Shown: positions 1 through 64,000 of the stretch, in pieces
Layout of the letters: each line of letters begins with the position of its first letter
Numbering within the stretch: the first letter of the stretch is position 1
Source: Nitrosopumilus sp.
Lineage (GTDB): Archaea > Thermoproteota > Nitrososphaeria > Nitrososphaerales > Nitrosopumilaceae
Direction of reading: 5' to 3'
Assembly: GCA_965214775.1 (NCBI GenBank)
Contig: OZ243974.1
Coordinates: 1,984,001 to 2,048,000, forward strand
Length of the DNA: 64,000 nucleotides
Program-made: the position numbers and the translations under genes
The notes under the pieces: model-generated
Databases searched by the model: none
What the model was told of the DNA's origin: nothing
What the model saw: the letters and a program-made list of their open reading frames with translations, nothing else

Positions 1-337
1 AACAGTGCAAGGCCCATGGTGGCCAGGACACACGTGGCAGCCAAGATGGTCAGGATCATCTGGTCCATGCTTATGACAAAGACGCCATACTCCGGACACG
101 ATCCCAAGACATACAAACTCAAGCTGGCCAGGGCAGAGGCCGCTGCTGCTGCTGCTGCTACTGCTACTGCAGCACCCAAGGTCAGGGAGAAAACAACCAA
201 GTAACGCGCACTCGCATGCAGGGAAAGGATCCCCCTGTACCCAGCGTAAGCTATAAAGCGGCCCATATTAAACTAGGCGTGGATTAGAGAGACATAGTCC
301 GCCACCGCTAAAGGGCCCGGGTGTTTTAACATAGATG
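1..337 (+). mobile_element. IS110/IS1111-type element, 3' part (transposase C-terminus to 204, downstream non-coding end, subterminal IR, core TG at 336-337)
   Basis: C-terminal peptide nearly identical to the 37522-38652 transposase; 205-337 matches the reverse complement of 37388-37521. Confidence 0.9.
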
Positions 338-515
338 GTTACGTGCGGTGTCCACCAGCTCCCTAAATTAACTCCAGAAACCCCTGATTTAACACCCTGC
401 TGAAAACCCCCGAAGATTTACCAGAGTATAAATCTAAATTATCCGATCTACCGACATGTCCCACGAAGAATCATCTACCGTAAACGTCCCAGTTCCTACA
501 GTGAGCAATCCAGGA

Positions 516-3500
516 CTATTCCACGGAGATCCTGATCTTCTGTCCGTCAATGTCGCTGTCCTGGTATTGCTTGCAGGTCTGCTCAAAGCTGATTTTTTTG
601 ACTCTGACCAAGAACGCCAGGTCCCGGGACTTTTCCCGAATCATCCCAAGGGATTCCCCGTCCAGGCCCAGGATTGACGCGACATTCAGGACGTCAGTCG
701 GGTTGTATCCTCTCTCTTTTCTTAGCGCCTGCAGCCTTCTTGCGACATCCTTTACCAGTCCCTTTGCCACCATCTCCCTGTTTCTTGCAGTCGGGATAAA
801 GACGGTATAACTGTCCCTGTGGGACACTGCATAGCCTTCTTGGGCATCAAGACCGGCTACAAAGTCCCCCGAATCAAGCGAAATCTTTTTGCCGTCCACA
901 TAAAAGTCGTATTTTGAGCTTCCTTGCAGCAAGGAGTCCACGATCTCCTCATGGTCGGTTTCCACAAACTTTGCGGCAAGCTGTCCCATGTGCCGCTTTG
1001 CCTTTGGCCCGATCTTCTTCCTGTCTAGCTCCAGTACAGATCTTACCGGCAGTCCCAGCCTTTTGAACTCCAGGATTTGCCCCAGTCCCGGATCCTTTTG
1101 CGTCGTCTCAAAGACGCGGATCCTCTCGACGTTGAGCTGGGATTGCAGCAGCTCTGAGAGCGGTTCGAGCTTTTGCTTTTGCCCCTTTCTCACGCAGATC
1201 AAGGCCTCGTTTAGCGGCCATCTTCGCTTTAGCCTTCCCTTCATTCGGGCAGCCGAGGAGACGGATACTATGTCATTCATGATGTCAAACGACTCCTCGA
1301 CCTCCTCGTCGACCAGTTCCCGGTCGTAGGCAGGCCAGCTGCCAAGCAGTATGCTGCTCTTTGGTCCTTCAAAGACTGCCTGGTAGAGGTACTCGCTTGT
1401 AAACGGGCAGAACGGATGAATCAGGACGTCCAGCGTCCTGAGGACGCTGCTCAAGACGGCATAGATCGCAAGCCTCCTGTCCTTTTTTCCGTCATCCTCG
1501 TCCCAGAGTTCCCCCTTGGTAATCGGGACGTAAACCTGGCTCAGACTGTTTATGATATAGTCCTCAAGGGCCTTTGCGGCCTCGTGGAACTTGCAGGACT
1601 GGTTTCTGTCCGTGACTCTGCGGATCAGCCCCTGGAGCTTGGACAGCAGCCAGACATCCGGCGGCGAGAGCAGGTTGTTCATCCTTGCCCATTTGATCGT
1701 CTTCCTTGATGCGTCAAAACCGTCGTACCGGCTGTTTTGCCCAAAGTAGAGATGCAGGTTAAACAGCGTGCTGACTACCTTGTACGGCCTTGACATCAGC
1801 TCGTCAGTGCTGAAGCTGAGCGGCTCGATGGGACTTGCCTTCCACACAAAGTAGAATCTGACCAGGTCTGCAGGGTATCTTTCCAGCAGCTCTGCTCCTT
1901 CCAGCACGTTTCCCTTGCTCTTGCTCATCTTCCTGCCCTTTTCGTCCAGGACGTGTCCCTGGAACAGGAATGACCTGTATGGCGGAGTCGGGCCGTCACT
2001 TAGGATCACGTTTTCAACGAGCAGCGTGTATGCCCATCCCCTGGTCTGATCGATTCCCTCAGTCAGAAACGGTGCGGGAATCTCGTCACGATACTCCCTG
2101 TCACTTAGCGACGAGAACGGCGCCGAGCCGCTGTTGTGCCAGGTATCCAAAACGTACTCTTCCCTCTTTGTGTCCGTGCCGTTGCATTTCTTGCATCTTA
2201 CCGTGATGTTGTCAATCCACGGCCTGTGCAGCTCAAAGTCATGGCCGTCAGGCAGGTTCTCAGCCGCATCGATGATCTCCTGCCTTGAGAACAGCCAGTT
2301 TCTCTCCCCGCACCCCTTGCATGTCCATACGGGAAGCGGGCACCCCCAGATCCTCTCCCTTGATATGCACCACGGATGCCTCTCCCTGACTATTCCAAGG
2401 AACCTGTTTTTTGGCTGCTCAAAAAAGTATTCCACGCTTTTGGCCGCGTCGACTGCCTTGTCATCCAGCCTGTCCAGCTTGTAAAACCAGCCCTTTCTTG
2501 CAAGCCATACGATCGGATGGCCGGACCTCCAACACAGCGGATACTTGTGCCTGATCGTGCCAATCCTGACCAGGGCGTTTTTTTCCTCCAGGTCCTGGAT
2601 GATGACCCTGTCTGCGTCCCTTACAAACATGCCCTGGTACCTCTCCCCTGCCTGCGGTGTGAATCTCACCTGATCATCGATCGGGCAGAAGATCTTGACG
2701 CCTCTCTTGTTTGCGATCCTGATGTCCTCCTCGCCGTTTGCAGGAGAGAGATGGACCAGTCCGCTGCCCGTGCTTGCATCGACAAACGGCTCTGAGACTG
2801 CGACGTGGAAGTTGTCTGCCCTTGCGCATTCGGCCAAGGCGGGAATCTCGTCAAGCAGCGGGTGCACGTATTTTTTTCCCTCAAGCTCGGATCCCTTGAC
2901 GGTCTTGAGGACGTCCCATCTCTCGATTTTTACCTCTGCCATGAAATCCTCCAGCCTGGTTTTGCCCAGAACCCATGTCTCTGTCCCCACTTTGACGTAG
3001 GCATAGTCCTCCTCGGGCTGCAGTCCCACCATTGCGTCAGTCACCAGCGTAAATGGCATCGTGGTCCATACAATCAGGTACGCATCCTCATCGGCCAGCC
3101 TTGCCTTGTAGAATAGTGACGGGTCCCTGACTTCCTCGTACCCCTGGTTGACTTCGGCATGGCTGAGGGAGGTCTGGCAGCTAGGACAGTACGCGACGAC
3201 TGTAAAGTCTTCCTCCAAGATCCCGCTCTCATGCGCCTTTTTGAGGACTTGCCATTCCCGCTCAATGAACTCGTCTCTAAACGTCCAGTATGCCTTGTCG
3301 TGGTTAAGCGACATTCCCAGCTTCTCATCGACGTCAACCCAGTCCTTGTTGTATTTCTCGACGACCTTTTTGCATTCGGAGACTATTCTCTTGATTCCAA
3401 ACTGCCTGACTGCCTCGGTCTTGCCGCCGGTCACCCCCAGCTCCTTTTCAGCCTGCAGTTCCACAGGGAGTCCCTGGGCGTCCCATCCGCCGTTAAACTC

Positions 3501-3728
3501 AATCTTTTTGCCCTGCAGCGTGCTGAACCTGTACCACAGGTCCTTGATGACTCTGCCCCTCAGGTGTCCTGCGTGCGGAATGCCGTTCATCGTCGGCGGG
3601 CCCTCTATGAACCGGATCTTTTCAGGCCTGTCTGATTCAAAGATTTGTCTTTCCAGATCAATTGATTTGAGGTATTCTCTGGCATCGGACTCTATCCTCT
3701 TTGCGTCGAATTTCGGGTACAGTTCCAT
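516..3728 (-). CDS. ileS: isoleucine--tRNA ligase
   Basis: GPP..HAGH (HIGH) motif, WTTxP, KMSKS; start placed at MELYPKF because the upstream ORF extension runs into a MITE. Confidence 0.95.
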   Translation of the reverse strand: MELYPKFDAKRIESDAREYLKSIDLERQIFESDRPEKIRFIEGPPTMNGIPHAGHLRGRVIKDLWYRFSTLQGKKIEFNGGWDAQGLPVELQAEKELGVTGGKTEAVRQFGIKRIVSECKKVVEKYNKDWVDVDEKLGMSLNHDKAYWTFRDEFIEREWQVLKKAHESGILEEDFTVVAYCPSCQTSLSHAEVNQGYEEVRDPSLFYKARLADEDAYLIVWTTMPFTLVTDAMVGLQPEEDYAYVKVGTETWVLGKTRLEDFMAEVKIERWDVLKTVKGSELEGKKYVHPLLDEIPALAECARADNFHVAVSEPFVDASTGSGLVHLSPANGEEDIRIANKRGVKIFCPIDDQVRFTPQAGERYQGMFVRDADRVIIQDLEEKNALVRIGTIRHKYPLCWRSGHPIVWLARKGWFYKLDRLDDKAVDAAKSVEYFFEQPKNRFLGIVRERHPWCISRERIWGCPLPVWTCKGCGERNWLFSRQEIIDAAENLPDGHDFELHRPWIDNITVRCKKCNGTDTKREEYVLDTWHNSGSAPFSSLSDREYRDEIPAPFLTEGIDQTRGWAYTLLVENVILSDGPTPPYRSFLFQGHVLDEKGRKMSKSKGNVLEGAELLERYPADLVRFYFVWKASPIEPLSFSTDELMSRPYKVVSTLFNLHLYFGQNSRYDGFDASRKTIKWARMNNLLSPPDVWLLSKLQGLIRRVTDRNQSCKFHEAAKALEDYIINSLSQVYVPITKGELWDEDDGKKDRRLAIYAVLSSVLRTLDVLIHPFCPFTSEYLYQAVFEGPKSSILLGSWPAYDRELVDEEVEESFDIMNDIVSVSSAARMKGRLKRRWPLNEALICVRKGQKQKLEPLSELLQSQLNVERIRVFETTQKDPGLGQILEFKRLGLPVRSVLELDRKKIGPKAKRHMGQLAAKFVETDHEEIVDSLLQGSSKYDFYVDGKKISLDSGDFVAGLDAQEGYAVSHRDSYTVFIPTARNREMVAKGLVKDVARRLQALRKERGYNPTDVLNVASILGLDGESLGMIREKSRDLAFLVRVKKISFEQTCKQYQDSDIDGQKIRISVE

Positions 3729-3789
3729 CGGATCTTGGTGTTGCAGCGGCAAATTTAAACTTCTAAAAGACTGCCACAGACGCAGAATC

Positions 3790-3903
3790 GTAACTGATCG
3801 GGCTCTGGAAGCTGTTTCTGATTTTAGGCACAAATTCTGTTGTTTGAACGGCCCTTTTTGGTGGCAAAATTCACACCCGAGCTTCAGAATCACGAACTGT
3901 TAC
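3790..3903 (-). mobile_element. IS66-derived MITE (GTAAC...GTTAC family); extra degenerate end at 3950-3979
   Basis: reverse-complement homolog of 63518-63628 and 51885-51995; ends match the IS66 at 49084-52998. Confidence 0.8.
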
Positions 3904-4115
3904 TATTTTTTAGGAATCGCCTGATGAAGAGAAGTTGTTGTCAAAACCACGCCTGAGCTTCAAAATCACAAGCTGTTACTGCAAGAGAGTTTTTGGCAAG
4001 TTCTTGTTTTTCTACAGGATGATTTCTCCAGTATCTGGCAGGTTCATCTTTCCAAGCCTCAAGGAATTCCGCAGATCAAACAAATCTGAATTGGCTTGCC
4101 ATTCAAATCACTCAA

Positions 4116-4406
4116 TTATTCTTCAAAATTCAGTGCGAATTTATCTTTTGGCAGTACAGGGGGCTTCTCACCAGATTGTTTTAACTTCTTTATCTTGCCG
4201 TGTACCTGTTGATAATTCAACCCAACTGTTTTTTCTATTCTTTCTTGATATTCCTTAAACATATTGAGTATGGAATCTATGTGTTTTTTTACTGACTTCT
4301 CTCTGTCAGTTTGTGGAGGCGTAAGGGTTTTTTGTAAATATTTCAGATTTTTGCTAATCTCATGCATGTGCAGTACAAATGATTCTTTTTGTGTAAAATC
4401 GTTCAT
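4116..4406 (-). CDS. small hypothetical protein
   Basis: 96-aa low-GC ORF directly downstream of the secreted protein gene. Confidence 0.6.
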   Translation of the reverse strand: MNDFTQKESFVLHMHEISKNLKYLQKTLTPPQTDREKSVKKHIDSILNMFKEYQERIEKTVGLNYQQVHGKIKKLKQSGEKPPVLPKDKFALNFEE

Positions 4407-4452
4407 AATAAATCATCCATCATAACAATATATAAATAAAAAAAGGCGGGAA

Positions 4453-5187
4453 TTATGCCCGATGAAGTCCTCTCCAATCTCTATTGCCTGACGTATCAGA
4501 CCCTGTTAATGGTTCGTATGTGGTTTGAACTGACCAGCTTAGAAAATCTCCGTCATCAACTCCACAATTGCAAGTCTGGATAATGTTTCCAACTTCTTGA
4601 TTATCGGTCTTCATTGTACATGATAATCCTTTTGTATTGTTTCTAGTGATGAAGTCGATTTCTTCAAAATGGACATTGTTGCAAAATGGCCAAAACCAGC
4701 CCACACTTTTAGCATCAGGTACATCCCAATCCCAACTTATGGTGTCTGTACCGGTGTTGATTGTTCCAGTAATTGTTTCTGATGCAGAGAGAATTGTGCT
4801 GTTATCACATGCATTGTGATAATCATTTACTGATATTTGTGAACCTGTTGTAATTGCTCTTGTTAAGGCACTAGGGCTTGGAGCGTATTCTGTTTCTTGT
4901 TGTGCAAGTTCGGTAGCTCTTACTTCAGCTCTGTCTTGTTTTTCTTCTATTTCGGCTATCTCTGCACGAATAGATTCCTGTATTTCTTCAGATTCTGTTG
5001 CTCTAAGATTGTCTTTAAGTTGTTGACGTGTAACTTCAAGTGAATTGTATTTTGCAATAAGCTTGTCTATCTCATCACTGATATTGTATTGTTTCTCTGC
5101 TACTGCATAATCCACCATTGAGAATGGCAGAATCATTGCAGCAATCAAGGATGCAAACAGGATTGTTTTTGCTGTTTTTGCAGTCAT
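4453..5187 (-). CDS. secreted protein (signal peptide, coiled coil, Cys-containing C-terminal domain)
   Basis: leader KTILFASLIAAMILPFS; TATA-like TTATATAA upstream. Confidence 0.8.
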   Translation of the reverse strand: MTAKTAKTILFASLIAAMILPFSMVDYAVAEKQYNISDEIDKLIAKYNSLEVTRQQLKDNLRATESEEIQESIRAEIAEIEEKQDRAEVRATELAQQETEYAPSPSALTRAITTGSQISVNDYHNACDNSTILSASETITGTINTGTDTISWDWDVPDAKSVGWFWPFCNNVHFEEIDFITRNNTKGLSCTMKTDNQEVGNIIQTCNCGVDDGDFLSWSVQTTYEPLTGSDTSGNRDWRGLHRA

Positions 5188-5232
5188 TGCAACACGGAGA
5201 CCGCTATGTTATATAACCAACATGGTTCATTT

Positions 5233-6478
5233 CAGTAGTTCCGATTGTGGCCTGAAAATAAGGCAAATTGACAGATTTTTATGATCACTTGGATCTATAG
5301 GGGGAACTTTTAGCAATTTCTCCATGACAAAAAGTGCCAGGGCCGCTCAAAAGCCGTACGGACACAGGGAGCGCAAGATGTTCCAGAACGCCGTCTCGGC
5401 AGTAGGCATGAAGTTCTCTGACAGACACAACGCAATATACGATGAAACGGATGCAGCTGCGCTTCTGGCAACGATGTCCAAGGAGCGCATGTGCGCAGAA
5501 CAGGCCGCAGAGATACTCCGGGACTCTGCAGGCCGCAGCCCCGGCGCCGACTGGCTGCTTGGCAAGCTGGGCCAGGTGGACTATGAGACGATGCACAAGA
5601 GGGCCGACAAGATCCTGCGCAGGACCGTCACAGACTCCATCAAAGGTGGCCTGATTGGAAAATCCCCGATCATAGCCATCGACAAGACCAAGATCCCGCG
5701 GTACGACCGCAATCCGGACATGACCCACAAGATAAAGTACAGGGGGCCGGGCACCCGCACGGCTGAGGCATACATCACTGCAAGAACAGTAGGACAAAAG
5801 CACCAGACGCACCTTGCGTGCCTTCCGGTGACCAGGGACGCGTTTAACCCCGAATTCGTGCGTAAATTGCTGCAAACCATCAAGAGAATGCACATCAGGC
5901 CGCAGATGGTCCTGATGGACAAGGAGTTTTACTCAGTTGACGTACTCAACACGATAAATAATGCAGGATTGCGGTTCATGACTCCTGCAGTATGCACCAA
6001 GGGAGTTGAGAGGGCCATACAGGAGCACATAGACGGGCACAGGGATGCAGTCAGCAAGTATACCATATCCTCTGGCAGCAGCAAGATAAGATGCAACCTG
6101 ATAATACTGGAAAGGGAGGATAAAAACAAGAAAAAGTTCCACATCGCCTTTGTCACCAACATGACCAACTGCATGCCGGAGGATTTGTTTGAGCTTCCCG
6201 AGGAGTACCGCAAGAGGTGGGGAATAGAGACCGGATACCGGGACGTCAAGAGGGCCATGCCGCGCACCTGCAGTCGGAACGATGCCATAAGACTCATACT
6301 GTTCTACCTGTCGCTTGGAATGTCTAACATCTGGATGATCGCAAGATCATGGTGCAAAAAAAAGAAGATCAAGCTCAAGGTGCTGCTTGCCCGGATTATA
6401 AGATGGTGTATGAGACCATGGAACAAAAAGCCCCCCGATCCGGGCTAGGGCAGGCCGGGGTCACAATCGGAACTACTG
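5233..6478 (+). mobile_element. ISH3-type (IS4-like) element, apparently intact
   Basis: TIR CAGTAGTTCCGATTGTG at both ends; direct repeat TCATTT on both flanks. Confidence 0.9.
5324..6448 (+). CDS. ISH3-family DDE transposase
   Basis: IAIDKT, MDKEFYS and YRKRWGIETGYR motifs. Confidence 0.9.
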   Translation: MTKSARAAQKPYGHRERKMFQNAVSAVGMKFSDRHNAIYDETDAAALLATMSKERMCAEQAAEILRDSAGRSPGADWLLGKLGQVDYETMHKRADKILRRTVTDSIKGGLIGKSPIIAIDKTKIPRYDRNPDMTHKIKYRGPGTRTAEAYITARTVGQKHQTHLACLPVTRDAFNPEFVRKLLQTIKRMHIRPQMVLMDKEFYSVDVLNTINNAGLRFMTPAVCTKGVERAIQEHIDGHRDAVSKYTISSGSSKIRCNLIILEREDKNKKKFHIAFVTNMTNCMPEDLFELPEEYRKRWGIETGYRDVKRAMPRTCSRNDAIRLILFYLSLGMSNIWMIARSWCKKKKIKLKVLLARIIRWCMRPWNKKPPDPG

Positions 6479-6544
6479 TCATTTGCATTCATTTGCGTTC
6501 ACTTGTAATACAAAATAAATAGCCCTGATCCCAAAAAATGCAGA

Positions 6545-7123
6545 TTGGCACCAAAACCGCATTCCAGAAAGGACAGCGGCGGCAATACGAAAAACTTTTC
6601 CCTGCGTGTTCCAGACGACGTGATGGCAGCCCTGGAGTCCGATGCCGCCCATCGGGGCATCTCTGTTAACTCCATGCTGAACAGCATCCTCAGGAGGTAC
6701 GCAAGGTTTGACCGGCACGTGCAAAAACTCGGCATGATTACCGTTCCCAAGGAGACAATTCCGGCTCTTTTTTCCGATGACGACGAAGGACGGATCCATG
6801 CCTTGGTCGACGGCATTTTCCCGATCTTCCGTCAGGCAGTGATGTTCATCAAGGGCGGGTACGATCTCAAGCGCTGCATCGAAACGCTGGAGGAGTACAT
6901 GCAGACGACGGGCATGGCCTCCAAGCACACAGTCGAGGGGCCAGTCCACTGCTTTACCATACAGCACGGCATGGGATCTGCCTGGTCGGTGTTCGTAAGG
7001 GTCATGCTGGGACGGCTGTTTGCAGAATTCATGCCTGACAAAAAGGTGGATTATGATGTGCATGAGAGCACGGTATCTGTTAGAATTTCATTGGGTGCAG
7101 ACTGGGACGAACACGATTACTAG
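6545..7123 (+). CDS. ribbon-helix-helix DNA-binding protein
   Basis: N-terminal FSLRVPDDV..GISVNS RHH signature. Confidence 0.7.
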   Translation: MAPKPHSRKDSGGNTKNFSLRVPDDVMAALESDAAHRGISVNSMLNSILRRYARFDRHVQKLGMITVPKETIPALFSDDDEGRIHALVDGIFPIFRQAVMFIKGGYDLKRCIETLEEYMQTTGMASKHTVEGPVHCFTIQHGMGSAWSVFVRVMLGRLFAEFMPDKKVDYDVHESTVSVRISLGADWDEHDY

Positions 7124-7459
7124 CGAATAGACCTTATGCATAATCACCTGGATCGAAAAATCCCGATCGCACGTAGATCATTCTTGCAAATCCATGGTGA
7201 CGATTGAAAGTTCGCGAACACATACGGGCATGAACTACGCAGGAAGGATGCCTTTTGATGATCAAAGACTTTCAATCGCCACTACGGTTCGATTATATGA
7301 TGTGCATGGAAGCGGCAGACGCCGCATACCGCATTATTACGAACCCGTTGGACTAGCAGGAATCATAACGCAGTGCGTAGTCCATCCATAAAAAAACGCA
7401 TGTCATTGACACTGTTTTTGGCCCACGGATCCAAGATCAGGCAAACCACACACACGTGC

Positions 7460-8767
7460 ATGGAAAAACAGGCAGAATTCGCAGTATAGCAACGGTCATA
7501 AGTAATTGAGGGCTTTGACCGGCGATCTGTAAATGTACTTGTACATGCAAAGGTGAGTAAATGACACCGTCCTGTAATACTCGGATATGGTGTGCCGCAG
7601 CTCGCTGATCCTTCTGTACACTATCCCCCTGAAAACAAAATGCTTGCCCAGGTTCCAGCATTCTTCCACGATATTGAGGTACGGCGATCCCTTCGGGATC
7701 ATTATCAGTCTGACATAGGGATGGTCGGCCAGATATTTTGCGACATCAGTAGATCTGTGCACACTCCATCTATCGCAAAAGACGGCAACCTTGCCAAACT
7801 TGGCGCGCAGCGCCTCCAGACATTCTATAAACTGCACCGACGTAAACGATCCCGTAAACGTCCTGAACAGCTGCCTGCCGTCTTCTGCTATACTTCCAAA
7901 CACGGCCACCTTTGTGTGGTCTCCAGAGTACGATGCCACGCTTCTGGTGCCGACCGGACCCCATACGTATCTGTCGTATGCGCCCTGCACAAAGAACGAC
8001 TCATCAGCTGACACTAACGTAAAACCGTCGTTTTTCAGGCACGGAATCCGCACATTTTCAAGATACCGCTGCCACGAGTATACCAAGCTTGGGGTGGCAT
8101 GGTTGACATGCACGTTTTGCACCTTGCGGCACGACAGGCCGTGCCGGCGCATCAGTCTTCGGACGTGTCCTGTGCTGTATTCTGTCCCGGTGGCATCCCT
8201 TATGTCATCGTGCATCACCGTCATGACATCAGTACTTTTGCATGCAGTGGACAGGTCCATTATGGCTTCAATACTTTCTCTGTCCACCTTTGGTCTGCAT
8301 CCGGAACGGGGAAGATCCCGGAGGCCGTCTATGCCGTCCTCCGAGAACCTAGCAAGCCAGTTGCGCACGGAATTCTCACTGCACCGGATCCTTCTTGCAG
8401 TCTCAGGCACGCTCACGTCGTCTTCTAGCACATACATCAGCGCCATGATCTTCTTGTAGACTTTGGCATCCTTTTCTTTGCGCATGGCCTCTGACAGGCT
8501 TTTGTCCGTTTCTTTTGCCATGCCATTGCACCGGCTAGGCGATCCATATACCTTTCGAATGATCCCGTTTTGGCTCAAAGACTTATGCTCGTTGCTATAG
8601 TAAGTTACGATGGGATGGAGTTAGTATTTGACAAGTATCATAAAGATGATCTATACGAGATTCAGAAAAAGCTTGTGGGGTTTTATCCTAATGCAACAAA
8701 GATAGAGCTAAGTGTTCTTACTGAGGATATGCCTTGTGGAAACTATGATGTGGACGATAAAAACTGA
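7460..8767 (+). pseudogene. small hypothetical gene interrupted by IS630
   Basis: removing the IS and one TA restores the frame MEKQAEFAVVSYDGMELVFDKY... Confidence 0.5.
7487..8597 (-). mobile_element. IS630-family element (family A); transposase ORF 7496-8578
   Basis: TIR TAGCAACG..., TA flanks, HTH plus SADES / DRWSVH / SPYLNIVE motifs. Confidence 0.9.
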
Positions 8768-9006
8768 GATTAACATTAGTTGGCCTACTTATTTTCTGAT
8801 CCAAAGTGCAGATAAATTAAATATGACAAAGACCAATACTGCTAACACCTCCACTACAATGTCCACATCCAAGGCATGCATCACAGCTGCAGTGTTTTGC
8901 TGCCTCTTGGCATTTTTTGTTCCGGAATCTGTTAGTTTGTTGCATAACCCTTCCTAAAATTTGAAATCTGATCGAAAATCACCAAAATGATCAACTAATC
9001 CTTACC

Positions 9007-10301
9007 GGCGTTGTCCGGAATTTTTCCAGAAATCTACCGATAAGCTTATAGATCATAAGCGCAGGATGCGACAACCTTATGGATCATAGGATCGACGTCC
9101 CCGTATCAATGAAATCAAAGACCAACAAGAAGGAATCCAAGAAGGAATCCAAGAAGGAATCCAAGAAGGAATCCAAGAAGGAATCCAAGAAGGAATCCAG
9201 CAAGACCAGCAAGAAAAAAAAGTCAGAGTACACGAGACCTCCGGAATACTATGCCGAGTACGAGAAAAAAAGGAGAGAGGACAGCAAGAGGTGCGGCATC
9301 GGAATCAAAAAGATCCGCAAGATCCTCCTGTCCCTCCTCCATAACACAGAGCAAGAGGATGAAATTCCCTATCTTCTGTGCGTACTCGACATGGAGTACC
9401 GCGGAAACTCGTATCGCAGGCACGTCGAATACATGGAGTCGAATCCTGGTTCAACTAACATGTACGGGCTCAAAAAGGTTCCGGCCAAGTCGACACTGCA
9501 TGATGCAGCCGTAAGGATAGCTGCCTGGGACAAGTCGGTGCTAAGATCGGTACTCTCAGAACAGGCAGGCGCAGACGCCAGGGGAACGTTGCTTGGCGAC
9601 TCTAGCGGTTTCTCCATAATGAGATACCACACATGGGAGGACGCAAAGAAGGGCGTCATATCCAGGCAGATGTTTGCCAAGCTGCACATACTGTTGGCCC
9701 CGCACGGCAAGATTGCCGCCTGCGAGGTGACGCCGGGCGAATTCCATGATTCCCCGGTGTTCCGTGACGAGCTGCTGCCGCAGGTTCCCAACGGCACAGG
9801 ACACGTGATCCTGGATGCCGCATACGACTCGTATGAGAACTGCAGGGTCATAGCCGACGGAGGCAGAACCCCAGTGATATGTCCGCGTACAGGATATACG
9901 GTTCACGGGTTCAACGCCCGCTCCAAGATGCTAAGATGGCACAAAAAGGACCCCGAGGGATTCGAGAAGACGTACCACCAGCGCAGCCTCGTTGAGTCGG
10001 CCTTCTCGTCGATAAAGGCAAGGTTTGACTCCACGGTGCGCGCCATGTCGCTTCCGATGCAGTCGCTCAGGCTTACCCTCAAGGTATTCTGCTACAATCT
10101 GGTCAGCTAGGATCCATAATGCCGGTACGGTGGAATCGTCCGGCTAGCGGATGCTATGCAGTATGACGTCAAAACACGGGCCATAACTGCACAATGCGGG
10201 CCGGAGTGCGGATTCGTCTCTATGTTTGCAGTCATTGCGCCATGATTTTGTACAAATCTCCCCGGAAATCACGTCCTAAAATCACGATTCCGGACAACGC
10301 C
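9007..10301 (+). mobile_element. IS5-family element; transposase 9079-10110
   Basis: TIR GGCGTTGTCCGGAAT; GDSSG, KLH, DAAYD and YHQRSLVES motifs. Confidence 0.88.
9127..9198 (+). repeat. 12-bp tandem repeat (AAGAAGGAATCC)x6 encoding KKES
   Basis: seen directly in the sequence. Confidence 0.95.
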
Positions 10302-10409
10302 GGTTTTGCCTTAACACTTTTCATGTATGAGGTCACCTATTCCCCCACATTAGGTCAAATATTGATGACGATGCCGATCCTTATACCATGATCGCGTATA
10401 CTAGACATT

Positions 10410-11942
10410 ATGAAAGGTCAACCCTCCACATACTGTGAGATCGAGGCATCTATAGCATCGTCGACGGAGAAGATACAGAGTCTGGAAAAGGGAATCAAGG
10501 AACGTGACAACATCATCAAGGAACAGGGCAACATCATCAAGGAACGTGACACGACCATTGAGAAACTAAACAATATAATCAAGGATCAGGGCGGCAGGCT
10601 CCGATACTACGAGAACTCGCCCCCGTCGGCAGACTCGCTTGCGTGGAAGGAGTAAAAGGCACAGAGGAAAAAGGAGAGGGCCCGATCCGATGCTGCAGCC
10701 GGGAATGACGGCACCAGGAATAACAGGAAAAAGCCCGGCGGCCAAAAGGGCCACAAGGGCGTATCGCGCGTCCACCGGCCCACCCGGGTACAAAGGCACT
10801 ACTTTCCGGGCGGACAGGCGCCAGAGTGCTGGTGCGGCACCCCCACGAAGATCATGAACAGGTCGCAGACACGCGACATGATTGGATTTGAGATCAAGGC
10901 GATTGAGACTCGCCACGAGTCGCAGAGGGCAGTATGCCCAAAATGCGGCACGTATCATATTGCCCCCAACGGCCTGCCCCGATGCGGCAACTACGACACG
11001 AGCGTGGTCACAGCCGTCACCAAGCTGCGCAGCGAGGGCGTTCCATACAGCAGGATCCCAGGCATCCTGTCAGATATCACGGGCGTGGACATGTCAAAGT
11101 CAACTGCAATCAACAACGTGGGGCGCGTCTGCGAGGCCGCAAAGGCGCCTGCCGAGGCCATCGCAAAGGAGGTAAGGAGCTCAAAGACCGTCTGCATAGA
11201 CGAGACGGGGATCAACCTGGCAGGCAAGACGGGGTGGGTGTGGACCATACTGTCAGCAGCAGGCATACTCATGATATACAACAATACAAGGAAGGCCCTG
11301 GTTCTGGACCAGTACATGAGCGGGTACAAGGGCGTCGTCACATCGGACGGATATCCCGCATACAAGAGGTTCGATCCGGGAGGAAGACACCAGCGGTGCT
11401 GGGCGCACGAGCTGCGATCCCTCCTGTATGGTTCGCAGAAAAAGGACGCCCCGCTGTTTGCAGGGATCCTGTACCGGCAGGGGCAGCAGTTGTTCAGGGA
11501 CGCCAAGGCGTGTCTGGAAGGGTGGGACAAGCTGTCCCCCGAGGATCTCCTAGATCTTGAGGAGAGGACGGGGATAAGGGCCGCCGACGGGCTGATGGGC
11601 CGGCACTCGCCGGAGCTGCGCCGGCTGTTTGAGACCAACATGCGCAACGTCCTGTTCGGATACAGGGATACGCAGGACGAATCGTTGAAAGCTCTTGTCA
11701 GGCGGATGTACAATGCCCTGCCTGGCCTGTTTGCATTCCTGGAATACGAGGACGTAGAGCCCACCAACAATTCTGCAGAGCGGGCGCTGCGCCCCGTCGT
11801 ATTGCAGGACAAGATAAGCGGCCAGATCAAGGGCGGCCTGGTCTGGATGGACAGGTACGGATGGCTCAATACATGCACCTCGACGTGGAAGCTGCAGGGC
11901 AAGTCCATCATGGTTGAGGTAGCCAAAATAATTCAGGGGTAG
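10410..11942 (+). pseudogene. IS66-family transposase, disrupted in its 5' part
   Basis: coiled coil, NSPPS, KPGGQKGHKG in a shifted frame, DETG, SDGY, CWAH, TNNSAERALR. Confidence 0.85.
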
Positions 11943-12280
11943 GTGACCTCATACTCCTGCACAAGGATACGGAACACCACAGGCACATCCACATGACGGG
12001 CGACATAAACAACAACCAGATGGAATCCTTCAACGGCAACACGCTGAGGGCGAGGGAGAAGGTGATCCGTGGGATCAAGAGGGATGACTCTGCAATACTC
12101 AAGGGGATGCAAATCCATCACAACTACATCCGCCCGCACCAGGGACTTGACGGCGACACACCGGCAGCAAGGGCCGGAATCAGGATTCAGGGCAATAACA
12201 AATGGAAGACCATAATTCAGAATGCGGTCAAATCAGAACACAGCACCCGGCGTGTCCCAGGGAGAATGAACACCCGTTAA
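11943..12280 (+). pseudogene. C-terminal fragment of a DDE integrase-core transposase
   Basis: NNNQMESFNG..HNYIRPH..TPA motif. Confidence 0.7.
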
Positions 12281-12318
12281 TGTCCCAGTTCCATAATGAG
12301 CACGGATTTATGTTATGT

Positions 12319-12353
12319 TCAGCAGATACTATATGAAATCTTATCAGTATCTT
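12319..12353 (+). mobile_element. degenerate remnant of an IS110 family-2 upstream end
   Basis: TCAGCAGATACTATATGAAATCTTATCAGTATC resembles 46279-46311. Confidence 0.55.
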
Positions 12354-12473
12354 CAGTCTTCCCAGAAGTAACCCAGAAAACATCCAAGATTTGAAACAAA
12401 TCAAATTACGATGCCTGCAGATTCACCCTACGTCATCTGTACATTCATGAATCGCGTACTTCTGGGAAGACTG
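12354..12473. mobile_element. ISH3-type MITE (120 bp)
   Basis: TIR CAGTCTTCCCAGAAGTA at both ends; homologous to 28619-28739 and 36233-36353. Confidence 0.9.
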
Positions 12474-12627
12474 CCAAAGGGGCTAGTCCTATTGCGCTTG
12501 AGGAGGACACGGAACAGCCGTCCGTACGATCCCTGCTTGATACAACCAAACTTGGATCCGTGAAAACATTCCAATGTTGGCACGCCGACTATGCTTGCAG
12601 AAAATGTTGGTAACCACTTCTGGCACA

Positions 12628-13941
12628 TTATTCTTTTAGTTTTTCAACAATGTCTGAAAATCTCCAAGGGCCGCACTCGGCATCCGAATTCTCGCTTTTG
12701 AGCAGTCCTGACTGGTTCAGCTTATCCACGATATGCGCAGAGAATGCCAGTGCCCCAGTTGCCCCCGGAGAGTTATAATTCAGAATGTGAAAGGACGACT
12801 CATCGTTTAATAGAATCACATCGGGTGCAAACTTTCCATCATCGTTAATCACAGATGATCTAATTCCGGCAGTCCCTTTTTCAGAAAATTTTTCAGGCTC
12901 AATTTTGGGCAGAAACCTTCTGACTCTCTGAACCATTGCCGACTTGGACATTGATGACTGAATCTCGTTTATTGCAAGCTCCTGGAACTGTTTGTCAAAA
13001 ATTGCCTTTCGTGCTGCACCGGAGCCCAGCATTTCCAGCACTTTTGGCAGGAATTCCTTGAGGTTTTCTGTCCTGTCATATCCGTACGGGCTAAAAACAG
13101 GAACCGCATTCGGACCGATCTCACAGCTGCCGTCAACCCTGATTATCCAGTGGGGATCCAAAAACGGATAGTCTGGAAACTCTGGAACAGAGTATATGCT
13201 TGTCTTGGTCAATGAGTTGTATTCTGTTGGCGCCTTCCAGTACTCTCCCCTAAAATGAACGTCAGTCAGTCTTTCACCCAGTCCTACGCTGTGAGCAACA
13301 TCCATGGCTTCCCCGCCTGCGGCATTAATCAAAAATTTTGCAAACACCTCCTTTTCATGATTCAGGATAACTTTCCAGCCTTGGTCCTCTTTTTTGATTT
13401 CCGTAACTTTTGAATTCAATAACACTTGGGTGCCGCTATTCTTGCTGTCATTTATCAGCGACTCCGTAAATCTTGCATAGTCTGCTGAGCCGTCTCTGTA
13501 GACATACAGGGCCGATTCACACCGAATTTCCGGCTCAATCTTTCTTACTTCGTTTTTATCCATCAGTTCTATGTCCGATTCTTCTAGACCGTTTTGTTTT
13601 GCCCATTTGAGATATTTTTCAAGCACTTTGATTCCCTTGTCATCTAGTGCAACTTCGATCACCCCGTCTTTTTTAAACGGCAAATTTTTCATTTTTGCAT
13701 ATTCCTCCCACATCTCATATCCGTGAAACGCTGCCTTGGCAAACAGCTTTTTCTTCTCCGGATTGTAAAGGTATGGTGCATGGACCTTTCCCGTGTTCCT
13801 GCCGCTAGTGTGAAATGCCACGTTTTCTGACTGTTCTGCTACTCCTATTGATCTTGACTTGTTTAGCGAGGAAAGAAAGTAAGAGATTGACGTTCCCAAA
13901 ATTCCTCCACCGATAATCAAAACATCAAAATTTCTTGCCAT
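12628..13941 (-). CDS. FAD-dependent oxidoreductase (L-2-hydroxyglutarate oxidase-like)
   Basis: GGGILG Rossmann fold, TSGRNTG, FRGEY, SPGATGA. Confidence 0.85.
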   Translation of the reverse strand: MARNFDVLIIGGGILGTSISYFLSSLNKSRSIGVAEQSENVAFHTSGRNTGKVHAPYLYNPEKKKLFAKAAFHGYEMWEEYAKMKNLPFKKDGVIEVALDDKGIKVLEKYLKWAKQNGLEESDIELMDKNEVRKIEPEIRCESALYVYRDGSADYARFTESLINDSKNSGTQVLLNSKVTEIKKEDQGWKVILNHEKEVFAKFLINAAGGEAMDVAHSVGLGERLTDVHFRGEYWKAPTEYNSLTKTSIYSVPEFPDYPFLDPHWIIRVDGSCEIGPNAVPVFSPYGYDRTENLKEFLPKVLEMLGSGAARKAIFDKQFQELAINEIQSSMSKSAMVQRVRRFLPKIEPEKFSEKGTAGIRSSVINDDGKFAPDVILLNDESSFHILNYNSPGATGALAFSAHIVDKLNQSGLLKSENSDAECGPWRFSDIVEKLKE

Positions 13942-13986
13942 CGTGCTGTATCCTGCATGTTTTAACTGATATTAAATTGCACACGC

Positions 13987-15035
13987 TGTCTTATATGGAA
14001 ATTAGGTTCGCCTAAGCTTTTGAGAAAAGCCAAGGAATACTTTACCCTTTACCGATCAAGAAAAAAGATGAAAAAGAAAGCACTGACAGAGCGACAGATA
14101 AAGTACGCCACGAGACAGCGCAAGAAGGGCAGGACGCTAAAGGCAATAGCAAAGGAGCTGGAAGTGACACCCCAGTACGTGGGCAGGTTGTGCTCCGAGT
14201 TTGAAAGGACCGGCGTGATACACATGCAAAAGAGTCCCGGCAGGCCAGCATCGCCGCCGCCCTCAAGCGACGAGGTCCGGACGGTACTTCGCCTGTACGC
14301 CGAGCAGGACATCGGCGTGGTGCGCACGGCCAGGTGTGCAAGGGAGCAACTGGATATAAGCTACGACTCTGTATACAGGATAATGAGTGAGAACAAGCTG
14401 GTCTCAAAGTCTGCTGCAAGATCCGGACAGCGCAAGTGGCTGCGCTATGAGCGCAAGTACTCCAACGCAATGTGGCACGTGGACTGGCACGATATGAAGG
14501 ATCCACGTCTGAGAGGGCTCAAATTGGTCACGTTTTTGGACGATTCATCCCGGTGTGTCACGGCGGCACGGACGTTTGCCGAGGCCACGTCCGAGAACGT
14601 GGTGATAACACTCAGGGATGCCATAGACAGATTTGGCACGCCGGCTACCATACTGTCTGACAACGGCAGGTACTTCAACGGCGGCCGTAGCAAGAAGAAC
14701 ATGCCAAAGGGGACGTGGAGGCCGACTGCATTTGAGGCCGAGCTGCTGGACCGGGGCATCGGGCTGATAAACTCCAGGCCGTACCACCCAGAGACCAACG
14801 GCAAGCTGGAGCGGTTGCACGGCAGCATAGAGAAGGAAATCCACCACTATGAGAGCCTGACTGCATACGTGGAGTACTATAACGAGCGCAGGCTGCACTG
14901 CATTGGATATCGACAGATATGAGACGCCACTGCAGGCCTTCTCGGCAAGGGAGGCCACAGAAGCGATCAGGAAAAGCGACCCAAAATGGATGGAGGGACA
15001 TCAATGACTAACGAACCTAATTTTCATATAACACA
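13987..15035 (+). mobile_element. IS481-family element; transposase from 14068, frameshifted near the 3' end
   Basis: TGT...ACA TIRs; 13-bp flanking repeat AAATTGCACAYGC; WHVD, LSDNG, GKLER motifs. Confidence 0.9.
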
Positions 15036-15087
15036 AAATTGCACATGCCCGATCAAGGTTAATATCGTACAAGTGTCAACCTGATGC

Positions 15088-15369
15088 ATGCTGCCTGACA
15101 GGTGTTCTGTAACAGAAGAAGGAAAACAGTGCGTGAATCCTCCCCAATACATCGTCTCAATAACTGACAATAGGGACGAGTACATGGTCGGCGTTACATG
15201 TGCAAGACACAAGAAAATCGTCTCAGGCAAAATTGGAATTCTTCAAAATGAGGGCAAAATCCATGAGGGAAAAATCAGCTTTGCCCCGGTAAAGGCCGTT
15301 GGTACCGACTGTATCCGTGCTGATGAGGAAGATTTTGTCCAAATTGACGTGAAAAATCCTAAATTTTAA
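15088..15369 (+). CDS. conserved hypothetical Cys-containing protein
   Basis: ORF with host-like composition. Confidence 0.7.
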   Translation: MLPDRCSVTEEGKQCVNPPQYIVSITDNRDEYMVGVTCARHKKIVSGKIGILQNEGKIHEGKISFAPVKAVGTDCIRADEEDFVQIDVKNPKF

Positions 15370-15392
15370 AATATTTTCAGCTCTGATGATCT

Positions 15393-15773
15393 GTGTTGCT
15401 CTTTGATCTGCTGTCTGACATCCTAAGAGTCGGTGATGTCCTGCTTGTCGTAAAAAGCCCGGGTGCAGTAAGCGAAGTCAGAAGCAACTCTCTTGGAATA
15501 CGTCAAAAGGAAAAATGGATTACCATTGGGCAGAATGACGGCCCGGCACACATGCATGTAAATTCAGAGTCGATAAAATCTGCAAGATTTGTCGAAGAAG
15601 AAAAACCACAAAGAACAAAAAGCTTCGGCGTGCATTTCTTTGACGAAAACAACGAGCGCGTTCTGGCTGCATTTTTTACAAAAATGTATGACGAATCAGA
15701 ATCCCTGAATCCCAGTCGAAAAAAAATGTATGACGCACTTCGAGAAAAGTATTCTTCAAAAGTCACATTTTAA
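15393..15773 (+). CDS. HemS/ChuX-like heme utilisation protein
   Basis: GAVSE, HMHVN and FFDE pattern. Confidence 0.6.
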   Translation: MLLFDLLSDILRVGDVLLVVKSPGAVSEVRSNSLGIRQKEKWITIGQNDGPAHMHVNSESIKSARFVEEEKPQRTKSFGVHFFDENNERVLAAFFTKMYDESESLNPSRKKMYDALREKYSSKVTF

Positions 15774-15974
15774 AAAAAACCTTGTCTGAAAAAGACAAGT
15801 AGAAAAAATGTTATTGATCGGATTCTTTCTCCTTTCTCTTCTTTTCTTTTTCAGATTGTAGTTTAGCTAATTCTAATTCTTCATTAGTATGTTTGAATTT
15901 TTTCAATCTATCACTAGTTGACAATCTAGATATAAAAACTCCACATTGTTCTTTTTGGATACTTGGGCATAAAA

Positions 15975-16946
15975 TCAATACCCCACTGAAAAAAACGGCT
16001 TTTTTCCGTTCATTCCCAAATCGAGATTTTTGAGCGTAATCTGGGACATTTTCTCCCTTGTCTCTTTTGTGGAACTGCCAATGTGCGGTGCCAGAACGAC
16101 ATTTTCCAGTCTTGACAGGGAGTGTTTCTTGCCACTGATGGGCTCGACTTCAAACACGTCTAGTCCTGCCCCTGCAATGATTCTATTTTTTAACGCCCCT
16201 GCAAGATCTTTCTCATTTACGACCTTGCCCCTTGACGTATTGATCAAAAACGACGTGTCCTTCATTTTTTCGAAAATTGCCATATCAAACAGATGATCAG
16301 TTTGAGGCGTATGTGGGACATGAATGGAAATCACATCGCTGCCTTTGACCAGCTCGCTAAATGAGACGTATCTGATTCCCAGTCCCTTTTCCAGGTTCTT
16401 GGAAATTTTGTTTCTGTTGTGATACACCAGCTTCATATCAAACGCCTTGGCCCGCTTTGCAAGCGTCCTGCCAATTCTTCCCAAACCCAAAATTCCCAGA
16501 GTTTTTCCTTGCAGATCATATCCCGTATAGTCATATGCACCGAAGATTGTCCTCCATCTTCCATTTCGAATAATCCTGTCCCCTTCTGAGACCCTTCTCA
16601 TCACATCTAGCATCAGGCCAAACGCCAAATCAGCAGTCGCATCTGTCAATACTCCGGGGGTATATCCGACTCTGATCTTTTTTGATCTGGCATGTTTGAT
16701 GTCGATGTGATCAAATCCAACACTATACGTACTGATGACCTTGAGATTTTCGGCCATGTCCAACGTTTCTTGATTTATTCTATCATATGGAAAACAGATC
16801 AATCCCTCGACATCCCTTATCTTTGATCGCAATTTTTTTTCTGGAATTGGAATTTTTCCAGAATGAACTTCCACGCTGTATCTTCTTTTTAACTCCTTTA
16901 ACGCAAAATCATGCAGTGTCCTGGTCAGGAAGACTTTTCTTCTCAT
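15975..16946 (-). CDS. D-isomer 2-hydroxyacid dehydrogenase / glyoxylate reductase
   Basis: GLGRIG, NTSRG, GLDVF, PHIGS. Confidence 0.9.
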   Translation of the reverse strand: MRRKVFLTRTLHDFALKELKRRYSVEVHSGKIPIPEKKLRSKIRDVEGLICFPYDRINQETLDMAENLKVISTYSVGFDHIDIKHARSKKIRVGYTPGVLTDATADLAFGLMLDVMRRVSEGDRIIRNGRWRTIFGAYDYTGYDLQGKTLGILGLGRIGRTLAKRAKAFDMKLVYHNRNKISKNLEKGLGIRYVSFSELVKGSDVISIHVPHTPQTDHLFDMAIFEKMKDTSFLINTSRGKVVNEKDLAGALKNRIIAGAGLDVFEVEPISGKKHSLSRLENVVLAPHIGSSTKETREKMSQITLKNLDLGMNGKKPFFSVGY

Positions 16947-16997
16947 AATTGTGAAATTTATCTCAAACCATTTATACGATTTCCTTGTAACTTCATC

Positions 16998-17138
16998 ATG
17001 TCTTCTGAAGTTGAAGAGGAATTTGCTGTTTGTATAGAGTGTGGAAACTCGATTGAGAAATGTGTGTGTGTTTGTCCTTATTGTGGTCAGCGTGATAAAT
17101 GTGAGTGTGCCTTGTTTGACGCTGCCACGGGCGGGTAG
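16998..17138 (+). CDS. small Cys-rich zinc-binding protein
   Basis: CIECG..CVCVCPYC..CEC in 46 aa upstream of korA. Confidence 0.65.
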   Translation: MSSEVEEEFAVCIECGNSIEKCVCVCPYCGQRDKCECALFDAATGG

Positions 17139-17165
17139 GAACAACATATTTTCTGGATGATTTAA

Positions 17166-19076
17166 ATGAGCTCGGTCGATTTTTCATGGTTAATTGGAGG
17201 CCCGCAAGGAAGCGGTGTCGAATCCGGGGCAAATATTTTTTCAAAGGTATGTGCCGAAATGGGATATCGGATTTTTGGAAAGCGAGAATTCTATTCAAAC
17301 ATCAAAGGAGAGCACAGCTATTTCATAGTCAGGGTATCAGATGAAGAGATTCATTCAAACGTAAACGACGTTTCCTTGATGGTCTCGTTTGACGCAGAAA
17401 CAATCTTTCGGCATTTTGATGAAGTTTCAAAAAATGGGGCAATCATTTATGATTATGAACTTGAGGACGTTGATACCGGAAAGGTCCGAACTCTTGACCC
17501 GCCATTTAAGGAGAGGCTGCACGGTTTTCTGGAGTCAAAAAACAAGCCGTTTACGATATCCGGAGTACTGGAAATTGCAAAAGAAAAAGGCGTAAAACTC
17601 TTCCCCGTCTCTTTCAAATCTCTCTTGGAATCCCTTTCTGAAGAGGTTGACAATCCTAAACTACGCGGTCTTGTTAGAATGTATAACGTGATCGGAGTGT
17701 CCCTGTCCCTGGGACTGATCAAGATGCCTTCTGATTCTTTGCTTCGCTCAATTGATTCGATTTTTGCAAAAAAACCCCAAGTTGCCCAAATCAACAAACA
17801 GGCTGCAGATCATTCATACAGTTATGCTTTATCAAAATTCAACGGATTTGAACAAACTCTACCTGGGACAACAAAAGAGTCTGACACAATTATGGTCCAG
17901 GGACACTATGGCACCTCGATTGGAAAGATGGTCTCTGGCTGCAGATTCCAGTCATACTATCCGATTACACCGGCCTCTGATGAGAGCGTATATCTGGAAT
18001 CAAACGAAATACTGAACGTTCAAAATGGCAGACCCGGATCCACTGCGGTAATTCAAACTGAGGACGAGATATCTGCAATTGGAATGATGATTGGCGCTGC
18101 CCTGACTGGCACAAGATCATCCACTTCGACCTCCGGACCGGGATTTGCCCTGATGACAGAGGCCCTAGGCTGGGCTGGAATTAACGAGGTTCCAGTAGTA
18201 ATAACACTGTACCAGAGAAGCGGCCCCTCTACAGGACTTCCGACACGACACGGACAGGATGATCTGCTTTTTACAGTCTTTGCAGGCCATGGGGACTTTC
18301 CAAAACTAGTTTACGCCTCCGGTGATATTGAGGAGAGCTTTTATGATACCGGAAGATGCTTCAACTATGCTGACATTTACCAGATTCCTGTCATTCACAT
18401 GATGGACAAATTCCTGTCAAGTTCGGTTGTCACCTGCAAGAAGTTTGATCCTGGGAAAATCAACATCGACCGTGGAAAACTCCTTGAAAAAGTTGACGGT
18501 GAATACAAAAGATTCGCACTGACTGATGATGGGATCTCCCCACGTTCTAGACTGGGGCTTGATGACGGAATATTCTGGAATACTGGGGATGAATCAGACG
18601 AACATGGCCACATTACAGAGGATCCCCAAATCAGAATCAAAATGATGGATAAACGAATGTCAAGACTGGATATGATTCTAAAACAAATTCCCGATCATGA
18701 GCAAGTAGTGTCATTTGGCGTTTGTGAATTCACGATAATTTCATGGGGCTCGACCAAGGGCCCCATCATTGACGCATTATCCATGCTAAAGAAAGACGGC
18801 ATCGATGTTGGATTTCTGCAAATCAAGCTATTGCATCCGTTCCCTGGCCAATATGTAAAATCGCTTCTTTTAGGGGCCAAAACCATAATTGATATTGAGG
18901 CAAACCATTCTGGCCAGCTTGGAAAAATATTCCAGCAAAATATTGCAAGGGATGTTGATTACTATATTTTGAAATATACCGGAAGAGCAATGACTAGCAC
19001 CGAGATATATGATTCGTTAAGGAAAATCGTTGAAAACAAGGCTGAAAAGCGGGAGGTTCTAAGCCATGGCGCTTAA
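17166..19076 (+). CDS. korA: 2-oxoacid:ferredoxin oxidoreductase alpha subunit
   Basis: [22 protein letters not shown]. Confidence 0.92.
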
Positions 19077-20028
19077 ACTGGCAGATTACAAGACTGCAGT
19101 TCACAATGACTGGTGTCCGGGATGCGGTGATTTTGGAATTGTAAATGCGTTACAAATGGCATTGGCCGAGATGGGAGTCAAGCGCGACAAGGCCGCCATT
19201 TTTTCTGGAATCGGCTGCTCGGGAAAGACGTCTCATTACATCAACACTTATGGCATTCACACGCTTCATGGACGTGTCTTGACATTTGCACAAGGCGGAA
19301 AACTGGCCAATCCTGAGATGACCGTCGTAGCTGTCGGGGGCGACGGTGATGGCCTTGGAATTGGCGCAGGACACTTTGTTGCAGCAGGAAGACGAAACGT
19401 GGACATGACTTACATCATTTTTGATAACGGGGTCTATGGTCTGACCAAGGGACAGGCGTCCCCTACTTTGAAGCTGGGAGAAAAAACAAAATCACTGCCG
19501 TCCCCAAACACAAACTACAATGTCAACCCCATAGGGCTGGCAGTTGCCAGCGGATTTACATTTGTGGCACGTGGCTACTCTTATGATGTCAGGCACCTGA
19601 AGGACTTGATTGTAAAGGCGGTAAGTCACAAGGGGCTTTCATTCCTGGACGTTTTGCAGCCCTGTCCGACTTATAACGACATCAATACGAGGGACTGGTA
19701 TGCCGGCGCTGATTTGGCCACTGATTCGATGGAACGCCATTCGAGAATCTACAAGCTTGAGGATACCCACTATGATCCCGTTGTTCATTATGCCCAGGAG
19801 GCAGAGGTAAACGAGAAACTCTCTCAGGCATTGATAAAGTCCCTTGAATGGGATACGAAAATCCCAACCGGCGTATTTTATCAAAATGAGCTGGTTTCCC
19901 CATATACTGTGAGACTGACCGATAAGATTCCGAATTATCTGGAGAATCCTCCTGCAAAGCAGAAAATTTCTGAAAATGGCTTGCCTGCAACCGACGTTTC
20001 AGGACTCCTTGACTCCCTTGAGGTTTAG
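19066..20028 (+). CDS. korB: 2-oxoacid:ferredoxin oxidoreductase beta subunit
   Basis: WCPGCG, SGIGC, GGDGD TPP motif. Confidence 0.92.
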
Positions 20029-20055
20029 ATGCTGCCTAACAAGTTATAGACTAGT

Positions 20056-20511
20056 TTGCCGATCCTTATTCTGTTGAATATCAACGAGGCCAACACCATT
20101 TTTAGAAGATCCATCATCAAGGGGTTCTTTGAACCCAGGCTGCTTAATTTGGATTTTAAAAAATCAAGCGTAAGGCATCCCTCCATTGGTGATGACGGCC
20201 TGATGCAGTCAGACCTTTTGCACGTGTTCTTTGATGTTGAAACCGGCTCTGACTATCCTGATGGCGATGACTGGTTTATTGTGGAGATGCTGTTTCCACA
20301 TGACATAAAACTGCCTGACAACCTAAAGGGGACCGATTATTTCACAACTCTGCCTGCGGCCGGTGAGGACAAGACATTTTGGCATCATAGGGAACTAATC
20401 CGTTACAAATATGGCAAATCCAAGAAACTGGATGACGCCTTGGAGTTCTTAGAATCAAAGTACAAGGAACTGCACAAGTTGCTTGAGCCTTTCCAAAAAG
20501 ATCTCAAGTAG
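20056..20511 (+). CDS. hypothetical protein
   Basis: ORF in housekeeping block; start uncertain. Confidence 0.7.
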   Translation: MPILILLNINEANTIFRRSIIKGFFEPRLLNLDFKKSSVRHPSIGDDGLMQSDLLHVFFDVETGSDYPDGDDWFIVEMLFPHDIKLPDNLKGTDYFTTLPAAGEDKTFWHHRELIRYKYGKSKKLDDALEFLESKYKELHKLLEPFQKDLK

Positions 20512-21046
20512 CCTCTTTCCAGATGTCTCCTCTGAAGACATACCTTTTGTTCTCTGAATTTGCCGTATCTAGTCTCCAACGGATTGATTCAGAATCAAAC
20601 CTGTATGCGATCTCTGAAATTCCGTCTGGCAGCTTTTCCGGATTTAGATGGTATGGCAGCAGCTCTAACACAAAATCCATCTTCTCGACTGCGTTGTCAA
20701 ACCATTGTTTGTCCTCTATGTCTATTGAAAAGATAATTTTCGGCCTTCCTGAAAAACTAATTCTTACCTTCAGTGCATTTCCGCTGCCTCTTCTCCGCTT
20801 CATCTCCTTAAAGACAGCTTTTACCTTTTCCCAACGCTTGAATTCAAACCACTGGAAAAACGCCTCATTGAACGTAAGTGGAATGTCTAGATTCAAAAAA
20901 CTGACAAAATCCTCGTCATTTTGTTCTATTTCCTCCTGAACGATTCTGAAATGAGAATTCAAAAACCCGTACAGCACTTCTATCTCCCACGGCGATACTC
21001 CATAGTATGTTAGGGTGGCAGTCAGCTCCTCTCCCTGTGATGACAT
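20504..21046 (-). CDS. hypothetical protein
   Basis: ORF with host-like composition. Confidence 0.75.
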   Translation of the reverse strand: MSSQGEELTATLTYYGVSPWEIEVLYGFLNSHFRIVQEEIEQNDEDFVSFLNLDIPLTFNEAFFQWFEFKRWEKVKAVFKEMKRRRGSGNALKVRISFSGRPKIIFSIDIEDKQWFDNAVEKMDFVLELLPYHLNPEKLPDGISEIAYRFDSESIRWRLDTANSENKRYVFRGDIWKEAT

Positions 21047-21150
21047 TACTTTGGAGTCCCGAAATTTGTAATTAAAGCTTCAAAACCGGCGAATTTGGGT
21101 CAAATCATGCTTAAAATTAAAATTATATTGGCATTCATACAAAAGTCACT

Positions 21151-21489
21151 ATGAAGAAGGAATTTGTTGTTAGAAGCATTGATGCTGCTCCTGACGGTGC
21201 GCCATACGTGATTGTGTCTCTGTCCCCCCTCAAGGATCTTAAGGAAGGCGGAACTCAAAACCCGCAGTCCCCGTTTGGCAGTCCTAAAGTCATGGGATTT
21301 ACCAACATGAACGACATGATGAGGGATCTTAACAAAATGTTCTCTGGAATGGGCGGAGCAGGAGGAATGGGAATGCAAGGAAATGTAACTCAATTAAAGC
21401 TTGAGATGCATGAATACAGAGAGATGGGATTGTCTGTAGGCGATAAAGTCTTTCTGGACGTTGTCAAGGCTGAATCTCTGGGCGTATGA
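21151..21489 (+). CDS. hypothetical protein
   Basis: ORF with AT-rich upstream region. Confidence 0.75.
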   Translation: MKKEFVVRSIDAAPDGAPYVIVSLSPLKDLKEGGTQNPQSPFGSPKVMGFTNMNDMMRDLNKMFSGMGGAGGMGMQGNVTQLKLEMHEYREMGLSVGDKVFLDVVKAESLGV

Positions 21490-21490
21490 T

Positions 21491-22045
21491 TTACCAAACC
21501 GTGTTGATGTATTTCCAACCATAAAACGCGCCAATTGTTCCGATTACAAACAACATTGGCTTCCATGCAAATACCGGCAAACTGGGTGTTGCTAGCTTTA
21601 CCTTGTAATTGTCAACAATGGCGTTGACATTCTTCTTAATTTTGTCATGCCACATATTGTATTCGACTTGGTATTTTTTGAGAACTTCCGCCACTTCGTA
21701 AACAACCGGAGTTCTTTGCGAAAACAAATGCTGCAAATAATCCCGTGAAACCTCGACTTCTGCATGAATTCCGATCAGGCCTTTTTTGAGGTCTATCATT
21801 CTTACGTGCATTTCCCACGGTTTTTTCAATTTCAGATTTAACCCGTTTCCGATTTGATCAGGCTGCCTGTGTTCGAACTTTACTTTGGTAAATCCCTCCT
21901 CCGTAAAAATTTTCACCAATTCATCAAAACTCTTTCTTACTACGATGTAGAGTTGCTCGACACCCTCTTTGCTATCTACGTCGATTCTGTGTTTAATTCC
22001 GTCAAAAAATGAAACCGTTTTTGGATATGTTGTAAGATACTCCAT
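21491..22045 (-). CDS. hypothetical protein with C-terminal transmembrane helix
   Basis: ORF with hydrophobic C-terminus. Confidence 0.75.
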   Translation of the reverse strand: MEYLTTYPKTVSFFDGIKHRIDVDSKEGVEQLYIVVRKSFDELVKIFTEEGFTKVKFEHRQPDQIGNGLNLKLKKPWEMHVRMIDLKKGLIGIHAEVEVSRDYLQHLFSQRTPVVYEVAEVLKKYQVEYNMWHDKIKKNVNAIVDNYKVKLATPSLPVFAWKPMLFVIGTIGAFYGWKYINTVW

Positions 22046-22097
22046 GGTTTGCCACCAAAATACCTCTATTTAAAGCAGAACCACTTGTTCATTAGAC

Positions 22098-23249
22098 TGT
22101 GGGATCCAGAAAGTAGTTCGCCCCCCCTTATTTGACATCATACTCCTCTCCTGTCTGCCCGTCAATAACGGTTTCCCCCTCCTTGGGCATCTTTCTGAGA
22201 AATGCCTGCGCGGGCGTCTCCTGATTGTCCCAGTCCAGCGACCTGTGGGGCCTGTCATGATTGTACCACTGCATGAACAGGTCTATCGGGTCGCTTTTTC
22301 TCATCATGATCTCCTCGAACTCGTGCAGCTTGCGCTGGATCTCCCCGTGGAGGCGCTCGACCTTTCCGTTGGTCTGGGGTCGTCCCACGCCTGCCAGGAT
22401 CTGCCGTATTCCCAGTTCTGTCAGTTTCTTTTCAAACTCGCCTTCGCCCCTCTTTTTTGCCGTCTCTTTCTCGTTGGCATAGAACTGGCTGCCGTGGTCT
22501 GTCATGATCGAGGCCGGCTTGCCGTGCTTTTCTATTGCCGTCTCAAGCACTGCCAGGGCGTTTTTGGTCGTGGCATTATCAAAGATGCCATATCCGGTCA
22601 CAAACCTGGAGGCATCGTCCTCGTAGCACAGGAACCATCTGCCGTCGTGCATTCCGCCGTGGATCTGCTTCCAGTCTGTATGCCACAGCGAGTTTGAGTG
22701 ATCGCGCTCGTAGCGGACCCACCTGTACCTTGTACCCTTGCTGGGCTGCGCCTCTGCCATCTCCTCGTCCCTCAGTATCTTGTGTATGATGCCGTGCGGG
22801 ATATGGATTCCGGTCTGATTCGCTATGCGCTGCTGCAGTCCTGCAGTCCCCATGTGCTCTGCATGTCTGGCAGACATGACTGCAGAGTGCTCCCTGCGTC
22901 CGGGCAGACCGTTCTGGGGCCTTCCCATTGGCGCAGGATGCGATATTTCGCTTGCCGCAGGGCAGCCTTTGTGCCTGGCCCACAGCTTCTGGACCCACCG
23001 TACTGTCACGTCCATGGTTCCGGCTATCTGGGCGTTGGTAAGCTCGCCCTTTTTCTTTTCTTTCACTATCCATTGTACTTGGCTTTTCTCTAGCTTCATG
23101 CCGTTTGGGTGCTCAAGACTCACGTATTTACGGAGCTTTCGTCGCCAGACCCACACACCTGTACTTCCAGTGTGGGTCAGGCTTGCACATCTGCTCCTGA
23201 CCGACTTTACACACTCGGAGAAGGGGTGAACTACTTTTTGGACTATACA
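22098..23249 (-). mobile_element. IS481-family element; transposase 22128-23099
   Basis: TGT...ACA TIRs; 16-bp direct repeat CACTTGTTCATTAGAC; WHTD, TDHG, GKVER motifs. Confidence 0.9.
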
Positions 23250-23880
23250 CACTTGTTCATTAGACTGGGATCCAAAAAGCAGTTTGTTACTCCTACTCTC
23301 CCTTCTCCTCTTGACAATACATCTCATTTCATTTCATTTCTGAGAAGTGCTTTGAAATCAGCAGACTCGGATCATGCATAGGCAAACTTGCATCAAATCG
23401 ATTAAAATAATGCCTGCAAGTGGCAAGCTGCCTGCATGTAAAATTACTTGGTAATCGTACGGAAAAATCCGGACACTTGCACGGTCTCTGATTTCGGATC
23501 ATCTTTAGGGTCTACGGTTTGTGTTTGGGAGAAACTTGCCCTTCTTTGGGATGTGTATCTCTTGTTTGCTCATACACACCAGTCTTTCCAAAATAACTGA
23601 ATCGTGGTGGCGCAAGAGGAGGTGATACGCGGATCTGCAGGCGGCCTCCTTTGAGTTATTTCTAGCTTGGAATAATGTTTGGTGTGGCACTTGTGTTGTG
23701 GAAAGAAGACGGCAGGTCGGGTTGCTGTGACATGTAGGCACGAGTTTTATTGCAATGGATTTGACCGTGGCTGAAAACCGTGGCGATCCGGCCGACTTGG
23801 CGGATTTCTTGCAAACAGAAAACCCGAGCAACGATCTTGGCCCGGATGCAAGCCCCTAGTCCGGAGAAGATCGTATCCCG

Positions 23881-24017
23881 GAGAGGTGATCCGAAATTAG
23901 AAACAGTGCGAATTTTTCATGTAATTTCAAATGGTTTGTATTTTGTTGGTGTTTTGAGCCGTTCTATGCAAATTCGTTCACAAGTAATCAGAGTTTGCTA
24001 ATTTCGAATCAACTCTC
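23881..24017. mobile_element. MITE (TIR GAGAGGTGATCCGAAATTAG); the same end recurs inverted at 28019-28041
   Basis: imperfect inverted end at 23998-24017; 23-bp perfect inverted match at 28019-28041. Confidence 0.7.
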
Positions 24018-24049
24018 GGGCCTCTGAGATTACAGGGCAGATCAGCATT

Positions 24050-27000
24050 ATGCTTATGAGGCCCGATGTGACAGGGCTACACATGATAATCCTGCATGCA
24101 TGCCTATCTGGCGGATCCTTGGATCTCTGGGGCGAGGCAGAAGACGACGGCAGGACGCGCGCTCCGACGTCCAAGAGAGTCATAGGCAGGATGCATCCGT
24201 ACTCGGCAACTAGGAGCGAGATCAGGGACGCGTTTGTCTCACATGGGATCAAGATCGGCAGGGATATTTCCCCGTCCTCCGGTGTGTGGCTTCCAAGTGC
24301 AGACGGCAGACCTATCCGATCCGATGATACGGGGCGGCGGCCCGGATCCTCCCTGTCACAGTGGGTAGTCGAGACCGTTGACATGTCGGTGAGGGATACA
24401 GTACTGCTCCTCTCCTGGGTTCTCCGGGGCATGGACACGGTGGCCGGAATGACAGTCGGTGCGGATCTGGCATACTGGGCATGTGTCATGCGTTTTGCGG
24501 GATCCCTGGTGGCACGCCAGAGATTCCTGCCAGACATGCAGCCTGACTATGATGAGTTCCTCGCATGGTGGAGACCTGTCTTCTCGGAAGGGGATCGCAC
24601 GCGACTGGTCACCATGGCAGGACTCATGCCGGCGGCGGCGCGGGCGATGGGTGATGGCACCAGAGCCCGGCCCAAGATAGCCCCCATAACAGCGCTCAAG
24701 TCGTTCATAGACACACTTGTCAATCACATGATATACTGGGCGTCGTCAGTCTCGGTGACGCCCGGATACGCCAAGCAGAAGCGCTTTAAGATGATCCACG
24801 ACGAGTGGATCCACGGCCTGACGACGGCACATAGCGGCATAGAGATCTCATCAAACAGCCTTGATCTTGCAAAATACATACGCGAGTGGATGAAGGCGAC
24901 CGATACCCTAGAGGATCCCTCCATGAGAATGTGTATCCGGATAGAGGAGCCCGGGGAGGACAAGGTGCAGAGCGGGCAGTGGTCAGTCAAATATTTCGTA
25001 CAGTACCGCACGGATCCAGACAGGATGGTACCTGCCGACAAGGTGCTGGACAGCGGGTTTTCCGCGCCAGACGGTGTGCATGTCAGGGGATTTCTGCTCA
25101 GGTCACTAGGACATGCGTCTGTCATCTCTGCCGGGATCGCCGCCGGACTGAAGAGTGGCGGGGCAGGCGGATACGAGACCGATACTGCCGGGGCATACAG
25201 ATTCCTGCGCGAGGAGGCACCTATTCTAGAGCAGTCCGGATTCGGCATCGAGACGCCGGAGTGGTGGTCCGGCAGCGGCGCTACGACGAGGCTCTCGGCA
25301 CATGCGACCGTGAGAGGAAGCGGGGCGCGGACCGGCGGGATGCTGGATCTGAACTCCTCTGTCGGACTCGACTGGAGACTGGACATTGGAGGGAGCGCCG
25401 TCACGCCAAACCGACTGCGGGATATTGCCGGGTCGGATGTGCCGCTGGTCAGCGTGCACGGCAGGTGGGTCGACACCGGATCAGGGCAGGTCAGGCGCGC
25501 GGCCGACTTTATCGCCGACAGATCCGCCATGACGGTTCGCAACTGCATCATGACTGGACTGGGAACCGGCGCCGCGCCCGACTGGATGGATGTCAAGATC
25601 TCAGGCGGCCGGATCGGGAACACGATAGAGGCACTCAGGGGGGACAGAACCATGGCGGAGCTGCCCCAGCCGGACGGGTTTTCAGGCACCCTCCGACCGT
25701 ACCAGATCCGCGGCTATTCATGGATGTCGTTTCTGCAGGAGACAGGCCTAGGAGGGTGCCTGGCAGATGACATGGGACTGGGCAAGACGGTTCAGGTACT
25801 TGCGCTGATCCAGCGGCATGTCTCCGGCGCAGCCGGCCGCCACCGCAGCCGGCCGGTACTCGTAGTCTGCCCGACATCGGTCATAGACAACTGGAAGAAG
25901 GAGGCATCCAGGTTCGCACCTGGGCTGTCTGTCATGATACACCACGGCACCGGCCGTAAAAAGGACGACGCGTTTGCAACAGAGTCCGAAAGGCACGACA
26001 TTGTGATAACCAGTTACGGGCTGATGCAGCGAGACGTAGAGTTCGTCCGAAAGATGCAGTGGGAAGGAGTCATCCTTGATGAGGCACAGAACATCAGGAA
26101 CCCGAGCACCGGACATGCGCGCGCCGCAAGATCGCTTGAGGCGGGATTCAAATTTGCACTGACGGGAACACCCGTAGAGAACAACGTCGGAGACCTCTGG
26201 TCGATAATGGAATTCCTCAATCCAGGGTTGCTCGGCACCCGGGCCCAGTTCCGGCGGAACTTTCTTACCCCGATACAGAAGGGGCGGGATGTGGCAGCCA
26301 TCAAAACGCTTAGGAAAATGACCGGCCCGTTCATACTGCGCAGACTCAAGACCGACAGGTCAGTCATCTCTGATCTGCCAGAAAAGATGGAATCTGACGT
26401 ATACTGCCCGCTGACTCGCGAGCAGGTATCCCTGTATGAGGCCGTGCTCGTGGGACTTGAGAAGGGCTTGCATGATGCAGACGGCATACGGCGGAAGGGC
26501 ATGATCCTGGCCACGCTGACCAAACTCAAACAGGTCTGCAACCATCCTGCACACTTTCTCAAGGACGGCTCGGCAGTACCGGGCAGATCCGGCAAGCTGG
26601 AAAGGCTAATGGAGATGCTTGTGGAGGTCACAGAATCCGGCGGGCAGGCACTTGTGTTCACCCAGTTTGTAGAGATGGGCAAGATCCTGCAGAGGCACAT
26701 ATGTGATACGCTAGGCTGCAAAGTGTCGTTCCTGCACGGGGGCACGACGAGAGGGCAGCGGAGCGCCATGGTTGACAGGTTCCAGAGAGGCGGGGACATG
26801 GTGCTCATAGTCTCGCTCAAGGCCGGCGGCACGGGTCTCAACCTGACGGCGGCAGGCCACGTGTTCCACTTTGATCGGTGGTGGAACCCAGCAGTAGAGG
26901 ATCAGGCCACTGACAGGGCGTTTCGCATAGGGCAGAGGCACAACGTGCAGGTATACAGGATGGTGTGCTCGGGTACGATGGAGGAAAGGATAGCGGAGCT

Positions 27001-27124
27001 GATGCGCCGCAAGCGGGAGGTGGCCGCAGAGGTCGTCGATGCGGGCGAGGGCTGGCTGACGAATCTCTCCGACGCGGAGATCCGTGACGTGCTGGCCCTG
27101 AGTGGGGAGGCAGTCCGGATGTGA
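24050..27124 (+). CDS. SNF2-family ATPase/helicase
   Basis: LADDMGLGKT, DEAQ, TGTP, DRWWNPA..QATDRAFRIGQ. Confidence 0.93.
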   Translation: MLMRPDVTGLHMIILHACLSGGSLDLWGEAEDDGRTRAPTSKRVIGRMHPYSATRSEIRDAFVSHGIKIGRDISPSSGVWLPSADGRPIRSDDTGRRPGSSLSQWVVETVDMSVRDTVLLLSWVLRGMDTVAGMTVGADLAYWACVMRFAGSLVARQRFLPDMQPDYDEFLAWWRPVFSEGDRTRLVTMAGLMPAAARAMGDGTRARPKIAPITALKSFIDTLVNHMIYWASSVSVTPGYAKQKRFKMIHDEWIHGLTTAHSGIEISSNSLDLAKYIREWMKATDTLEDPSMRMCIRIEEPGEDKVQSGQWSVKYFVQYRTDPDRMVPADKVLDSGFSAPDGVHVRGFLLRSLGHASVISAGIAAGLKSGGAGGYETDTAGAYRFLREEAPILEQSGFGIETPEWWSGSGATTRLSAHATVRGSGARTGGMLDLNSSVGLDWRLDIGGSAVTPNRLRDIAGSDVPLVSVHGRWVDTGSGQVRRAADFIADRSAMTVRNCIMTGLGTGAAPDWMDVKISGGRIGNTIEALRGDRTMAELPQPDGFSGTLRPYQIRGYSWMSFLQETGLGGCLADDMGLGKTVQVLALIQRHVSGAAGRHRSRPVLVVCPTSVIDNWKKEASRFAPGLSVMIHHGTGRKKDDAFATESERHDIVITSYGLMQRDVEFVRKMQWEGVILDEAQNIRNPSTGHARAARSLEAGFKFALTGTPVENNVGDLWSIMEFLNPGLLGTRAQFRRNFLTPIQKGRDVAAIKTLRKMTGPFILRRLKTDRSVISDLPEKMESDVYCPLTREQVSLYEAVLVGLEKGLHDADGIRRKGMILATLTKLKQVCNHPAHFLKDGSAVPGRSGKLERLMEMLVEVTESGGQALVFTQFVEMGKILQRHICDTLGCKVSFLHGGTTRGQRSAMVDRFQRGGDMVLIVSLKAGGTGLNLTAAGHVFHFDRWWNPAVEDQATDRAFRIGQRHNVQVYRMVCSGTMEERIAELMRRKREVAAEVVDAGEGWLTNLSDAEIRDVLALSGEAVRM

Positions 27125-27978
27125 TTTTCGGGAGACACTACTGGTATCAGCAGTACCACAGAATATGGAAAGATATAGAGCAGTCTCTGATCGGCCGGCC
27201 GCACGCGGGTCCGTGGGCGTGGCGCTGGATGGAGGATCTGGATCCGGGTGCCGTGGCGCGGGCGCGGGGCTGTCGCGTGACGGACATTGCTATAAGGGAT
27301 GGATATGTGACAACCTTTGCTGAGGATCCCGAGACGTATTGCGATGTCGATATCAAGATTGGGGAGATAGACGGATCAAGCTGGACGAAAGTCGCAAGGT
27401 CGCTGCCCGTGCATCCGTCAGTCGCATCGGCGCTCCTTGCAGGCAGGATGCCTGATGATATTGAGAATCTCTTCAAGAATACAGGACTGCCCCTACTACC
27501 ACACAGATCCGATATGGAGATAGGATACACATGCGGGGAGGGGCCTGGCATGTGCAGGCACGCGATGACCGTCTTTGTTCTGCTTGCCGAGGAGATCGAA
27601 CTGGATCCCTTTTTGCTCTTTGAGCTGCGCGGTTGCGATACAGACAAACTGGCCAGGGAGGCCGGGTTCAGTCCGGATCTCATCGAAAGCCCGAACTGGG
27701 GGTACGAGTACGAGCCTGACTGGGATAGGGATCCCGACATGAAGGCGACTGAGCAACTTCCAGAGGACCATGACGTGTTCTGGGGACGCAAGACGGGTCC
27801 ATGCGATCCGGGAGACGCGTTCGTCCCGGCAGTACATGCCGCGCTGCCAAGGCAGCTTGGCAGGTTCCCTTTTTGGGCAGGGAGCGGTGACTTTGTGGGC
27901 ATCATGGAGCGCATATACCGGGACGCCTCAAGAACCGGCATGGGGGTGTTCCGGGGAGAGCCGGGCAGCGAGGTCTGA
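27121..27978 (+). CDS. SWIM zinc-finger family partner protein (first Cys apparently lost)
   Basis: YTC..CRH and DPFLLFELRG; overlaps the SNF2 stop codon. Confidence 0.8.
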   Translation: MIFGRHYWYQQYHRIWKDIEQSLIGRPHAGPWAWRWMEDLDPGAVARARGCRVTDIAIRDGYVTTFAEDPETYCDVDIKIGEIDGSSWTKVARSLPVHPSVASALLAGRMPDDIENLFKNTGLPLLPHRSDMEIGYTCGEGPGMCRHAMTVFVLLAEEIELDPFLLFELRGCDTDKLAREAGFSPDLIESPNWGYEYEPDWDRDPDMKATEQLPEDHDVFWGRKTGPCDPGDAFVPAVHAALPRQLGRFPFWAGSGDFVGIMERIYRDASRTGMGVFRGEPGSEV

Positions 27979-28197
27979 GTAGCAGCAGCAGCAGGACAGC
28001 TGCGGACGGGGCACTTGATTTCTAATTTCGGATCACCTCTCTGTGATACTCTGCAGATGACCCGCTTTTCAGAACCAGATCAACCCATAACAGGCATTTA
28101 CCGCATCAGTCCTTGCCGTATGCTGACTTGTGGTCGCACACTCGCATCAGATCTGTTATCTTTTGAGAGTATCTTATGCCAAAGATCATATCATGTA

Positions 28198-28276
28198 TAG
28201 CAACGGGCAGAAGTCTTTGAGTCAAAGTAGGTCATAACTACACGTAAAAAACCTCAATTATTTCTGCTCGTTGCTA
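28198..28276. mobile_element. 79-bp MITE derived from IS630 family A
   Basis: both ends match the 7487-8597 ends; TA on both flanks. Confidence 0.8.
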
Positions 28277-28450
28277 TATTTCCCGATCTTGTATGCAAAA
28301 ACACTCGTGCCTGGTTTGCAAACCCCTAAATCAGAAGGGTTTTCCGAATTGGTAAGTTCTTCTAACGGATTGTTGATGCGTTTTTTCGTTTGCAGATCTA
28401 GTCGTTTAAACTGCTTCAGAAATTTGGATCTACGGTAAAAATCCCACGTT
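28277..28450 (-). pseudogene. RelE/ParE-like toxin pseudogene
   Basis: TWDFYRRSKFLKQFKRLDLQTKKRI...YKIGKY, interrupted by the MITE. Confidence 0.55.
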
Positions 28451-28578
28451 ATCGTTCGTTGAGTTCTTCCAAGAGTTCTTCAAGAGTTCTGGTTTCCCCG
28501 TTATCACTGTCTCTGAATTCCTCAACATCTCTGATCTCCTCTGGTGTCAAGTCATCTGTCTGTCTTGTCTTTGACATG
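28449..28578 (-). CDS. small acidic antitoxin-like protein
   Basis: MSKTRQTDDLTPEEIRDVEEF...TLEELLEEL directly upstream of the RelE-like remnant. Confidence 0.55.
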
Positions 28579-28618
28579 TTTTTCTGTATTTTGCGTACTT
28601 TAAAAATATGTTATACAG

Positions 28619-28739
28619 CAGTCTTCCCAGAAGTAATCCGGAAAACGGCTCCGGATTTGAAGCAGACCAAGTTATGACACCTGCAGGTTCACCCGTCGCC
28701 ATTTGCACAGTCATGAATCACGTACCTCTGGGAATATTA
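28619..28739. mobile_element. ISH3-type MITE, right TIR degenerate
   Basis: homologous to 36233-36353. Confidence 0.85.
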
Positions 28740-28786
28740 TACAGAAAACAAATTTGGACAACTGCCCATCACCTGCCTGCCAAATT

Positions 28787-29563
28787 TTACGAGAGATGAT
28801 GATTCGACAAGCCCCTCACATACACACATTGGTCCGGCGAGATGGCCATCTCTGAGGGGACTATCTTTCTGTCAGTCAGACTTGCTCCTGAATTTTTGAT
28901 TATTGCAAACGGCTTTGACTCTGCACCCTCCCCCATCCTGTGATTGGCAATTGTTGCCAGACTATCGGCAACAGCCTGAAATGTCACTTTTAATGGATTC
29001 CCGTCCAAATCCCTTTTGGCCCTCATATCCAATGTCGGCTCTAACCCCGCACACGAAATTGCAACTCCCGTAGTTCCAACCCTTGCAGGCATCAGCCTGC
29101 TGTCTACAAGGATGATTCCCACATGAATTGACAGCTCTAGAAATATTTTTCGGCGAATCTCTTCGGCAGCCTTGAACGGATCATTTGGGTACAAGATGAC
29201 CCTTCCTTTTTTTGCATTGGACTTGTCAATTCCTGCATTGGGAGCCATGATGCCGTCTGCCAAAGTGATCAAAAATCCCGAAATTCCCCCGAAAATCTTG
29301 TCTGATTCTCTAATTATGACTTCTGCAACTTTGGGATTTAGCTGGAATCTCTTGGAAATTTGCCTGCCCTCTTCAGACGTCTTAATTTTACCCAATTCGA
29401 TAATCCTGCCTTGGGCATTAGAGACGTACTTGGTTGAGATGACAACAATGTCTCCCTCCTCCAATCTTGCACTGTTCTTTGACAAGGCTTCCGTCAATGC
29501 TTCATTGACATCAAACTTTTTCTCTTTTCTCTCTGTCAAAAGCGGCAAAACTGTCAGTTCCAC
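28787..29563 (-). CDS. cofE: coenzyme F420-0:L-glutamate ligase
   Basis: NAGIDKSN, DSR..R.G..GVAI, MGEGAE. Confidence 0.88.
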   Translation of the reverse strand: MELTVLPLLTERKEKKFDVNEALTEALSKNSARLEEGDIVVISTKYVSNAQGRIIELGKIKTSEEGRQISKRFQLNPKVAEVIIRESDKIFGGISGFLITLADGIMAPNAGIDKSNAKKGRVILYPNDPFKAAEEIRRKIFLELSIHVGIILVDSRLMPARVGTTGVAISCAGLEPTLDMRAKRDLDGNPLKVTFQAVADSLATIANHRMGEGAESKPFAIIKNSGASLTDRKIVPSEMAISPDQCVYVRGLSNHHLS

Positions 29564-29629
29564 GAATACCTTTAACCCCTTTTCTTTTTTATTGTTCTGA
29601 AAAGCTTTTAATCTGTAGAGCCGCCTTTT

Positions 29630-30922
29630 TTGACCATGAATATCGTTGAGAAAATCCTTGCAAGGGCCTCGGGAAAGTCATCGTTGGCCCCTGATGACGT
29701 TGTTTTTGCAAATGTTGACAAGGTAATGGTCCATGACGTATCTGGACCCGGGGTTCTCAAGGTATTTGACAAACTGAGAAAGCAAGGCATCTCTGTTGAC
29801 AAACTGTGGGATCCGACCAAAGTCTGGGTGGCAGAGGATCATTTCGTTCCATCTGCAGAAAAGATATCAGCAGAAAACATAGTAAAACTATCCAATTTTA
29901 CCAAGAAATATGGAATCGAGAAGCATTTCAAATATGGCATGGGCCAGTACGGAATTTGCCATACCCTGTCTCATGAGGAGGCAATGGTAATGCCCGGTGA
30001 TGTATACGTCGGAGGGGATTCCCACACAAACACAACCGGTGCATTGGGCGCTTTTGCCTGCGGCTTGGGCCATACTGACATTGCATATGTCTTACTTAAC
30101 GGAAAAATCTGGTTCAAAGTGCCTGAAACTGACTACTTTAAACTTGACGGAAGGCTTCCTGATCACGTAATGGCCAAAGACTTTATCTTGAAAATCATCG
30201 GGGATATCGGGACTGATGGCGGAAATTATAGAACCATGCAGTTTGGCGGAACTGGAATCGAAGGGATGTCCGTTGAAGGCAGACTGACGTTGTGTAACAT
30301 GACCACAGAGGCCGGCGCCAAAAACGGAATTGTAGAGGCTGATCAAAAGGTGGTTGACTATCTTGAGAGTCGCGGAGCAACAAGCGCCAAAATCTTCAGG
30401 GGAGATGATGGTGATGGTGATGATGATGCCCAATATGCCAACGTATACGAATACGATGCATCAGAAATGGAACCCGTTGTGGCAAAGCCATTCTCTCCCG
30501 AAAATGTCGCAGTTGTCAGGGAGGCCCCGTCCGTAGAACTGGACAAGTCCTACATCGGCTCCTGTACTGGCGCAAAATACGAGGATCTTGAAGCTGCGGC
30601 AAAAATTCTCAAGGGAAGACAGGTAAAAATCAGAACCGAAATTCTGCCTGCCTCGATCTCGATTTACAGGCGCGCCATGGAAAACGGCCTGCTTTCAATC
30701 TTCCTTGATTCTGGCGTAACTGTCGGTCCCCCGACGTGCGGTGCCTGCTGCGGCGCACATATGGGCGTATTGGCCAAAGACGAGATCTGCATCAGCACTA
30801 CAAACAGAAACTTTCCGGGACGAATGGGACATGTCGAATCACAAACCTATCTTTCATCCCCTCTGGTGGCTGCCGCATCTGCGGTCACCGGAAAGATTAC
30901 CGACCCGAGGGACCTGCAATGA
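29630..30922 (+). CDS. homoaconitase / isopropylmalate dehydratase large subunit (archaeal type)
   Basis: GDSHT, IGSCT, CGACCG, TTNRNF. Confidence 0.88.
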   Translation: MTMNIVEKILARASGKSSLAPDDVVFANVDKVMVHDVSGPGVLKVFDKLRKQGISVDKLWDPTKVWVAEDHFVPSAEKISAENIVKLSNFTKKYGIEKHFKYGMGQYGICHTLSHEEAMVMPGDVYVGGDSHTNTTGALGAFACGLGHTDIAYVLLNGKIWFKVPETDYFKLDGRLPDHVMAKDFILKIIGDIGTDGGNYRTMQFGGTGIEGMSVEGRLTLCNMTTEAGAKNGIVEADQKVVDYLESRGATSAKIFRGDDGDGDDDAQYANVYEYDASEMEPVVAKPFSPENVAVVREAPSVELDKSYIGSCTGAKYEDLEAAAKILKGRQVKIRTEILPASISIYRRAMENGLLSIFLDSGVTVGPPTCGACCGAHMGVLAKDEICISTTNRNFPGRMGHVESQTYLSSPLVAAASAVTGKITDPRDLQ

Positions 30923-31410
30923 AGGGAAACGTCATAAAGTATCAAAGAGACAACATTGACACTGACGTCATCATTCCGGGCCAATATCTGAAAGTTCATG
31001 ACTATGCCGAACTTGCAACACACGCAATGGAGGGACTGGATCCCCAATTTCACTCCAAGGTAAAGGAAGGCGACTTTATTCTTGCCGGAAGGAATTTCGG
31101 ATGTGGTTCGTCTCGCGAGCATGCACCGATTGCACTGTCCCATTCGGGAGTCAAGGCAGTATTGGCACTGTCTTTTGCCAGGATCTTTTATCGCAACTCT
31201 GTTGACGGTGCATTCTTACTTCCGATAGAAATCGGGGAGGATGCATACGAGTCAATCTCAGAAGGAGACGAACTTGACATTGATATTTCTGCAAACGAAA
31301 TAAAAAATAACACGAAAAATCAAACCTACAAAATAAAGCCCTTCTCTGAGATAATCGGAAAAATTATTGCGGCAGGCGGCCTCTTCAAATACAAGCCTGG
31401 GCAGGATTGA
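30919..31410 (+). CDS. homoaconitase / isopropylmalate dehydratase small subunit
   Basis: [18 protein letters not shown]. Confidence 0.88.
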
Positions 31411-31411
31411 A

Positions 31412-32842
31412 ATGGGAAAAACGCTTTTTGAAAAAATCTGGGACGCCCACACTGTGGTTGAAAAATCAGCCGGCCCATCGTTGATCTATATTGACAGGCA
31501 CCTGATCCACGAGGTTACCTCCCCCCAGGCATTTGACGGATTGAGAATGAATAACAGAAAGGTACGCCGTCCCGATTTGACGATTGCAACTGTGGATCAT
31601 AACGTCCCTACAAATAATGCCAGGTCGTTGCCAATCCTTGATCGGACATCTGCAGTTCAAATTAAAACCTTGGAGAAAAACTGTGATGATTTTGGGATCA
31701 AGCTATTTGATGTCGACAGCCCTAACCAGGGGATTGTTCATGTAATCGGGCCCCAATTGGGCATAACCCTGCCTGGAACGACAATCGTCTGCGGGGACAG
31801 TCACACCTCTACCCATGGAGCCTTTGGGGCTCTGGCATTGGGAATTGGAACTAGCGAGGTGGAACATGTCCTGGCATCTCAGACTCTCTGGTTGGAAAAG
31901 CCAAAACCTTTTGAAATTCGAATTGAGGGAAAAAGAAGGAATCCCCGCGCTGTAACTGCCAAAGATATCGTCTTGTCCATTATCAAGAACATCGGAACCG
32001 GAGGGGGAACCGGGACTGTCGTAGAGTACAGGGGCCAAGGAATCACCGACCTTTCCATGGAGCAGAGAATGACAATCTGCAACATGTCTGTTGAAGCCGG
32101 AGCAAGGGCCGGATTGATCTCGCCTGACGAAAAAACCTTCGACTATCTTAGGGACAGGCAATTCACCCCGAAAAATTATGACTCGCTAGTCAAATACTGG
32201 AGGGACAATCTAAAAACTGACAGTGGCGCGAAATTTGAGAGGCAATTCACGCTGCAGATTGACGATATTGCCCCCCAGGTAAGCTGGGGAACAAATCCCG
32301 GAATGACCTGCGATGTCACTGATTCGGTTCCGTCCCCGGACGATTTTGCAAAGGGCGATGAGAATCAAAAGAGAGGCGCACAAAAAGCTCTTGACTATAT
32401 GGATCTGAGGCCTGGAACTCCAATCACCGATATCAAAATTGATCGTGTATTCATTGGTTCGTGTACCAATGCCAGACTGGAAGATCTTGTTGAGGCATCC
32501 CGGGTGATCAAAGGCCATAAAATCTCTTCAAACGTCCGTGCCATGGCAGTTCCAGGCTCGCAAATGGTAAAGAAACAAGCCGAAGAGATGGGACTGGACA
32601 AAATTTTCACCGATGCCAATTTTGAATGGAGGGAGTCTGGATGCAGCATGTGCCTTGGAATGAATCCTGATATTTTAGCTCCGGGGGAAAGATGTGCAAG
32701 TACTTCGAACAGAAACTTTGAGGGAAGGCAAGGCACCGGCGGCAGAACCCACCTTGTAAGTCCTGTAATGGCTGCTGCTGCTGCCATTGAAGGCCATTTT
32801 GTTGACGTAAGAGAATTAGGCGAGTTGGATGGAACCGTTTAA
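31412..32842 (+). CDS. leuC: 3-isopropylmalate dehydratase large subunit
   Basis: [35 protein letters not shown]. Confidence 0.93.
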
Positions 32843-33413
32843 GCCTGTCAGAAGCATTGTGACTCCCTTGGACAAGGTCAATGTCGACACTGATCAAATA
32901 GTTCCCAAACAATTTTTAAAACTGGTCCAAAAATCTGGATTTGGAAAGTTTCTGTTTTACAACTGGCGATACGACGAAAATGAAAACAAAAGGGACGATT
33001 TTGTTCTAAATGACCCAAAATTTGACGGTTCCCAAATTCTTGTTGCCGGTGATAATTTCGGATGCGGTTCCTCCCGCGAACATGCAGTATGGGCCTTGCA
33101 GGATTACGGTTTTGCAGTAGTCATCGCCCCTTCCTTTGCCGATATCTTCCTTGGCAACTGTTTTAAAAATGGCGTTCTGCCAATCTCTCTTGGACACAAA
33201 GCCGTAGAAAAACTGCAGTCTGAGACAGGCCCTGTCAGAGTAGATCTTGAAAACCAGAGCATCATCACCCCCTCAGAAACGATCCCCTTTGTGATTGATT
33301 CTCACAAAAAGAGAGTTCTGTTGGAGGGATTGGATGATATTGCGCAGACTTTGCAGTTCGAAGAAAAAATTTCCGAGTTTGAAAAAAATTCTACGGTTCC
33401 ATCTGTCTTATGA
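32829..33413 (+). CDS. leuD: 3-isopropylmalate dehydratase small subunit
   Basis: [20 protein letters not shown]. Confidence 0.93.
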
Positions 33414-34107
33414 TTTTATTTACGGTTTTTTGATTTCTTTCTAGGATTGATGGGGATTCGGCATCAATCCATTCCGTATTGCCAATATCAAAGGCGCTGA
33501 TTCTGCCTTCCTTGGACAGCGGCTGCAAGACATCATATGAGAGGTTGATCTCTTTTTGCCTTTTTGATCTGATTCCCTTTAAGACTTTTTTTCCTAGCAT
33601 GTAGATGCCCAGGCATTCTGACATCTGCAGTTTCACGGTAGGCTTTTCCTTGAATTCCTTGACCATTCCGTCCTCTACTACTGCAAAGCCCGTCTCTTCC
33701 CTCCGTCTTGTTCTTGTTGCAATGCATGCGTCGCTTTTCTTGTCTTTGAACTGCTTTTTCATTTTTTCAAGATCAACTGCGCACAGGTTGTCTACAAACC
33801 ACAAGACAAACTCTGATTCGTTTTTCAGGTGTTTTTCAACGTGGCGCAAGTCTCCTCCGGTACCACCTTGAGAGTCCTGAACAAAAACAATTTTTTTCTG
33901 ACTCCCAAAATAGTTTTTTATCTGGCCCCCCAGTCCCTTAAAATCTGAAACTATGATGATCTCCTTTACGAACTCAAATGATCTCAAATATTGAACCACA
34001 TACTCTATCAATGGCCTTCCGTTGATGGGAGTCATCGCCTTTGGAAAATAATCAGTATACGGCCTGCCCCGAGTTCCTCTGCCGCCTGCCAAAATTACAG
34101 CCTTCAC
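33391..34107 (-). CDS. nucleotidyltransferase family protein
   Basis: AVILAGGRGTR..PK. Confidence 0.88.
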   Translation of the reverse strand: MKAVILAGGRGTRGRPYTDYFPKAMTPINGRPLIEYVVQYLRSFEFVKEIIIVSDFKGLGGQIKNYFGSQKKIVFVQDSQGGTGGDLRHVEKHLKNESEFVLWFVDNLCAVDLEKMKKQFKDKKSDACIATRTRRREETGFAVVEDGMVKEFKEKPTVKLQMSECLGIYMLGKKVLKGIRSKRQKEINLSYDVLQPLSKEGRISAFDIGNTEWIDAESPSILERNQKTVNKIIRQMEP

Positions 34108-34110
34108 AGC

Positions 34111-34560
34111 CTAACGGTATGATTTTTGTTTTCTTCTTCTTGCACCAGAACCGCCGAACTTCTTTGGCTCTTTTCTTCTGGCATCTCCGCTAATCAGATA
34201 TTTGTCAAAATCCGTGATTCTCTTTCTTAGATCCTCCCTGGTGGATTTTGAGAAGGGGTGATCCTTGGGATCCCTCTTGGATTTGGTCCGGCCTGTCAAT
34301 GCCCTTGAAATTCCTGTTGCAACTGCACTAGCCTGACCCATAAATCCGCCACCCCTGACTCTTGCAGAAATGTCGATCCTTCCTCTCAAATCACCGGTAA
34401 TCTCTAGCGGTGCTAAAATCACTTCGCGGGCCGTCTCCTGCGGAATCATTTCTATTGGAACGTTGTTGATTCTGACCCTGCCTTGTCCTTTTGTGATGTA
34501 GACATGCGCACTAGCCGTCTTTCTTGTCGCAAAATAGATCTCGGTTTTTGGAGTCGTCAT
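34111..34560 (-). CDS. rps9: 30S ribosomal protein S9
   Basis: GGGFMGQA, RRKEPKKFGG..QKSYR. Confidence 0.95.
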   Translation of the reverse strand: MTTPKTEIYFATRKTASAHVYITKGQGRVRINNVPIEMIPQETAREVILAPLEITGDLRGRIDISARVRGGGFMGQASAVATGISRALTGRTKSKRDPKDHPFSKSTREDLRKRITDFDKYLISGDARRKEPKKFGGSGARRRKQKSYR

Positions 34561-35060
34561 TCGGTCCACCCTATTACCCTGCCTAGCTCTCCCATTGTCG
34601 TGTAATTGGCGGCAGATTTTTTAATCTTTGCCTTTTCAAACTGAGTTTTTTCCAATGATTTTAATTCCTTGGGCGAGCCAATATATGCCCTTAGTCTTTT
34701 ATGTGCTTTGATGCCTGACGGTTTTTTTCCATGCGGCAGCATCCCTCTGATCATTTTTGTAATGATCGTGTCCGGTCTTCTTGGATGGAACGGTCCGTGT
34801 TTGGGATTCAGGACACTGGAAATCTCTAAAAACTTTCTGTATTCTTTAATTATGTTTGAACGGGTTCCGCTGATCATGATTTTCTCACAGTTGACAATTG
34901 ATATTCTGTTTCCTTGGAGGAGCAGTTTTGCTACATTAGATGACAGTCTTCCTGCGATATGATCGGTTGCATCTACGACGATCGGCCTGTCCGTTCTTGC
35001 GACTGTTTCCTGTTTGGCTGCCGCCGCTCCTCTGGGCCTGTTTAACCTGCCGTTAGCCAA
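34557..35060 (-). CDS. rpl13: 50S ribosomal protein L13
   Basis: VVDAT..GRL, GPFHPRRP, RGMLP. Confidence 0.95.
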   Translation of the reverse strand: MANGRLNRPRGAAAAKQETVARTDRPIVVDATDHIAGRLSSNVAKLLLQGNRISIVNCEKIMISGTRSNIIKEYRKFLEISSVLNPKHGPFHPRRPDTIITKMIRGMLPHGKKPSGIKAHKRLRAYIGSPKELKSLEKTQFEKAKIKKSAANYTTMGELGRVIGWTE

Positions 35061-35400
35061 GCAGTACCACCCCTCTTCCGGTCGGATTCTGTCCTATCAA
35101 ATCAGAATAACTGATGATCTTTCCGCCGACTTTAATGATTTTTGCAGCAGCAGAATTTGAAATTGAAAAAGAGCACAGCGTTATTTTGTGAGGCACACTG
35201 CCTGTTCCGAGGACCTTGCCAGGAAAAACGACAACGTCGCCTTCCTTGGTCAGCTGGCCGATTCTCTTCAGGTTGATGTCCCTTCTTGCAATAGATGGCT
35301 TTAGCGCGTACTCTGCCAATCTTCCCCAGATTGGGGCGTCATTTTTTGTAGATGCCTTTCTGAGATCCCTTGCCATGCGTACGACAACCTGGCTAGTCAT
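35053..35400 (-). CDS. rpl18e: 50S ribosomal protein L18e
   Basis: VVFPGKVLGTG; operon context. Confidence 0.93.
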   Translation of the reverse strand: MTSQVVVRMARDLRKASTKNDAPIWGRLAEYALKPSIARRDINLKRIGQLTKEGDVVVFPGKVLGTGSVPHKITLCSFSISNSAAAKIIKVGGKIISYSDLIGQNPTGRGVVLLG

Positions 35401-35446
35401 GTGAATAATGCGGTTTGAAACCCAAATATAATGTGTATGCTGCCGG

Positions 35447-36112
35447 TTATTCCTGAATCTGGCTTACCATCTCTTTGAACTCGCCAAGCTTGTTGCTGAC
35501 TTCATCTACTCCGGCAAGAATTATCTGTTCTGGACTGAGTGCCCCCGTTGATTCTATTGTGAGAACCCGCTCGTCTTCTTTTTCTGCCTCAGTCAGCGTT
35601 GAGACATTTGAGGAATTCCATTTGGCATGTTCTGTTCCTCTTCCTAGCCTTGCATAGCATTCCACCTTGATTCTTTGTCCTGGCGCAAGCTGTACAATTG
35701 GAATCTTTTCAGAGATTGGCTTGATGGAATCATCCTCAGAAGACAGTTCGTTTGAAAGAACCGTTCTGGTGACATCCGAGTCTCCGGAATCGAGCACCAG
35801 CATCACCTTGCAGTTTGAGCACCCTGCCTCGCTTTGACACTGGCATTTTGAAGGCTCATCAAACCTGCCCAGTTCTGTCTTTAATGGAACCAGCCCCAAC
35901 CTGTGCGCAAGTCCCTCGTCTGCCAAAACTGAGGTGTTTTCAATAATGTCTACAGTATCAATTGCAAATACCGGAACGCCGTTTAGACAGACTCGCCTGA
36001 GTGCGTTTGCATACTGTAACGGTATGCCCTTTAGCTTTACAGCAATCTTTTGATTATCTTTGCTAATTACCTCCAAGGACGACAAATCTTGAACAAAATC
36101 TTCAAAATCCAC
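35447..36112 (-). CDS. rpoD: RNA polymerase subunit D (Rpo3); true start possibly about 36085
   Basis: ANALRR, AHRLGLVP, Cys cluster, HAKW. Confidence 0.93.
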   Translation of the reverse strand: MDFEDFVQDLSSLEVISKDNQKIAVKLKGIPLQYANALRRVCLNGVPVFAIDTVDIIENTSVLADEGLAHRLGLVPLKTELGRFDEPSKCQCQSEAGCSNCKVMLVLDSGDSDVTRTVLSNELSSEDDSIKPISEKIPIVQLAPGQRIKVECYARLGRGTEHAKWNSSNVSTLTEAEKEDERVLTIESTGALSPEQIILAGVDEVSNKLGEFKEMVSQIQE

Positions 36113-36137
36113 ATAAAAATCTAACTGGTTTTTCAGT

Positions 36138-36228
36138 GTAAGAGTTTACCCCTCAGGCGACGCTGCTGGCCGGAGCCTTCATGATCACGCCTGCCACGTC
36201 GTATCTTGGGGGAGGGGTAAACTCTTAC
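36138..36228. mobile_element. 91-bp IS66-type MITE (GTAAG family)
   Basis: 17-bp TIR GTAAGAGTTTACCCCTC; 8-bp TSD TTTTCAGT. Confidence 0.92.
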
Positions 36229-36232
36229 TTTT

Positions 36233-36353
36233 CAGTCTTCCCAGAAGTAACCCGGAAAACGGCTCTGGATTTGAGGCAAACCAAATTATGACGCCTGCAG
36301 ATTCACTCGCCGCCATCTGCACAGTCATGAATCACGTACTTCTGGGAAGACTG
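36233..36353. mobile_element. ISH3-type MITE (121 bp)
   Basis: TIR CAGTCTTCCCAGAAGTA at both ends. Confidence 0.92.
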
Positions 36354-36397
36354 AAAGAATAACTAGCTTTATTAGGCTAGGCTAAACTCAGAGGTCA

Positions 36398-36973
36398 ATG
36401 ACGAGTATGACAAAAACTCTACTTTTCGCATCACTGATAGCTGCAATGTTATTGCCGTTTTCAGGAATGCAGGCAGTAGATGCAAAAGAAAGCAAAGTAG
36501 TTGATTGGTCTGAATCACAACAAATGGCTTCTACCACACCAGGTGATTCTACTCGAACTGCGTCAGGCGGTTCTGTCTATGTATATTGTAACCATGAAGC
36601 ATCAATGTCAAACAAGTGTTATGGTTGGGATAATGGTGGTGACTTTTACTATTCTACACCATATACATACAAAAATGTAGATTCCTGTAACAGTTATACT
36701 TGTGCTGATCTAGATTACTATCATAGAGGCGACTCCATAATCAGCCATAATGGGTACGCATACACATTCGAATCTTCAAGTTATTATACCTGTGCAGTTG
36801 ACCTTGGATTATGTACATCACCATTAAAAGGTTACAACAACTATGAGACAATCCATCATAATAACATTCCAACAGGTGAACCAATCAATCACATAACTAC
36901 ATACAAATACGAACGACAAGGTGAAACAATATCTATTCTTGTAGTTCAACTAATGACTGAGGGATATAGTTAA
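36398..36973 (+). CDS. secreted Cys/Tyr-rich protein
   Basis: leader KTLLFASLIAAMLLPFS shared with 4453-5187; low GC. Confidence 0.8.
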   Translation: MTSMTKTLLFASLIAAMLLPFSGMQAVDAKESKVVDWSESQQMASTTPGDSTRTASGGSVYVYCNHEASMSNKCYGWDNGGDFYYSTPYTYKNVDSCNSYTCADLDYYHRGDSIISHNGYAYTFESSSYYTCAVDLGLCTSPLKGYNNYETIHHNNIPTGEPINHITTYKYERQGETISILVVQLMTEGYS

Positions 36974-36991
36974 CCTCATTATTTTTTTATC

Positions 36992-37213
36992 ATGTTATCT
37001 GACAAAGAAAAACTGGAATGGTTTTCACATTTTACAAAATCCCTGTCTGCAATTAAATTAATGTGTACTGATTCTGTATATTCTAAAGAGGACATACTCA
37101 CTCAGATTGTCTCCTTGGAACAAGATCTAAAATCTATTGATTCAGGATATCTGCCTTCTGGTCCCAAACAGACTGTACAATGGCCAAAAAATGAAACCAG
37201 CACTCAAAATTAA
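36992..37213 (+). CDS. small hypothetical protein
   Basis: 73-aa ORF directly downstream of the secreted protein gene. Confidence 0.6.
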   Translation: MLSDKEKLEWFSHFTKSLSAIKLMCTDSVYSKEDILTQIVSLEQDLKSIDSGYLPSGPKQTVQWPKNETSTQN

Positions 37214-37521
37214 ACCAATATCTAGCATCAGTCTTCCCAGAAGTAACCCAAAATAGCCAATTTTGACCGAAACAGATCAATTAGGGCAGTCCTAGAAGGT
37301 ACTCATGCCTTACCAAAAGAACCAACTGAGACGTGATGCTCTTAACAACCCGCGCATATATCAAGATATCCTAAAGACCAGTCTTCCCATCTATGTTAAA
37401 ACGCCCGGGCCCTTTAGCGGCTGCGGATTGTGTCTCTCTGATCCACGCCTAGTTTAATATGGGCCGCTTTATAGCTTACGCTGGGTACAGGGGGGATCCG
37501 TTCCCTGCATGCGGCTGCGTG

Positions 37522-38652
37522 TTACTTGTCTGTTTTCTCCCTGACCTCGGGTGGCATCTTGGATGCTGCAGCTGCTGCTGCTGCGGCCTCTGCCCGGGCC
37601 AGCTTGAGTTTGTACGTCTTGGGATCGTGTCCGGAGTACGGCGTCCTTGTCACGAGCATGGACCATACGATCCTGATCATCTTGGTTGCCACGTGCGTCC
37701 TGGCCACCATGGGCCTTGCGCTGTTCCTCTTCTTGGATCTTGCATGGATCCTTCCCATCCTCTCGTCGTATATGGCGGCCGTCCGCACAGTCTGTAGCAT
37801 CGCCCAGTTGCACCTGCGGTTGGATGTCTTTCTCATTTTGCCGTGGTACTCCCTGTCGCCGGACTGGTGAACCGTAGGACACATGCCGAACCACGCAACA
37901 AGCTTGCCCGGGGTCTTGAACCTGGCAATGTCCCCGATCTCAGATACCAGCAGCATGGCCGTAAACGAGTCGATTCCCGGAATGCTCATCAGGATCCTCG
38001 CATCCTCGCTGACGCTGGCCTGCGCCGCTATCCTTGTCTCGATGTCCGCGATCTCCTCTGTGATCTGCCTGACCCTTCTGGCATGCACGCCGAGAACCGC
38101 ATCATCGTTTGGGTCGCCAAGATTCAGGGCGAACAGCTGCCCGAGTCCCTTGTTGGAGTACACGTGCGACGAGTCGATCCTCTCGTCATACCTGTCCAGG
38201 AGGCTGTGGATCTGGTTGATCACGGCCGTCCTGTCCTGCACGAGGCCGATCCTGCAGCGCATCAGCTCCCTGACGCTCCGGAGTTCGGGCGGTGCCACGT
38301 AGCACTCGGGAACCATTCCGGCCCTCAGGGCGTTTGCAAGCTTTCTTGCGTCGATCGGGTCCGTCTTTACGTCCATGTCGGAGATTATCCGCATCTTGTA
38401 GGTGTTGGCAAGCTTGATTGGTATTCCCGCGGACTCGAATGCCTCGTAGGTCTTGAGCCACATGTTGCCCGTGGACTCGCAGACGGCCTGGCAGTTCTTT
38501 CCGCCGTAACTGAGCTTTGCCTTCCTGGCAAACATGCCTGCCTCTCTGGATGTGTTCTCGTATGACGTCTCTTCCAGGATCCTCTTTTTGTCGTCCATAA
38601 TGCACGCTACGCATTTTCTCTTTCCAATGTCTATTCCTATGCTGTATTGCAT
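37522..38652 (-). CDS. IS110-family DEDD recombinase
   Basis: GIDIGK, CESTG, KTDPIDA, SIPGI, PTVHQSG. Confidence 0.93.
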   Translation of the reverse strand: MQYSIGIDIGKRKCVACIMDDKKRILEETSYENTSREAGMFARKAKLSYGGKNCQAVCESTGNMWLKTYEAFESAGIPIKLANTYKMRIISDMDVKTDPIDARKLANALRAGMVPECYVAPPELRSVRELMRCRIGLVQDRTAVINQIHSLLDRYDERIDSSHVYSNKGLGQLFALNLGDPNDDAVLGVHARRVRQITEEIADIETRIAAQASVSEDARILMSIPGIDSFTAMLLVSEIGDIARFKTPGKLVAWFGMCPTVHQSGDREYHGKMRKTSNRRCNWAMLQTVRTAAIYDERMGRIHARSKKRNSARPMVARTHVATKMIRIVWSMLVTRTPYSGHDPKTYKLKLARAEAAAAAAAASKMPPEVREKTDK

Positions 38653-38683
38653 CTTTTCTCGCTTTCCTCTTTTTGGTGGATCA

Positions 38684-38790
38684 GAGGCTGCACACATCTA
38701 TCAGCACGCCGTGGTGCACGAACACTGCAGCTCGGAATTACCGCATTCAGAAGTCAGCGCGCGGGGCGCATGGGAAGACAGCGGTTGATC
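38684..38790 (-). ncRNA. predicted bridge/seek RNA of IS110 family 1
   Basis: target loop GTCTTCCCA + ACTTCTG; donor loop GTGTTC + ATAGATG; each enclosed by a stem with an internal hairpin. Confidence 0.8.
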
Positions 38791-40151
38791 CACACCACCA
38801 CCGCTACGGGCCCGGGCGTTTTTAACCCGTGTTCAGAAGTACCACGTCAAATTATCCCCGGCTCGAAACAATTCAAATAATGATGCCTGCATATCCGCAT
38901 GTCGTTTCTTGCACCTCCACGAGTCGGTTACTTCTGGGAAGACTGAAGACCGTTGGCGACGGCATGGCCCCGTGCATCAAGACATCAGACAAGCACAACG
39001 CCATCTATGCTACAGACGACTTTATCAGGTGCCTGACGCGCGCGGCCGTATCCAACAGGCAGGTGGCAGGCTGCACGATGTCTGCACGTGACGTGCCAGC
39101 GGCTCCTGGAATGCCCCGCAATCCCACCGACGAGTGGATCCGCAGCGTCGCCATAAGATCCAAGCCCGGCCAGATCCAAGGCTGCCTTGCAGAAACCGTG
39201 GGCCGGCAGCTGAACCAGCTGAGGGATATGGGGATGATCACAAATGGCCAAAAGACGGATGCGGCAATAGACATGCACCTGATACCGCGCTATGACAAAA
39301 AGTACGGTAGTGAGCTTGTACGCTCCAAGAAGAAGAGCGGGACGATAGTCTGAGCGTTACATCACCATACAGTGCATCGTAAAGCACTGCCGCCTTGTGC
39401 TGGGAGCACTGCACATGCCGGCCCTTGAGGATACGGCCGATTTCGTGCGTAAAATCATCGATTCTGCACGCCGCACAGGCGCCGATCTTGGAGTCGTGAT
39501 GCTGGACCGCGAGTTCTTTTCGGCCGCAGTCATCTCCAAGCTGGATGCGGCCGGTGTCAGATGTATCATACCGTGCAAGAACACGGATGCAGTCGTTGCC
39601 ACCCTCAACGAGAATGGCGACGTGAAAAAAAGAAGGGAGGTCAAATCGGTCATATCCGGCACCACAAAGTCTGCACGGTACACGATGGTCATCACAAAGA
39701 GAAGGAAGAAGAGATCAGGCAAGACCGATGTGGAGAAGCTGCCGGCGCACGAGCGGCTCATCGGATTTGCAACCAACGTGCCCGGAATAGATCCGAACGA
39801 GTACAGCCGCAGGTGGGGGATCGAGACTGGATACAGGATGATAGAGAACGCAAGGGTCAGGACCCACAGCAAGAGCCCGGTCGTAAGGATGCTGTACTTT
39901 GTGTACTCGGCTGCGGTCTTCAACGCGTGGGTCATGGCAAACGCGATGATGAGAAACTTTACGGGGATCGTTACAGAGGATCCCCTGATCACCCAGCAGT
40001 GCCTCAATGACGTGATCAAGCGTGGTATGTCGGACTATAGGATGCTGCCCCAACCCCCTCCACCGGTGCCTCCATGAGTTACTTCTGGGAAGACTGGGCA
40101 AGCGAAAACCTTCAAATAATTTTTAATCCTAGTATGTTTAACAGGTTTCAT

Positions 40152-41319
40152 ATGCCAGAAAATCAAAAATTAAACCATGAATCCATAGTGGAAATGGAAA
40201 AGAGGGCCCGCAGGATAAGATCCAGCATTGATGAAATAGTGATGGAGGCAGACATGACAGGATCCGACTTTGAGGAATTAAAAAGCATGTTCGGGGAAAT
40301 AAGAAGGAAGATGGAGGGGATAAGATCGAATATCAAGATAATGAGAAGAGAGGCCGGCGTGGCAGGGCTTGACTTTGAGGAAATGATGACACATACTGGC
40401 ATGGCAGGATTCAGCTTTAAGAATGCAAGAACGAGTATCAGCCGGGTAAGATCCTGCGTTGAGGAGGCAGAAAGGGGGAGCGGCGTGGAAGTACTCAGGG
40501 TCAAGAAATTGTTAGATCATATCAGCACGATAAGATCTTACATTGGGAAGCATGGAGGAAGTGCCGACATGACAAGATCTGTCTTTGATCTGTTGGAAGT
40601 ATGGACTGACAGATTCAGAGCTCACTGCGTGGGAGTCAGAGAGGCGGTCAAGGGGTTGAGTGTGCCGGCAGAGTTGGGAATATCTGTCTACAGGAAAGTG
40701 GGAAAGGAGGTGGAGACGGCAAAGGCTGTGTTCAAGAAACTGGTAAGCATGTCTTATAAAACCGCCAAAAAGCCGCCACCATGGGGTACACAGAGATCTG
40801 ACTCGATGGAGGATGATCTTGAGCTGATAATACATGAACTCGGCGAACTAGAAAAGTATACAGGTGCAATGAGAGATAACTTTGAGGAATCAAAAGGATA
40901 CATCCTCAGATTACGATCTGAATTCGAGGAGATGAGAAAGAGCGCCTGCAGTGCAGGATCTGGCCTGCCAAAGCATTTGGGGAGACACGAGGATCCGCAG
41001 GCACAGGGCGGGGTCGGCAGGCAGGGATCCGTCCACGTACGAGCTGCGGCCCGAAAGCCTCCGGGTCGTGATCAGGGATACCGACATTGTCCTCAGAATC
41101 AATCCGAAGGGGCACCTCGACCCCATCCGCCGCCGGATTCTTTCACTGGCAGACGAGATCAGGACGGGGCTGAAGAGAATGGAGGCAGAAGGGGCCACGA
41201 TACCAGAGCGCGAGGACGTTGTAATCGCAAAAAACCGCGAAATCCTAGAGGCCGCCCTGGTCGACTTTGACTACGACGCCCATGCCGGGGATCCGCACCT
41301 GCCGCCTGCCACACTCTAG
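40152..41319 (+). pseudogene. coiled-coil hypothetical protein, probably frameshifted near 40960
   Basis: heptad-rich ORF that continues in another frame (40951-41319). Confidence 0.5.
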
Positions 41320-41335
41320 CGAATCGCCTGGAACC

Positions 41336-42095
41336 TAGTACCACGGCTACCAATTGATTACAAAAAGGACAATTTTTTTCAACCAAAGGATCTAAGATCT
41401 ACCAATCCCATATACACATGAAAGGAAAGAAGGAATTACCGGTGGGAACAGCGTTCCTACACGGGACAGCAGGCAAGGACGAGCTTTTTAGGATGCACAA
41501 GTCCGAAAAGGATGCCAAGGCGGCAATCCGGCTCCTTGCATACCATATGAGAAAGTGCGGCGCGAGCATATATGATATTGCCGAGAAGCTGAGCAGGCCG
41601 TATGGAACCGTACGATACTGGCTGGTGCGTGCGCACAAGCACGGCCTGGAGGGCAGGTTTGACATAAAGCACGGCGCCCCGTGCAGGCTCGACAAGAAAC
41701 AGATTGAACAGCTGCTGCGTACAGACCTGATCAAGGGCCCGGACAACTGCGGCTTTAAGGCCACAACATGGACAGGATCGCTGGTCATTGCCCACGTCAA
41801 AAAGAAGTTCGGCATCACGTATGCAGAAACGAGCATGTACGACCTGCTGCCCAGAATCGGCTTCTCATGCAGAAAGCCCAGGCCAAAACACCCAAAATCA
41901 GCCTCAGAACCCGAGAAAAAGGAGTTCGAGGAAAAGACCGGGCGGTGCACAAAGTACTATTCAAAAAAGGGGTACACGGTAATGATAGGCGACGAGGTAG
42001 GAGTTTATCCCGGAGTGGAACGTCAAGAACATCTGGTACGCCATAGGAAAGCCGGTCTATACGCCGTCCAACCTGTCAAGGAAGAGGTCCTACGT
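41336..42095 (+). mobile_element. IS630-family element (family C), frameshifted and truncated
   Basis: near-identical to the reverse complement of 54454-55588. Confidence 0.88.
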
Positions 42096-42306
42096 GGGTT
42101 GTTTCCTAATTCCATCTGCCTAGCTCAGTCTGCATGTTTTTCTGAATTTTTGCCCTTTTGCACGCCTGATCAATAGGCGTTATGCGTAATCGGTTTACAT
42201 CTGGGATTATTACGAACAAATTCGTCTCATTTATGTAGATTACGCATAAAGTCTAATGTGGCATCTCAACGGTTTTCAGGAATTCTGGCGAATTAGGAAA
42301 CAACAC
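42096..42306. mobile_element. MITE (about 210 bp)
   Basis: IR GTTGTTTCCTAATTC / GAATTAGGAAACAAC; internal IR TTATGCGTAATC / GATTACGCATAA. Confidence 0.7.
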
Positions 42307-42416
42307 CCCAATAACTAGGTAAAAAACGATCCTTCTGATTCACATTTGGCTTTGCTGCTGCTACTGCTGCTGTTTTGCGTATAGATAAATACCAAATTGT
42401 CATAGGTATTTCAGAA

Positions 42417-43106
42417 ATGGCAGATGCTACAGTGGTAAGGTATTCCTATGAGGGCGAAAAATTTGAGATACTGGTAAAGCCTGATCCTGCCCTGGACTAC
42501 AAATTGGGAAAGAAAAAAGAGATCTCATCCGTTTTGATCTCAGATGACATTTACACTGATTCTGGAAAAGGCACAAAGCCTTCAACCGAAAAACTGCTAA
42601 AGGCGTTCAAAACTGAGAATGAGACCGAAATCGCAGCAATCATTCTTCAGAAGGGCGACCTGAATCTTACAACTGATCAAAGACGAAAAATGACTGAGGA
42701 GAAGAAAAAGCAGATTGTAGAGTATATCGCAAAAACGTATGTGGATCCAAAGACACACCTGCCCCATCCTCCATTGAGAATTGAGCAGGCAATGAAAGAC
42801 GGCAGGGTTTCTGTGGATTCTCAAAAAAATGTCGGTGAACAAGTCAAGGATATAGTTGACAAACTGCGTTCCATCATTGCCCTAAAATCTGAAAATCTGC
42901 AACTAGACATCACCATTCCTGCACAGTATGCCTCCCAGTCGTATGCCGTTCTAAAATCTGTAGGTTCGCTGAAAAAAGAAGAATGGCAAAACAACGGCTC
43001 GCTAAAAGCAATACTTGAAATACCGGCGGCGGCAAGGCCAAACGTGATAGACAGGTTGGGCTCTATAACCCGGGGATCTGCTTCAGTTGAGGTGGTAACA
43101 CAATAA
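42417..43106 (+). CDS. ribosome assembly factor SBDS
   Basis: KFEILV, PHPPLRIE; exosome operon context. Confidence 0.92.
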   Translation: MADATVVRYSYEGEKFEILVKPDPALDYKLGKKKEISSVLISDDIYTDSGKGTKPSTEKLLKAFKTENETEIAAIILQKGDLNLTTDQRRKMTEEKKKQIVEYIAKTYVDPKTHLPHPPLRIEQAMKDGRVSVDSQKNVGEQVKDIVDKLRSIIALKSENLQLDITIPAQYASQSYAVLKSVGSLKKEEWQNNGSLKAILEIPAAARPNVIDRLGSITRGSASVEVVTQ

Positions 43107-43786
43107 TGGAAAATAAGAGAAGATACGTCATCCCGGGCGATGTTGTGGCAACAGGCCCGTTTAGACCCGAGCAGAACGTTGTCCTCCAAGGAAGCAAGAT
43201 AGTCTCTACTGCAATTGGAATCTCTGAGATCTACGACGATTCTGTCCGCGTAATTCCCTTGACTGGAAAATACACTCCAAAAATAAATGATCTGGTAATT
43301 GGCAAGGTAATCTCTCACACTTCCCTTTCATGGGAACTAGACATAAATTCGTGCTATGTGGGATTTTTGCCAGCTCAAGACGTCTTTGGCCGTGACTTTT
43401 CTGCCCACGCAGACGAACTTACATCCAAACTGGCTTCCGGGGATCTTGTTGCAGCAAGAATTGCAAATTTTGACAGAACCCGAGATCCTCTTGTCACGAT
43501 TTCTGACAGAGACCTTGGAAAGATTGATTCTGGTGACTTGGTACGGATATCCCCAAGCAAGGTTCCACGCCTAATTGGAAAAAGAGGAACCATGATTCAG
43601 ACAATTGAAATGGCTACCGATGCAGCAATTACAATTGGCCAGAACGGATGGGTTGTAGTCTCTTGCGAGTCTCCAGAGGGATTATTAAAGGCCAAAAAGG
43701 CAATTCAAATGGTCAATGAGAAGGCACACGTTGCTAATTTGACTGATCAAGTGAAAGAAATGTTAGAATCAAAAGGCGAATCATAA
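43106..43786 (+). CDS. rrp4: exosome RNA-binding subunit Rrp4
   Basis: S1 and KH domains (VPRLIGKRG, GQNG). Confidence 0.92.
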   Translation: MENKRRYVIPGDVVATGPFRPEQNVVLQGSKIVSTAIGISEIYDDSVRVIPLTGKYTPKINDLVIGKVISHTSLSWELDINSCYVGFLPAQDVFGRDFSAHADELTSKLASGDLVAARIANFDRTRDPLVTISDRDLGKIDSGDLVRISPSKVPRLIGKRGTMIQTIEMATDAAITIGQNGWVVVSCESPEGLLKAKKAIQMVNEKAHVANLTDQVKEMLESKGES

Positions 43787-44520
43787 TGGGCGGAAGAGAA
43801 GCAACAACGGTCCTGCTGGACGAAAACGGAATTCGTTGTGATGGACGTAAGGTGGACGAACCGCGACGGATCATGATAAGAGCAGGCGGACTGAAAAACG
43901 CTGATGGCTCAGCCTACATTGAATTTGGCGATAACAAAATCCTAGTCGGAGTGTTTGGCCCGCGTGACGTCCATCCAAAACACATGTCAGATACTGATAC
44001 TGGCATCCTGAGAGTCCGCTACCATATGGAGCCGTTTTCTGTCGGGGAACGAAAAAACCCCGCCCCTTCAAGAAGAGAGATTGAGATTTCCAAAGTCATC
44101 AAGGAGGCACTAGAACCTGCAGTCATGCTGGACAAATTCCCAAGAACCACAGTTGACGTATTTATCGAAGTATTGCAGGCCGATGGCGGAACCAGATGTG
44201 CCGCTTTAACAGCTGCTTCGGTTGCCTTGGCAGATGCGGGAATTCCAATGAGGGATCTAGTTGCAGCAATCGCTGCAGGCAAAGTTGCAGATACTGTCAT
44301 TCTTGACGTGAACAATGAGGAGGACCAAGCAGGCCAGGCAGACATGCCGATTGGCTACATGCCAAATCTTCAAAAAGTCACTCTTTTGCAGCTTGACGGG
44401 GTACTAACACCTGAAGAATACAAAAAATGCGTCCAAGTCGGAATCGAAGGCTGCAAGTTGGTTTATGATTTACAAAAGAAGGCACTCAATGACAAGTATT
44501 TTGGAAACGGAGGCAGTTAG
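43786..44520 (+). CDS. rrp41: exosome exonuclease Rrp41
   Basis: RNase PH fold; QADGGTR, DMP. Confidence 0.94.
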   Translation: MGGREATTVLLDENGIRCDGRKVDEPRRIMIRAGGLKNADGSAYIEFGDNKILVGVFGPRDVHPKHMSDTDTGILRVRYHMEPFSVGERKNPAPSRREIEISKVIKEALEPAVMLDKFPRTTVDVFIEVLQADGGTRCAALTAASVALADAGIPMRDLVAAIAAGKVADTVILDVNNEEDQAGQADMPIGYMPNLQKVTLLQLDGVLTPEEYKKCVQVGIEGCKLVYDLQKKALNDKYFGNGGS

Positions 44521-44522
44521 AA

Positions 44523-45344
44523 ATGGGCTCTCATTCAGTCGTTGACCAATTAAAGAAAAACCAAATCATTGAACTGTTGGAACAAGGCAAACGTGTTGAT
44601 GGAAGGGGGCATGACGAGGCGCGGGATGTCTCGATTCAAACCGATGCGATTCCAAAGGCAAACGGTTCTGCCAGGGTGAGGCTTGGCGATACCGAAGTTG
44701 TATGCGGAATAAAAATTCAGCCAGACAGGCCATTTCCGGACATGGGTGACAAGGGAATCTTCATCTGCACTGCTGAGTTGCTGCCGTTGTCGCATCCCAC
44801 AGTCGAGACAGGCCCTCCGGGACCTGACGTCATTGAATTGGCAAGGGTTGTCGACAGGGGAATCAGGGAGAGCCACATGGTTGATTTGTCCCAACTGGTA
44901 ATCGAGAAGGACAAATCCGTAGTCGGCGTATTTGCCGACAATGTCGTTGTCGATTATGATGGAAACCTGTTTGATGCATGTTCATACGCCACAGCAGCCG
45001 CACTGCTTTCTTCCCAAACCCCAAAATGGAATATGACAGATGACGTGCCGACCTTGGCCGAAGGCAAAGAGTCCCCCGTACCTATTACCACAATTCCTGT
45101 CTCAGTCACAATGGGCAAGATCAGAGACCACATCATCGTTGATCCCAACGGCGATGAATGGGATTGCATGGATGCCAGAATCACCATTACTACTGATTCT
45201 GATGGAAACATCTGTGCCTTACAAAAGGGCGGAAACGGCGGATTTACGTTTGAGGAAATCCTCAAGTGCGGCCAGACATCAGTCAAGGTAGGCTCGCAAA
45301 TAAGGGAAAAATTAAGGGCAGTCCAGTCCGGAGACCAGCGGTAA
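44523..45344 (+). CDS. rrp42: exosome protein Rrp42
   Basis: RVDGR, ARVVDRGIRES, DGNLFDA. Confidence 0.94.
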   Translation: MGSHSVVDQLKKNQIIELLEQGKRVDGRGHDEARDVSIQTDAIPKANGSARVRLGDTEVVCGIKIQPDRPFPDMGDKGIFICTAELLPLSHPTVETGPPGPDVIELARVVDRGIRESHMVDLSQLVIEKDKSVVGVFADNVVVDYDGNLFDACSYATAAALLSSQTPKWNMTDDVPTLAEGKESPVPITTIPVSVTMGKIRDHIIVDPNGDEWDCMDARITITTDSDGNICALQKGGNGGFTFEEILKCGQTSVKVGSQIREKLRAVQSGDQR

Positions 45345-45345
45345 A

Positions 45346-45558
45346 ATGGCAAAAGGCAAGAAATCCCTAAAAGGCCTGGGTGCAAGATACGGAATCAAGA
45401 TAAGAAAGCAATATACCAAGATTCATCTGCAGCTAAAGGAAAAACGGGCGTGTCCTGAATGTGGCTCAAAGACGCTTGGCAGGGACGCAGTTGGAATCTG
45501 GTCATGTAAAAAATGCAGCTACAAGGTGGCTGGTACTGCATATGACGTTAAGCTATAA
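45346..45558 (+). CDS. rpl37ae: 50S ribosomal protein L37ae
   Basis: GARYG, CPECG, GIWSCKKC. Confidence 0.92.
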   Translation: MAKGKKSLKGLGARYGIKIRKQYTKIHLQLKEKRACPECGSKTLGRDAVGIWSCKKCSYKVAGTAYDVKL

Positions 45559-45787
45559 GGCAAAAATTATTGTCGATGCAAAAGACAAGACACAGGCAAT
45601 TTTTGACTCGGTAAATACCGATAACGAGTTTTATCCGGAAAACCCCGTCAGGACAAAAATCGAGCTTGGCAAGACGCTGGCCATCTCAGTCGAGTCAGAT
45701 CACCTGCCTCATCTGCGCGCAAACCTGAATTCGACGCTGAGGCTGATCCAGGCAAGCCATGAAACCATTGAATCGGTAAAGATATAA
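45542..45787 (+). CDS. pcc1: KEOPS subunit Pcc1-like protein
   Basis: LRANLNS motif; operon position. Confidence 0.75.
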   Translation: MTLSYKAKIIVDAKDKTQAIFDSVNTDNEFYPENPVRTKIELGKTLAISVESDHLPHLRANLNSTLRLIQASHETIESVKI

Positions 45788-45811
45788 CGAAACGATCTTT
45801 TCTGATAAATC

Positions 45812-46225
45812 ATGTCATCAGGACAAATGCCCCCGTGGCTCCAAGAACAGCTAATGAAGATGCAGCAAATACAGCAAAACCTTCAGTCTATCCTGACTCA
45901 GAAGCAGCATCTCGAAATTGAAAAAGCCGAGACCCAAAAGGCATTGGAGGAACTCCGAAAGGCAGGTGACGGTGATGCCGTATTCAAGCATGCAGGGGCA
46001 GTCTTGGTAAAATCCACAAAGCAAGAAATGATTGACGAGCTTGAGGAAAAGCAGGAGCTGGCAAAAACTAGGGCGACTGTGCTTGAAAAACAAGAGGAGC
46101 GCGTCAAGGAAACCCTCAAAGAGCAGGAGGCAAAAATCACCGAACTGATGAAAGGCAAGAATGCAGGCGCTTCTACTTCTACTACTACTCCACCTGCTTC
46201 TGCAGAGGAAAACCCCCGAAGATAG
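45812..46225 (+). CDS. pfdB: prefoldin beta subunit
   Basis: coiled coil with FKHAGAVLVK hairpin. Confidence 0.92.
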   Translation: MSSGQMPPWLQEQLMKMQQIQQNLQSILTQKQHLEIEKAETQKALEELRKAGDGDAVFKHAGAVLVKSTKQEMIDELEEKQELAKTRATVLEKQEERVKETLKEQEAKITELMKGKNAGASTSTTTPPASAEENPRR

Positions 46226-46337
46226 CTTCATTCAAAGATATTCCGCCAAGATCAACTGGCTGAAATTTTGTAACCATATCAGTAGACGCTATATGAAATC
46301 TTATCTGTATCCTGTGATATACTATTACTGTTGGGCC

Positions 46338-46448
46338 TGAGAGTCGATCGGAACTTACCATGTACAAGGGTGTTCAGTAGACTGACTCGTAACAGCAGGC
46401 GGAAAGCAATGTACCGCGCAGAAGACGGTGAATGGAAGATTCCGCCCG
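46338..46448 (+). ncRNA. predicted bridge/seek RNA of IS110 family 2
   Basis: stem GAGTC/GACTC enclosing ATCGGAACT and TCAGTAG; stem GGCGGAA/TTCCGCC enclosing ATGGAAG. Confidence 0.78.
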
Positions 46449-46483
46449 GATCAGGCATTTTGATCAGAAAGGAGGTGATAACA

Positions 46484-47562
46484 TGATCAGCGTAGGAATA
46501 GACGTACACAAAAAGACATGCGTTGCAGCAGTAAAGGATGACTCTGGCAAGCTGCTAGAGCGATCCAAGTTTGAGAACAGCGTTTTGGCAACAACGAATT
46601 TTGCAACATATCTCAAGGAACAATACTGCGGACAGCTGCCAATAAAGGCAGTATGCGAGTCCACTGCCAACTACTGGATTATCGTACATGACACGCTTGA
46701 GGACTGCGGGATAGACACCGTGCTGGTGCATCCGGCAAAGGTCAAGGTGATAGCGCACGCCAAGATAAAGGACGACCGCGTAGATGCAAATATACTTGCC
46801 GACCTGCTCAGAGCAGACATGCTGCCAGAGTCGTTTGTGCCTGACAAGCACTACAGGGACCTCAGAATGCTGGGCAGGACCAGAACCGGCAAGACGGCAG
46901 AAGCCACCAGATGCAAGAACAAGATACACGCCATACTTGCAAAGTATGACTATGACCTGCCCACGCACAGCACGTTTACGATTTCTGCCATACAGCACAT
47001 CCAAGACGGGATAAAAATGTCAGAGATTGACGCGGCAACTGTGAAGATGTACCTTGATGACATCAAGAGGATACAGGATCAGATAAGGGATCTGGAGCGC
47101 AGCATTGCCTCTGTATCCGAAAGCGATACGAGGGCCAAGACGATTATGACCATGCCTGGAATAAGCCATGTCATTGCACTGACGATAATCTCTGAGATAG
47201 TCGATGTCAAGAGGTTTGCCACTCCAGAGAAGCTCGTCTCGTATGCAGGGCTGACTCCCTCGCGCAGGGACAGCGCAGACAGACACAAAGGAGGCGGCAT
47301 AACAAAGCAGGGATCCGTGTGGCTGCGCCAGGCCATGGTCAACTCGGCCACAGTCGCAGTACGAAACGACCCAAGGCTTGGTTCGATATATGAAAGGATA
47401 GGAAAGAGACGTGGATGGCAAAAGGCAAAGATTGCAGTTGCAAGACACATGCTGGAGATAATCTGGCACATGCTGACAACCGAAGAGGAGTACCGCACTC
47501 AGAACAAGGCTCTCACGCAGAGAAAGTATAAGAGGATGCATCGCATAGCAACATTGTCCTGA
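46484..47562 (+). CDS. IS110-family DEDD recombinase
   Basis: GIDVHK, CESTA, KDDRVDA, TMPGI, AGLTPSRRDS; GGAGGTGA ribosome-binding site upstream. Confidence 0.93.
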
Positions 47563-47627
47563 TTCGGAACATCACGCTGGCAAGGGTCCACGGTAGGATT
47601 AGGTACGATTTCATATGGGAGTTCCTA

Positions 47628-48721
47628 TACTGACGATCATTGAAAATTTCGCCTGATTACACGTCTTGTGAAGGTTTATAGATCTCCGCCATGGCCATTC
47701 TGACATGAACAAGACGAAAATCCTCACGGATGCCATGCGTGTGGAAAAGGATAACAGGGTTTATACCAGAATCCTGGCGGTGCGCTCCGTACTGCTTGGC
47801 AACACCACTGCACAGACCGCAGAGATTGCCGACGTGACACAGCGTACCGTACAGATATGGGTCGAGAGGTTTGAGCTTGACGGCGTTGACGGTCTCCGTG
47901 ACTCCCACAACAGGGGCAAAAAGCCAAAGGTCCCAGTCGGCAGGATAAAAAAGATCGCCATGAGGCTGCGCAGGATGGAAAAGCTCACCCCGAAGAAGAT
48001 GCGCAACTGGGTGCACCGCAAACTGCATGTCACATACAGCGTTGGAAGCATCAGAAGAATCCTGCGCACGATGGGATTCTCGCTAAAGACGTCAACCACC
48101 AAGCTGGCAAATGCTGCCGACGCAAAGGCGGTAAGACGGTGGCAAAGGGAGGCAAAAGACACGATTAGGCTTGCAAAAAGGCGCGGATTCAGGATAACCG
48201 TACAGGACGAGTCGATATTCGTCAGTACGGGAAGGGACGGCAAAAAGTTCTGGTCGCCAGTGGGGGACAGGATCGAGGTGCAACGATCCGGCAGAAGGGA
48301 GCGCGTCGTGGTATACGGAACGGTTGCAGACAACGGAACCAGGCTGATGCGCACATACGACAAGTTCAACAGCATAAACTTTGTGCGTTATCTCAAGCAG
48401 GCGCACAAAAAGTGGGGAAAGGTTCTGATTGTGATGGACAACGCAGCACAGCATAAGACCGAAAGGGTCCGCAAATACCTGGAGAAAAATCCTGACGTTA
48501 TCCTGCTGTACCTGCCGGTAGCTAGGCCGGAGCTGAGCGCCATAGAGCCAATCTGGAAGGATGCCAAGTACATGCTGGTCACATCTGCCTTTTACGATTC
48601 GGTAGATCACCTCAAAAGGGATGTCTCGGAATACTTTAGGACGTGTTCCATCAAGGTTGACATCTACAAATATCTTGAGCGCCGCGTGTAAGGGAGGCGA
48701 AATTTTCAATGATCGTCAGTA
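47628..48721 (+). mobile_element. IS630-family element (family B); transposase 47705-48691
   Basis: 26-bp perfect TIR TACTGACGATCATTGAAAATTTCGCC; TA flanks; QDES, DNA, PELSAIE. Confidence 0.92.
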
Positions 48722-48723
48722 TA

Positions 48724-48883
48724 GTCCACCTCCCGTCCTTGCTTGTTATCTCGTGCAGGAACGCGGTTCCCGCCGGCAGTTCCTTCCTTCCTTTCATACG
48801 TCTGTATGGGACTGGCAGGATCTTGGATCCTTTGGTTGAAGAAAATCGTCCCTTTTGTGATCAATTGGTAGCCGAGGATACTA
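48724..48883 (-). mobile_element. 5' remnant of IS630 family C
   Basis: homologous to 55440-55588. Confidence 0.8.
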
Positions 48884-49041
48884 CGGAATCTCCCATTCAC
48901 CGCCTGCGCGGCACGTTGCTTTCCGCCTGCTACTGCGAGTCAGCCTACTGAGCACCCTTGTACATGGCAAGTTCCGATCGACTCTCAGGCCCAACAGTAA
49001 TGTTGGATCACAGGATACGGATAAGATTTCATATAGCGTCT
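48884..49041 (-). mobile_element. IS110 family-2 upstream end with a second bridge-RNA copy (recombinase lost)
   Basis: reverse-complement homolog of 46284-46445; junction ...CT|ACTGA. Confidence 0.88.
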
Positions 49042-49282
49042 ACTGAGATGGGCGATTATTTGAGATAGACACGGCGTACGGTTGTAACAGGTCGGGCTCT
49101 GGAAGCTCAGGCGTGAATCTTGCAATCCCGGAGGTCACTAGGGCAGCACCTCCAACCAGCAGGCTGATTTGGAAGAATCACAACACATAAAGATCGTTGG
49201 ATCTGCCTTTCCGGTATTGATCGGGGATCCTAGCATTACGGACGTGGATTGGAACAATCCCGACGTGATCCGCCTGTTTGAA

Positions 49283-49406
49283 CACATGAAGTCCAGGATG
49301 GAGGCAGTTGAAAGAGAAAACCTGCACATGAAGTCCAGGATGGAGGCAGTTGAAAGAGAAAACCTGCACATGAAGTCCAGGATGGAGGCAGTTGAAAGAG
49401 AAAACG
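49283..49406 (+). repeat. 42-bp tandem repeat x3 (HMKSRMEAVERENL) in the IS66 coiled coil
   Basis: seen directly in the sequence. Confidence 0.92.
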
Positions 49407-49414
49407 AACAGCTA

Positions 49415-51602
49415 TAGCAATGATCAGAAGTCTTTGAGCCAAAACGGGATCATTCGAAAAGTATATGGATCGCCTAACCGGCGCAATGGCATGGCAAAAG
49501 AAACAGACAAAAGCCTGTCAGAGGCCATGCGCAAAGAAAAGGATGTCAAAGTCTACAAGAAGATCATGGCGCTGATGTTTGTGCTAGAAGACGACGTGGG
49601 CGTGCCTGAGACTGCAAGAAGGGTCCGGTGCAGTGAGAATTCCGTGCGCAGCCGGCCGGCGAGGTTTTCGGAGGACGGCATGGACTGCCTCCGGGATCTT
49701 CCCCGTTCCGGATGCAGGCCAAAGGTGGACAGAGAAAATATTGCCGCCATAATGGACCTGTTCACTGCATGCAAAAGTACCGATGTTATGACGGTACGCG
49801 ATGACATAAGGGATGCCACCGGGACAGAATACAGCACAGGACATGTCCGGAGAATGATGCGCCAGCACGGCCTGTCGCGCCGCAAGGTGCAAAACGTGCA
49901 TGTCAACCATGCCACCCCAAGCTCCGTATACTCGTGGCAACGGTATCTTGAAAACGTGCGGATTCCGTGCCTGAAAAGAGAGGGTTTTACGCTGGTGTCA
50001 TCTGATGAGGCGTTCTTCGTGCAGGGCGCATACGACAGATACGTGTGGGGTCCGGTCGGCACCAGAAGCGTGGCATCATATTCGGTGGACCACACAAAGG
50101 TGGCCGTGTTTGGAAGCATCACAGAAGACGGCAGAAGGCTGTTCAGGACGTTTACGGGATCGTTTAGGTCAGTGCAGTTCATACAATGTCTGGAGGCGTT
50201 GCGCGCCAAGTTTGGCAAGGTTGCCGTCTTTTGCGACAGGTGGAGTGTGCACAGATCTATTGACATCGCAGAATATCTGGCAGGTCATCCCGATATCAGG
50301 CTGATAATGATCCCGAAGGGATCGCCGTACCTCAATATCGTGGAAGAATGCTGGAACCTGGGCAAGCCTGTCGTTTTCAGGGGGATAGTGTACAGGAAAA
50401 TCAGCGAGCTGCGGCACACCATATCCGAGTACTACAGGACGGTGTCGTTTGCCCACCTTAGCATGTTCTATTGTACGAAAATTAGGTCGCACTAATTTGA
50501 GGAGGATTGCAGGGGATTACTTTAGGCTTTACCGATCAAGAAAACCGATGGTTGTAAGGCTCGAGGCAAAGCAGATCAGATACGCAGTGACGCAATGTGC
50601 AGGGGGACGAAAGCCCTCGGAGGTGGCCCCGGAGATAGGCGTCACGACAAGGCACGTCCAGCGGATGTATGCCCGGTTCAGGAAGACAGGCGACACGCAC
50701 CACGTGCCGCTCAAGCCGGGAAGGAAAAAGAGCGCCCCGGTTCCCGACGGGGACGTGCGCGCAGTCCTGGAGGAGTACAAACACAGTGCAGCAGGGGTGG
50801 TTCATACGGCCAAGAGGCTGCGAAGGCAACTCGATATAAGCTACTACGAGGTATACAGGATAATGAAAGAAAACGGGCTGGTGACGCCATCGGCTGCAAA
50901 ATCAATGCCCAGAAAATACGTCCGCTTTGAGCGCAAATACTCCAATGCCATGTGGCACGTGGACTGGCATACCATGAAGGATCCGCGCTTTGCAGGGCTC
51001 AATTTGGTCACGTTCCTAGACGACTCGTCCAGGTGCGTGACTGGTGCGGGCCTGTTCAGGGAGGCCACCTCAGAAAACGTCGTGGCGGTCCTGCGGCAGG
51101 CCGTGGCCCAGTTCGGCGCGCCTGCCACCATACTCTCAGACAACGGCAAGTGCTTTGTCGGGGCGCGCTCGGATCCGAAGAAGAAGAAGAGTCCGCCCAA
51201 GGGCGGATGGAGGCCCACTGCCTTTGAGGAGGAGCTGCTCAACTGCGAAATCGGGCTGATAAACTCCAGGCCGTATCACCCGCAGACCAATGGCAAACTG
51301 GAGAGATTCCACAGGAGCATCGAGGAGGAGATATGGAACCACAAGAGTCTGTCTGCATACATCGACTACTATAACGAGGACAGGCTGCACTGGTCGCTTG
51401 ACATCGACAACTACGAGACGCCGCTGCGGGCATTCTCCGACAGGGAGGCCACAGAAGCGATCAGGAAAAGCAACCCAAGATGGATGGAGGAGGACATTGG
51501 TGATGGTGCGACATAATTTTCATATAATACACCCACCTTAGCATGTACAAGTACATTTACAGATCGCCGGTCAAAGCCCTCAATTACTTGTGACCGTTGC
51601 TA
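49415..51602 (+). mobile_element. IS630 family A copy interrupted by IS481
   Basis: highly similar to 7487-8597; TA flanks. Confidence 0.9.
50467..51531 (+). mobile_element. IS481-family element; transposase 50548-51516
   Basis: TIRs; 15-bp direct repeat CCCACCTTAGCATGT. Confidence 0.9.
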
Positions 51603-51884
51603 TACGGCACGCGCATCATCGGAATAATCGCGTTTCTCCGCTGCATGTGCCTATCCTTTGAAAGGATCCAGATCATACTGCATACGCTTCACGGTGCATA
51701 CATACCAACGTCCACCATCATCCGTCTGTGCGACGTCTCGGCAACCAGGATGAAGCCCGTATATGACGGCATCCTGGAGGAGATACGGCACTCAGAATCA
51801 GTCGCAGGCGACGAGACAGGCTGGTTTCTCAACGGGACGGGCCACTGGGTATGGGTGCTTGTGACTAAATTTTCGGCATTCTAC

Positions 51885-51995
51885 GTAACAGGTCGGGCTC
51901 TGGAAGTTCAGGCGCGAGTTTTGCCATCTCGGGGAGGCCTCCCATGTAGATTCGTGCCTAAAATCAGGAGCAGCTTCCAGAGCCTGACCTGTTAC
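51885..51995. mobile_element. 111-bp IS66-derived MITE (GTAAC family)
   Basis: TIRs; 8-bp TSD CATTCTAC. Confidence 0.92.
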
Positions 51996-52231
51996 CATTC
52001 TACCACATAGCGCCGTCCCGCTCAGGCGACGTCATAGATTCGCTGATGGCCGCCTTTGAGGGTATCGTATCCTCTGACTCGTATTCTGTGTGGAACCGCA
52101 TCGGCGGCAAGCACCAAAAGTGCCTCCTGCACTACTTTCGGGACATGTACCTGACGCTGGAGAAGAACCCTGGCGCCGAGTACGGCACGCTGTTTTGCAG
52201 GCTCCGCGACATTCTAAAGGACGCAATAGAG

Positions 52232-52322
52232 GTAAGAGTTTACCCCTCAGGCTGTACTACTGGCCGGAGCCTTCATGGTCACGCCTACCACGTCGTATCT
52301 TGGGGGAGGGGTAAACTCTTAC
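52232..52322. mobile_element. 91-bp IS66-type MITE (GTAAG family), inserted in frame
   Basis: TIRs; 8-bp TSD CAATAGAG. Confidence 0.92.
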
Positions 52323-53187
52323 CAATAGAGATGGGCAGGGCCACGCCCGGGGAGGTGGAGTGCCTCAAGCACCGCATACACAGGCTTGCGTCTGCCGCGT
52401 ACACGGACAGGGACTGCATCCGGTATACAAAGCGCCTCAAGAGGGAGATCAACGACCTGTTTACGTTCCTGGAGCATGACGTCGTGAAATACCACAACAA
52501 CGACAGCGAGAGGGCGCTGCGCATGATTGCAGTGATACGGAAGATCCTGTTCGGGAATAGGTCCGAGAAGGGCATGAGGATGACTGAGACCCTGTGCACC
52601 GTGTATGTCACGTGCGAGCTGCGCGGCGTCAACTTTTGCACGTTCGTAACGGACTATCTTGACGGCAGGGTCACGGAGATCCCGATGCCGGCAGACCAGT
52701 GCGTCGGCGCGATAGCAGCGGCAACATAACCGGCAAAAGCATGGCAGGCACTCCTGCAGGCGCACCATGAAATCAATTCGGATACGCAGGACTGCTGCTA
52801 CCATGCAAGTAACATGATGATGATGATGATGATGGCAGCAAGCGGTGTGCGATACGAGGATTCGTTCCGATCCGGCGCGCAGCTGCAGTCCTGATTCCCA
52901 AAAGACATGACAGATTGTGCCAAAATCCAGCTTCCAGAGCCCGATCAGACAGATTCGTGCCTGGAATCAGGAACAGCTTCCAGAGCCCGACCTGTTACGA
53001 ATTTGGAGTCATGAAAAAACAGGACGCTATTCAGATAAAGCGTGTAAATGGTGTGGAAACAAAAAAACGTACAGATTAAACCAATCAGGTGGAATTACGC
53101 AACAACCAGATCTGATCCGTTGATGGGGCATAACTTACTACTAGATTGCAGGGATCACTTTTATAGAATTACTTTTATGAAAAACCA

Positions 53188-56100
53188 ATGATTGGCAAGA
53201 CGCTACTGGGACTGTTCTTGGCAATCGGATTATCTGCAATGCCCGCATTTGCAGAAACTGACACTCCTTACAAACAGTTTCAAAGTGGTATCGCGCTAGA
53301 GGAGATACAGTGCCGGGATTCAAAGACGCTGATGGAGACCACGCGCGGAACGCCTGCGTGCGTCAGCGCTGATTCCGTGCAAGAGCTGCGGCAGAAGGGC
53401 TGGACAGCGGTACGGCAGCAAGGCCATCCGGACATGCCAGCCGAGCCACATGCAAAAACGATAACCACCAGAAACACGGACGAACCGCTGATGGCATACT
53501 CTGGACTGGGATTTTCCTGGCCCCAATACAGCGTCACGTTTCCAGAGCAGGTCAGAATAGGCGAGCAGTTTGAGGTGGTGATCGACTATACGTTCATCAT
53601 ACCAGTCCTTGACGACGACGAGCACGGCGTAGAGTTTCTGAGCTACGAGGAGTCCGAGAGATATTGTACCGAGGAATGCCTGGAGCGTATAGAGTGGCTG
53701 GGTTCGAAGTTCTATATAGACAGAAATGTGTATGTTGATCTCATAAACGCCACAGACTACGTGTTCAAAAGACAGGGAAACGACACCAGGCATCTTCCCA
53801 TCAGGGGATTTGAGTACGGCACGATACCTCCCATACTCAACGGCACGCATCCGCAGCAAAAGACGCTCACGTTTGCAATCAACGAGCCCGATACCGAGTA
53901 CCCCTTTGGAGAAATAAGCATAGGCTTTGCTGGCGATATGGGGGGATGGATCTACTTTTACGTCGAACCCGACAACACCGTCCGCCTCAGCGACGAACCG
54001 ATCGTCGTTGAAGACGAGGGAATTCCACGACTGGGACTGAACATACCGGACCGTCCTCCCAGAGCTCCCCTTGAGGATCCGTTGAGTGGAGTGAGCAACC
54101 CGGAGGAGCTAATGCATGATCTGGCAGCGTTCTTCGAGGTGCTATACCCAGAAGTCAGCGCGGAGGACGAGATGCGCCAGGCAAACTTTCCAGAGGAGTT
54201 CATCGACAAGTTCTTTGGGCTGTATCCAGACCTGAGAATACAGTCCCATGCGCCTACACTGCAATTCATACTGCCGTCTGCGCATGCCCAGCCATCCCCC
54301 ACTTCTTTTGTTTACGGAAATGCGTATTACTATGATAGTGACGACAACATAGTCCCCTTGAAAAGTACGGAAGTATGCGCCTACACAAAACCCCACCGAA
54401 CTTTTGAGCCGGTTTACAATGGCCAGACGCATATATGCGACAAGACCAATACGTAGTATCTACGTCAGCCATTTGTTCATCTTTACCACCTTTATCTCGC
54501 CCCTGCGCGTCATACTGCGCAGTGATCTCTGCATCTCCTTGACGGTCTTGTAAAGGCAGTTTGAAGTCGCCTTTTTGAACCCGCGCCACTGCCCCTCCGA
54601 GTTGTTAAGCTCCGGCGCGTACGGCGGCAGGTACTTTAGCACCACGTCTCCGTTCCACTTGGCCATCTTTCTATTGAGTTCTGCTGACTTGTGGTACGAT
54701 GCGTTGTCGACAAACAACAACACCTTGCCGTACTTGCGGCGCAGTGTCCTGAGAAACTTGTAGAATGTTCCCGTGTTGGCCTTTTCGTAAAAGCGATAGT
54801 CAAACCTGTTTCTTGAGAGGGCCCCTATGACATAGAACCGCTTCCTAGACAGGCTGACGGGCGTATAGACCGGCTCTCCTACGGGGTACCAGCTGTTCTT
54901 GACGTTCCATCCCAGTATGAACATGGACTCGTCGCCTATCATTACCGTGTACCCCTTTTTTGAATAGTACTTTGCGCTCTGCCTAGCTTTTTTTTTGAAC
55001 TCCTTTTTCTCGGATTCTGAGGCTGATTTTGGGTGTTTTGGCCTGGGCTTTCTGCATGAGAAGCCGATTCTGTGCAGCAGGTCGTACATGCTCGTTTCTG
55101 CATACGTGATGCCGAACTTCTTTTTGACGTGGGCAATGACCAGTGGCCCTGTCCATGTTGTGGCCTTAAAGCCGCAGTTGTCCGGGCCCTTGATCAGGTC
55201 TGCGCGCAGCCGTTCAAGCTGTTTCTTGTCGAGCCTGCACGGGGCGCCATGCTTTATGTCAAACCTGCCCTCCAGGCCATGCTTGTGCGCACGCACCAGC
55301 CAGTATCGTACGGTTCCATACGGCCTGCTCAGCTTCTCGGCAATATCATATATGCTCGCGCCGCACTTTCTCATGTGGTATGCAAGGAGCCGGATTGCCG
55401 CCTTGGCGTCCTTCTCGGACTTGTGCATCCTAAAAAGCTCGTCCTTGCTTGCTATCCCGTACAGGAACGCTGTTCCCGTCGGTAATTCCTTCTTTCCTTT
55501 CATGTGTATATATGGGACTAATAGCTCTTAGATCCTTTGGTTGAAAAAAATTGTCCTTTTTGTGATCAATTGGTAGCCGAGGATACTACGTCCGGCTACT
55601 TTGCACTCCTTTTTGTTCCACGAGGTATTAACTTGTATCTTGGCGTGCATACTGAAACCGACTACGTTAGAGTTGCCAAATACTTTAGCAGTCCACACAT
55701 TCACTACTCTTCTTCACCTGTTGCTATTACAAGTGGAATAGCAAGCACAGGTGACTTTGCTATACCCTCAAGCGGAGTGAGTTTCATTGTGTTTAAAGTG
55801 TTGAGAGAACTTGGTGCCATAGACCAGTGGTACAAAGACACTTTTAGGTATGATCCTCCCTTTGTGACCGCAAACTGGAGTTCAGAAGGATGCCGTGTGG
55901 GCCCAGGCGCACAAGGTACCACGATGTATCTTGCGCATACACACAAGTTCGACCATAATGGACAACCTGAACCGTGTGAAGGCACAGTCACATCAATCAC
56001 CCACCCTGACACCATAGCTCATGAGTTTGCGCACATTGTCTTTTTTGATCATTATAATTTGCAAAATTCCCGTTATCCGTACTCTGCAATAAACAATCCA

Positions 56101-59100
56101 GAAGGATGGCACAGTCCGGTACACCCGGATAACAGTGCAGGATTGGCATGGATCGAGGGATGGGCATTTTTTATGACAAATGCGTATTCTGGCACTCCGA
56201 CATACCAGCCAAGCTACATGGCAGGCCAGTGGAATTTTGAAACACGTACCCACAACGAGGTAAATGATGTTCTCTTCAGAGACAGGCCGTTTGTAACTGG
56301 CATCACGGGCGAGGGAAACGTGGCAGCTGCCCTGTACGATGCGTTTGATTCGACCAATGAGGCAGGAGACGACAGGCAAGGCCAACTCGCCAACATCTGG
56401 AATACGATGACCGACAGCCTGGAATCAGACGAGGACATAATCGCGGCGGACTTTTTTGAGTTCAAGGACGACTGGGATGACTCAGGGCATCCAAGCTTGG
56501 ACTCCATCTACACGCTAAACACGATGAACCCCCATACGGTCTCAGACGACATGCTGTCGGACACATTTGACAACCTTGATGCGTGGACGGAGATGGGGGA
56601 GCCTAACTGGCGCATCGGGATGCCCGACGAGGGAGGGCATCCCCCTGTTCATGCTGCAGCGAACATGGTTGCAAAGGCAGACGACTGCGACTTGGGATGC
56701 ACGATCATCCTGACGGACGGCATAGACCTCACAGGGCACAGCTCTGCTACTCTGTCGATGTATCGCTACGTCGACGATGCGCTTGATTCTGGCGAGTATC
56801 TGAAGGTCGACGCAAGCTCCGACGGGGGCATGACATGGACCAACATCTTCACGTGGAGCGGGAATGCAGACGATGACGACACATGGCATTTGGAGTCATA
56901 TGACTTGGCAGGCTATCTGACTTCCACCGACTTTAAGGTCCGCGTAGTGGCCAAGGCGAGTAGCATCTCCGAAGACGTGATGATCGATGATTTCACAATA
57001 GGACCATCGGATGATGGTGGTGATAACGGCAATGGTGGTGGTGGTGGTGGATCATTGGACACAACCCCGCCTGCTATAACCGCGCCTGCAGATGTCACGG
57101 CAGAGGCCACCGGCGCGCTGACTGTGATATCCATAGGGCAGGCCACGGCCACCGACACTGTGGATCCAGATCCGGCAGTGACAAACGACGCCCCGGAGTC
57201 ATTTCCTTTAGGCGATACCACAGTAACGTGGACAGCCACGGATGACTCTGGCAACGCGGCGACGGCCGCCCAGACCGTGACGATACTGGACACGACACTG
57301 CCGAGTATAACCGCACCTCCAGATGTCACAGTCGAAGCCACTGGTACACTGACTGCCGTACCCATAGGACAGGCAACTGCATCCGACATTGCCGATCCCG
57401 CCCCGGCAGTAACAAATGATGCGCCAGAATCGTTCCCCTTGGGGGACACGACAGTCACATGGGTCGCCACGGATGACTCTGGCAACGCGGCGACGGCCGC
57501 CCAGACCGTGACGATACGGGATACTACACCGCCCCGGATCGCCGCACCTGCCGATCACACGGCCGAGGCTGCCGGCATGATGACGGTTCTAAATGCCGGC
57601 GACTATGGGACTCCCACCGTGTCTGACATTGCGGATCCCAGCCCCACAATCACAAACGACGCACCGGAATCGTTCCCTCTAGGCAACACGACAGTGACAT
57701 GGACTGCAGCCGACTCTTCGGGCAACGCGGTGATGGCCGCCCAGACCATAACCGTTCAGGATACAACACCGCCTGCCATCTCCGGCCTGCGCAACATAAG
57801 CGTGGATGATCCGGTGGGCCGCGGAATGGCAGTCAGCTACGATGCGCCGACTGCCGCCGACCTCGTGGACGGGGCCGTGGCAGTATCATGCACGCACGAG
57901 TCCGGATCGACGTTTGCGCCCGGATTCACCGAGGTATCATGCACGGCGACAGACGGCTCTGCAAACTCGCTGCGGGACTGGTTTATCATACATGTGGACG
58001 CCTCAGACGCCATCCTGGACGTCTCGCAGACCGTGAGCACGGGCCGGTCCACGTGGAGTGTCACGGGCCCGGACAGGATATTCGCGGGGCAGACCTTCGA
58101 GTATACCGTAACCCTTGAGGACGGGGCGAGGCCCAGGGAGGAGGCCCTTGCCGTGTACAGTGCTGCGCCGGATACGCGGTACCTCGGATGGCATGATCCC
58201 GATGCAGACTGCCAGACTATATTGTGCGCGGGGTTTCCCGAACAAAAGCATAACACGTACAAGATAGCCAGTGACGAGGACTCGCCGTATACTGCCATGC
58301 ACAACAAGATGAAAAAGTCCAGATCCAGCCACACCATACTGCTGCAGCCGGCAGCCGACGCGCCGGCGGGGGCGCAGGCCACAGTAGGCATGCTGGATGC
58401 CAGCTACAACCCGAGGGGCGGCATACCGGTAACTATGCTGCCGTCGTCCACGAAGACGATACCGGATGGGGACACCACCTGGAGCGTAAAGGGCCCGGAC
58501 AGGATATTTCCCGGACAGACCTTCGAGTATACCATAACCATCGAGGAGGGCCCAAGGCACCAGCATGATGCCCTTGCCATATACAGCAGCTCGCTTACCG
58601 TCGATGACTTTGGTGGATTCGAGGAGGGTTCCGGGTGCAGCACGACCGTATGCACGGACTTTCCGGGACAGCGGCGCCGCACGATGGAGCTTGACAACCA
58701 CGCAGGCTCCGCGTACGACGTGAGGTATCATACGATCAACGCGCCAGGATCCCAGTATACGATACTGCTGAGGACCGCCGACGACGCAGACGCAGGAGGC
58801 ACGTTCAGGGTAGGGGTGGTGGATGGGGATGGGATCCCCATTGGCGGCATGCGGGTTATGATCACAGATCCCGTGACCGTCACGGGCCCCTATGAGGAGC
58901 TCGTGGCGGGCCTGTCCTTTGAGGGCAACCTGGCAGATGCGACGGGGGACAACAACGGCACGGCGGCCACAGGGGATGTCACGTACGTGCCGGGCAGGAT
59001 AGGCAGGGGGCTGCAGCTTGACAACTCCTCTCATGTAGTCCTTGCAGAAGAGGCCGACTTTGACTTTGGGCGGAGCGACCCGTTCAGCATGGCGTTCTGG

Positions 59101-59553
59101 CTCAGGCAGGATGTGCCTCAGACTGCCAGATCCATGATCCTCTCCAAGGCAGAGTCGTTTGGCCGTCCTGGCGCATATGTGTTTGTGTGGGACGGGGCGC
59201 CCAACAGGGTCCTGCTCCTGCTGTATGGAAACTCTTCTTTCATAAACGTGCACACACCGCAACACCTGAACATGTCAGACGGTGCCTGGCGCCATATTGC
59301 ATTCACGTACGACGGCTCGGGCGCCAAGGAGGGCCTCAACGTATACGTGGACGGCGAACACCGGGACTATGACCACTTCCGCAGGGGCGCGGGGCTGACA
59401 GGCAACATGACAAACGACCATGCGTTTACCATAGGGGCATCCGGCCTGGGGGAGTACGGCATATCCGATGCGGCACTTGACGAGCTGCGCGTGTACGATA
59501 CCGAGCTGTTGGCCCGGCAGGTGCGGCTGCTGCATGCGGCAGGCCTCGGCTAG
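53188..59553 (+). pseudogene. large secreted protein (HExxH motif, HYR-like repeats, duplicated domain, LamG-like C-terminus) split by IS630
   Basis: signal peptide; IAHEFAH; DTTPP..FPLGDTTVTW repeats; WRHIAFTYD..LDELRVYD. Confidence 0.85.
54454..55588 (-). mobile_element. IS630-family element (family C); intact transposase 54460-55503
   Basis: ends TAGTATC / GATACTA; GDES, DNASYH, APELNNSE. Confidence 0.9.
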
Positions 59554-59910
59554 CTTGTGCGATCACGGCGGGCCCAGCCTGCGACAGGAGTTCGTACCGG
59601 CCGGTAAGGATTCTCGAGGTGCTTCATGATCAGACGCACCTGCAAACGGACGATGACACTGAAGGGTCTGTGACTGCCGGCATGCACCACAGGCGGCACT
59701 GCCTGCCGGGGCCTTTGCCACCGTGCCTTCCACGCGGTATCTTCCGGAGGGGGCAGGACTCTTGTCGCGTATTGGTAGAACGCAATCCAAAACAATTTTA
59801 AGCCGACGCATCCCTTGATACGGTGAGCATCTTGATGGGATCCAAACGTGTGGGGGTTTCATCGCCTAGGTGTGGTAAACCGTGTCACATTTGGAGCCAT
59901 TTTTCTGGGA

Positions 59911-59926
59911 ACTTCTGGGAAGACTG
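59911..59926. repeat. solo ISH3 family-2 TIR
   Basis: ACTTCTGGGAAGACTG. Confidence 0.75.
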
Positions 59927-59969
59927 ACTTATCTTCTACAGTTATTAACAGATCACGCATAGGTAATCT

Positions 59970-60656
59970 GTGAAAATTGAAAACCTTAGAATCATAGTAG
60001 ATGAAAGAGAACGTAAAAGCGGAATTCCCGAACTTTTAAAGTCCGTCGGGCTAAACCTTGAGATGAAGACTCTGCCCATTGGGGATTACATTGTTGCGCC
60101 TGAAACGGTAGTCGAAAGAAAAAGCATTCGAGATCTAATGTCCTCTGTCTTTGACGGGCGCCTGCTTGATCAGTGCTCCCGGCTGAAGGAGCACTTTGAG
60201 CACCCTGTCGTGCTGATGGAAGGAAACGTGGATGAAATTGAGGAGATTGCCGAAAACCCGATGATCTTTTATGGCGCAATCTCGACTGTCGCCCTTGATT
60301 TCAGGATTCCCATAATTCCCACGCCGAGTGCGGATCATACTGCAAAATTGCTTGTTTCGATGTGCTTTCGAAAGGATGCCCCCAAAGGACCGTATCTGAA
60401 AAAAATTAAAAAATCATCTGACCTGCAAAGACAGCAGCTGTCCGTTTTGTGCAGCCTTCCTGGAATTGGGGAAAAATTTGCCGTCCGAATGCTGGAAAAG
60501 TTCGGAACCCCGCTGAAAGTCTTTACAGCTGCGACCTCGGAACTGGCCAAGGTGGAGGGATTAGGGAGCGTACGTGCCAAAAAAATCAGGAAGACGCTGG
60601 ACTCTAAAAGCAAACTCCGAAAAGAAATAAATCAAAAAACCCTTCACGATGCCTGA
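59970..60656 (+). CDS. ERCC4/XPF-family nuclease with HhH domains
   Basis: VDERE, GDY, VERKS, LPGIG. Confidence 0.9.
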   Translation: MKIENLRIIVDERERKSGIPELLKSVGLNLEMKTLPIGDYIVAPETVVERKSIRDLMSSVFDGRLLDQCSRLKEHFEHPVVLMEGNVDEIEEIAENPMIFYGAISTVALDFRIPIIPTPSADHTAKLLVSMCFRKDAPKGPYLKKIKKSSDLQRQQLSVLCSLPGIGEKFAVRMLEKFGTPLKVFTAATSELAKVEGLGSVRAKKIRKTLDSKSKLRKEINQKTLHDA

Positions 60657-61138
60657 TCCCTGAGCAGCTTTCTTCTCAGCGGATTTCCACAGACAGGACA
60701 CTCCCTTTCAGAGGAATGACTTGTTCTTTTGCATCCGGGGCAATAATGAACCCATTTTCCGACATCCTTGATTCCTGCAGTCATGACTGGGGAAATCCTT
60801 AGGCCCAGATTTCTTGCGACATTGGAAACGGCAAAATCGTCTGAGATGATTTCCCCGTTTGTTTCGATGCACAGTGCTATGATGGAAATGTCTTGCTTTG
60901 ACAACTGCTGAAAGTCCCCCGTATCCTTTGCCGCTTTTCTCGCAGCAGACGTTGAGTGACTGCCAGGCTCTCTGATCTTCAGCCTGTTTGCCTCAAGTAG
61001 TGTTCCTAACGCATCGTGATTTTTCTTGATGTGCTTGATCTCGTCATATACCAGTGATGTCGTCGTATAGCAGCCGCCAGATGATCTGAACGGAACCCCT
61101 GCATAAAATGCACTTGCATCTAAAATTTTAGAATCCAA
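60644..61138 (-). CDS. Nob1-like PIN endonuclease
   Basis: LDAS, LSKQD, SDD, CPGC..CPVCG. Confidence 0.88.
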   Translation of the reverse strand: MDSKILDASAFYAGVPFRSSGGCYTTTSLVYDEIKHIKKNHDALGTLLEANRLKIREPGSHSTSAARKAAKDTGDFQQLSKQDISIIALCIETNGEIISDDFAVSNVARNLGLRISPVMTAGIKDVGKWVHYCPGCKRTSHSSERECPVCGNPLRRKLLRDQAS

Positions 61139-61943
61139 GCTTGCTCATTTGCCGTAGCCCTCTCTTCTTTAACCGGATAAATACTGCGGGCTTTTTGTAT
61201 TTCTTAATGATGATTGGCTCCTCAAAATCAGCCGTCTTGATTACCTGGGCATCCATTACGATGCTGCAGTCATGCGAACAGATCACCTCGATCTTCTCAT
61301 CAGGAACAACGATTGATTCTAACCTGTATACTGGTGCCACCGGCGTGATTATCAACACGTCCAGACTCTCGTGCAGTATTGGCCCCCCCAGTGAAAACGA
61401 ATGTCCGGTCGAACCACTGGGCGTTGCAATGATTACCCCGTCCATTTTTTGTTTTACCGTGTCATTTTGAAACTTGATCTCAATCTCGGCAGTCTTGGTC
61501 AGGTTTGTCCTGCTGATGTAAATTTCATTCAAGGCCGGCGGAAACTCTTTTCCCCCGCACGATGCCACCACTCTTGTCCTTTTGTCCAGGAAAAACCTGT
61601 CTTTCTGAATCTGGTTTATGGCATCATCAATCCCGTCAATCGTTATTTCCGACAGGATTCCCCTGTTTCCCCCGACATTGATTGTCAAAATCGGCGTCTC
61701 ATTTTCCAAGTTTCTAAAGACCCGCAACGTTGTTCCGTCCCCTCCCAGCGTTACCACAAGGTCCAGTCTGACTCTTCTTAATTCCTCAAGTGTCTCCATC
61801 TTTTTTGCCCCTTCAACCTCGATTGGGGAAATGGTGTATACGGTCGATTTTTTAGAAAGGAACTTTTTAGCAACGTGCCTGGCTGCCTGCTCGGAATCCT
61901 TGGAGCCCACCTTGCTGACGACTGCAACTTTTTGTAGTTTCAA
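61128..61943 (-). CDS. nadK: NAD kinase
   Basis: GGDGT, LNE, DG..TPSGST. Confidence 0.92.
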   Translation of the reverse strand: MKLQKVAVVSKVGSKDSEQAARHVAKKFLSKKSTVYTISPIEVEGAKKMETLEELRRVRLDLVVTLGGDGTTLRVFRNLENETPILTINVGGNRGILSEITIDGIDDAINQIQKDRFFLDKRTRVVASCGGKEFPPALNEIYISRTNLTKTAEIEIKFQNDTVKQKMDGVIIATPSGSTGHSFSLGGPILHESLDVLIITPVAPVYRLESIVVPDEKIEVICSHDCSIVMDAQVIKTADFEEPIIIKKYKKPAVFIRLKKRGLRQMSKLGF

Positions 61944-62033
61944 GCAGTTCTTCTGATTCTTGTTTACATAAAAATGATATTTTTGAAAAATCCTGGAAAA
62001 ACAATTAAGTATGCAGGCAGATCTGTAAAAGAC

Positions 62034-62879
62034 ATGAGTTACGCACACCCTGAGGTGCTGACAGATACGGAGTGGGTTTCGCAAAACCCTCCAAACGGAG
62101 ACAGAAAGCTAGTTGAAGTGGACTATGATCCCGTAAACGGATATCAAAAGGGCCACATTAACGGCGCCAGTCTAATCTGGTGGAAGCGCGACATCAACGA
62201 CGCCGTTACAAGAGACATCATTAACAAAAGGCAATTTGAAGAACTGATGTCAAAAAACGGAATTGCCCCTGAAAGCGAGGTAATCCTTTATGGCGACTTT
62301 AACAACTGGTTTGCGGCATTTGCATTCTGGGTGTTCAAGTACTATGGACATGAAAATCTCAAAATTATGAACGGCGGCAGAAAGAAATGGGAACTGGAAA
62401 ATAGGGACTACACGACAGACGAGCCGCAGGTTGCAGCAACCTCTTACAAAGCGCAACCTCCCGACGAAGGATTGCGCGCATATCTGTTTGATGTGAGCAG
62501 GACTCTTGACAGGGAAGACACGGTAATGGTGGATGTTCGCTCGCCTGCAGAGTTTGCCGGACAAATTACCGCCCCGCCGGAATATCCGACGGAGCATGCG
62601 CAACGAGGCGGCCACATCCCTGGAGCAAATAACATTCCGTGGGCAACTGCAGTCAATGACGCTGATGGAACCTTCAAGGCTGTTGAGGAACTAAGACAAA
62701 ACTATGAGCCAAAAGGCGTTACTGCAGACAAGGACGTAATCTGTTATTGTAGGATCGGAGAGCGTTCTTCACACAGCTGGTTTGTCCTGAAATATCTTCT
62801 TGGATATCCCAAAGTCCGTAACTATGACGGTTCGTGGACTGAATGGGGCAACATGATAGGAAATCCCGTGGAAAAGTAA
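62034..62879 (+). CDS. thiosulfate/mercaptopyruvate sulfurtransferase (double rhodanese)
   Basis: GHIPGA, CRIGER, YDGSWTEW. Confidence 0.92.
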   Translation: MSYAHPEVLTDTEWVSQNPPNGDRKLVEVDYDPVNGYQKGHINGASLIWWKRDINDAVTRDIINKRQFEELMSKNGIAPESEVILYGDFNNWFAAFAFWVFKYYGHENLKIMNGGRKKWELENRDYTTDEPQVAATSYKAQPPDEGLRAYLFDVSRTLDREDTVMVDVRSPAEFAGQITAPPEYPTEHAQRGGHIPGANNIPWATAVNDADGTFKAVEELRQNYEPKGVTADKDVICYCRIGERSSHSWFVLKYLLGYPKVRNYDGSWTEWGNMIGNPVEK

Positions 62880-62880
62880 G

Positions 62881-63192
62881 TTGCTGCCAGACATTCCCGT
62901 CCTTGAGAAGGGTTCCTTCTATTTTGTCAAGGATGGTGGAACTGATTTCATTATGGAGGACAAGACCAAGCGGGGTCTTGCCGTCAAAGAGACGTCGATT
63001 GACGAGAAGCTTGGCGTAAGGGCTGACAAAGGAATGATCCATGACATGGACGGGATTGGGCACTGGGTTCCAATCAGATGGTACTTTTCAAAGGACTCTT
63101 TTGGTCTAAAACAGGTGTTGATTCATGCAGAGGCAATGGAAAAAAAATACGCAGAACTCAGGGAACTTACGTGTCCTGATGATGGCGACTGA
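62881..63192 (+). CDS. hypothetical protein
   Basis: ORF starting immediately after the sulfurtransferase. Confidence 0.7.
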   Translation: MLPDIPVLEKGSFYFVKDGGTDFIMEDKTKRGLAVKETSIDEKLGVRADKGMIHDMDGIGHWVPIRWYFSKDSFGLKQVLIHAEAMEKKYAELRELTCPDDGD

Positions 63193-63517
63193 AGCGATTT
63201 GAAGTTGGCATGTTCTGATGATCAAACGGGCACATGACTATGGCAAACCGATCCGAACGCCGGCAAGTGTACATGATTCATGAAACTGTTTGACAGATCA
63301 TCAAAAAACTCTGGACATTCAAGAAGATGTTTGCCGTAGTGCATACTGTTGAAGATCGGTTGTTTTTTAGCGAAACAGGCACAATGTGTAAAAATCATGA
63401 TCCACTTTTTTTTGATGTGTATAATACATAACACTCTGATTTGTCCTGTTAGGAGTTTCTGCACAGGCCACTTAGAATCATTGGTTTTTCCTTGCATTTC
63501 TGATTTGTCTGAATATA

Positions 63518-63628
63518 GTAACATCTCGGGCTCTGGAAGCTCAGGCACGAATTTTGCCATCAAAAGGGGCTGTTCAAACAGAATTTGTGCCTGAAATCAG
63601 GAACGGCTTCCAGAGCCCGATCAGTTAC
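63518..63628. mobile_element. 111-bp IS66-derived MITE (GTAAC family)
   Basis: TIRs; homologous to 51885-51995. Confidence 0.88.
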
Positions 63629-63687
63629 AATCTAAAAGACAAATGCAGGCAAAGGGAACCTGGCCGAAACTCAGAATAACCAAAAAA

Positions 63688-63948
63688 TCAACCCTTAAAC
63701 TCGGAAATCTCAATATCCATTCCCTCATCAAGGATATTGGATACGATCTTTTTAGTCGCCCTTATCTCATAGACCAGGTGGTCTTGGTTTTCCCTGATAA
63801 GACCCAGTCCCTCAGGCTTGCTTGCATTATCCATCTTTTCAGGAAGCACGTCCAGAACAATTTTTAACAGGTTGTCAAGATCCTTCTTTGTCCTTCCCTC
63901 AAGCGGCGTAACATCACCAGGTCCACCACCCCACAGGAAGAATCTCAC
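63688..63948 (-). CDS. hypothetical protein or fragment
   Basis: ORF only. Confidence 0.35.
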   Translation of the reverse strand: MRFFLWGGGPGDVTPLEGRTKKDLDNLLKIVLDVLPEKMDNASKPEGLGLIRENQDHLVYEIRATKKIVSNILDEGMDIEISEFKG

Positions 63949-64000
63949 ATTAATGGACAGATTCCTATCAAGGCAAAACCCCCTGATCTCCTCCAGGTTT

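Follow-up and report, generated by a model that had tools for sequence, protein, structure and literature searches.

A predicted bispecific guide RNA upstream of an archaeal IS1111-type recombinase matches the terminal repeat of an ISH3-like transposon family

Bacterial members of the IS110 family require an RNA that can be reprogrammed (Durrant 2024; Siddiquee 2024). In IS621, as in the element described here, the left end encodes the RNA, which precedes the recombinase. It contains a target and a donor internal loop in which one RNA strand corresponds to each DNA strand and the core is included; the first target guide has 9 nt, repeated genomic elements are preferred and some guide-target mismatches are tolerated (Durrant 2024). 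The two elements differ in their subterminal repeats, which measure 2-3 bp in IS621 and 17-18 bp here, and in the core, which is CT in IS621 (Durrant 2024) and TG here. The order of guides in IS1111-type elements is the reverse of that in IS621 and ISEc21, and the C-terminal recombinase motif GL-P----S(t)G marks the IS1111 group (Siddiquee 2024). IS4321 and IS5075, which belong to this group, combine a DEDD recombinase with long subterminal inverted repeats and are targeted to the 38-bp inverted repeats of Tn21-type transposons. Our element shares the recombinase type and the long repeats, its target is also the terminal repeat of another transposon, and all three have one fixed position and orientation of insertion with the 2-bp core alone repeated.

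Here we describe an insertion sequence (IS) found in a 64-kb stretch of archaeal DNA that was analysed as a whole (the window). It is very probably an intact IS1111-type member of the IS110 family whose recombinase gene carries in its 5' leader a bispecific guide RNA (bridge RNA or seekRNA) about 124 nt long. A literature search returned no paper on bridge RNAs from Nitrososphaeria. Predicted RNAs of ISfinder entries are tabulated in the supplements to Durrant 2024 and Siddiquee 2024, and archaeal relatives may already be among them. The main text of PMC6563490 does not contain the term 'IS110'.

The element and its insertion site

Coordinates of all features are collected in Table 1. The earlier note on this DNA had assigned the element to the IS110 family, and this is borne out by the domain matches of the recombinase: PF01548 (DEDD_Tnp_IS110, 3.9e-26), PF02371 (Transposase_20, 3.1e-21) and NCBIfam NF033542 ('IS110 family RNA-guided transposase', 232.5 bits with a cut-off of 140), the latter covered over the whole model. 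No variation is seen among 33 homologues at D8, E59, D98, D101 and S264-G265, and we take the invariant acidic residues to include the DEDD tetrad. The C-terminal GMCPTVHQSG fits the IS1111 motif with M replacing L. The archaeal origin proposed in the same note agrees with a nearby gene for RNA polymerase subunit D and with the relatives that have named records, most of which are from Nitrososphaeria or Bathyarchaeia.

Table 1. Features of the element, its guide RNA and its insertion site (window coordinates)
Feature	Position	Strand	Remarks
IS110-family element	37390..38835	-	1446 bp including one copy of the CA/TG core
DEDD recombinase, 376 aa, start MQYSIGIDIGK	37522..38652	-	Pfam and NCBIfam
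Right-end subterminal inverted repeat TTAAAACGCCCGGGCCC (+ strand)	37396..37412	.	6 nt inward of element end TCTATG
Left-end subterminal inverted repeat TTAAAAACGCCCGGGCCC (RNA sense)	38808..38825	.	8 nt inward of element end
Right-end segment GTGGATCAGAG (RNA sense)	37436..37446	-	complements 3' strand of closing helix P1 plus 3 nt
Bridge/seekRNA, predicted, 124 nt	38673..38796	-	upstream of recombinase; RNAalifold, pair counts, covariance model R1
Closing helix P1 of the RNA	38793-38787 with 38682-38676	-	
Target-arm stem	38784-38781 with 38744-38741	-	
Donor-arm stem	38731-38727 with 38691-38687	-	
5' target guide GTCTTCCCA	38771..38779	-	9/9; complements recombinase-sense strand, core + right target
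3' target guide ACTTCTG	38748..38754	-	7/7; identical to left target + core, complements bottom strand
5' donor guide GTGTTC	38720..38725	-	6/6; reverse complement of G + left-end start AACAC
3' donor guide ATAGATG	38695..38701	-	7/7; right-end terminus ATAGA + core TG
Second copy c2, 3' part	1..335	+	full copy G000:C1:1982891-1984335; enters window from left
ISH3-like insertion sequence	37229..40096	+	about 1.3 kb minus passengers; interrupted by the MITE that carries the IS110-family element
Outer inverted repeats of ISH3-like IS, CAGTCTTCCCAGAAGT			both ends
MITE, same inverted-repeat family as ISH3-like IS	37379..38945	.	121 bp after subtracting insert
Target half-site GTCTTCC (37381-37387) + core CA (37388-37389)	37381..37389	+	equals 5' target guide, 9/9
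Core CA (38834-38835) + target half-site GAAGT (38836-38840)	38834..38840	+	

On the + strand the element opens with TCTATGTTAAAACGCCCGGGCCC and closes with GGGCCCGGGCGTTTTTAACCCGTGTT-CA. Its GC content is 57% as compared to 47% of the genome, and its non-coding ends measure 183 nt (left) and 132 nt (right). The subterminal repeats TTAAAACGCCCGGGCCC and GGGCCCGGGCGTTTTTAA are complementary over 17-18 bp (12/13 in the automated test). On the basis of its sequence features, the element is placed in the IS110 family as one of IS1111 type. Specifically, the guide that pairs with the top strand precedes, in 5' to 3' direction, the one that pairs with the bottom strand, which is the IS1111-type order, and the long subterminal repeats agree with those of the IS1111 group (7-17 bp) and not with those of the IS110 group, where they are absent or very short. 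The RNA and the long non-coding region of IS1111 elements are expected downstream of the transposase, whereas here the RNA is upstream.

The element splits the terminal inverted repeat of a MITE, and the duplication of the core CA claimed in the earlier note was reproduced base for base. No other sequence than the CA/TG core is repeated at the insertion, and excision in silico restores the target 14-mer. Deletion of the 1446 bp also restores, as had been proposed, a 121-bp MITE with CAGTCTTCCCAGAAGT inverted at its two termini, bounded by the 5-bp direct repeat AAGAC (37374-37378 and 38946-38950). Read in the orientation of the element, 37381..37389 is core TG followed by right target GGAAGAC, and 38834..38840 is left target ACTTC followed by core TG. 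The inverted repeats of the ISH3-like/MITE family are at least 16 bp long and the target duplication of the MITE is 5 bp; target duplications in the ISH3 family are 4-5 bp.

The surrounding IS has end sequences at 37231(+) and 40081(-) that agree with both ends of intact copies (C1:1783276-1784572, 1301 bp), and its DDE_Tnp_1 ORFs are broken (38829-39353 and 39397-40077). The earlier note had called the target ISH3. Indeed, NF033541 (ISH3) is the top NCBIfam match of the transposase of the intact copy (E = 7.3e-36), but 'ISH3-like' is the safer term because the score of 123.8 bits is below the curated cut-off of 225; Pfam gives DDE_Tnp_1 only. The uninterrupted target 14-mer of the window copy (c1), GTCTTCCCAGAAGT, has nine further perfect matches in the window as compared to 0.01 expected (100 shuffles), exactly where unoccupied targets had been listed before. 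The whole genome contains 84 perfect copies; CA precedes 83 of them and 44 form 22 MITE-sized pairs.

DNA contigs from four runs, searched across 37100-39100, contain no circle junction and no empty-site joint; contigs drop rare forms. The only two joints present in these contigs, 37373->38946 and 37250->38912, are explained by paralogous ISH3-like/MITE copies.

Anatomy of the predicted guide RNA and conservation of its fold

On the minus strand the target arm of the predicted RNA reads ACCGC-T-GTCTTCCCA-T-GCGCCCCGCGCGC-TG-ACTTCTG-AAT-GCGGT, and the donor arm reads GCTGC-A-GTGTTC-hairpin-TG-ATAGATG-TGT-GCAGC. That the target loop carries left target plus core on one strand and core plus right target on the other, and that the second stem-loop (GTGTTC and ATAGATG) corresponds to the joined ends CCGTGTT-CA-TCTAT, had both been read from this sequence before, and every guide position agrees (9/9 and 7/7 in the target loop, 6/6 and 7/7 in the donor loop). 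The accompanying claim of an IS621 layout stands on the + strand of the window only. With the recombinase and the RNA as reference, the order of guides is reversed, i.e. of IS1111 type.

Conservation of the fold is seen in comparative data. Covariance model R1 has a single match in the window (109.7 bits) and matches 78 of 83 sources, in each case on the strand of the recombinase and immediately ahead of it. Among 38 archaeal sequences 93.3% of cells are paired, as compared to 32-52% with slid partners, and both-side changes occur in 15 of the 24 pairs; none of 500 shuffles reached the observed values. RNAalifold recovered the same helices independently. According to RNAalifold and the pair counts, the closing helix joins target and donor arms into a three-way junction, and each arm is built of a stem, an internal loop and a hairpin. 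The arms of IS621 are arranged differently. The fold of the guide region does not emerge from thermodynamic stability: single-sequence folding of the 183-nt left end was no more stable than shuffles (z = -0.06), and the structural case is the comparative one. A search of Rfam 15 with positions 36000-40500 gave no match at E up to 1, and R1 had no significant match to IS4321 or to the IS110-family element IS-B (best for IS4321, E = 2.7).

Guides and target sites in other copies

The earlier note had set the test that the flanks of copies follow their own guides, and this was found for a second copy in the same genome (c2) and for relatives in other archaea. Copy c2 is 90.9% identical to c1. Its right end reads ...CATAGA-TG and continues into GTTACGT; its target guides are GTATAACCA and ACATATG and its flanks are ACATA-TG ... 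TG-GTTACGT. Of the 124 RNA positions 8 differ between the two copies; the target guides, with 16 positions, account for five of these differences and the donor guides for none of them (hypergeometric p = 8.5e-4 for the clustering in the target guides). The 5' guide of c2 matches its flank at only 6/9 positions (TAACCA). We note that the three unmatched positions face variable DNA beyond the targeted IS. The sequence entered by c2, GTAACCATATGT, forms the left terminus of a different IS110-family IS, which is present in 21 copies. A separate 68-bp repeat serving as landing pad for several ISs was considered as the c2 target and rejected, because homology among full IS-B copies begins at their first base and extends to about 1376; the left end common to the IS-B/IS-C group accounts for the 68 nt.

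This genome also has a truncated copy (L082) with the left flank ACTTCTG and five degenerate RNA-only remnants, four of which match their own left flank at 7/7. The ISH3-like/MITE class of targets has 84 free sites and harbours one full copy and one truncated copy; the c2 class has 21 free sites and harbours one copy and three remnants. A third guide specificity is directed to the repeat TAGTTTGTTGCATAAC of a 140-bp MITE, and all three specificities in the genome aim at ends of other mobile elements.

Guides of the relatives were taken from the covariance-model alignment. The element boundaries in the flank tests were set by matches of the donor guide and the subterminal repeat, which are themselves predictions of the same model. 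Of 73 parsed loci, 49 have a single exact 7-nt match of the 3' donor guide to the right end at the expected distance, and removal of three duplicates left 46 non-redundant loci. The right flank matches the guide at 5/7 or better in 28 of these, as compared to 9 of 1666 mismatched pairings; in the other 18 relatives the match is below 5/7, and in three (L006, L036 and L070, the last offset by 2) it is 0/7. Left ends were located via the subterminal repeat, the 5' donor guide alone being unreliable with a pairing of often 4-5 nt; 31 of the 49 loci have a repeat match of at least 10/13, and six duplicates were removed. Among these 25 loci the left flank plus core agrees at 6/7 or better in 22 (1 of 498 mismatched pairings) and at 7/7 in 14 (0 of 498). 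One relative in another genome (L043) has the flanks ACTTT-TG / GGAAAAC in a related MITE and matches the guide-predicted target at 12/14. Both L082 and L043 share the c1 guide as well as the kind of site. Some relatives occur in other genomes as several near-identical copies with differing guides, e.g. L054-L062 and L031-L041.

Co-change of loop and flank, seen between c1 and c2 and in the sets of 46 and 25 loci, is not predicted if the upstream structure is a mere mRNA leader or regulator and the protein reads DNA, e.g. the long subterminal repeats, with loop-flank matches as by-products. The RNA does lie in the 5' leader, immediately ahead of a ribosome-binding-like stretch, and long subterminal repeats do exist. 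Nevertheless, the stems stay paired via compensatory changes and bacterial members need their RNA, which is reprogrammable (Durrant 2024; Siddiquee 2024), and we consider a leader function of this kind highly improbable. Another possibility is that the family is RNA-guided while the copy in the window is a resident fossil that entered once, is immobile and leaves ISH3-like elements unaffected. Each guide variant has one full copy and c1 and c2 are only 91% identical, thus there are no young duplicates. In addition, the 84 perfect targets are still empty, the genome holds the truncated copy and the five degenerate remnants, and the contigs of the four DNA runs have no empty-site or circle joint, the last being a weak point as rare forms are dropped. 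Yet no conserved residue is missing from the full-length recombinase ORF, which covers the whole NCBIfam model, the four guides match flanks and ends at every position, and both subterminal repeats are intact. Moreover, the near-identical relatives with different guides elsewhere indicate that the lineage is active. We regard the fossil as a serious though somewhat unlikely possibility.

It is improbable that the host keeps the element as a brake on transposons, a defence-like control instead of a purely selfish 'safe-site' strategy. The three guide specificities (the ISH3-like/MITE repeat, the left end of an IS110-family IS and TAGTTTGTTGCATAAC of the 140-bp MITE) would suit such a role, and every insertion splits a sequence needed by the host element's own machinery. 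However, the occupancy is tiny in both target classes: 84 free sites face one full copy and a truncated one in the first, and 21 free sites face one copy and three remnants in the second. A selfish element is also simply safest when it lands in abundant repeats. The safe-site argument has already been made for targeting of REP, attC and Tn21 repeats in bacteria.

Proposed mechanism and comparison with known elements

Our results favour an intact, RNA-guided IS1111-type element; its anatomy, the complementarities, the conservation of the fold and the co-change of guide and site are established at the level of sequence. The target loop would read the insertion site, its 9-nt 5' strand pairing with the recombinase-sense strand (core + right flank) and its 7-nt 3' strand with the opposite strand (left flank + core). 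The donor loop would likewise read the element's own ends, joined by the core in an excised circle. Strand exchange by the recombinase would then take place at the 2-bp core, which reads TG in the sense of the element and CA on the + strand, and entry of the element would duplicate the core alone. The target loop of the window copy spells the outermost part of the inverted repeat common to the ISH3-like IS and the 121-bp MITEs, and therefore the element lands 11 bp inside the inverted repeat. By analogy with bacterial members, the RNA is probably made and bound by the recombinase and a circle is expected to form. It is a reasonable inference that the insertion disables the end of the ISH3-like/MITE host transposon.

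A wider reading, which we consider rather unlikely, has four parts. The Nitrososphaeria/Bathyarchaeia elements may form an architectural class of their own, in which an IS1111-type guide RNA was relocated to the recombinase 5' leader and folds into a three-way junction. The RNA model starts about 25 nt downstream of the A/T-rich part of the left subterminal repeat, from which we infer that the repeat may double as an archaeal TATA box; if this is true, the RNA would come from integrated copies too and not from the circle alone. The right-end segment, which covaries with the closing helix, may act as a fold switch in circle-junction transcripts: a right-end complement to P1 of at least 9 nt occurs in 10 of 49 loci as compared to 17 of 1760 mismatched pairings. 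Finally, the guide variants in one genome may form a network of elements inserting into and disabling termini of the ISH3-like IS and MITEs, of another IS110-family IS and of a second MITE.

RNA-guided recombination is hereby extended beyond the bacterial model elements, to an archaeal lineage that is well populated and has ammonia oxidisers among its members. The 91%-identical pair of c1 and c2, with RNA differences concentrated in the target guides and two predicted distinct sites, is a natural experiment. Mobile elements whose guides are directed at the termini of others are relevant to how the load of ISs and MITEs is shaped, and the mixed layout, with IS1111-type order and repeats and the RNA upstream, bears on movement of the RNA between element ends in evolution. 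In practical terms, programmable insertion tools are scarce for archaea, and this compact recombinase with its 124-nt guide, coming from hosts that are mesophilic or moderately thermophilic, is a candidate for one.

The best match of the recombinase among plasmid records is a Haloarcula IS110-family gene (34% identity), and ISHvo10 is an element of Haloferax and hence archaeal. The layout found here has precedents, because non-coding regions are similarly placed in exceptions among IS1111-type elements: ISMtsp17 has a long non-coding region upstream, and ISHvo10 and ISAcp5 have one on both sides (Siddiquee 2024). ISEc21 has an upstream RNA aimed inside other ISs (IS3 family) and thus also targets ISs, and its relative ISMch6 was naturally redirected via a few changes of guide bases, comparable to c1 and c2 (Siddiquee 2024). 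However, the ISEc21 target is in a coding region and its guide order is of IS110 type, while here the target is a terminus and the order of IS1111 type; unlike what is described for ISEc21/ISMch6, both guide variants are present in one genome and both targets are multi-copy. IS4321 (L085) has the same order of guides as our element: its first guide, AAAACGGAA, is the reverse complement of core and right flank, its second, TATTT(T), equals left flank and core, and the donor guides follow in the same order. Both have the right end ATAGA. The differences are the position of the RNA (downstream of the transposase in IS4321, upstream here), the host (bacterial plasmids and an archaeal chromosome, respectively), the core (TT and TG) and the protein, with 22.5% identity over 65% of the query. 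The mechanism is already known; what is new is its archaeal variant with a rearranged layout.

The element and its insertion site

The IS110-family element c1 is 1446 bp long when one core is counted, and its GC content is 57% as compared to 47% in the genome. It carries a single long ORF on the minus strand, which, with the ATG at 38652 chosen by homologue starts, encodes 376 aa. Both IS110-family Pfam domains are found in the protein, which scores 232.5 bits against NCBIfam NF033542 ('IS110 family RNA-guided transposase', cut-off 140). D8, E59, D98, D101 and S264-G265 are invariant among 33 homologues. The non-coding ends measure 183 nt (left) and 132 nt (right), and subterminal inverted repeats of 17–18 bp start 6 nt and 8 nt from the respective termini. 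Read in the orientation of the element, the insertion is ACTTC-TG / AACAC ... CATAGA / TG-GGAAGAC. All bases quoted in the earlier note were correct when 37100-39100 and the minus strand of 38600-38860 were read.

The same note had listed nine further target 14-mers, GTCTTCCCAGAAGT, in the window; all nine are at the positions it gave, with 0.01 expected by chance. Genome-wide the uninterrupted 14-mer has 84 copies, 83 of them preceded by CA. More specifically, 44 of the 84 copies pair up in inverted orientation as the ends of 22 MITEs of about 121 bp, and two pairs bound intact elements of 1.3–1.4 kb. As to the assignment of these elements to ISH3, the best model match of an intact copy's transposase is ISH3, but the score of 123.8 bits does not reach the cut-off of 225 bits; DDE_Tnp_1 is the sole Pfam match. 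Judged by its position 11 bp inside the repeat, the c1 insertion separates the repeat's outer tip from the remainder and is expected to inactivate this end. In the IS4321/IS5075 study, insertion was reportedly argued to disable the transposon end in like manner. Intact 121-bp MITEs of the targeted family are also present at 12354-12473 and 36233-36353, and single repeat ends at 28621 and 59911. A gene for an archaeal-type RNA polymerase subunit D lies near the nested elements.

Nested elements, parts of c1 and its predicted RNA, and RNA remnants elsewhere in the genome (window positions unless marked G000:C1; P1, closing helix)
Feature	Position	Strand	Remark
ISH3-like IS	37229-40096		outermost of nest; contains MITE
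MITE with 5-bp duplication AAGAC	37379-38945		inside ISH3-like IS; holds the IS110-family element
Target half-site GTCTTCC + core CA	37381-37389	+	sequence reading
Element body, TCTATGTTAAAACGCCCGGGCCC... to ...GGGCCCGGGCGTTTTTAACCCGTGTT-CA	ends at 38835	+	strand of reading
Target half-site GAAGT	38836-38840	+	directly after element
P1 5' strand GTGGATC	between left end and start codon	-	sequence reading
Target arm ACCGC-T-GTCTTCCCA-T-hairpin-TG-ACTTCTG-AAT-GCGGT	after P1 5' strand	-	
Donor arm GCTGC-A-GTGTTC-hairpin-TG-ATAGATG-TGT-GCAGC	after target arm	-	
P1 3' strand GATCCAC	after donor arm	-	
Degenerate left-end/RNA remnants, sister subfamily	G000:C1:586930-587051, 1348695-1348814, 1310611-1310721, 558074-558191, 2341020-2341140		found with R1

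The predicted bridge RNA

Each arm of the predicted RNA contains two guides. In the target arm, the first is the core and right flank in reverse complement (9/9), and the second repeats the left flank together with the core (7/7). In the donor arm, the first guide corresponds to G and the left-end start, reverse-complemented (6/6), and the second is identical to the right-end terminus followed by the core (7/7). Folded thermodynamically on its own, the sequence did no better than shuffles, and an Rfam search of the region gave no match; the structure must therefore rest on comparison. The upstream regions of relatives align well. RNAalifold recovered the basal stems and hairpins of both arms as well as the closing helix; of its 23 pairs, 14 are retained through changes on both sides. 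In a 24-pair structure 93.3% of cells are paired, as compared to 32–52% with partners slid by 1–3 columns; 15 pairs show changes on both sides and none of 500 shuffles attains the observed values. R1, the covariance model built from the alignment, matches 78 of 83 sources, each time directly upstream of the recombinase on the same strand, while the five negative sources are loci with a protein match that starts late or lies at the locus edge. Its single match in the window is 38673-38796 (minus strand).

There are two additional features in the ends. The right-end segment GTGGATCAGAG (37436-37446, RNA sense) is complementary to the P1 3' strand plus three more bases. Complements of at least 9 nt to this strand, with lineage-specific sequence, are found in the right ends of 10 of 49 loci, as compared to 17 of 1760 mismatched pairings; the segment covaries with the closing helix in several lineages. 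An alternative or long-range helix might be made with it. In the left subterminal repeat, the A/T-rich core (TTAAAAAC, 38818-38825, minus strand) precedes the start of the RNA model by about 25 nt, the spacing expected of a TATA box in archaea, and resembles such a box. That it might serve as one is only an idea, and the distance varies among relatives. The motif is also present, inverted, in the right end.

Guides and flanks within and between genomes

A blastn search with c1 revealed a second full copy in the same genome, c2 (C1:1982891-1984335, 90.9% identical), the 3' end of which is window 1-335, together with one 414-bp left-end fragment and three short right-end fragments. c2 is flanked by ACATA-TG ... 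TG-GTTACGT, and its target guides are GTATAACCA and ACATATG. Between the 124-nt RNAs of c1 and c2 there are 8 differences, 5 of them within the 16 target-guide positions (hypergeometric p = 8.5e-4); two others are in a hairpin loop, one is in a junction and none is in the donor guides. GTAACCATATGT, the site of c2, is present 21 times in the genome, in every case at the very start of a repeat that has variable DNA upstream. The repeat belongs to a further IS110-family IS of about 1376 bp (IS-B), of which it forms the left end and whose transposase scores 235.6 bits against NF033542. The earlier note proposed comparing the flanks of all copies with the guide-predicted site. Agreement is complete for the 3' guide of c2 (7/7), and the left-end fragment (L082) carries the c1-type flank. 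It is partial for L043, a locus of another genome which has c1 guides and lies in a related MITE (flanks ACTTT-TG / GGAAAAC, 12/14), and the 5' guide of c2 matches at only 6 of 9 positions (TAACCA), the three unmatched ones facing DNA outside IS-B that varies from copy to copy. All three right-end fragments are flanked by GTAACCA. Each guide variant is represented by one full copy, with 84 free sites for the c1 target and 21 for the c2 target. Taken together, c1 and c2 are an unusually clean natural reprogramming pair.

R1 has eight matches in the genome. Three are c1, c2 and the left-end fragment; the other five are degenerate left ends that are not followed by a recombinase gene. The 3' guide equals the left flank (7/7) in four of the five remnants. 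Two remnants (guides TTTGTTG and CGTTATGCA) are inserted 10 nt inside TAGTTTGTTGCATAAC, the perfect inverted repeat of a 140-bp MITE (G000:C1:1896360-1896500 region); the 16-mer occurs 54 times. The guides thus address the ISH3-like/MITE repeat, the IS-B left end and the 140-bp MITE repeat, i.e. three specificities in one genome all aim at termini of other mobile elements. Guides of similar sequence to those for TAGTTTGTTGCATAAC (xTTGTTG) are seen in several Nitrososphaerales relatives (L012, L021–L024, L029).

Regarding other IS110-family elements of this genome, NF033542 has 42 matches, 11 of them above the cut-off. IS-B is located at G000:C1:2401541-2402916 (L084:142-1517) and at 20 other places; its left flanks are variable in 21/21, leaving no obvious fixed target, which is odd for the family. 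In its downstream non-coding region AUAGAUAA matches its own right end and R1 gives weak matches (E = 0.12 and 0.24), which hints at a candidate IS1111-type RNA downstream of the transposase. A third kind, IS-C, has a full copy at window 46492-47487 (+; G000:C1:2030492-2031487) with 248.5 bits on NF033542; its protein begins MINVGIDVHKKRC (copy at C1:548985).

Beyond this genome the closest proteins are 55–59% identical, and the named matches are IS110-family transposases of Nitrosopumilus. A scan with a single genome for each species yielded 225 relatives; the 80 best loci are mostly from Nitrososphaeria (Nitrosopumilus, Cenarchaeum, Nitrosocosmicus, Nitrososphaerales) and Bathyarchaeia. Two relatives (L042, L045) are on contigs labelled as bacterial MAGs (Gemmatimonadales, Kaiserbacteria); these labels may reflect binning errors or transfer. 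Guides of relatives were read from the R1 alignment. When the right end was set by a single exact 7-nt donor-guide match at the expected distance (49 loci, 46 non-redundant), 28 of 46 loci showed agreement between the 5' target guide and the 7 nt following the core at no fewer than 5 positions, five of these at 7/7, as compared to 9 of 1666 pairings with other loci's flanks; mean matches were 4.52 and 1.74, respectively. Left ends were set through the reverse complement of the right-end subterminal repeat (at least 10/13 in 31 loci, 25 non-redundant). In 22 of 25 loci the 3' guide and left flank plus core agreed at no fewer than 6 of 7 positions (7/7 in 14), as compared to 1 of 498 mismatched pairings (7/7 in none). 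It is important to note that the boundaries were set from matches of the donor guides and repeats, that these matches are part of the same model, and that the controls use the same boundaries. On the right side L006 and L036 fail (0/7) and L070 is offset by two; guide and flank also agree poorly in L013/L052 and L064/L040/L051, and the left end of L003 is mislocated. Near-identical copies with different target guides (for example CCATGTG, CCAAGTG, CCAGATG, CCAAATG) are present within one genome in L054-L062, in L031-L041 with L074 (one genome plus that of L041) and in L015-L019. Our results suggest that guides diversify rapidly in active lineages.

Proposed mechanism and relation to known systems

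For c1 the results demonstrate family membership, the complementarities, a conserved fold, and co-variation of guide and site within and between genomes. By analogy with bacterial systems, the RNA would be transcribed and bound by the recombinase, the element would pass through a circular intermediate with the predicted junction ...AACCCGTGTT-CA-TCTATGTTAAAAC..., and strand exchange would occur at the TG core.

Archaeal IS110 recombinases are known and surveys of bridge-RNA diversity have been published. Bridge/seek RNAs themselves are established and, according to Durrant 2024, predicted for most ISfinder members of the IS110 family; precedents from bacteria exist both for targeting the ends of other transposons and for natural redirection (Durrant 2024; Siddiquee 2024). 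Our literature search, which covered papers apart from supplements possibly listing archaeal predictions, found no description of such RNAs in Nitrososphaeria, and IS110 is absent from the main text of a thaumarchaeal mobile-element survey (PMC6563490). What is probably new is the combination, in an archaeal clade, of polarity and repeats of the IS1111 type with an RNA placed in the 5' leader and a closing helix.

According to Durrant 2024, IS110-group members have long left ends and 2–3-bp subterminal repeats, and IS1111-group members have long right ends and 7–17-bp repeats. Siddiquee 2024 adds that IS1111-type RNAs carry the top-strand match on the 5' side and the bottom-strand match after it, the order being reversed in the IS110-type ISEc21, which targets IS3-family elements and has a naturally redirected relative. 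The long non-coding region of IS1111 types is there usually downstream, with ISMtsp17 (upstream) and ISHvo10 and ISAcp5 (both sides) as exceptions. c1 is of the IS1111 type in its first guide, which is complementary to the recombinase-sense strand, in its 17–18-bp repeats and in its C-terminal motif GMCPTVHQSG, but its RNA is upstream of the recombinase, unlike in the usual IS1111 type.

IS4321, in a plasmid record, splits a Tn21-type repeat (...GCTTTAT-TT / element / TT-CCGTTTTC...). Its protein shows 22.5% identity to that of c1 over 65% of the query, and homology of the RNAs was not detected at the sequence level (best R1 match in the IS4321 locus, E = 2.7). Four guide segments follow one another in the downstream region of IS4321. 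AAAACGGAA is the core and right flank in reverse complement, TATTT(T) is the left flank together with the core, CTCATCAA matches the reverse-complemented left-end start at 7 of 8 positions, and ATAGATT corresponds to the right end followed by the core. This guide order is identical to that of c1, and both right ends close with ATAGA before the core (L085:2180-2200 in IS4321, 37390-37395 in c1). The layout of IS621, which the earlier note had assigned to c1, is therefore shared in the two-loop principle and not in polarity, which is that of IS1111 and IS4321.

Follow-up and report, generated by a model that had tools for sequence, protein, structure and literature searches.

We identified an intact IS110-family insertion sequence in a 64,000-nt stretch of the genome of Nitrosopumilus sp. 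(contig OZ243974.1, positions 1,984,001 to 2,048,000; hereafter the window), and the account of it that we favor, with a probability of roughly 0.85 for the whole explanation including its hybrid layout, is that the insertion site is chosen by an RNA encoded in the element's own 199-nt left end. This account builds on features observed directly: the ends and core of the element, its protein family, guides that covary with flanks and element ends, and conserved RNA helices. The mechanism is bridge/seek-RNA guidance as already known, by which IS110/IS1111 elements ordinarily choose their sites, here in an unusual layout. Coordinates of all features are given in Table 1.

Table 1 Features of the IS110-family element, its candidate guide RNA and its surroundings, as positions in the window.
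Feature	Position	Strand	Remarks
Predicted-target match, 14/14	5232-5245	-	Left end of intact 1246-bp ISH3-like IS (5233-6478)
Predicted-target match, 13/14	6466-6479	+	Right end of the same ISH3-like IS
Family 1 IS110 element	~37388-38835	-	Target loop ACCGC / T / GTCTTCCCA / T / GCGCCCCGCGC / TG / ACTTCTG / AAT / GCGGT
Left half-site TCAGT	46279-46283	+	Nt 1-4 of the split ISH3-like TIR, preceded by 1 outside nt; same as nt 1-5 of the 3' target guide
IS110-family element, intact (family 2)	46284-47621	+	1338 bp including the AG core at both ends
AG cores	46284-46285 and 47620-47621		Junctions TCAGT/AG ... AG/TTCC (46279-46285, 47620-47625)
Left subterminal inverted repeat ATATGAAATC	46291-46300	+	Reverse complement of 47607-47616
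Candidate bridge/seek RNA (target loop and donor loop)	46329-46458	+	Covariance model R1 match, G000 2030329-2030458
Target loop	46341-46388		GAGTC 46341-46345 / G / ATCGGAACT 46347-46355 / T / hairpin 46357-46371 / GT / TCAGTAG 46374-46380 / ACT / GACTC 46384-46388
5' target guide ATCGGAACT	46347-46355	+	Complementary to AG plus right flank, transposase-sense strand
3' target guide TCAGTAG	46374-46380	+	Identical to left flank plus core
Candidate 5' donor guide AAAGCA	46403-46408	+	4/6 match to element nt 4-9 (reverse complement)
3' donor guide ATGGAAG	46432-46438	+	Right end ATGGG plus AG, save one private change
Transposase gene, 359 aa, DEDD	46483-47562	+	ATG follows GGAGGTG at 46471-46477
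Right subterminal inverted repeat GATTTCATAT	47607-47616	+	Partner of 46291-46300
Right half-site TTCC, then TA	47622-47627	+	Shortened by the adjoining IS630-family element
IS630-family element	47628-48721	+	NF033545, 180.7 bits (cut-off 100); TA duplicated at 47626-47627 and 48722-48723
Truncated inverted left-end copy	48884-49051	-	Element nt 1-161, 89% identical; G000 2033041, minus

The AG...AG boundaries were defined by 28 left and 14 right ends of genomic copies, and AG was present at all ends mapped. A short core at both junctions, with flanks that fall into few classes, is what IS110 elements sensu lato display (no TIRs, site-specific insertion), and the non-coding ends are unequal, with 199 nt on the left versus 59 nt on the right. 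The transposase matched PF01548 (E = 6.3e-28), PF02371 (E = 4.9e-23) and NF033542, "IS110 family RNA-guided transposase" (248.6 bits, cut-off 140), and it aligned with the IS621 transposase 8wt6 (E = 4e-12), the Ser of ESG falling on the Ser of DSA in our protein. Both a DEDD RuvC-like domain and a Tnp domain with the conserved Ser are thus present, as in IS110 sensu lato. Compared with IS1111 by motif alone, GLTPSRRDSA fits GL-P----S, but its last residue is A and not G. Judged by these ends and this protein, the element is an intact IS110-family insertion sequence in the broad ISfinder sense.

Full-length copies number three in the genome (97-100% identity), and the element is multicopy overall, decaying into fragments and into mini-elements of 480-489 bp that have lost the transposase and in which the two ends and the guide RNA are retained. 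These mini-elements tend to occupy the site named by their own RNA. In the truncated left-end copy downstream, the target loop is kept and is again preceded by ...TCAGT. We also noticed that a 10-nt sequence, GTAACCATAT, is common to the outside of all three intact copies. Contigs of four runs over positions 46100-47800 are fragmented by repeats, their joints mirror other genomic copies, and neither a right-end-to-left-end joint nor an empty site was seen among them. A circular intermediate with abutted ends would be expected by analogy with published work on IS621 and ISEc11.

The long non-coding left end appears to hold a structured candidate RNA with loops that correspond to the target and to the ends of the element itself, which is again a trait of IS110 sensu lato. 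In the comparative alignment, 99% of cells were paired across 14 base pairs of the RNA helices, as opposed to 30-42% with slid partners; compensatory changes occurred in 8 of these 14 base pairs, and none of 500 shuffles reached the observed helix values. The donor-loop outer stem (GGCGGAA/TTCCGCC) was left out of the pair count owing to a one-column shift by MAFFT in some rows. Folding the left end as a single sequence gave no stability beyond shuffles (z = -0.13) and a minimum-energy structure in which the two guides pair together; the single-sequence fold was dropped for the comparative structure. Rfam 15 returned no match at gathering score across the whole window, so that either this release has no bridge-RNA family or the candidate RNA is too distant. 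From what has been published on IS621 and ISEc11, it may be expected that the RNA is made and that the transposase binds it. The first-pass annotation had dissected the target loop into its parts and proposed that its 1-9-1-hairpin-2-7-3 spacing recurs in the other IS110 family of the window (family 1); every part lies where it had been placed, and the spacing is common to both loops, the two proteins being 32% identical. Family 1 is located in a TIR belonging to a 121-bp MITE/ISH3-like family and has subterminal inverted repeats of ~18 bp with one gap.

We also compared guides with insertion-site flanks. When the 3' guide was set against the 5-nt left flank in 23 genomic copies, 99 of 115 positions were identical, a value reached by 0 of 100000 permutations, and the same was true when only the 17 distinct flanks were considered (72/85; 0/100000). 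Agreement was at least 4/5 nt in 21 of the 23 copies and 1-2/5 in the other two. The right flank agreed with the 5' guide at 29 of 42 positions over 6 distinct events (a value reached in 564 of 100000 permutations). Guide and flank switch together across at least five programmes in this genome (TCAGT, TTTAT, CTTAT, CAAAC and GTA(T/A)G), and several copies combine the guide of one programme with the site of another. In related genomes, where left ends were positioned by motif rather than by copy comparison if only 1-2 copies existed, the 3'-guide rule held at 71/80 positions in 16 copies (G117, G036, G153, G012, G197 and G138), and a second set gave 71/80 in 16 of 17 new loci, including 46/50 from four genomes outside model building (G129, G084, G053 and G133). 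Relatives obeying the rule include other genera. The register of the 5' guide varies, with the core complement one position later in G117 L063, G012 and G084, and G036 has a 5' guide without the terminal CT. Overall, the guide-flank covariation in the 23 copies and in relatives upholds the earlier suggestion of a second IS110 family with putatively programmable upstream guides.

These data also bear on whether the guide-like stretches are acquired target DNA or chance resemblances, with the protein picking the site. Such an explanation would be compatible with the fold z-score of -0.13 and with a window-only match that is statistically weak (0.40 matches expected at ≤2 mismatches, and at least 2 matches in 5 of 100 shuffles). 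However, with respect to the flanks the two stretches are on opposite strands, the hairpin between them is conserved and shows compensatory changes, they switch with the flanks across the programmes here and across more in at least six other genomes, and exact 14-mer sites, of which far fewer than one is expected in a genome of this size, were seen 12 times. We consider this explanation extremely improbable; on the strength of the covariation, the target-loop stretches are taken to be real guides and not chance.

The donor loop points in the same direction. Its 3' guide had been read as ATGG(A/G)AG and matched to the element end, which proved right: other aligned copies have ATGGGAG, the private change of the window copy is at 46436, and the element terminus is ATGGG-AG. 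The left donor guide had been called weak, which is accurate for this copy, as a complete 9-nt 5' donor guide adjoining the core was not found in this genome and only the distal 6 nt align, at 4/6. The same position nevertheless matches at 6/6 and covaries with the left end in G117, G153 and G012. Specifically, in G117 a left end AGATGCT occurs with guide ATAGCA and AGATGCC with ATGGCA, and the guides of G153 and G012 read ATAGTA and ATAGTG, respectively. With the register settled from these relatives, the 5' donor guide appears to be real, though it is 6 nt long and set back from the core. The programmes for the target, at least five in number, share one common donor programme.

We next consider where the element sits and what its RNA names. 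The guide ATCGGAACT is the reverse complement of AGTTCCGAT and matches the ISH3-like TIR exactly. The matches reported earlier at both ends of the intact ISH3-like IS were confirmed, except that the second span ends at 6479 and not at 6478; the transposase of this IS matched NF033541 (ISH3) with E = 3.1e-39 and 134.9 bits, under the cut-off of 225. For the 14-nt target read off both guides, 12 exact and 4 one-mismatch sites were found genome-wide, and all 16 lie at ends of the 1246-bp ISH3-like IS. Fifteen of these 16 best-matching TIRs are empty, and the remaining one contains a 97-nt element remnant. The window copy itself had been placed inside such a TIR; its junctions are as described, but its right flank reads TTCCTAT as found, or TTCCTAG without the IS630-family element. 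It thus agrees with the guide at 6/7 or 5/7 positions, and the copy occupies the TIR variant, with 2 mismatches, of a second ISH3-like family rather than the exact-match one. The other two intact copies have the right flank TTCCTAG(A/G)TGTAC, the TIR of this second family. As had been noted, the match is stopped by the adjacent IS630-family element, which begins 4 nt past the right core and belongs to the history of the site, not to the IS110 element.

The range of targets is broader than the two programmes first envisaged. Each of those two is indeed aimed at a resident ISH3-type TIR, family 2 having its best match in the ISH3-like TIR and family 1 lying in its MITE/ISH3-like TIR, but family 2 alone has at least five programmes, further ones targeting TIRs of an IS66-family element and of more ISH3-like elements. 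Guides in G117 and G129 target TIRs of other ISs, giving at least four TIR-targeting programmes in the three genomes checked by hand. Not all targets are TIRs: programme B inserts ~54 nt inside an IS630 element (an empty site of this programme, GGTTTAT-AG-ATCTCC, lies within the IS630 element of the window at 47674-47688), and the sites of programmes C and D are in repeated elements.

The first-pass annotation went on to propose a general transposon-versus-transposon system, which we do not retain because the data describe ordinary IS110/IS1111 site choice and insertion into TIRs by this family has already been published. In its strongest form, this idea would be a host-serving RNA-guided anti-transposon system, the element being kept for knocking out transposon ends. 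The number of TIR-targeting programmes would suit it, as would the single ISH3-like copy with both TIRs occupied, which is 91% identical to its family when five free copies are at 99.4-100% and thus fits an immobilized copy. We nevertheless regard it as very unlikely, given that the best-matching TIRs are almost all empty, that the element is multicopy and decaying, that its distribution among relatives is patchy (protein in 33 of 201 genomes, RNA in 10 of 151), and that no linked host gene was found. Moreover, as described by Durrant 2024, repeats (REP, attC and Tn21 TIRs) are the usual safe sites of the IS110 family.

Under RNA-guided site choice by the element itself, a target loop between two helices would present two guides. 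On the transposase-sense strand, the 9-nt 5' guide would pair with AG and the 7 nt to its right; on the other strand, the 7-nt 3' guide would pair with AG and the 5 nt to its left. The second loop would read the joined element ends likewise, its 3' guide equaling ATGGG-AG and its short 5' guide complementing left-end nt 4-9. Recombination at AG would then leave the element 7 nt inside an ISH3-like TIR with the RNA end facing outward.

A wider and doubtful reading, which we think unlikely, is that this IS110 clade is, across this archaeal class, a parasite of other transposons that diversifies by guide reprogramming and spawns protein-less 480-489-bp mini-elements with their own targeting. If so, these would be the first non-autonomous transposons to hold their own targeting information and borrow only the recombinase, and since insertion 7 nt inside a TIR would disable the target transposon, the clade would shape genomic IS load. 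Because the mini-elements tend to sit in the sites of their own RNA, that RNA would mainly direct the DNA circle encoding it, and mini-elements together with copies at "wrong" sites offer a handle on the extent to which the RNA acts in cis. 

Independently of that reading, the genome preserves a natural record of guide reprogramming, with several target programmes, one donor programme and the sites still in place. To our knowledge, IS110-type RNA-guided elements are uncharacterized in archaea. Among the papers covered by our search, whose supplementary lists may name archaeal members or guide orders of upstream-RNA IS1111 relatives, none dealt with IS110 bridge/seek RNAs in this archaeal group, and none with mini-elements that have a guide RNA. 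For genome engineering, the element would represent compact orthologues (359 aa and an RNA of ~130 nt) from a new lineage.

Comparison with known systems places the element between two published groups. With IS621 and the IS110 group it shares a DEDD/RuvC-like and Tnp recombinase, a dinucleotide core at both junctions, an RNA in a long non-coding region upstream of the transposase, and two loops, each with a 9-nt 5' and a 7-nt 3' guide including the core (lengths as given in Durrant 2024); as in IS621, the core reads CT in the guide strand frame. It differs in its archaeal host and in a protein only remotely similar to that of IS621 (E = 4e-12). In IS621-type RNAs, the guide matching the bottom strand comes first, on the 5' side of the one matching the top strand (Durrant 2024; Hiraizumi 2024; Siddiquee 2024). 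Taking "top strand" in both published descriptions to mean the transposase-sense strand, the order here is the opposite, as the 5' guide complements the right-flank sense strand and the 3' guide equals the left flank; with the 5' guide pairing in this way, the ends have, with respect to the RNA-transposase unit, the opposite orientation to those of IS621.

The target had originally been written in the IS621 convention, and the actual flanks, read in the frame of the RNA and transposase, turned out to be its reverse complement. An IS621-like guide order, in place of an IS1111-like one, would accord with the upstream RNA and with guide lengths of 9 and 7 nt as in IS621 (Durrant 2024), yet it is contradicted by flanks that match the opposite order, the 3' 7-nt guide equaling the flank at the RNA end in the 23 copies here and in 32 from relatives. 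The order of the donor loop agrees with that of the target loop, and subterminal inverted repeats of 10 bp are not of IS110 type, since those of the IS110 group are described as absent or 2-3 bp and those of the IS1111 group as 7-17 bp (Durrant 2024; Siddiquee 2024). We consider an IS621-like order the least credible of the explanations discussed.

With the IS1111 seekRNA elements described in Siddiquee 2024 (ISEc11, ISPa11 and ISKpn4), the element shares a top-strand complement 5' of the bottom-strand match, subterminal inverted repeats with short terminal extensions, and natural reprogramming between relatives. In contrast, the non-coding region of the IS1111 group is downstream, whereas the RNA here is upstream. 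Siddiquee 2024 lists exceptions in position (ISMtsp17 upstream; ISHvo10 and ISAcp5 on both sides), its text giving no guide analysis for them. From sequence comparison, the layout is a hybrid one, with the RNA upstream as in IS110/IS621 and with the guide order and 10-bp subterminal repeats of IS1111 type. It is intermediate between these published architectures and is relevant to how one evolved from the other. In circle form, the sole difference from IS621 would be the way the joined ends are oriented.

Two further systems resemble parts of what we observed. The IS110-family element ISPpu9 of Pseudomonas putida has separately moving parts ("modular transposition"; Pares-Guillen 2025), but its modules involve a downstream small-RNA gene, while the 480-489-bp derivatives here keep the guide RNA and ends and have no transposase. 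Finally, TIR insertion by the IS110 family is already known from IS4321/IS5075, which insert into Tn21-family TIRs at a fixed place and in a fixed orientation (Partridge and Hall 2003, as cited in Durrant 2024, ref. 10, and Siddiquee 2024). Those elements are bacterial and, as described, follow one programme with Tn21-family targets, whereas several programmes here lead to ISH3-like and IS66-family TIRs, and those of relatives to other ISs.

Family 2 is an IS110-family element whose transposase matches PF01548 (E = 6.3e-28) and PF02371 (E = 4.9e-23) in a domain search, reaches 248.6 bits with the NCBIfam model NF033542, 'IS110 family RNA-guided transposase' (cut-off 140), and aligns with the IS621 transposase (PDB 8wt6, E = 4e-12), the Ser of the IS621 ESG lying opposite the Ser of a DSA in family 2. 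The window corresponds to C1:1984001-2048000 of the source genome, G000, against which BLAST of the element recovered 28 left and 14 right ends. The window copy, 2746642 (+) and 2751230 (-) are the three full-length copies, each with an open 376-aa frame; the others are truncated or internal-deletion derivatives. All copies start AGACG... and finish ...GGGAG, which makes AG the crossover dinucleotide.

The first-pass annotation had claimed that guides in the region upstream of the family-2 transposase gene, here assigned to a candidate bridge/seek RNA in the left end, aim at the TIR of a resident ISH3 transposon. This core claim stands, and it extends to further programmes (distinct pairs of target guides) and to relatives. 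The target loop reads GAGTC/G/ATCGGAACT/T/hairpin/GT/TCAGTAG/ACT/GACTC, with the guides at 46347-46355 and 46374-46380 as annotated, and the divergent family 1 does share its 1-9-1-hairpin-2-7-3 spacing with unrelated letters, at 32% protein identity. The predicted 14-mer target lies at 5232-5245 (14/14), as annotated, and at 6466-6479 (13/14; annotated as 6466-6478). Within the window alone this match is weak, as two hits at ≤2 mismatches arose in 5/100 shuffles. Across G000 there are 49 hits at ≤2 mismatches, 12 exact and 4 with one mismatch, and all 16 of these exact or one-mismatch sites fall at the termini of a single IS, whose TIR is CAGTAGTTCCGATTGTG and of which six copies, 1245-1246 bp long, are complete; its transposase is ISH3-like (E = 3.1e-39; 134.9 bits, under the curated cut-off of 225). 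The termini of a second ISH3-like family (1504-1510 bp) account for another 14 hits, each with two mismatches.

Guides and flanks covary. Of 25 target loops located in G000 by pattern search, 23 have a recognisable left end. In these 23 copies the 3' guide begins with the same 5 nt that flank the element on its left, at 99/115 positions (12 copies perfect, 21 at ≥4/5), or 72/85 over the 17 distinct 10-nt flanks. Both values lie above all 100,000 permutations, whose means were 49.0 and 36.4, and the match follows programme switches (TCAGT, TTTAT, CTTAT, CAAAC, GTA(T/A)G). The right flank, compared with the reverse complement of the 5' guide, is less well supported than the left, with modest statistics: 4-6/7 in the 8 copies whose right end is linked and 29/42 over six distinct events, reached by 564/100,000 permutations, the regular match being confined to the 3-5 core-proximal positions.

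Programme A, carried by all three intact copies, has ISH3-like TIRs as its targets, and these copies are located in the TIR of the second ISH3-like family, which differs from the predicted target at two positions. One member of that family (2747979-2749476) carries an inward-pointing IS110 copy in each of its TIRs; it is 91% identical to its own family, against 99.4-100% for five free copies. To the right of the window copy, TTCC is followed by an IS630-family element with a TA duplication and then by sequence no longer belonging to this TIR. Programme E, on a 67%-identical sub-lineage, matches the TIR that an IS66-family element (181.7 bits, cut-off 180) has in common with its 91-bp MITEs; G000 contains 170 such sites at ≤2 mismatches, and nine or more right ends continue into TTTACCCCTC.... 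Programme B lies ~54 nt inside IS630-family elements, between TIR and start codon, and the targets of programmes C and D are repeated sequences. Family 1 targets the TIR found on a 121-bp MITE and on a 1301-bp ISH3-like family (169 sites), and its window copy sits in the right TIR of a ~113-121-bp MITE (TACTTC-TG-GGAAGAC). An empty programme-B site, GGTTTAT-AG-ATCTCC, was also observed at window 47674-47688 in the IS630-family element adjoining family 2; a family-2 derivative occupies exactly that place in three other IS630 copies (G000 181545, 1124124 and 1252183).

Features of the IS110 families and of family-2 derivatives (window coordinates unless marked G000:C1, the source contig)
Feature	Position	Strand	Remark
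Family-1 element	~37388-38835	-	core TG, long subterminal repeats
Family-1 5' guide GTCTTCCCA	38779-38771	-	
Family-1 3' guide ACTTCTG	38754-38748	-	
Family-1 3' donor guide ATAGATG			
10 nt GTAACCATAT at window copy	46270-46279		
Family-2 element	46284-47621	+	1338 bp, AG at each end
Subterminal inverted repeat	46291-46300, 47607-47616		10 bp, 5 nt inside each element end
Family-2 left end			199 nt, non-coding, upstream of ORF
Shine-Dalgarno-like GGAGGTG			in family-2 element
Family-2 transposase ORF	46483-47562	+	359 aa
Family-2 right end			59 nt
Six family-2 mini-elements	G000:C1 181545-182024, 807932-808417, 2726222-2726710, 2784516-2785004, 2787934-2788413, 2831291-2831779		480-489 bp
Left-end-only remnant	G000:C1 1348480-1348710	-	outside window
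Right-end-only remnant	G000:C1 1209796-1209830	-	outside window
Third IS110 family, examples	G000:C1 1533379, 2401541, 1626191	+	
Third IS110 family, examples	G000:C1 635528, 1906822, 2404562	-	
G117 donor 5' guide ATAGCA			left end AGATGCTAT
G117 donor 5' guide ATGGCA			left end AGATGCCAT
G153 donor 5' guide ATAGTA			left end AGATACTAT
G012 donor 5' guide ATAGTG			left end AGACACTAT

A single-sequence fold of the left end was uninformative (z = -0.13), and an Rfam search returned no match for the guide RNA. From a 14-sequence alignment, RNAalifold gave three helices: the target-loop outer stem, the target-loop inner hairpin and the donor-loop inner hairpin. Their 14 pairs are standard-paired in 99.0% of cells versus 29.6-42.3% when the partner columns are shifted by 1-3, and 8 of the 14 show changes on both sides. 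None of 500 shuffles attained the paired share or the covariation score of the real alignment. Variability is highest in the guide columns that separate the helices. In the donor loop, the 3' guide ATGGGAG equals right end plus core (ATGGAAG in the window copy only). The left donor guide, annotated as weak, does match at only 4/6 in G000 (AAAGCA versus expected ATAGCG). Among relatives in other sampled genomes of the class (G117, G153, G012), the donor 5' guide is exactly complementary, in reverse, to left-end nt 4-9, and the two change together. Pairing is absent at the three core-proximal positions, which accounts for the annotation of this guide as weak.

Protein relatives (E ≤ 1e-30) occur in 33/201 sampled genomes of the class and 19/57 genera. 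G117, of another genus, holds eight copies with four programmes, the left flank matching 5/5 in seven and 3/5 in one; over 16 copies from six genomes the match is 71/80. A covariance model built from 14 RNAs was matched in 10/151 sampled genomes (7/48 genera), giving 17 new loci, of which the 16 evaluable ones likewise match at 71/80 flank positions (9 loci perfect), including 46/50 from four genomes whose sequences did not enter the model. Left ends in genomes with only one or two copies were placed by conserved motif, without copy comparison, and the 5'-guide register is not constant among relatives. The rebuilt empty site of G117 occurs twice, inverted and 1.19 kb apart, flanking a 390-aa ORF that on reading appears to carry integrase-type (rve-like) motifs, and the G129 site corresponds to nt 13-19 of a TIR present 34 times (reversed control 0).

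Internal-deletion derivatives of family 2 (480-489 bp) lack the transposase and keep the whole RNA region and right end. The six tabulated mini-elements fall into two common deletion types (1-206+1051-1338 and 1-386+1227-1338) with guide RNA and both ends present; type 2 is found at two or more different sites, and programmes B, C and D occur solely on mini-elements or truncated copies. Some copies carry a guide belonging to another programme's site, an arrangement suggestive of partial trans action or of copies recombining with one another. In genome G036 (L072/L111), one copy lies in a TAGAC-AG site with guide CCAACAG while another carries guide TAGACAA, a pairing for which insertion directed in trans is possible. 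The left-end-only remnant comprises element nt 1-97, ending exactly at guide-coding TCAGTAG, followed by the remaining part of the exact-match ISH3-like TIR (G000 1348569); it looks as if guide-coding DNA was used as a false left junction in excision. In the right-end-only remnant, TCAGTAG precedes the terminal 21 nt of the element, and TTCCTAGATGTAC follows. 'Half-match' recombination by IS621, the subject of a preprint, may offer a frame for both one-sided remnants.

Other repeats were noticed. A third IS110 family in G000 (378-aa and truncated 142-aa frames) has a left end starting GTAACCATATGTGTCTC; the 10 nt GTAACCATAT, also in that left end, lie directly outside the split TIR at 3/3 intact family-2 copies. 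A ~33-nt unit (...catgaagtccaggatggaggcagttgaaagagaaaacctg...) stands three times in tandem at window 49290-49395, directly upstream of a second IS630-like ORF (49392-50495), and a ~150-bp repeat (48734-48883) is 81-86% identical to ~20 other G000 places, two of them in the window near 41336-41481 and 55440-55588.

The proposal that members of the family-2 clade repeatedly aim at ends of other transposons stands and generalises. The elements are patchy among relatives and decaying, 15/16 best-matching TIR sites are empty, and nothing in the data shows a benefit to the host. Aiming at transposon ends is a previously described habit of the IS110 family, for which REP, attC and Tn21-family TIR targets are given in the text and references 10, 11 and 24 of Durrant 2024. 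What goes beyond a further family member is the hybrid layout, how many programmes reside together, the mini-elements that carry guides and the wrong-site copies.

In families 1 and 2, as in every relative examined, the flank adjoining the RNA end is identical to the 3' guide, and the far flank is complementary on its sense strand to the 5' guide. In IS621, the left target adjoins the RNA-bearing left end (Durrant 2024; Hiraizumi 2024, including the Extended Data Fig. 1 legend). As described in Siddiquee 2024, IS1111-type seekRNAs have the top-strand complement first, the IS110-type ISEc21 has the reverse order, and the definition of IS1111 elements rests on subterminal repeats plus a non-coding region downstream, a few exceptions having it upstream. 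Family 2 thus shares guide order and subterminal repeats with the IS1111 type and RNA position with the IS110 type, whose guide order is reversed relative to its own. Taking 'top strand' in both papers as the transposase-sense strand, the element is IS110-type in RNA position and IS1111-type in guide order and repeats, a hybrid. Read in the strand frame that the guides define, its core is CT, as in IS621, and its RNA-transposase unit is inverted between the element ends.
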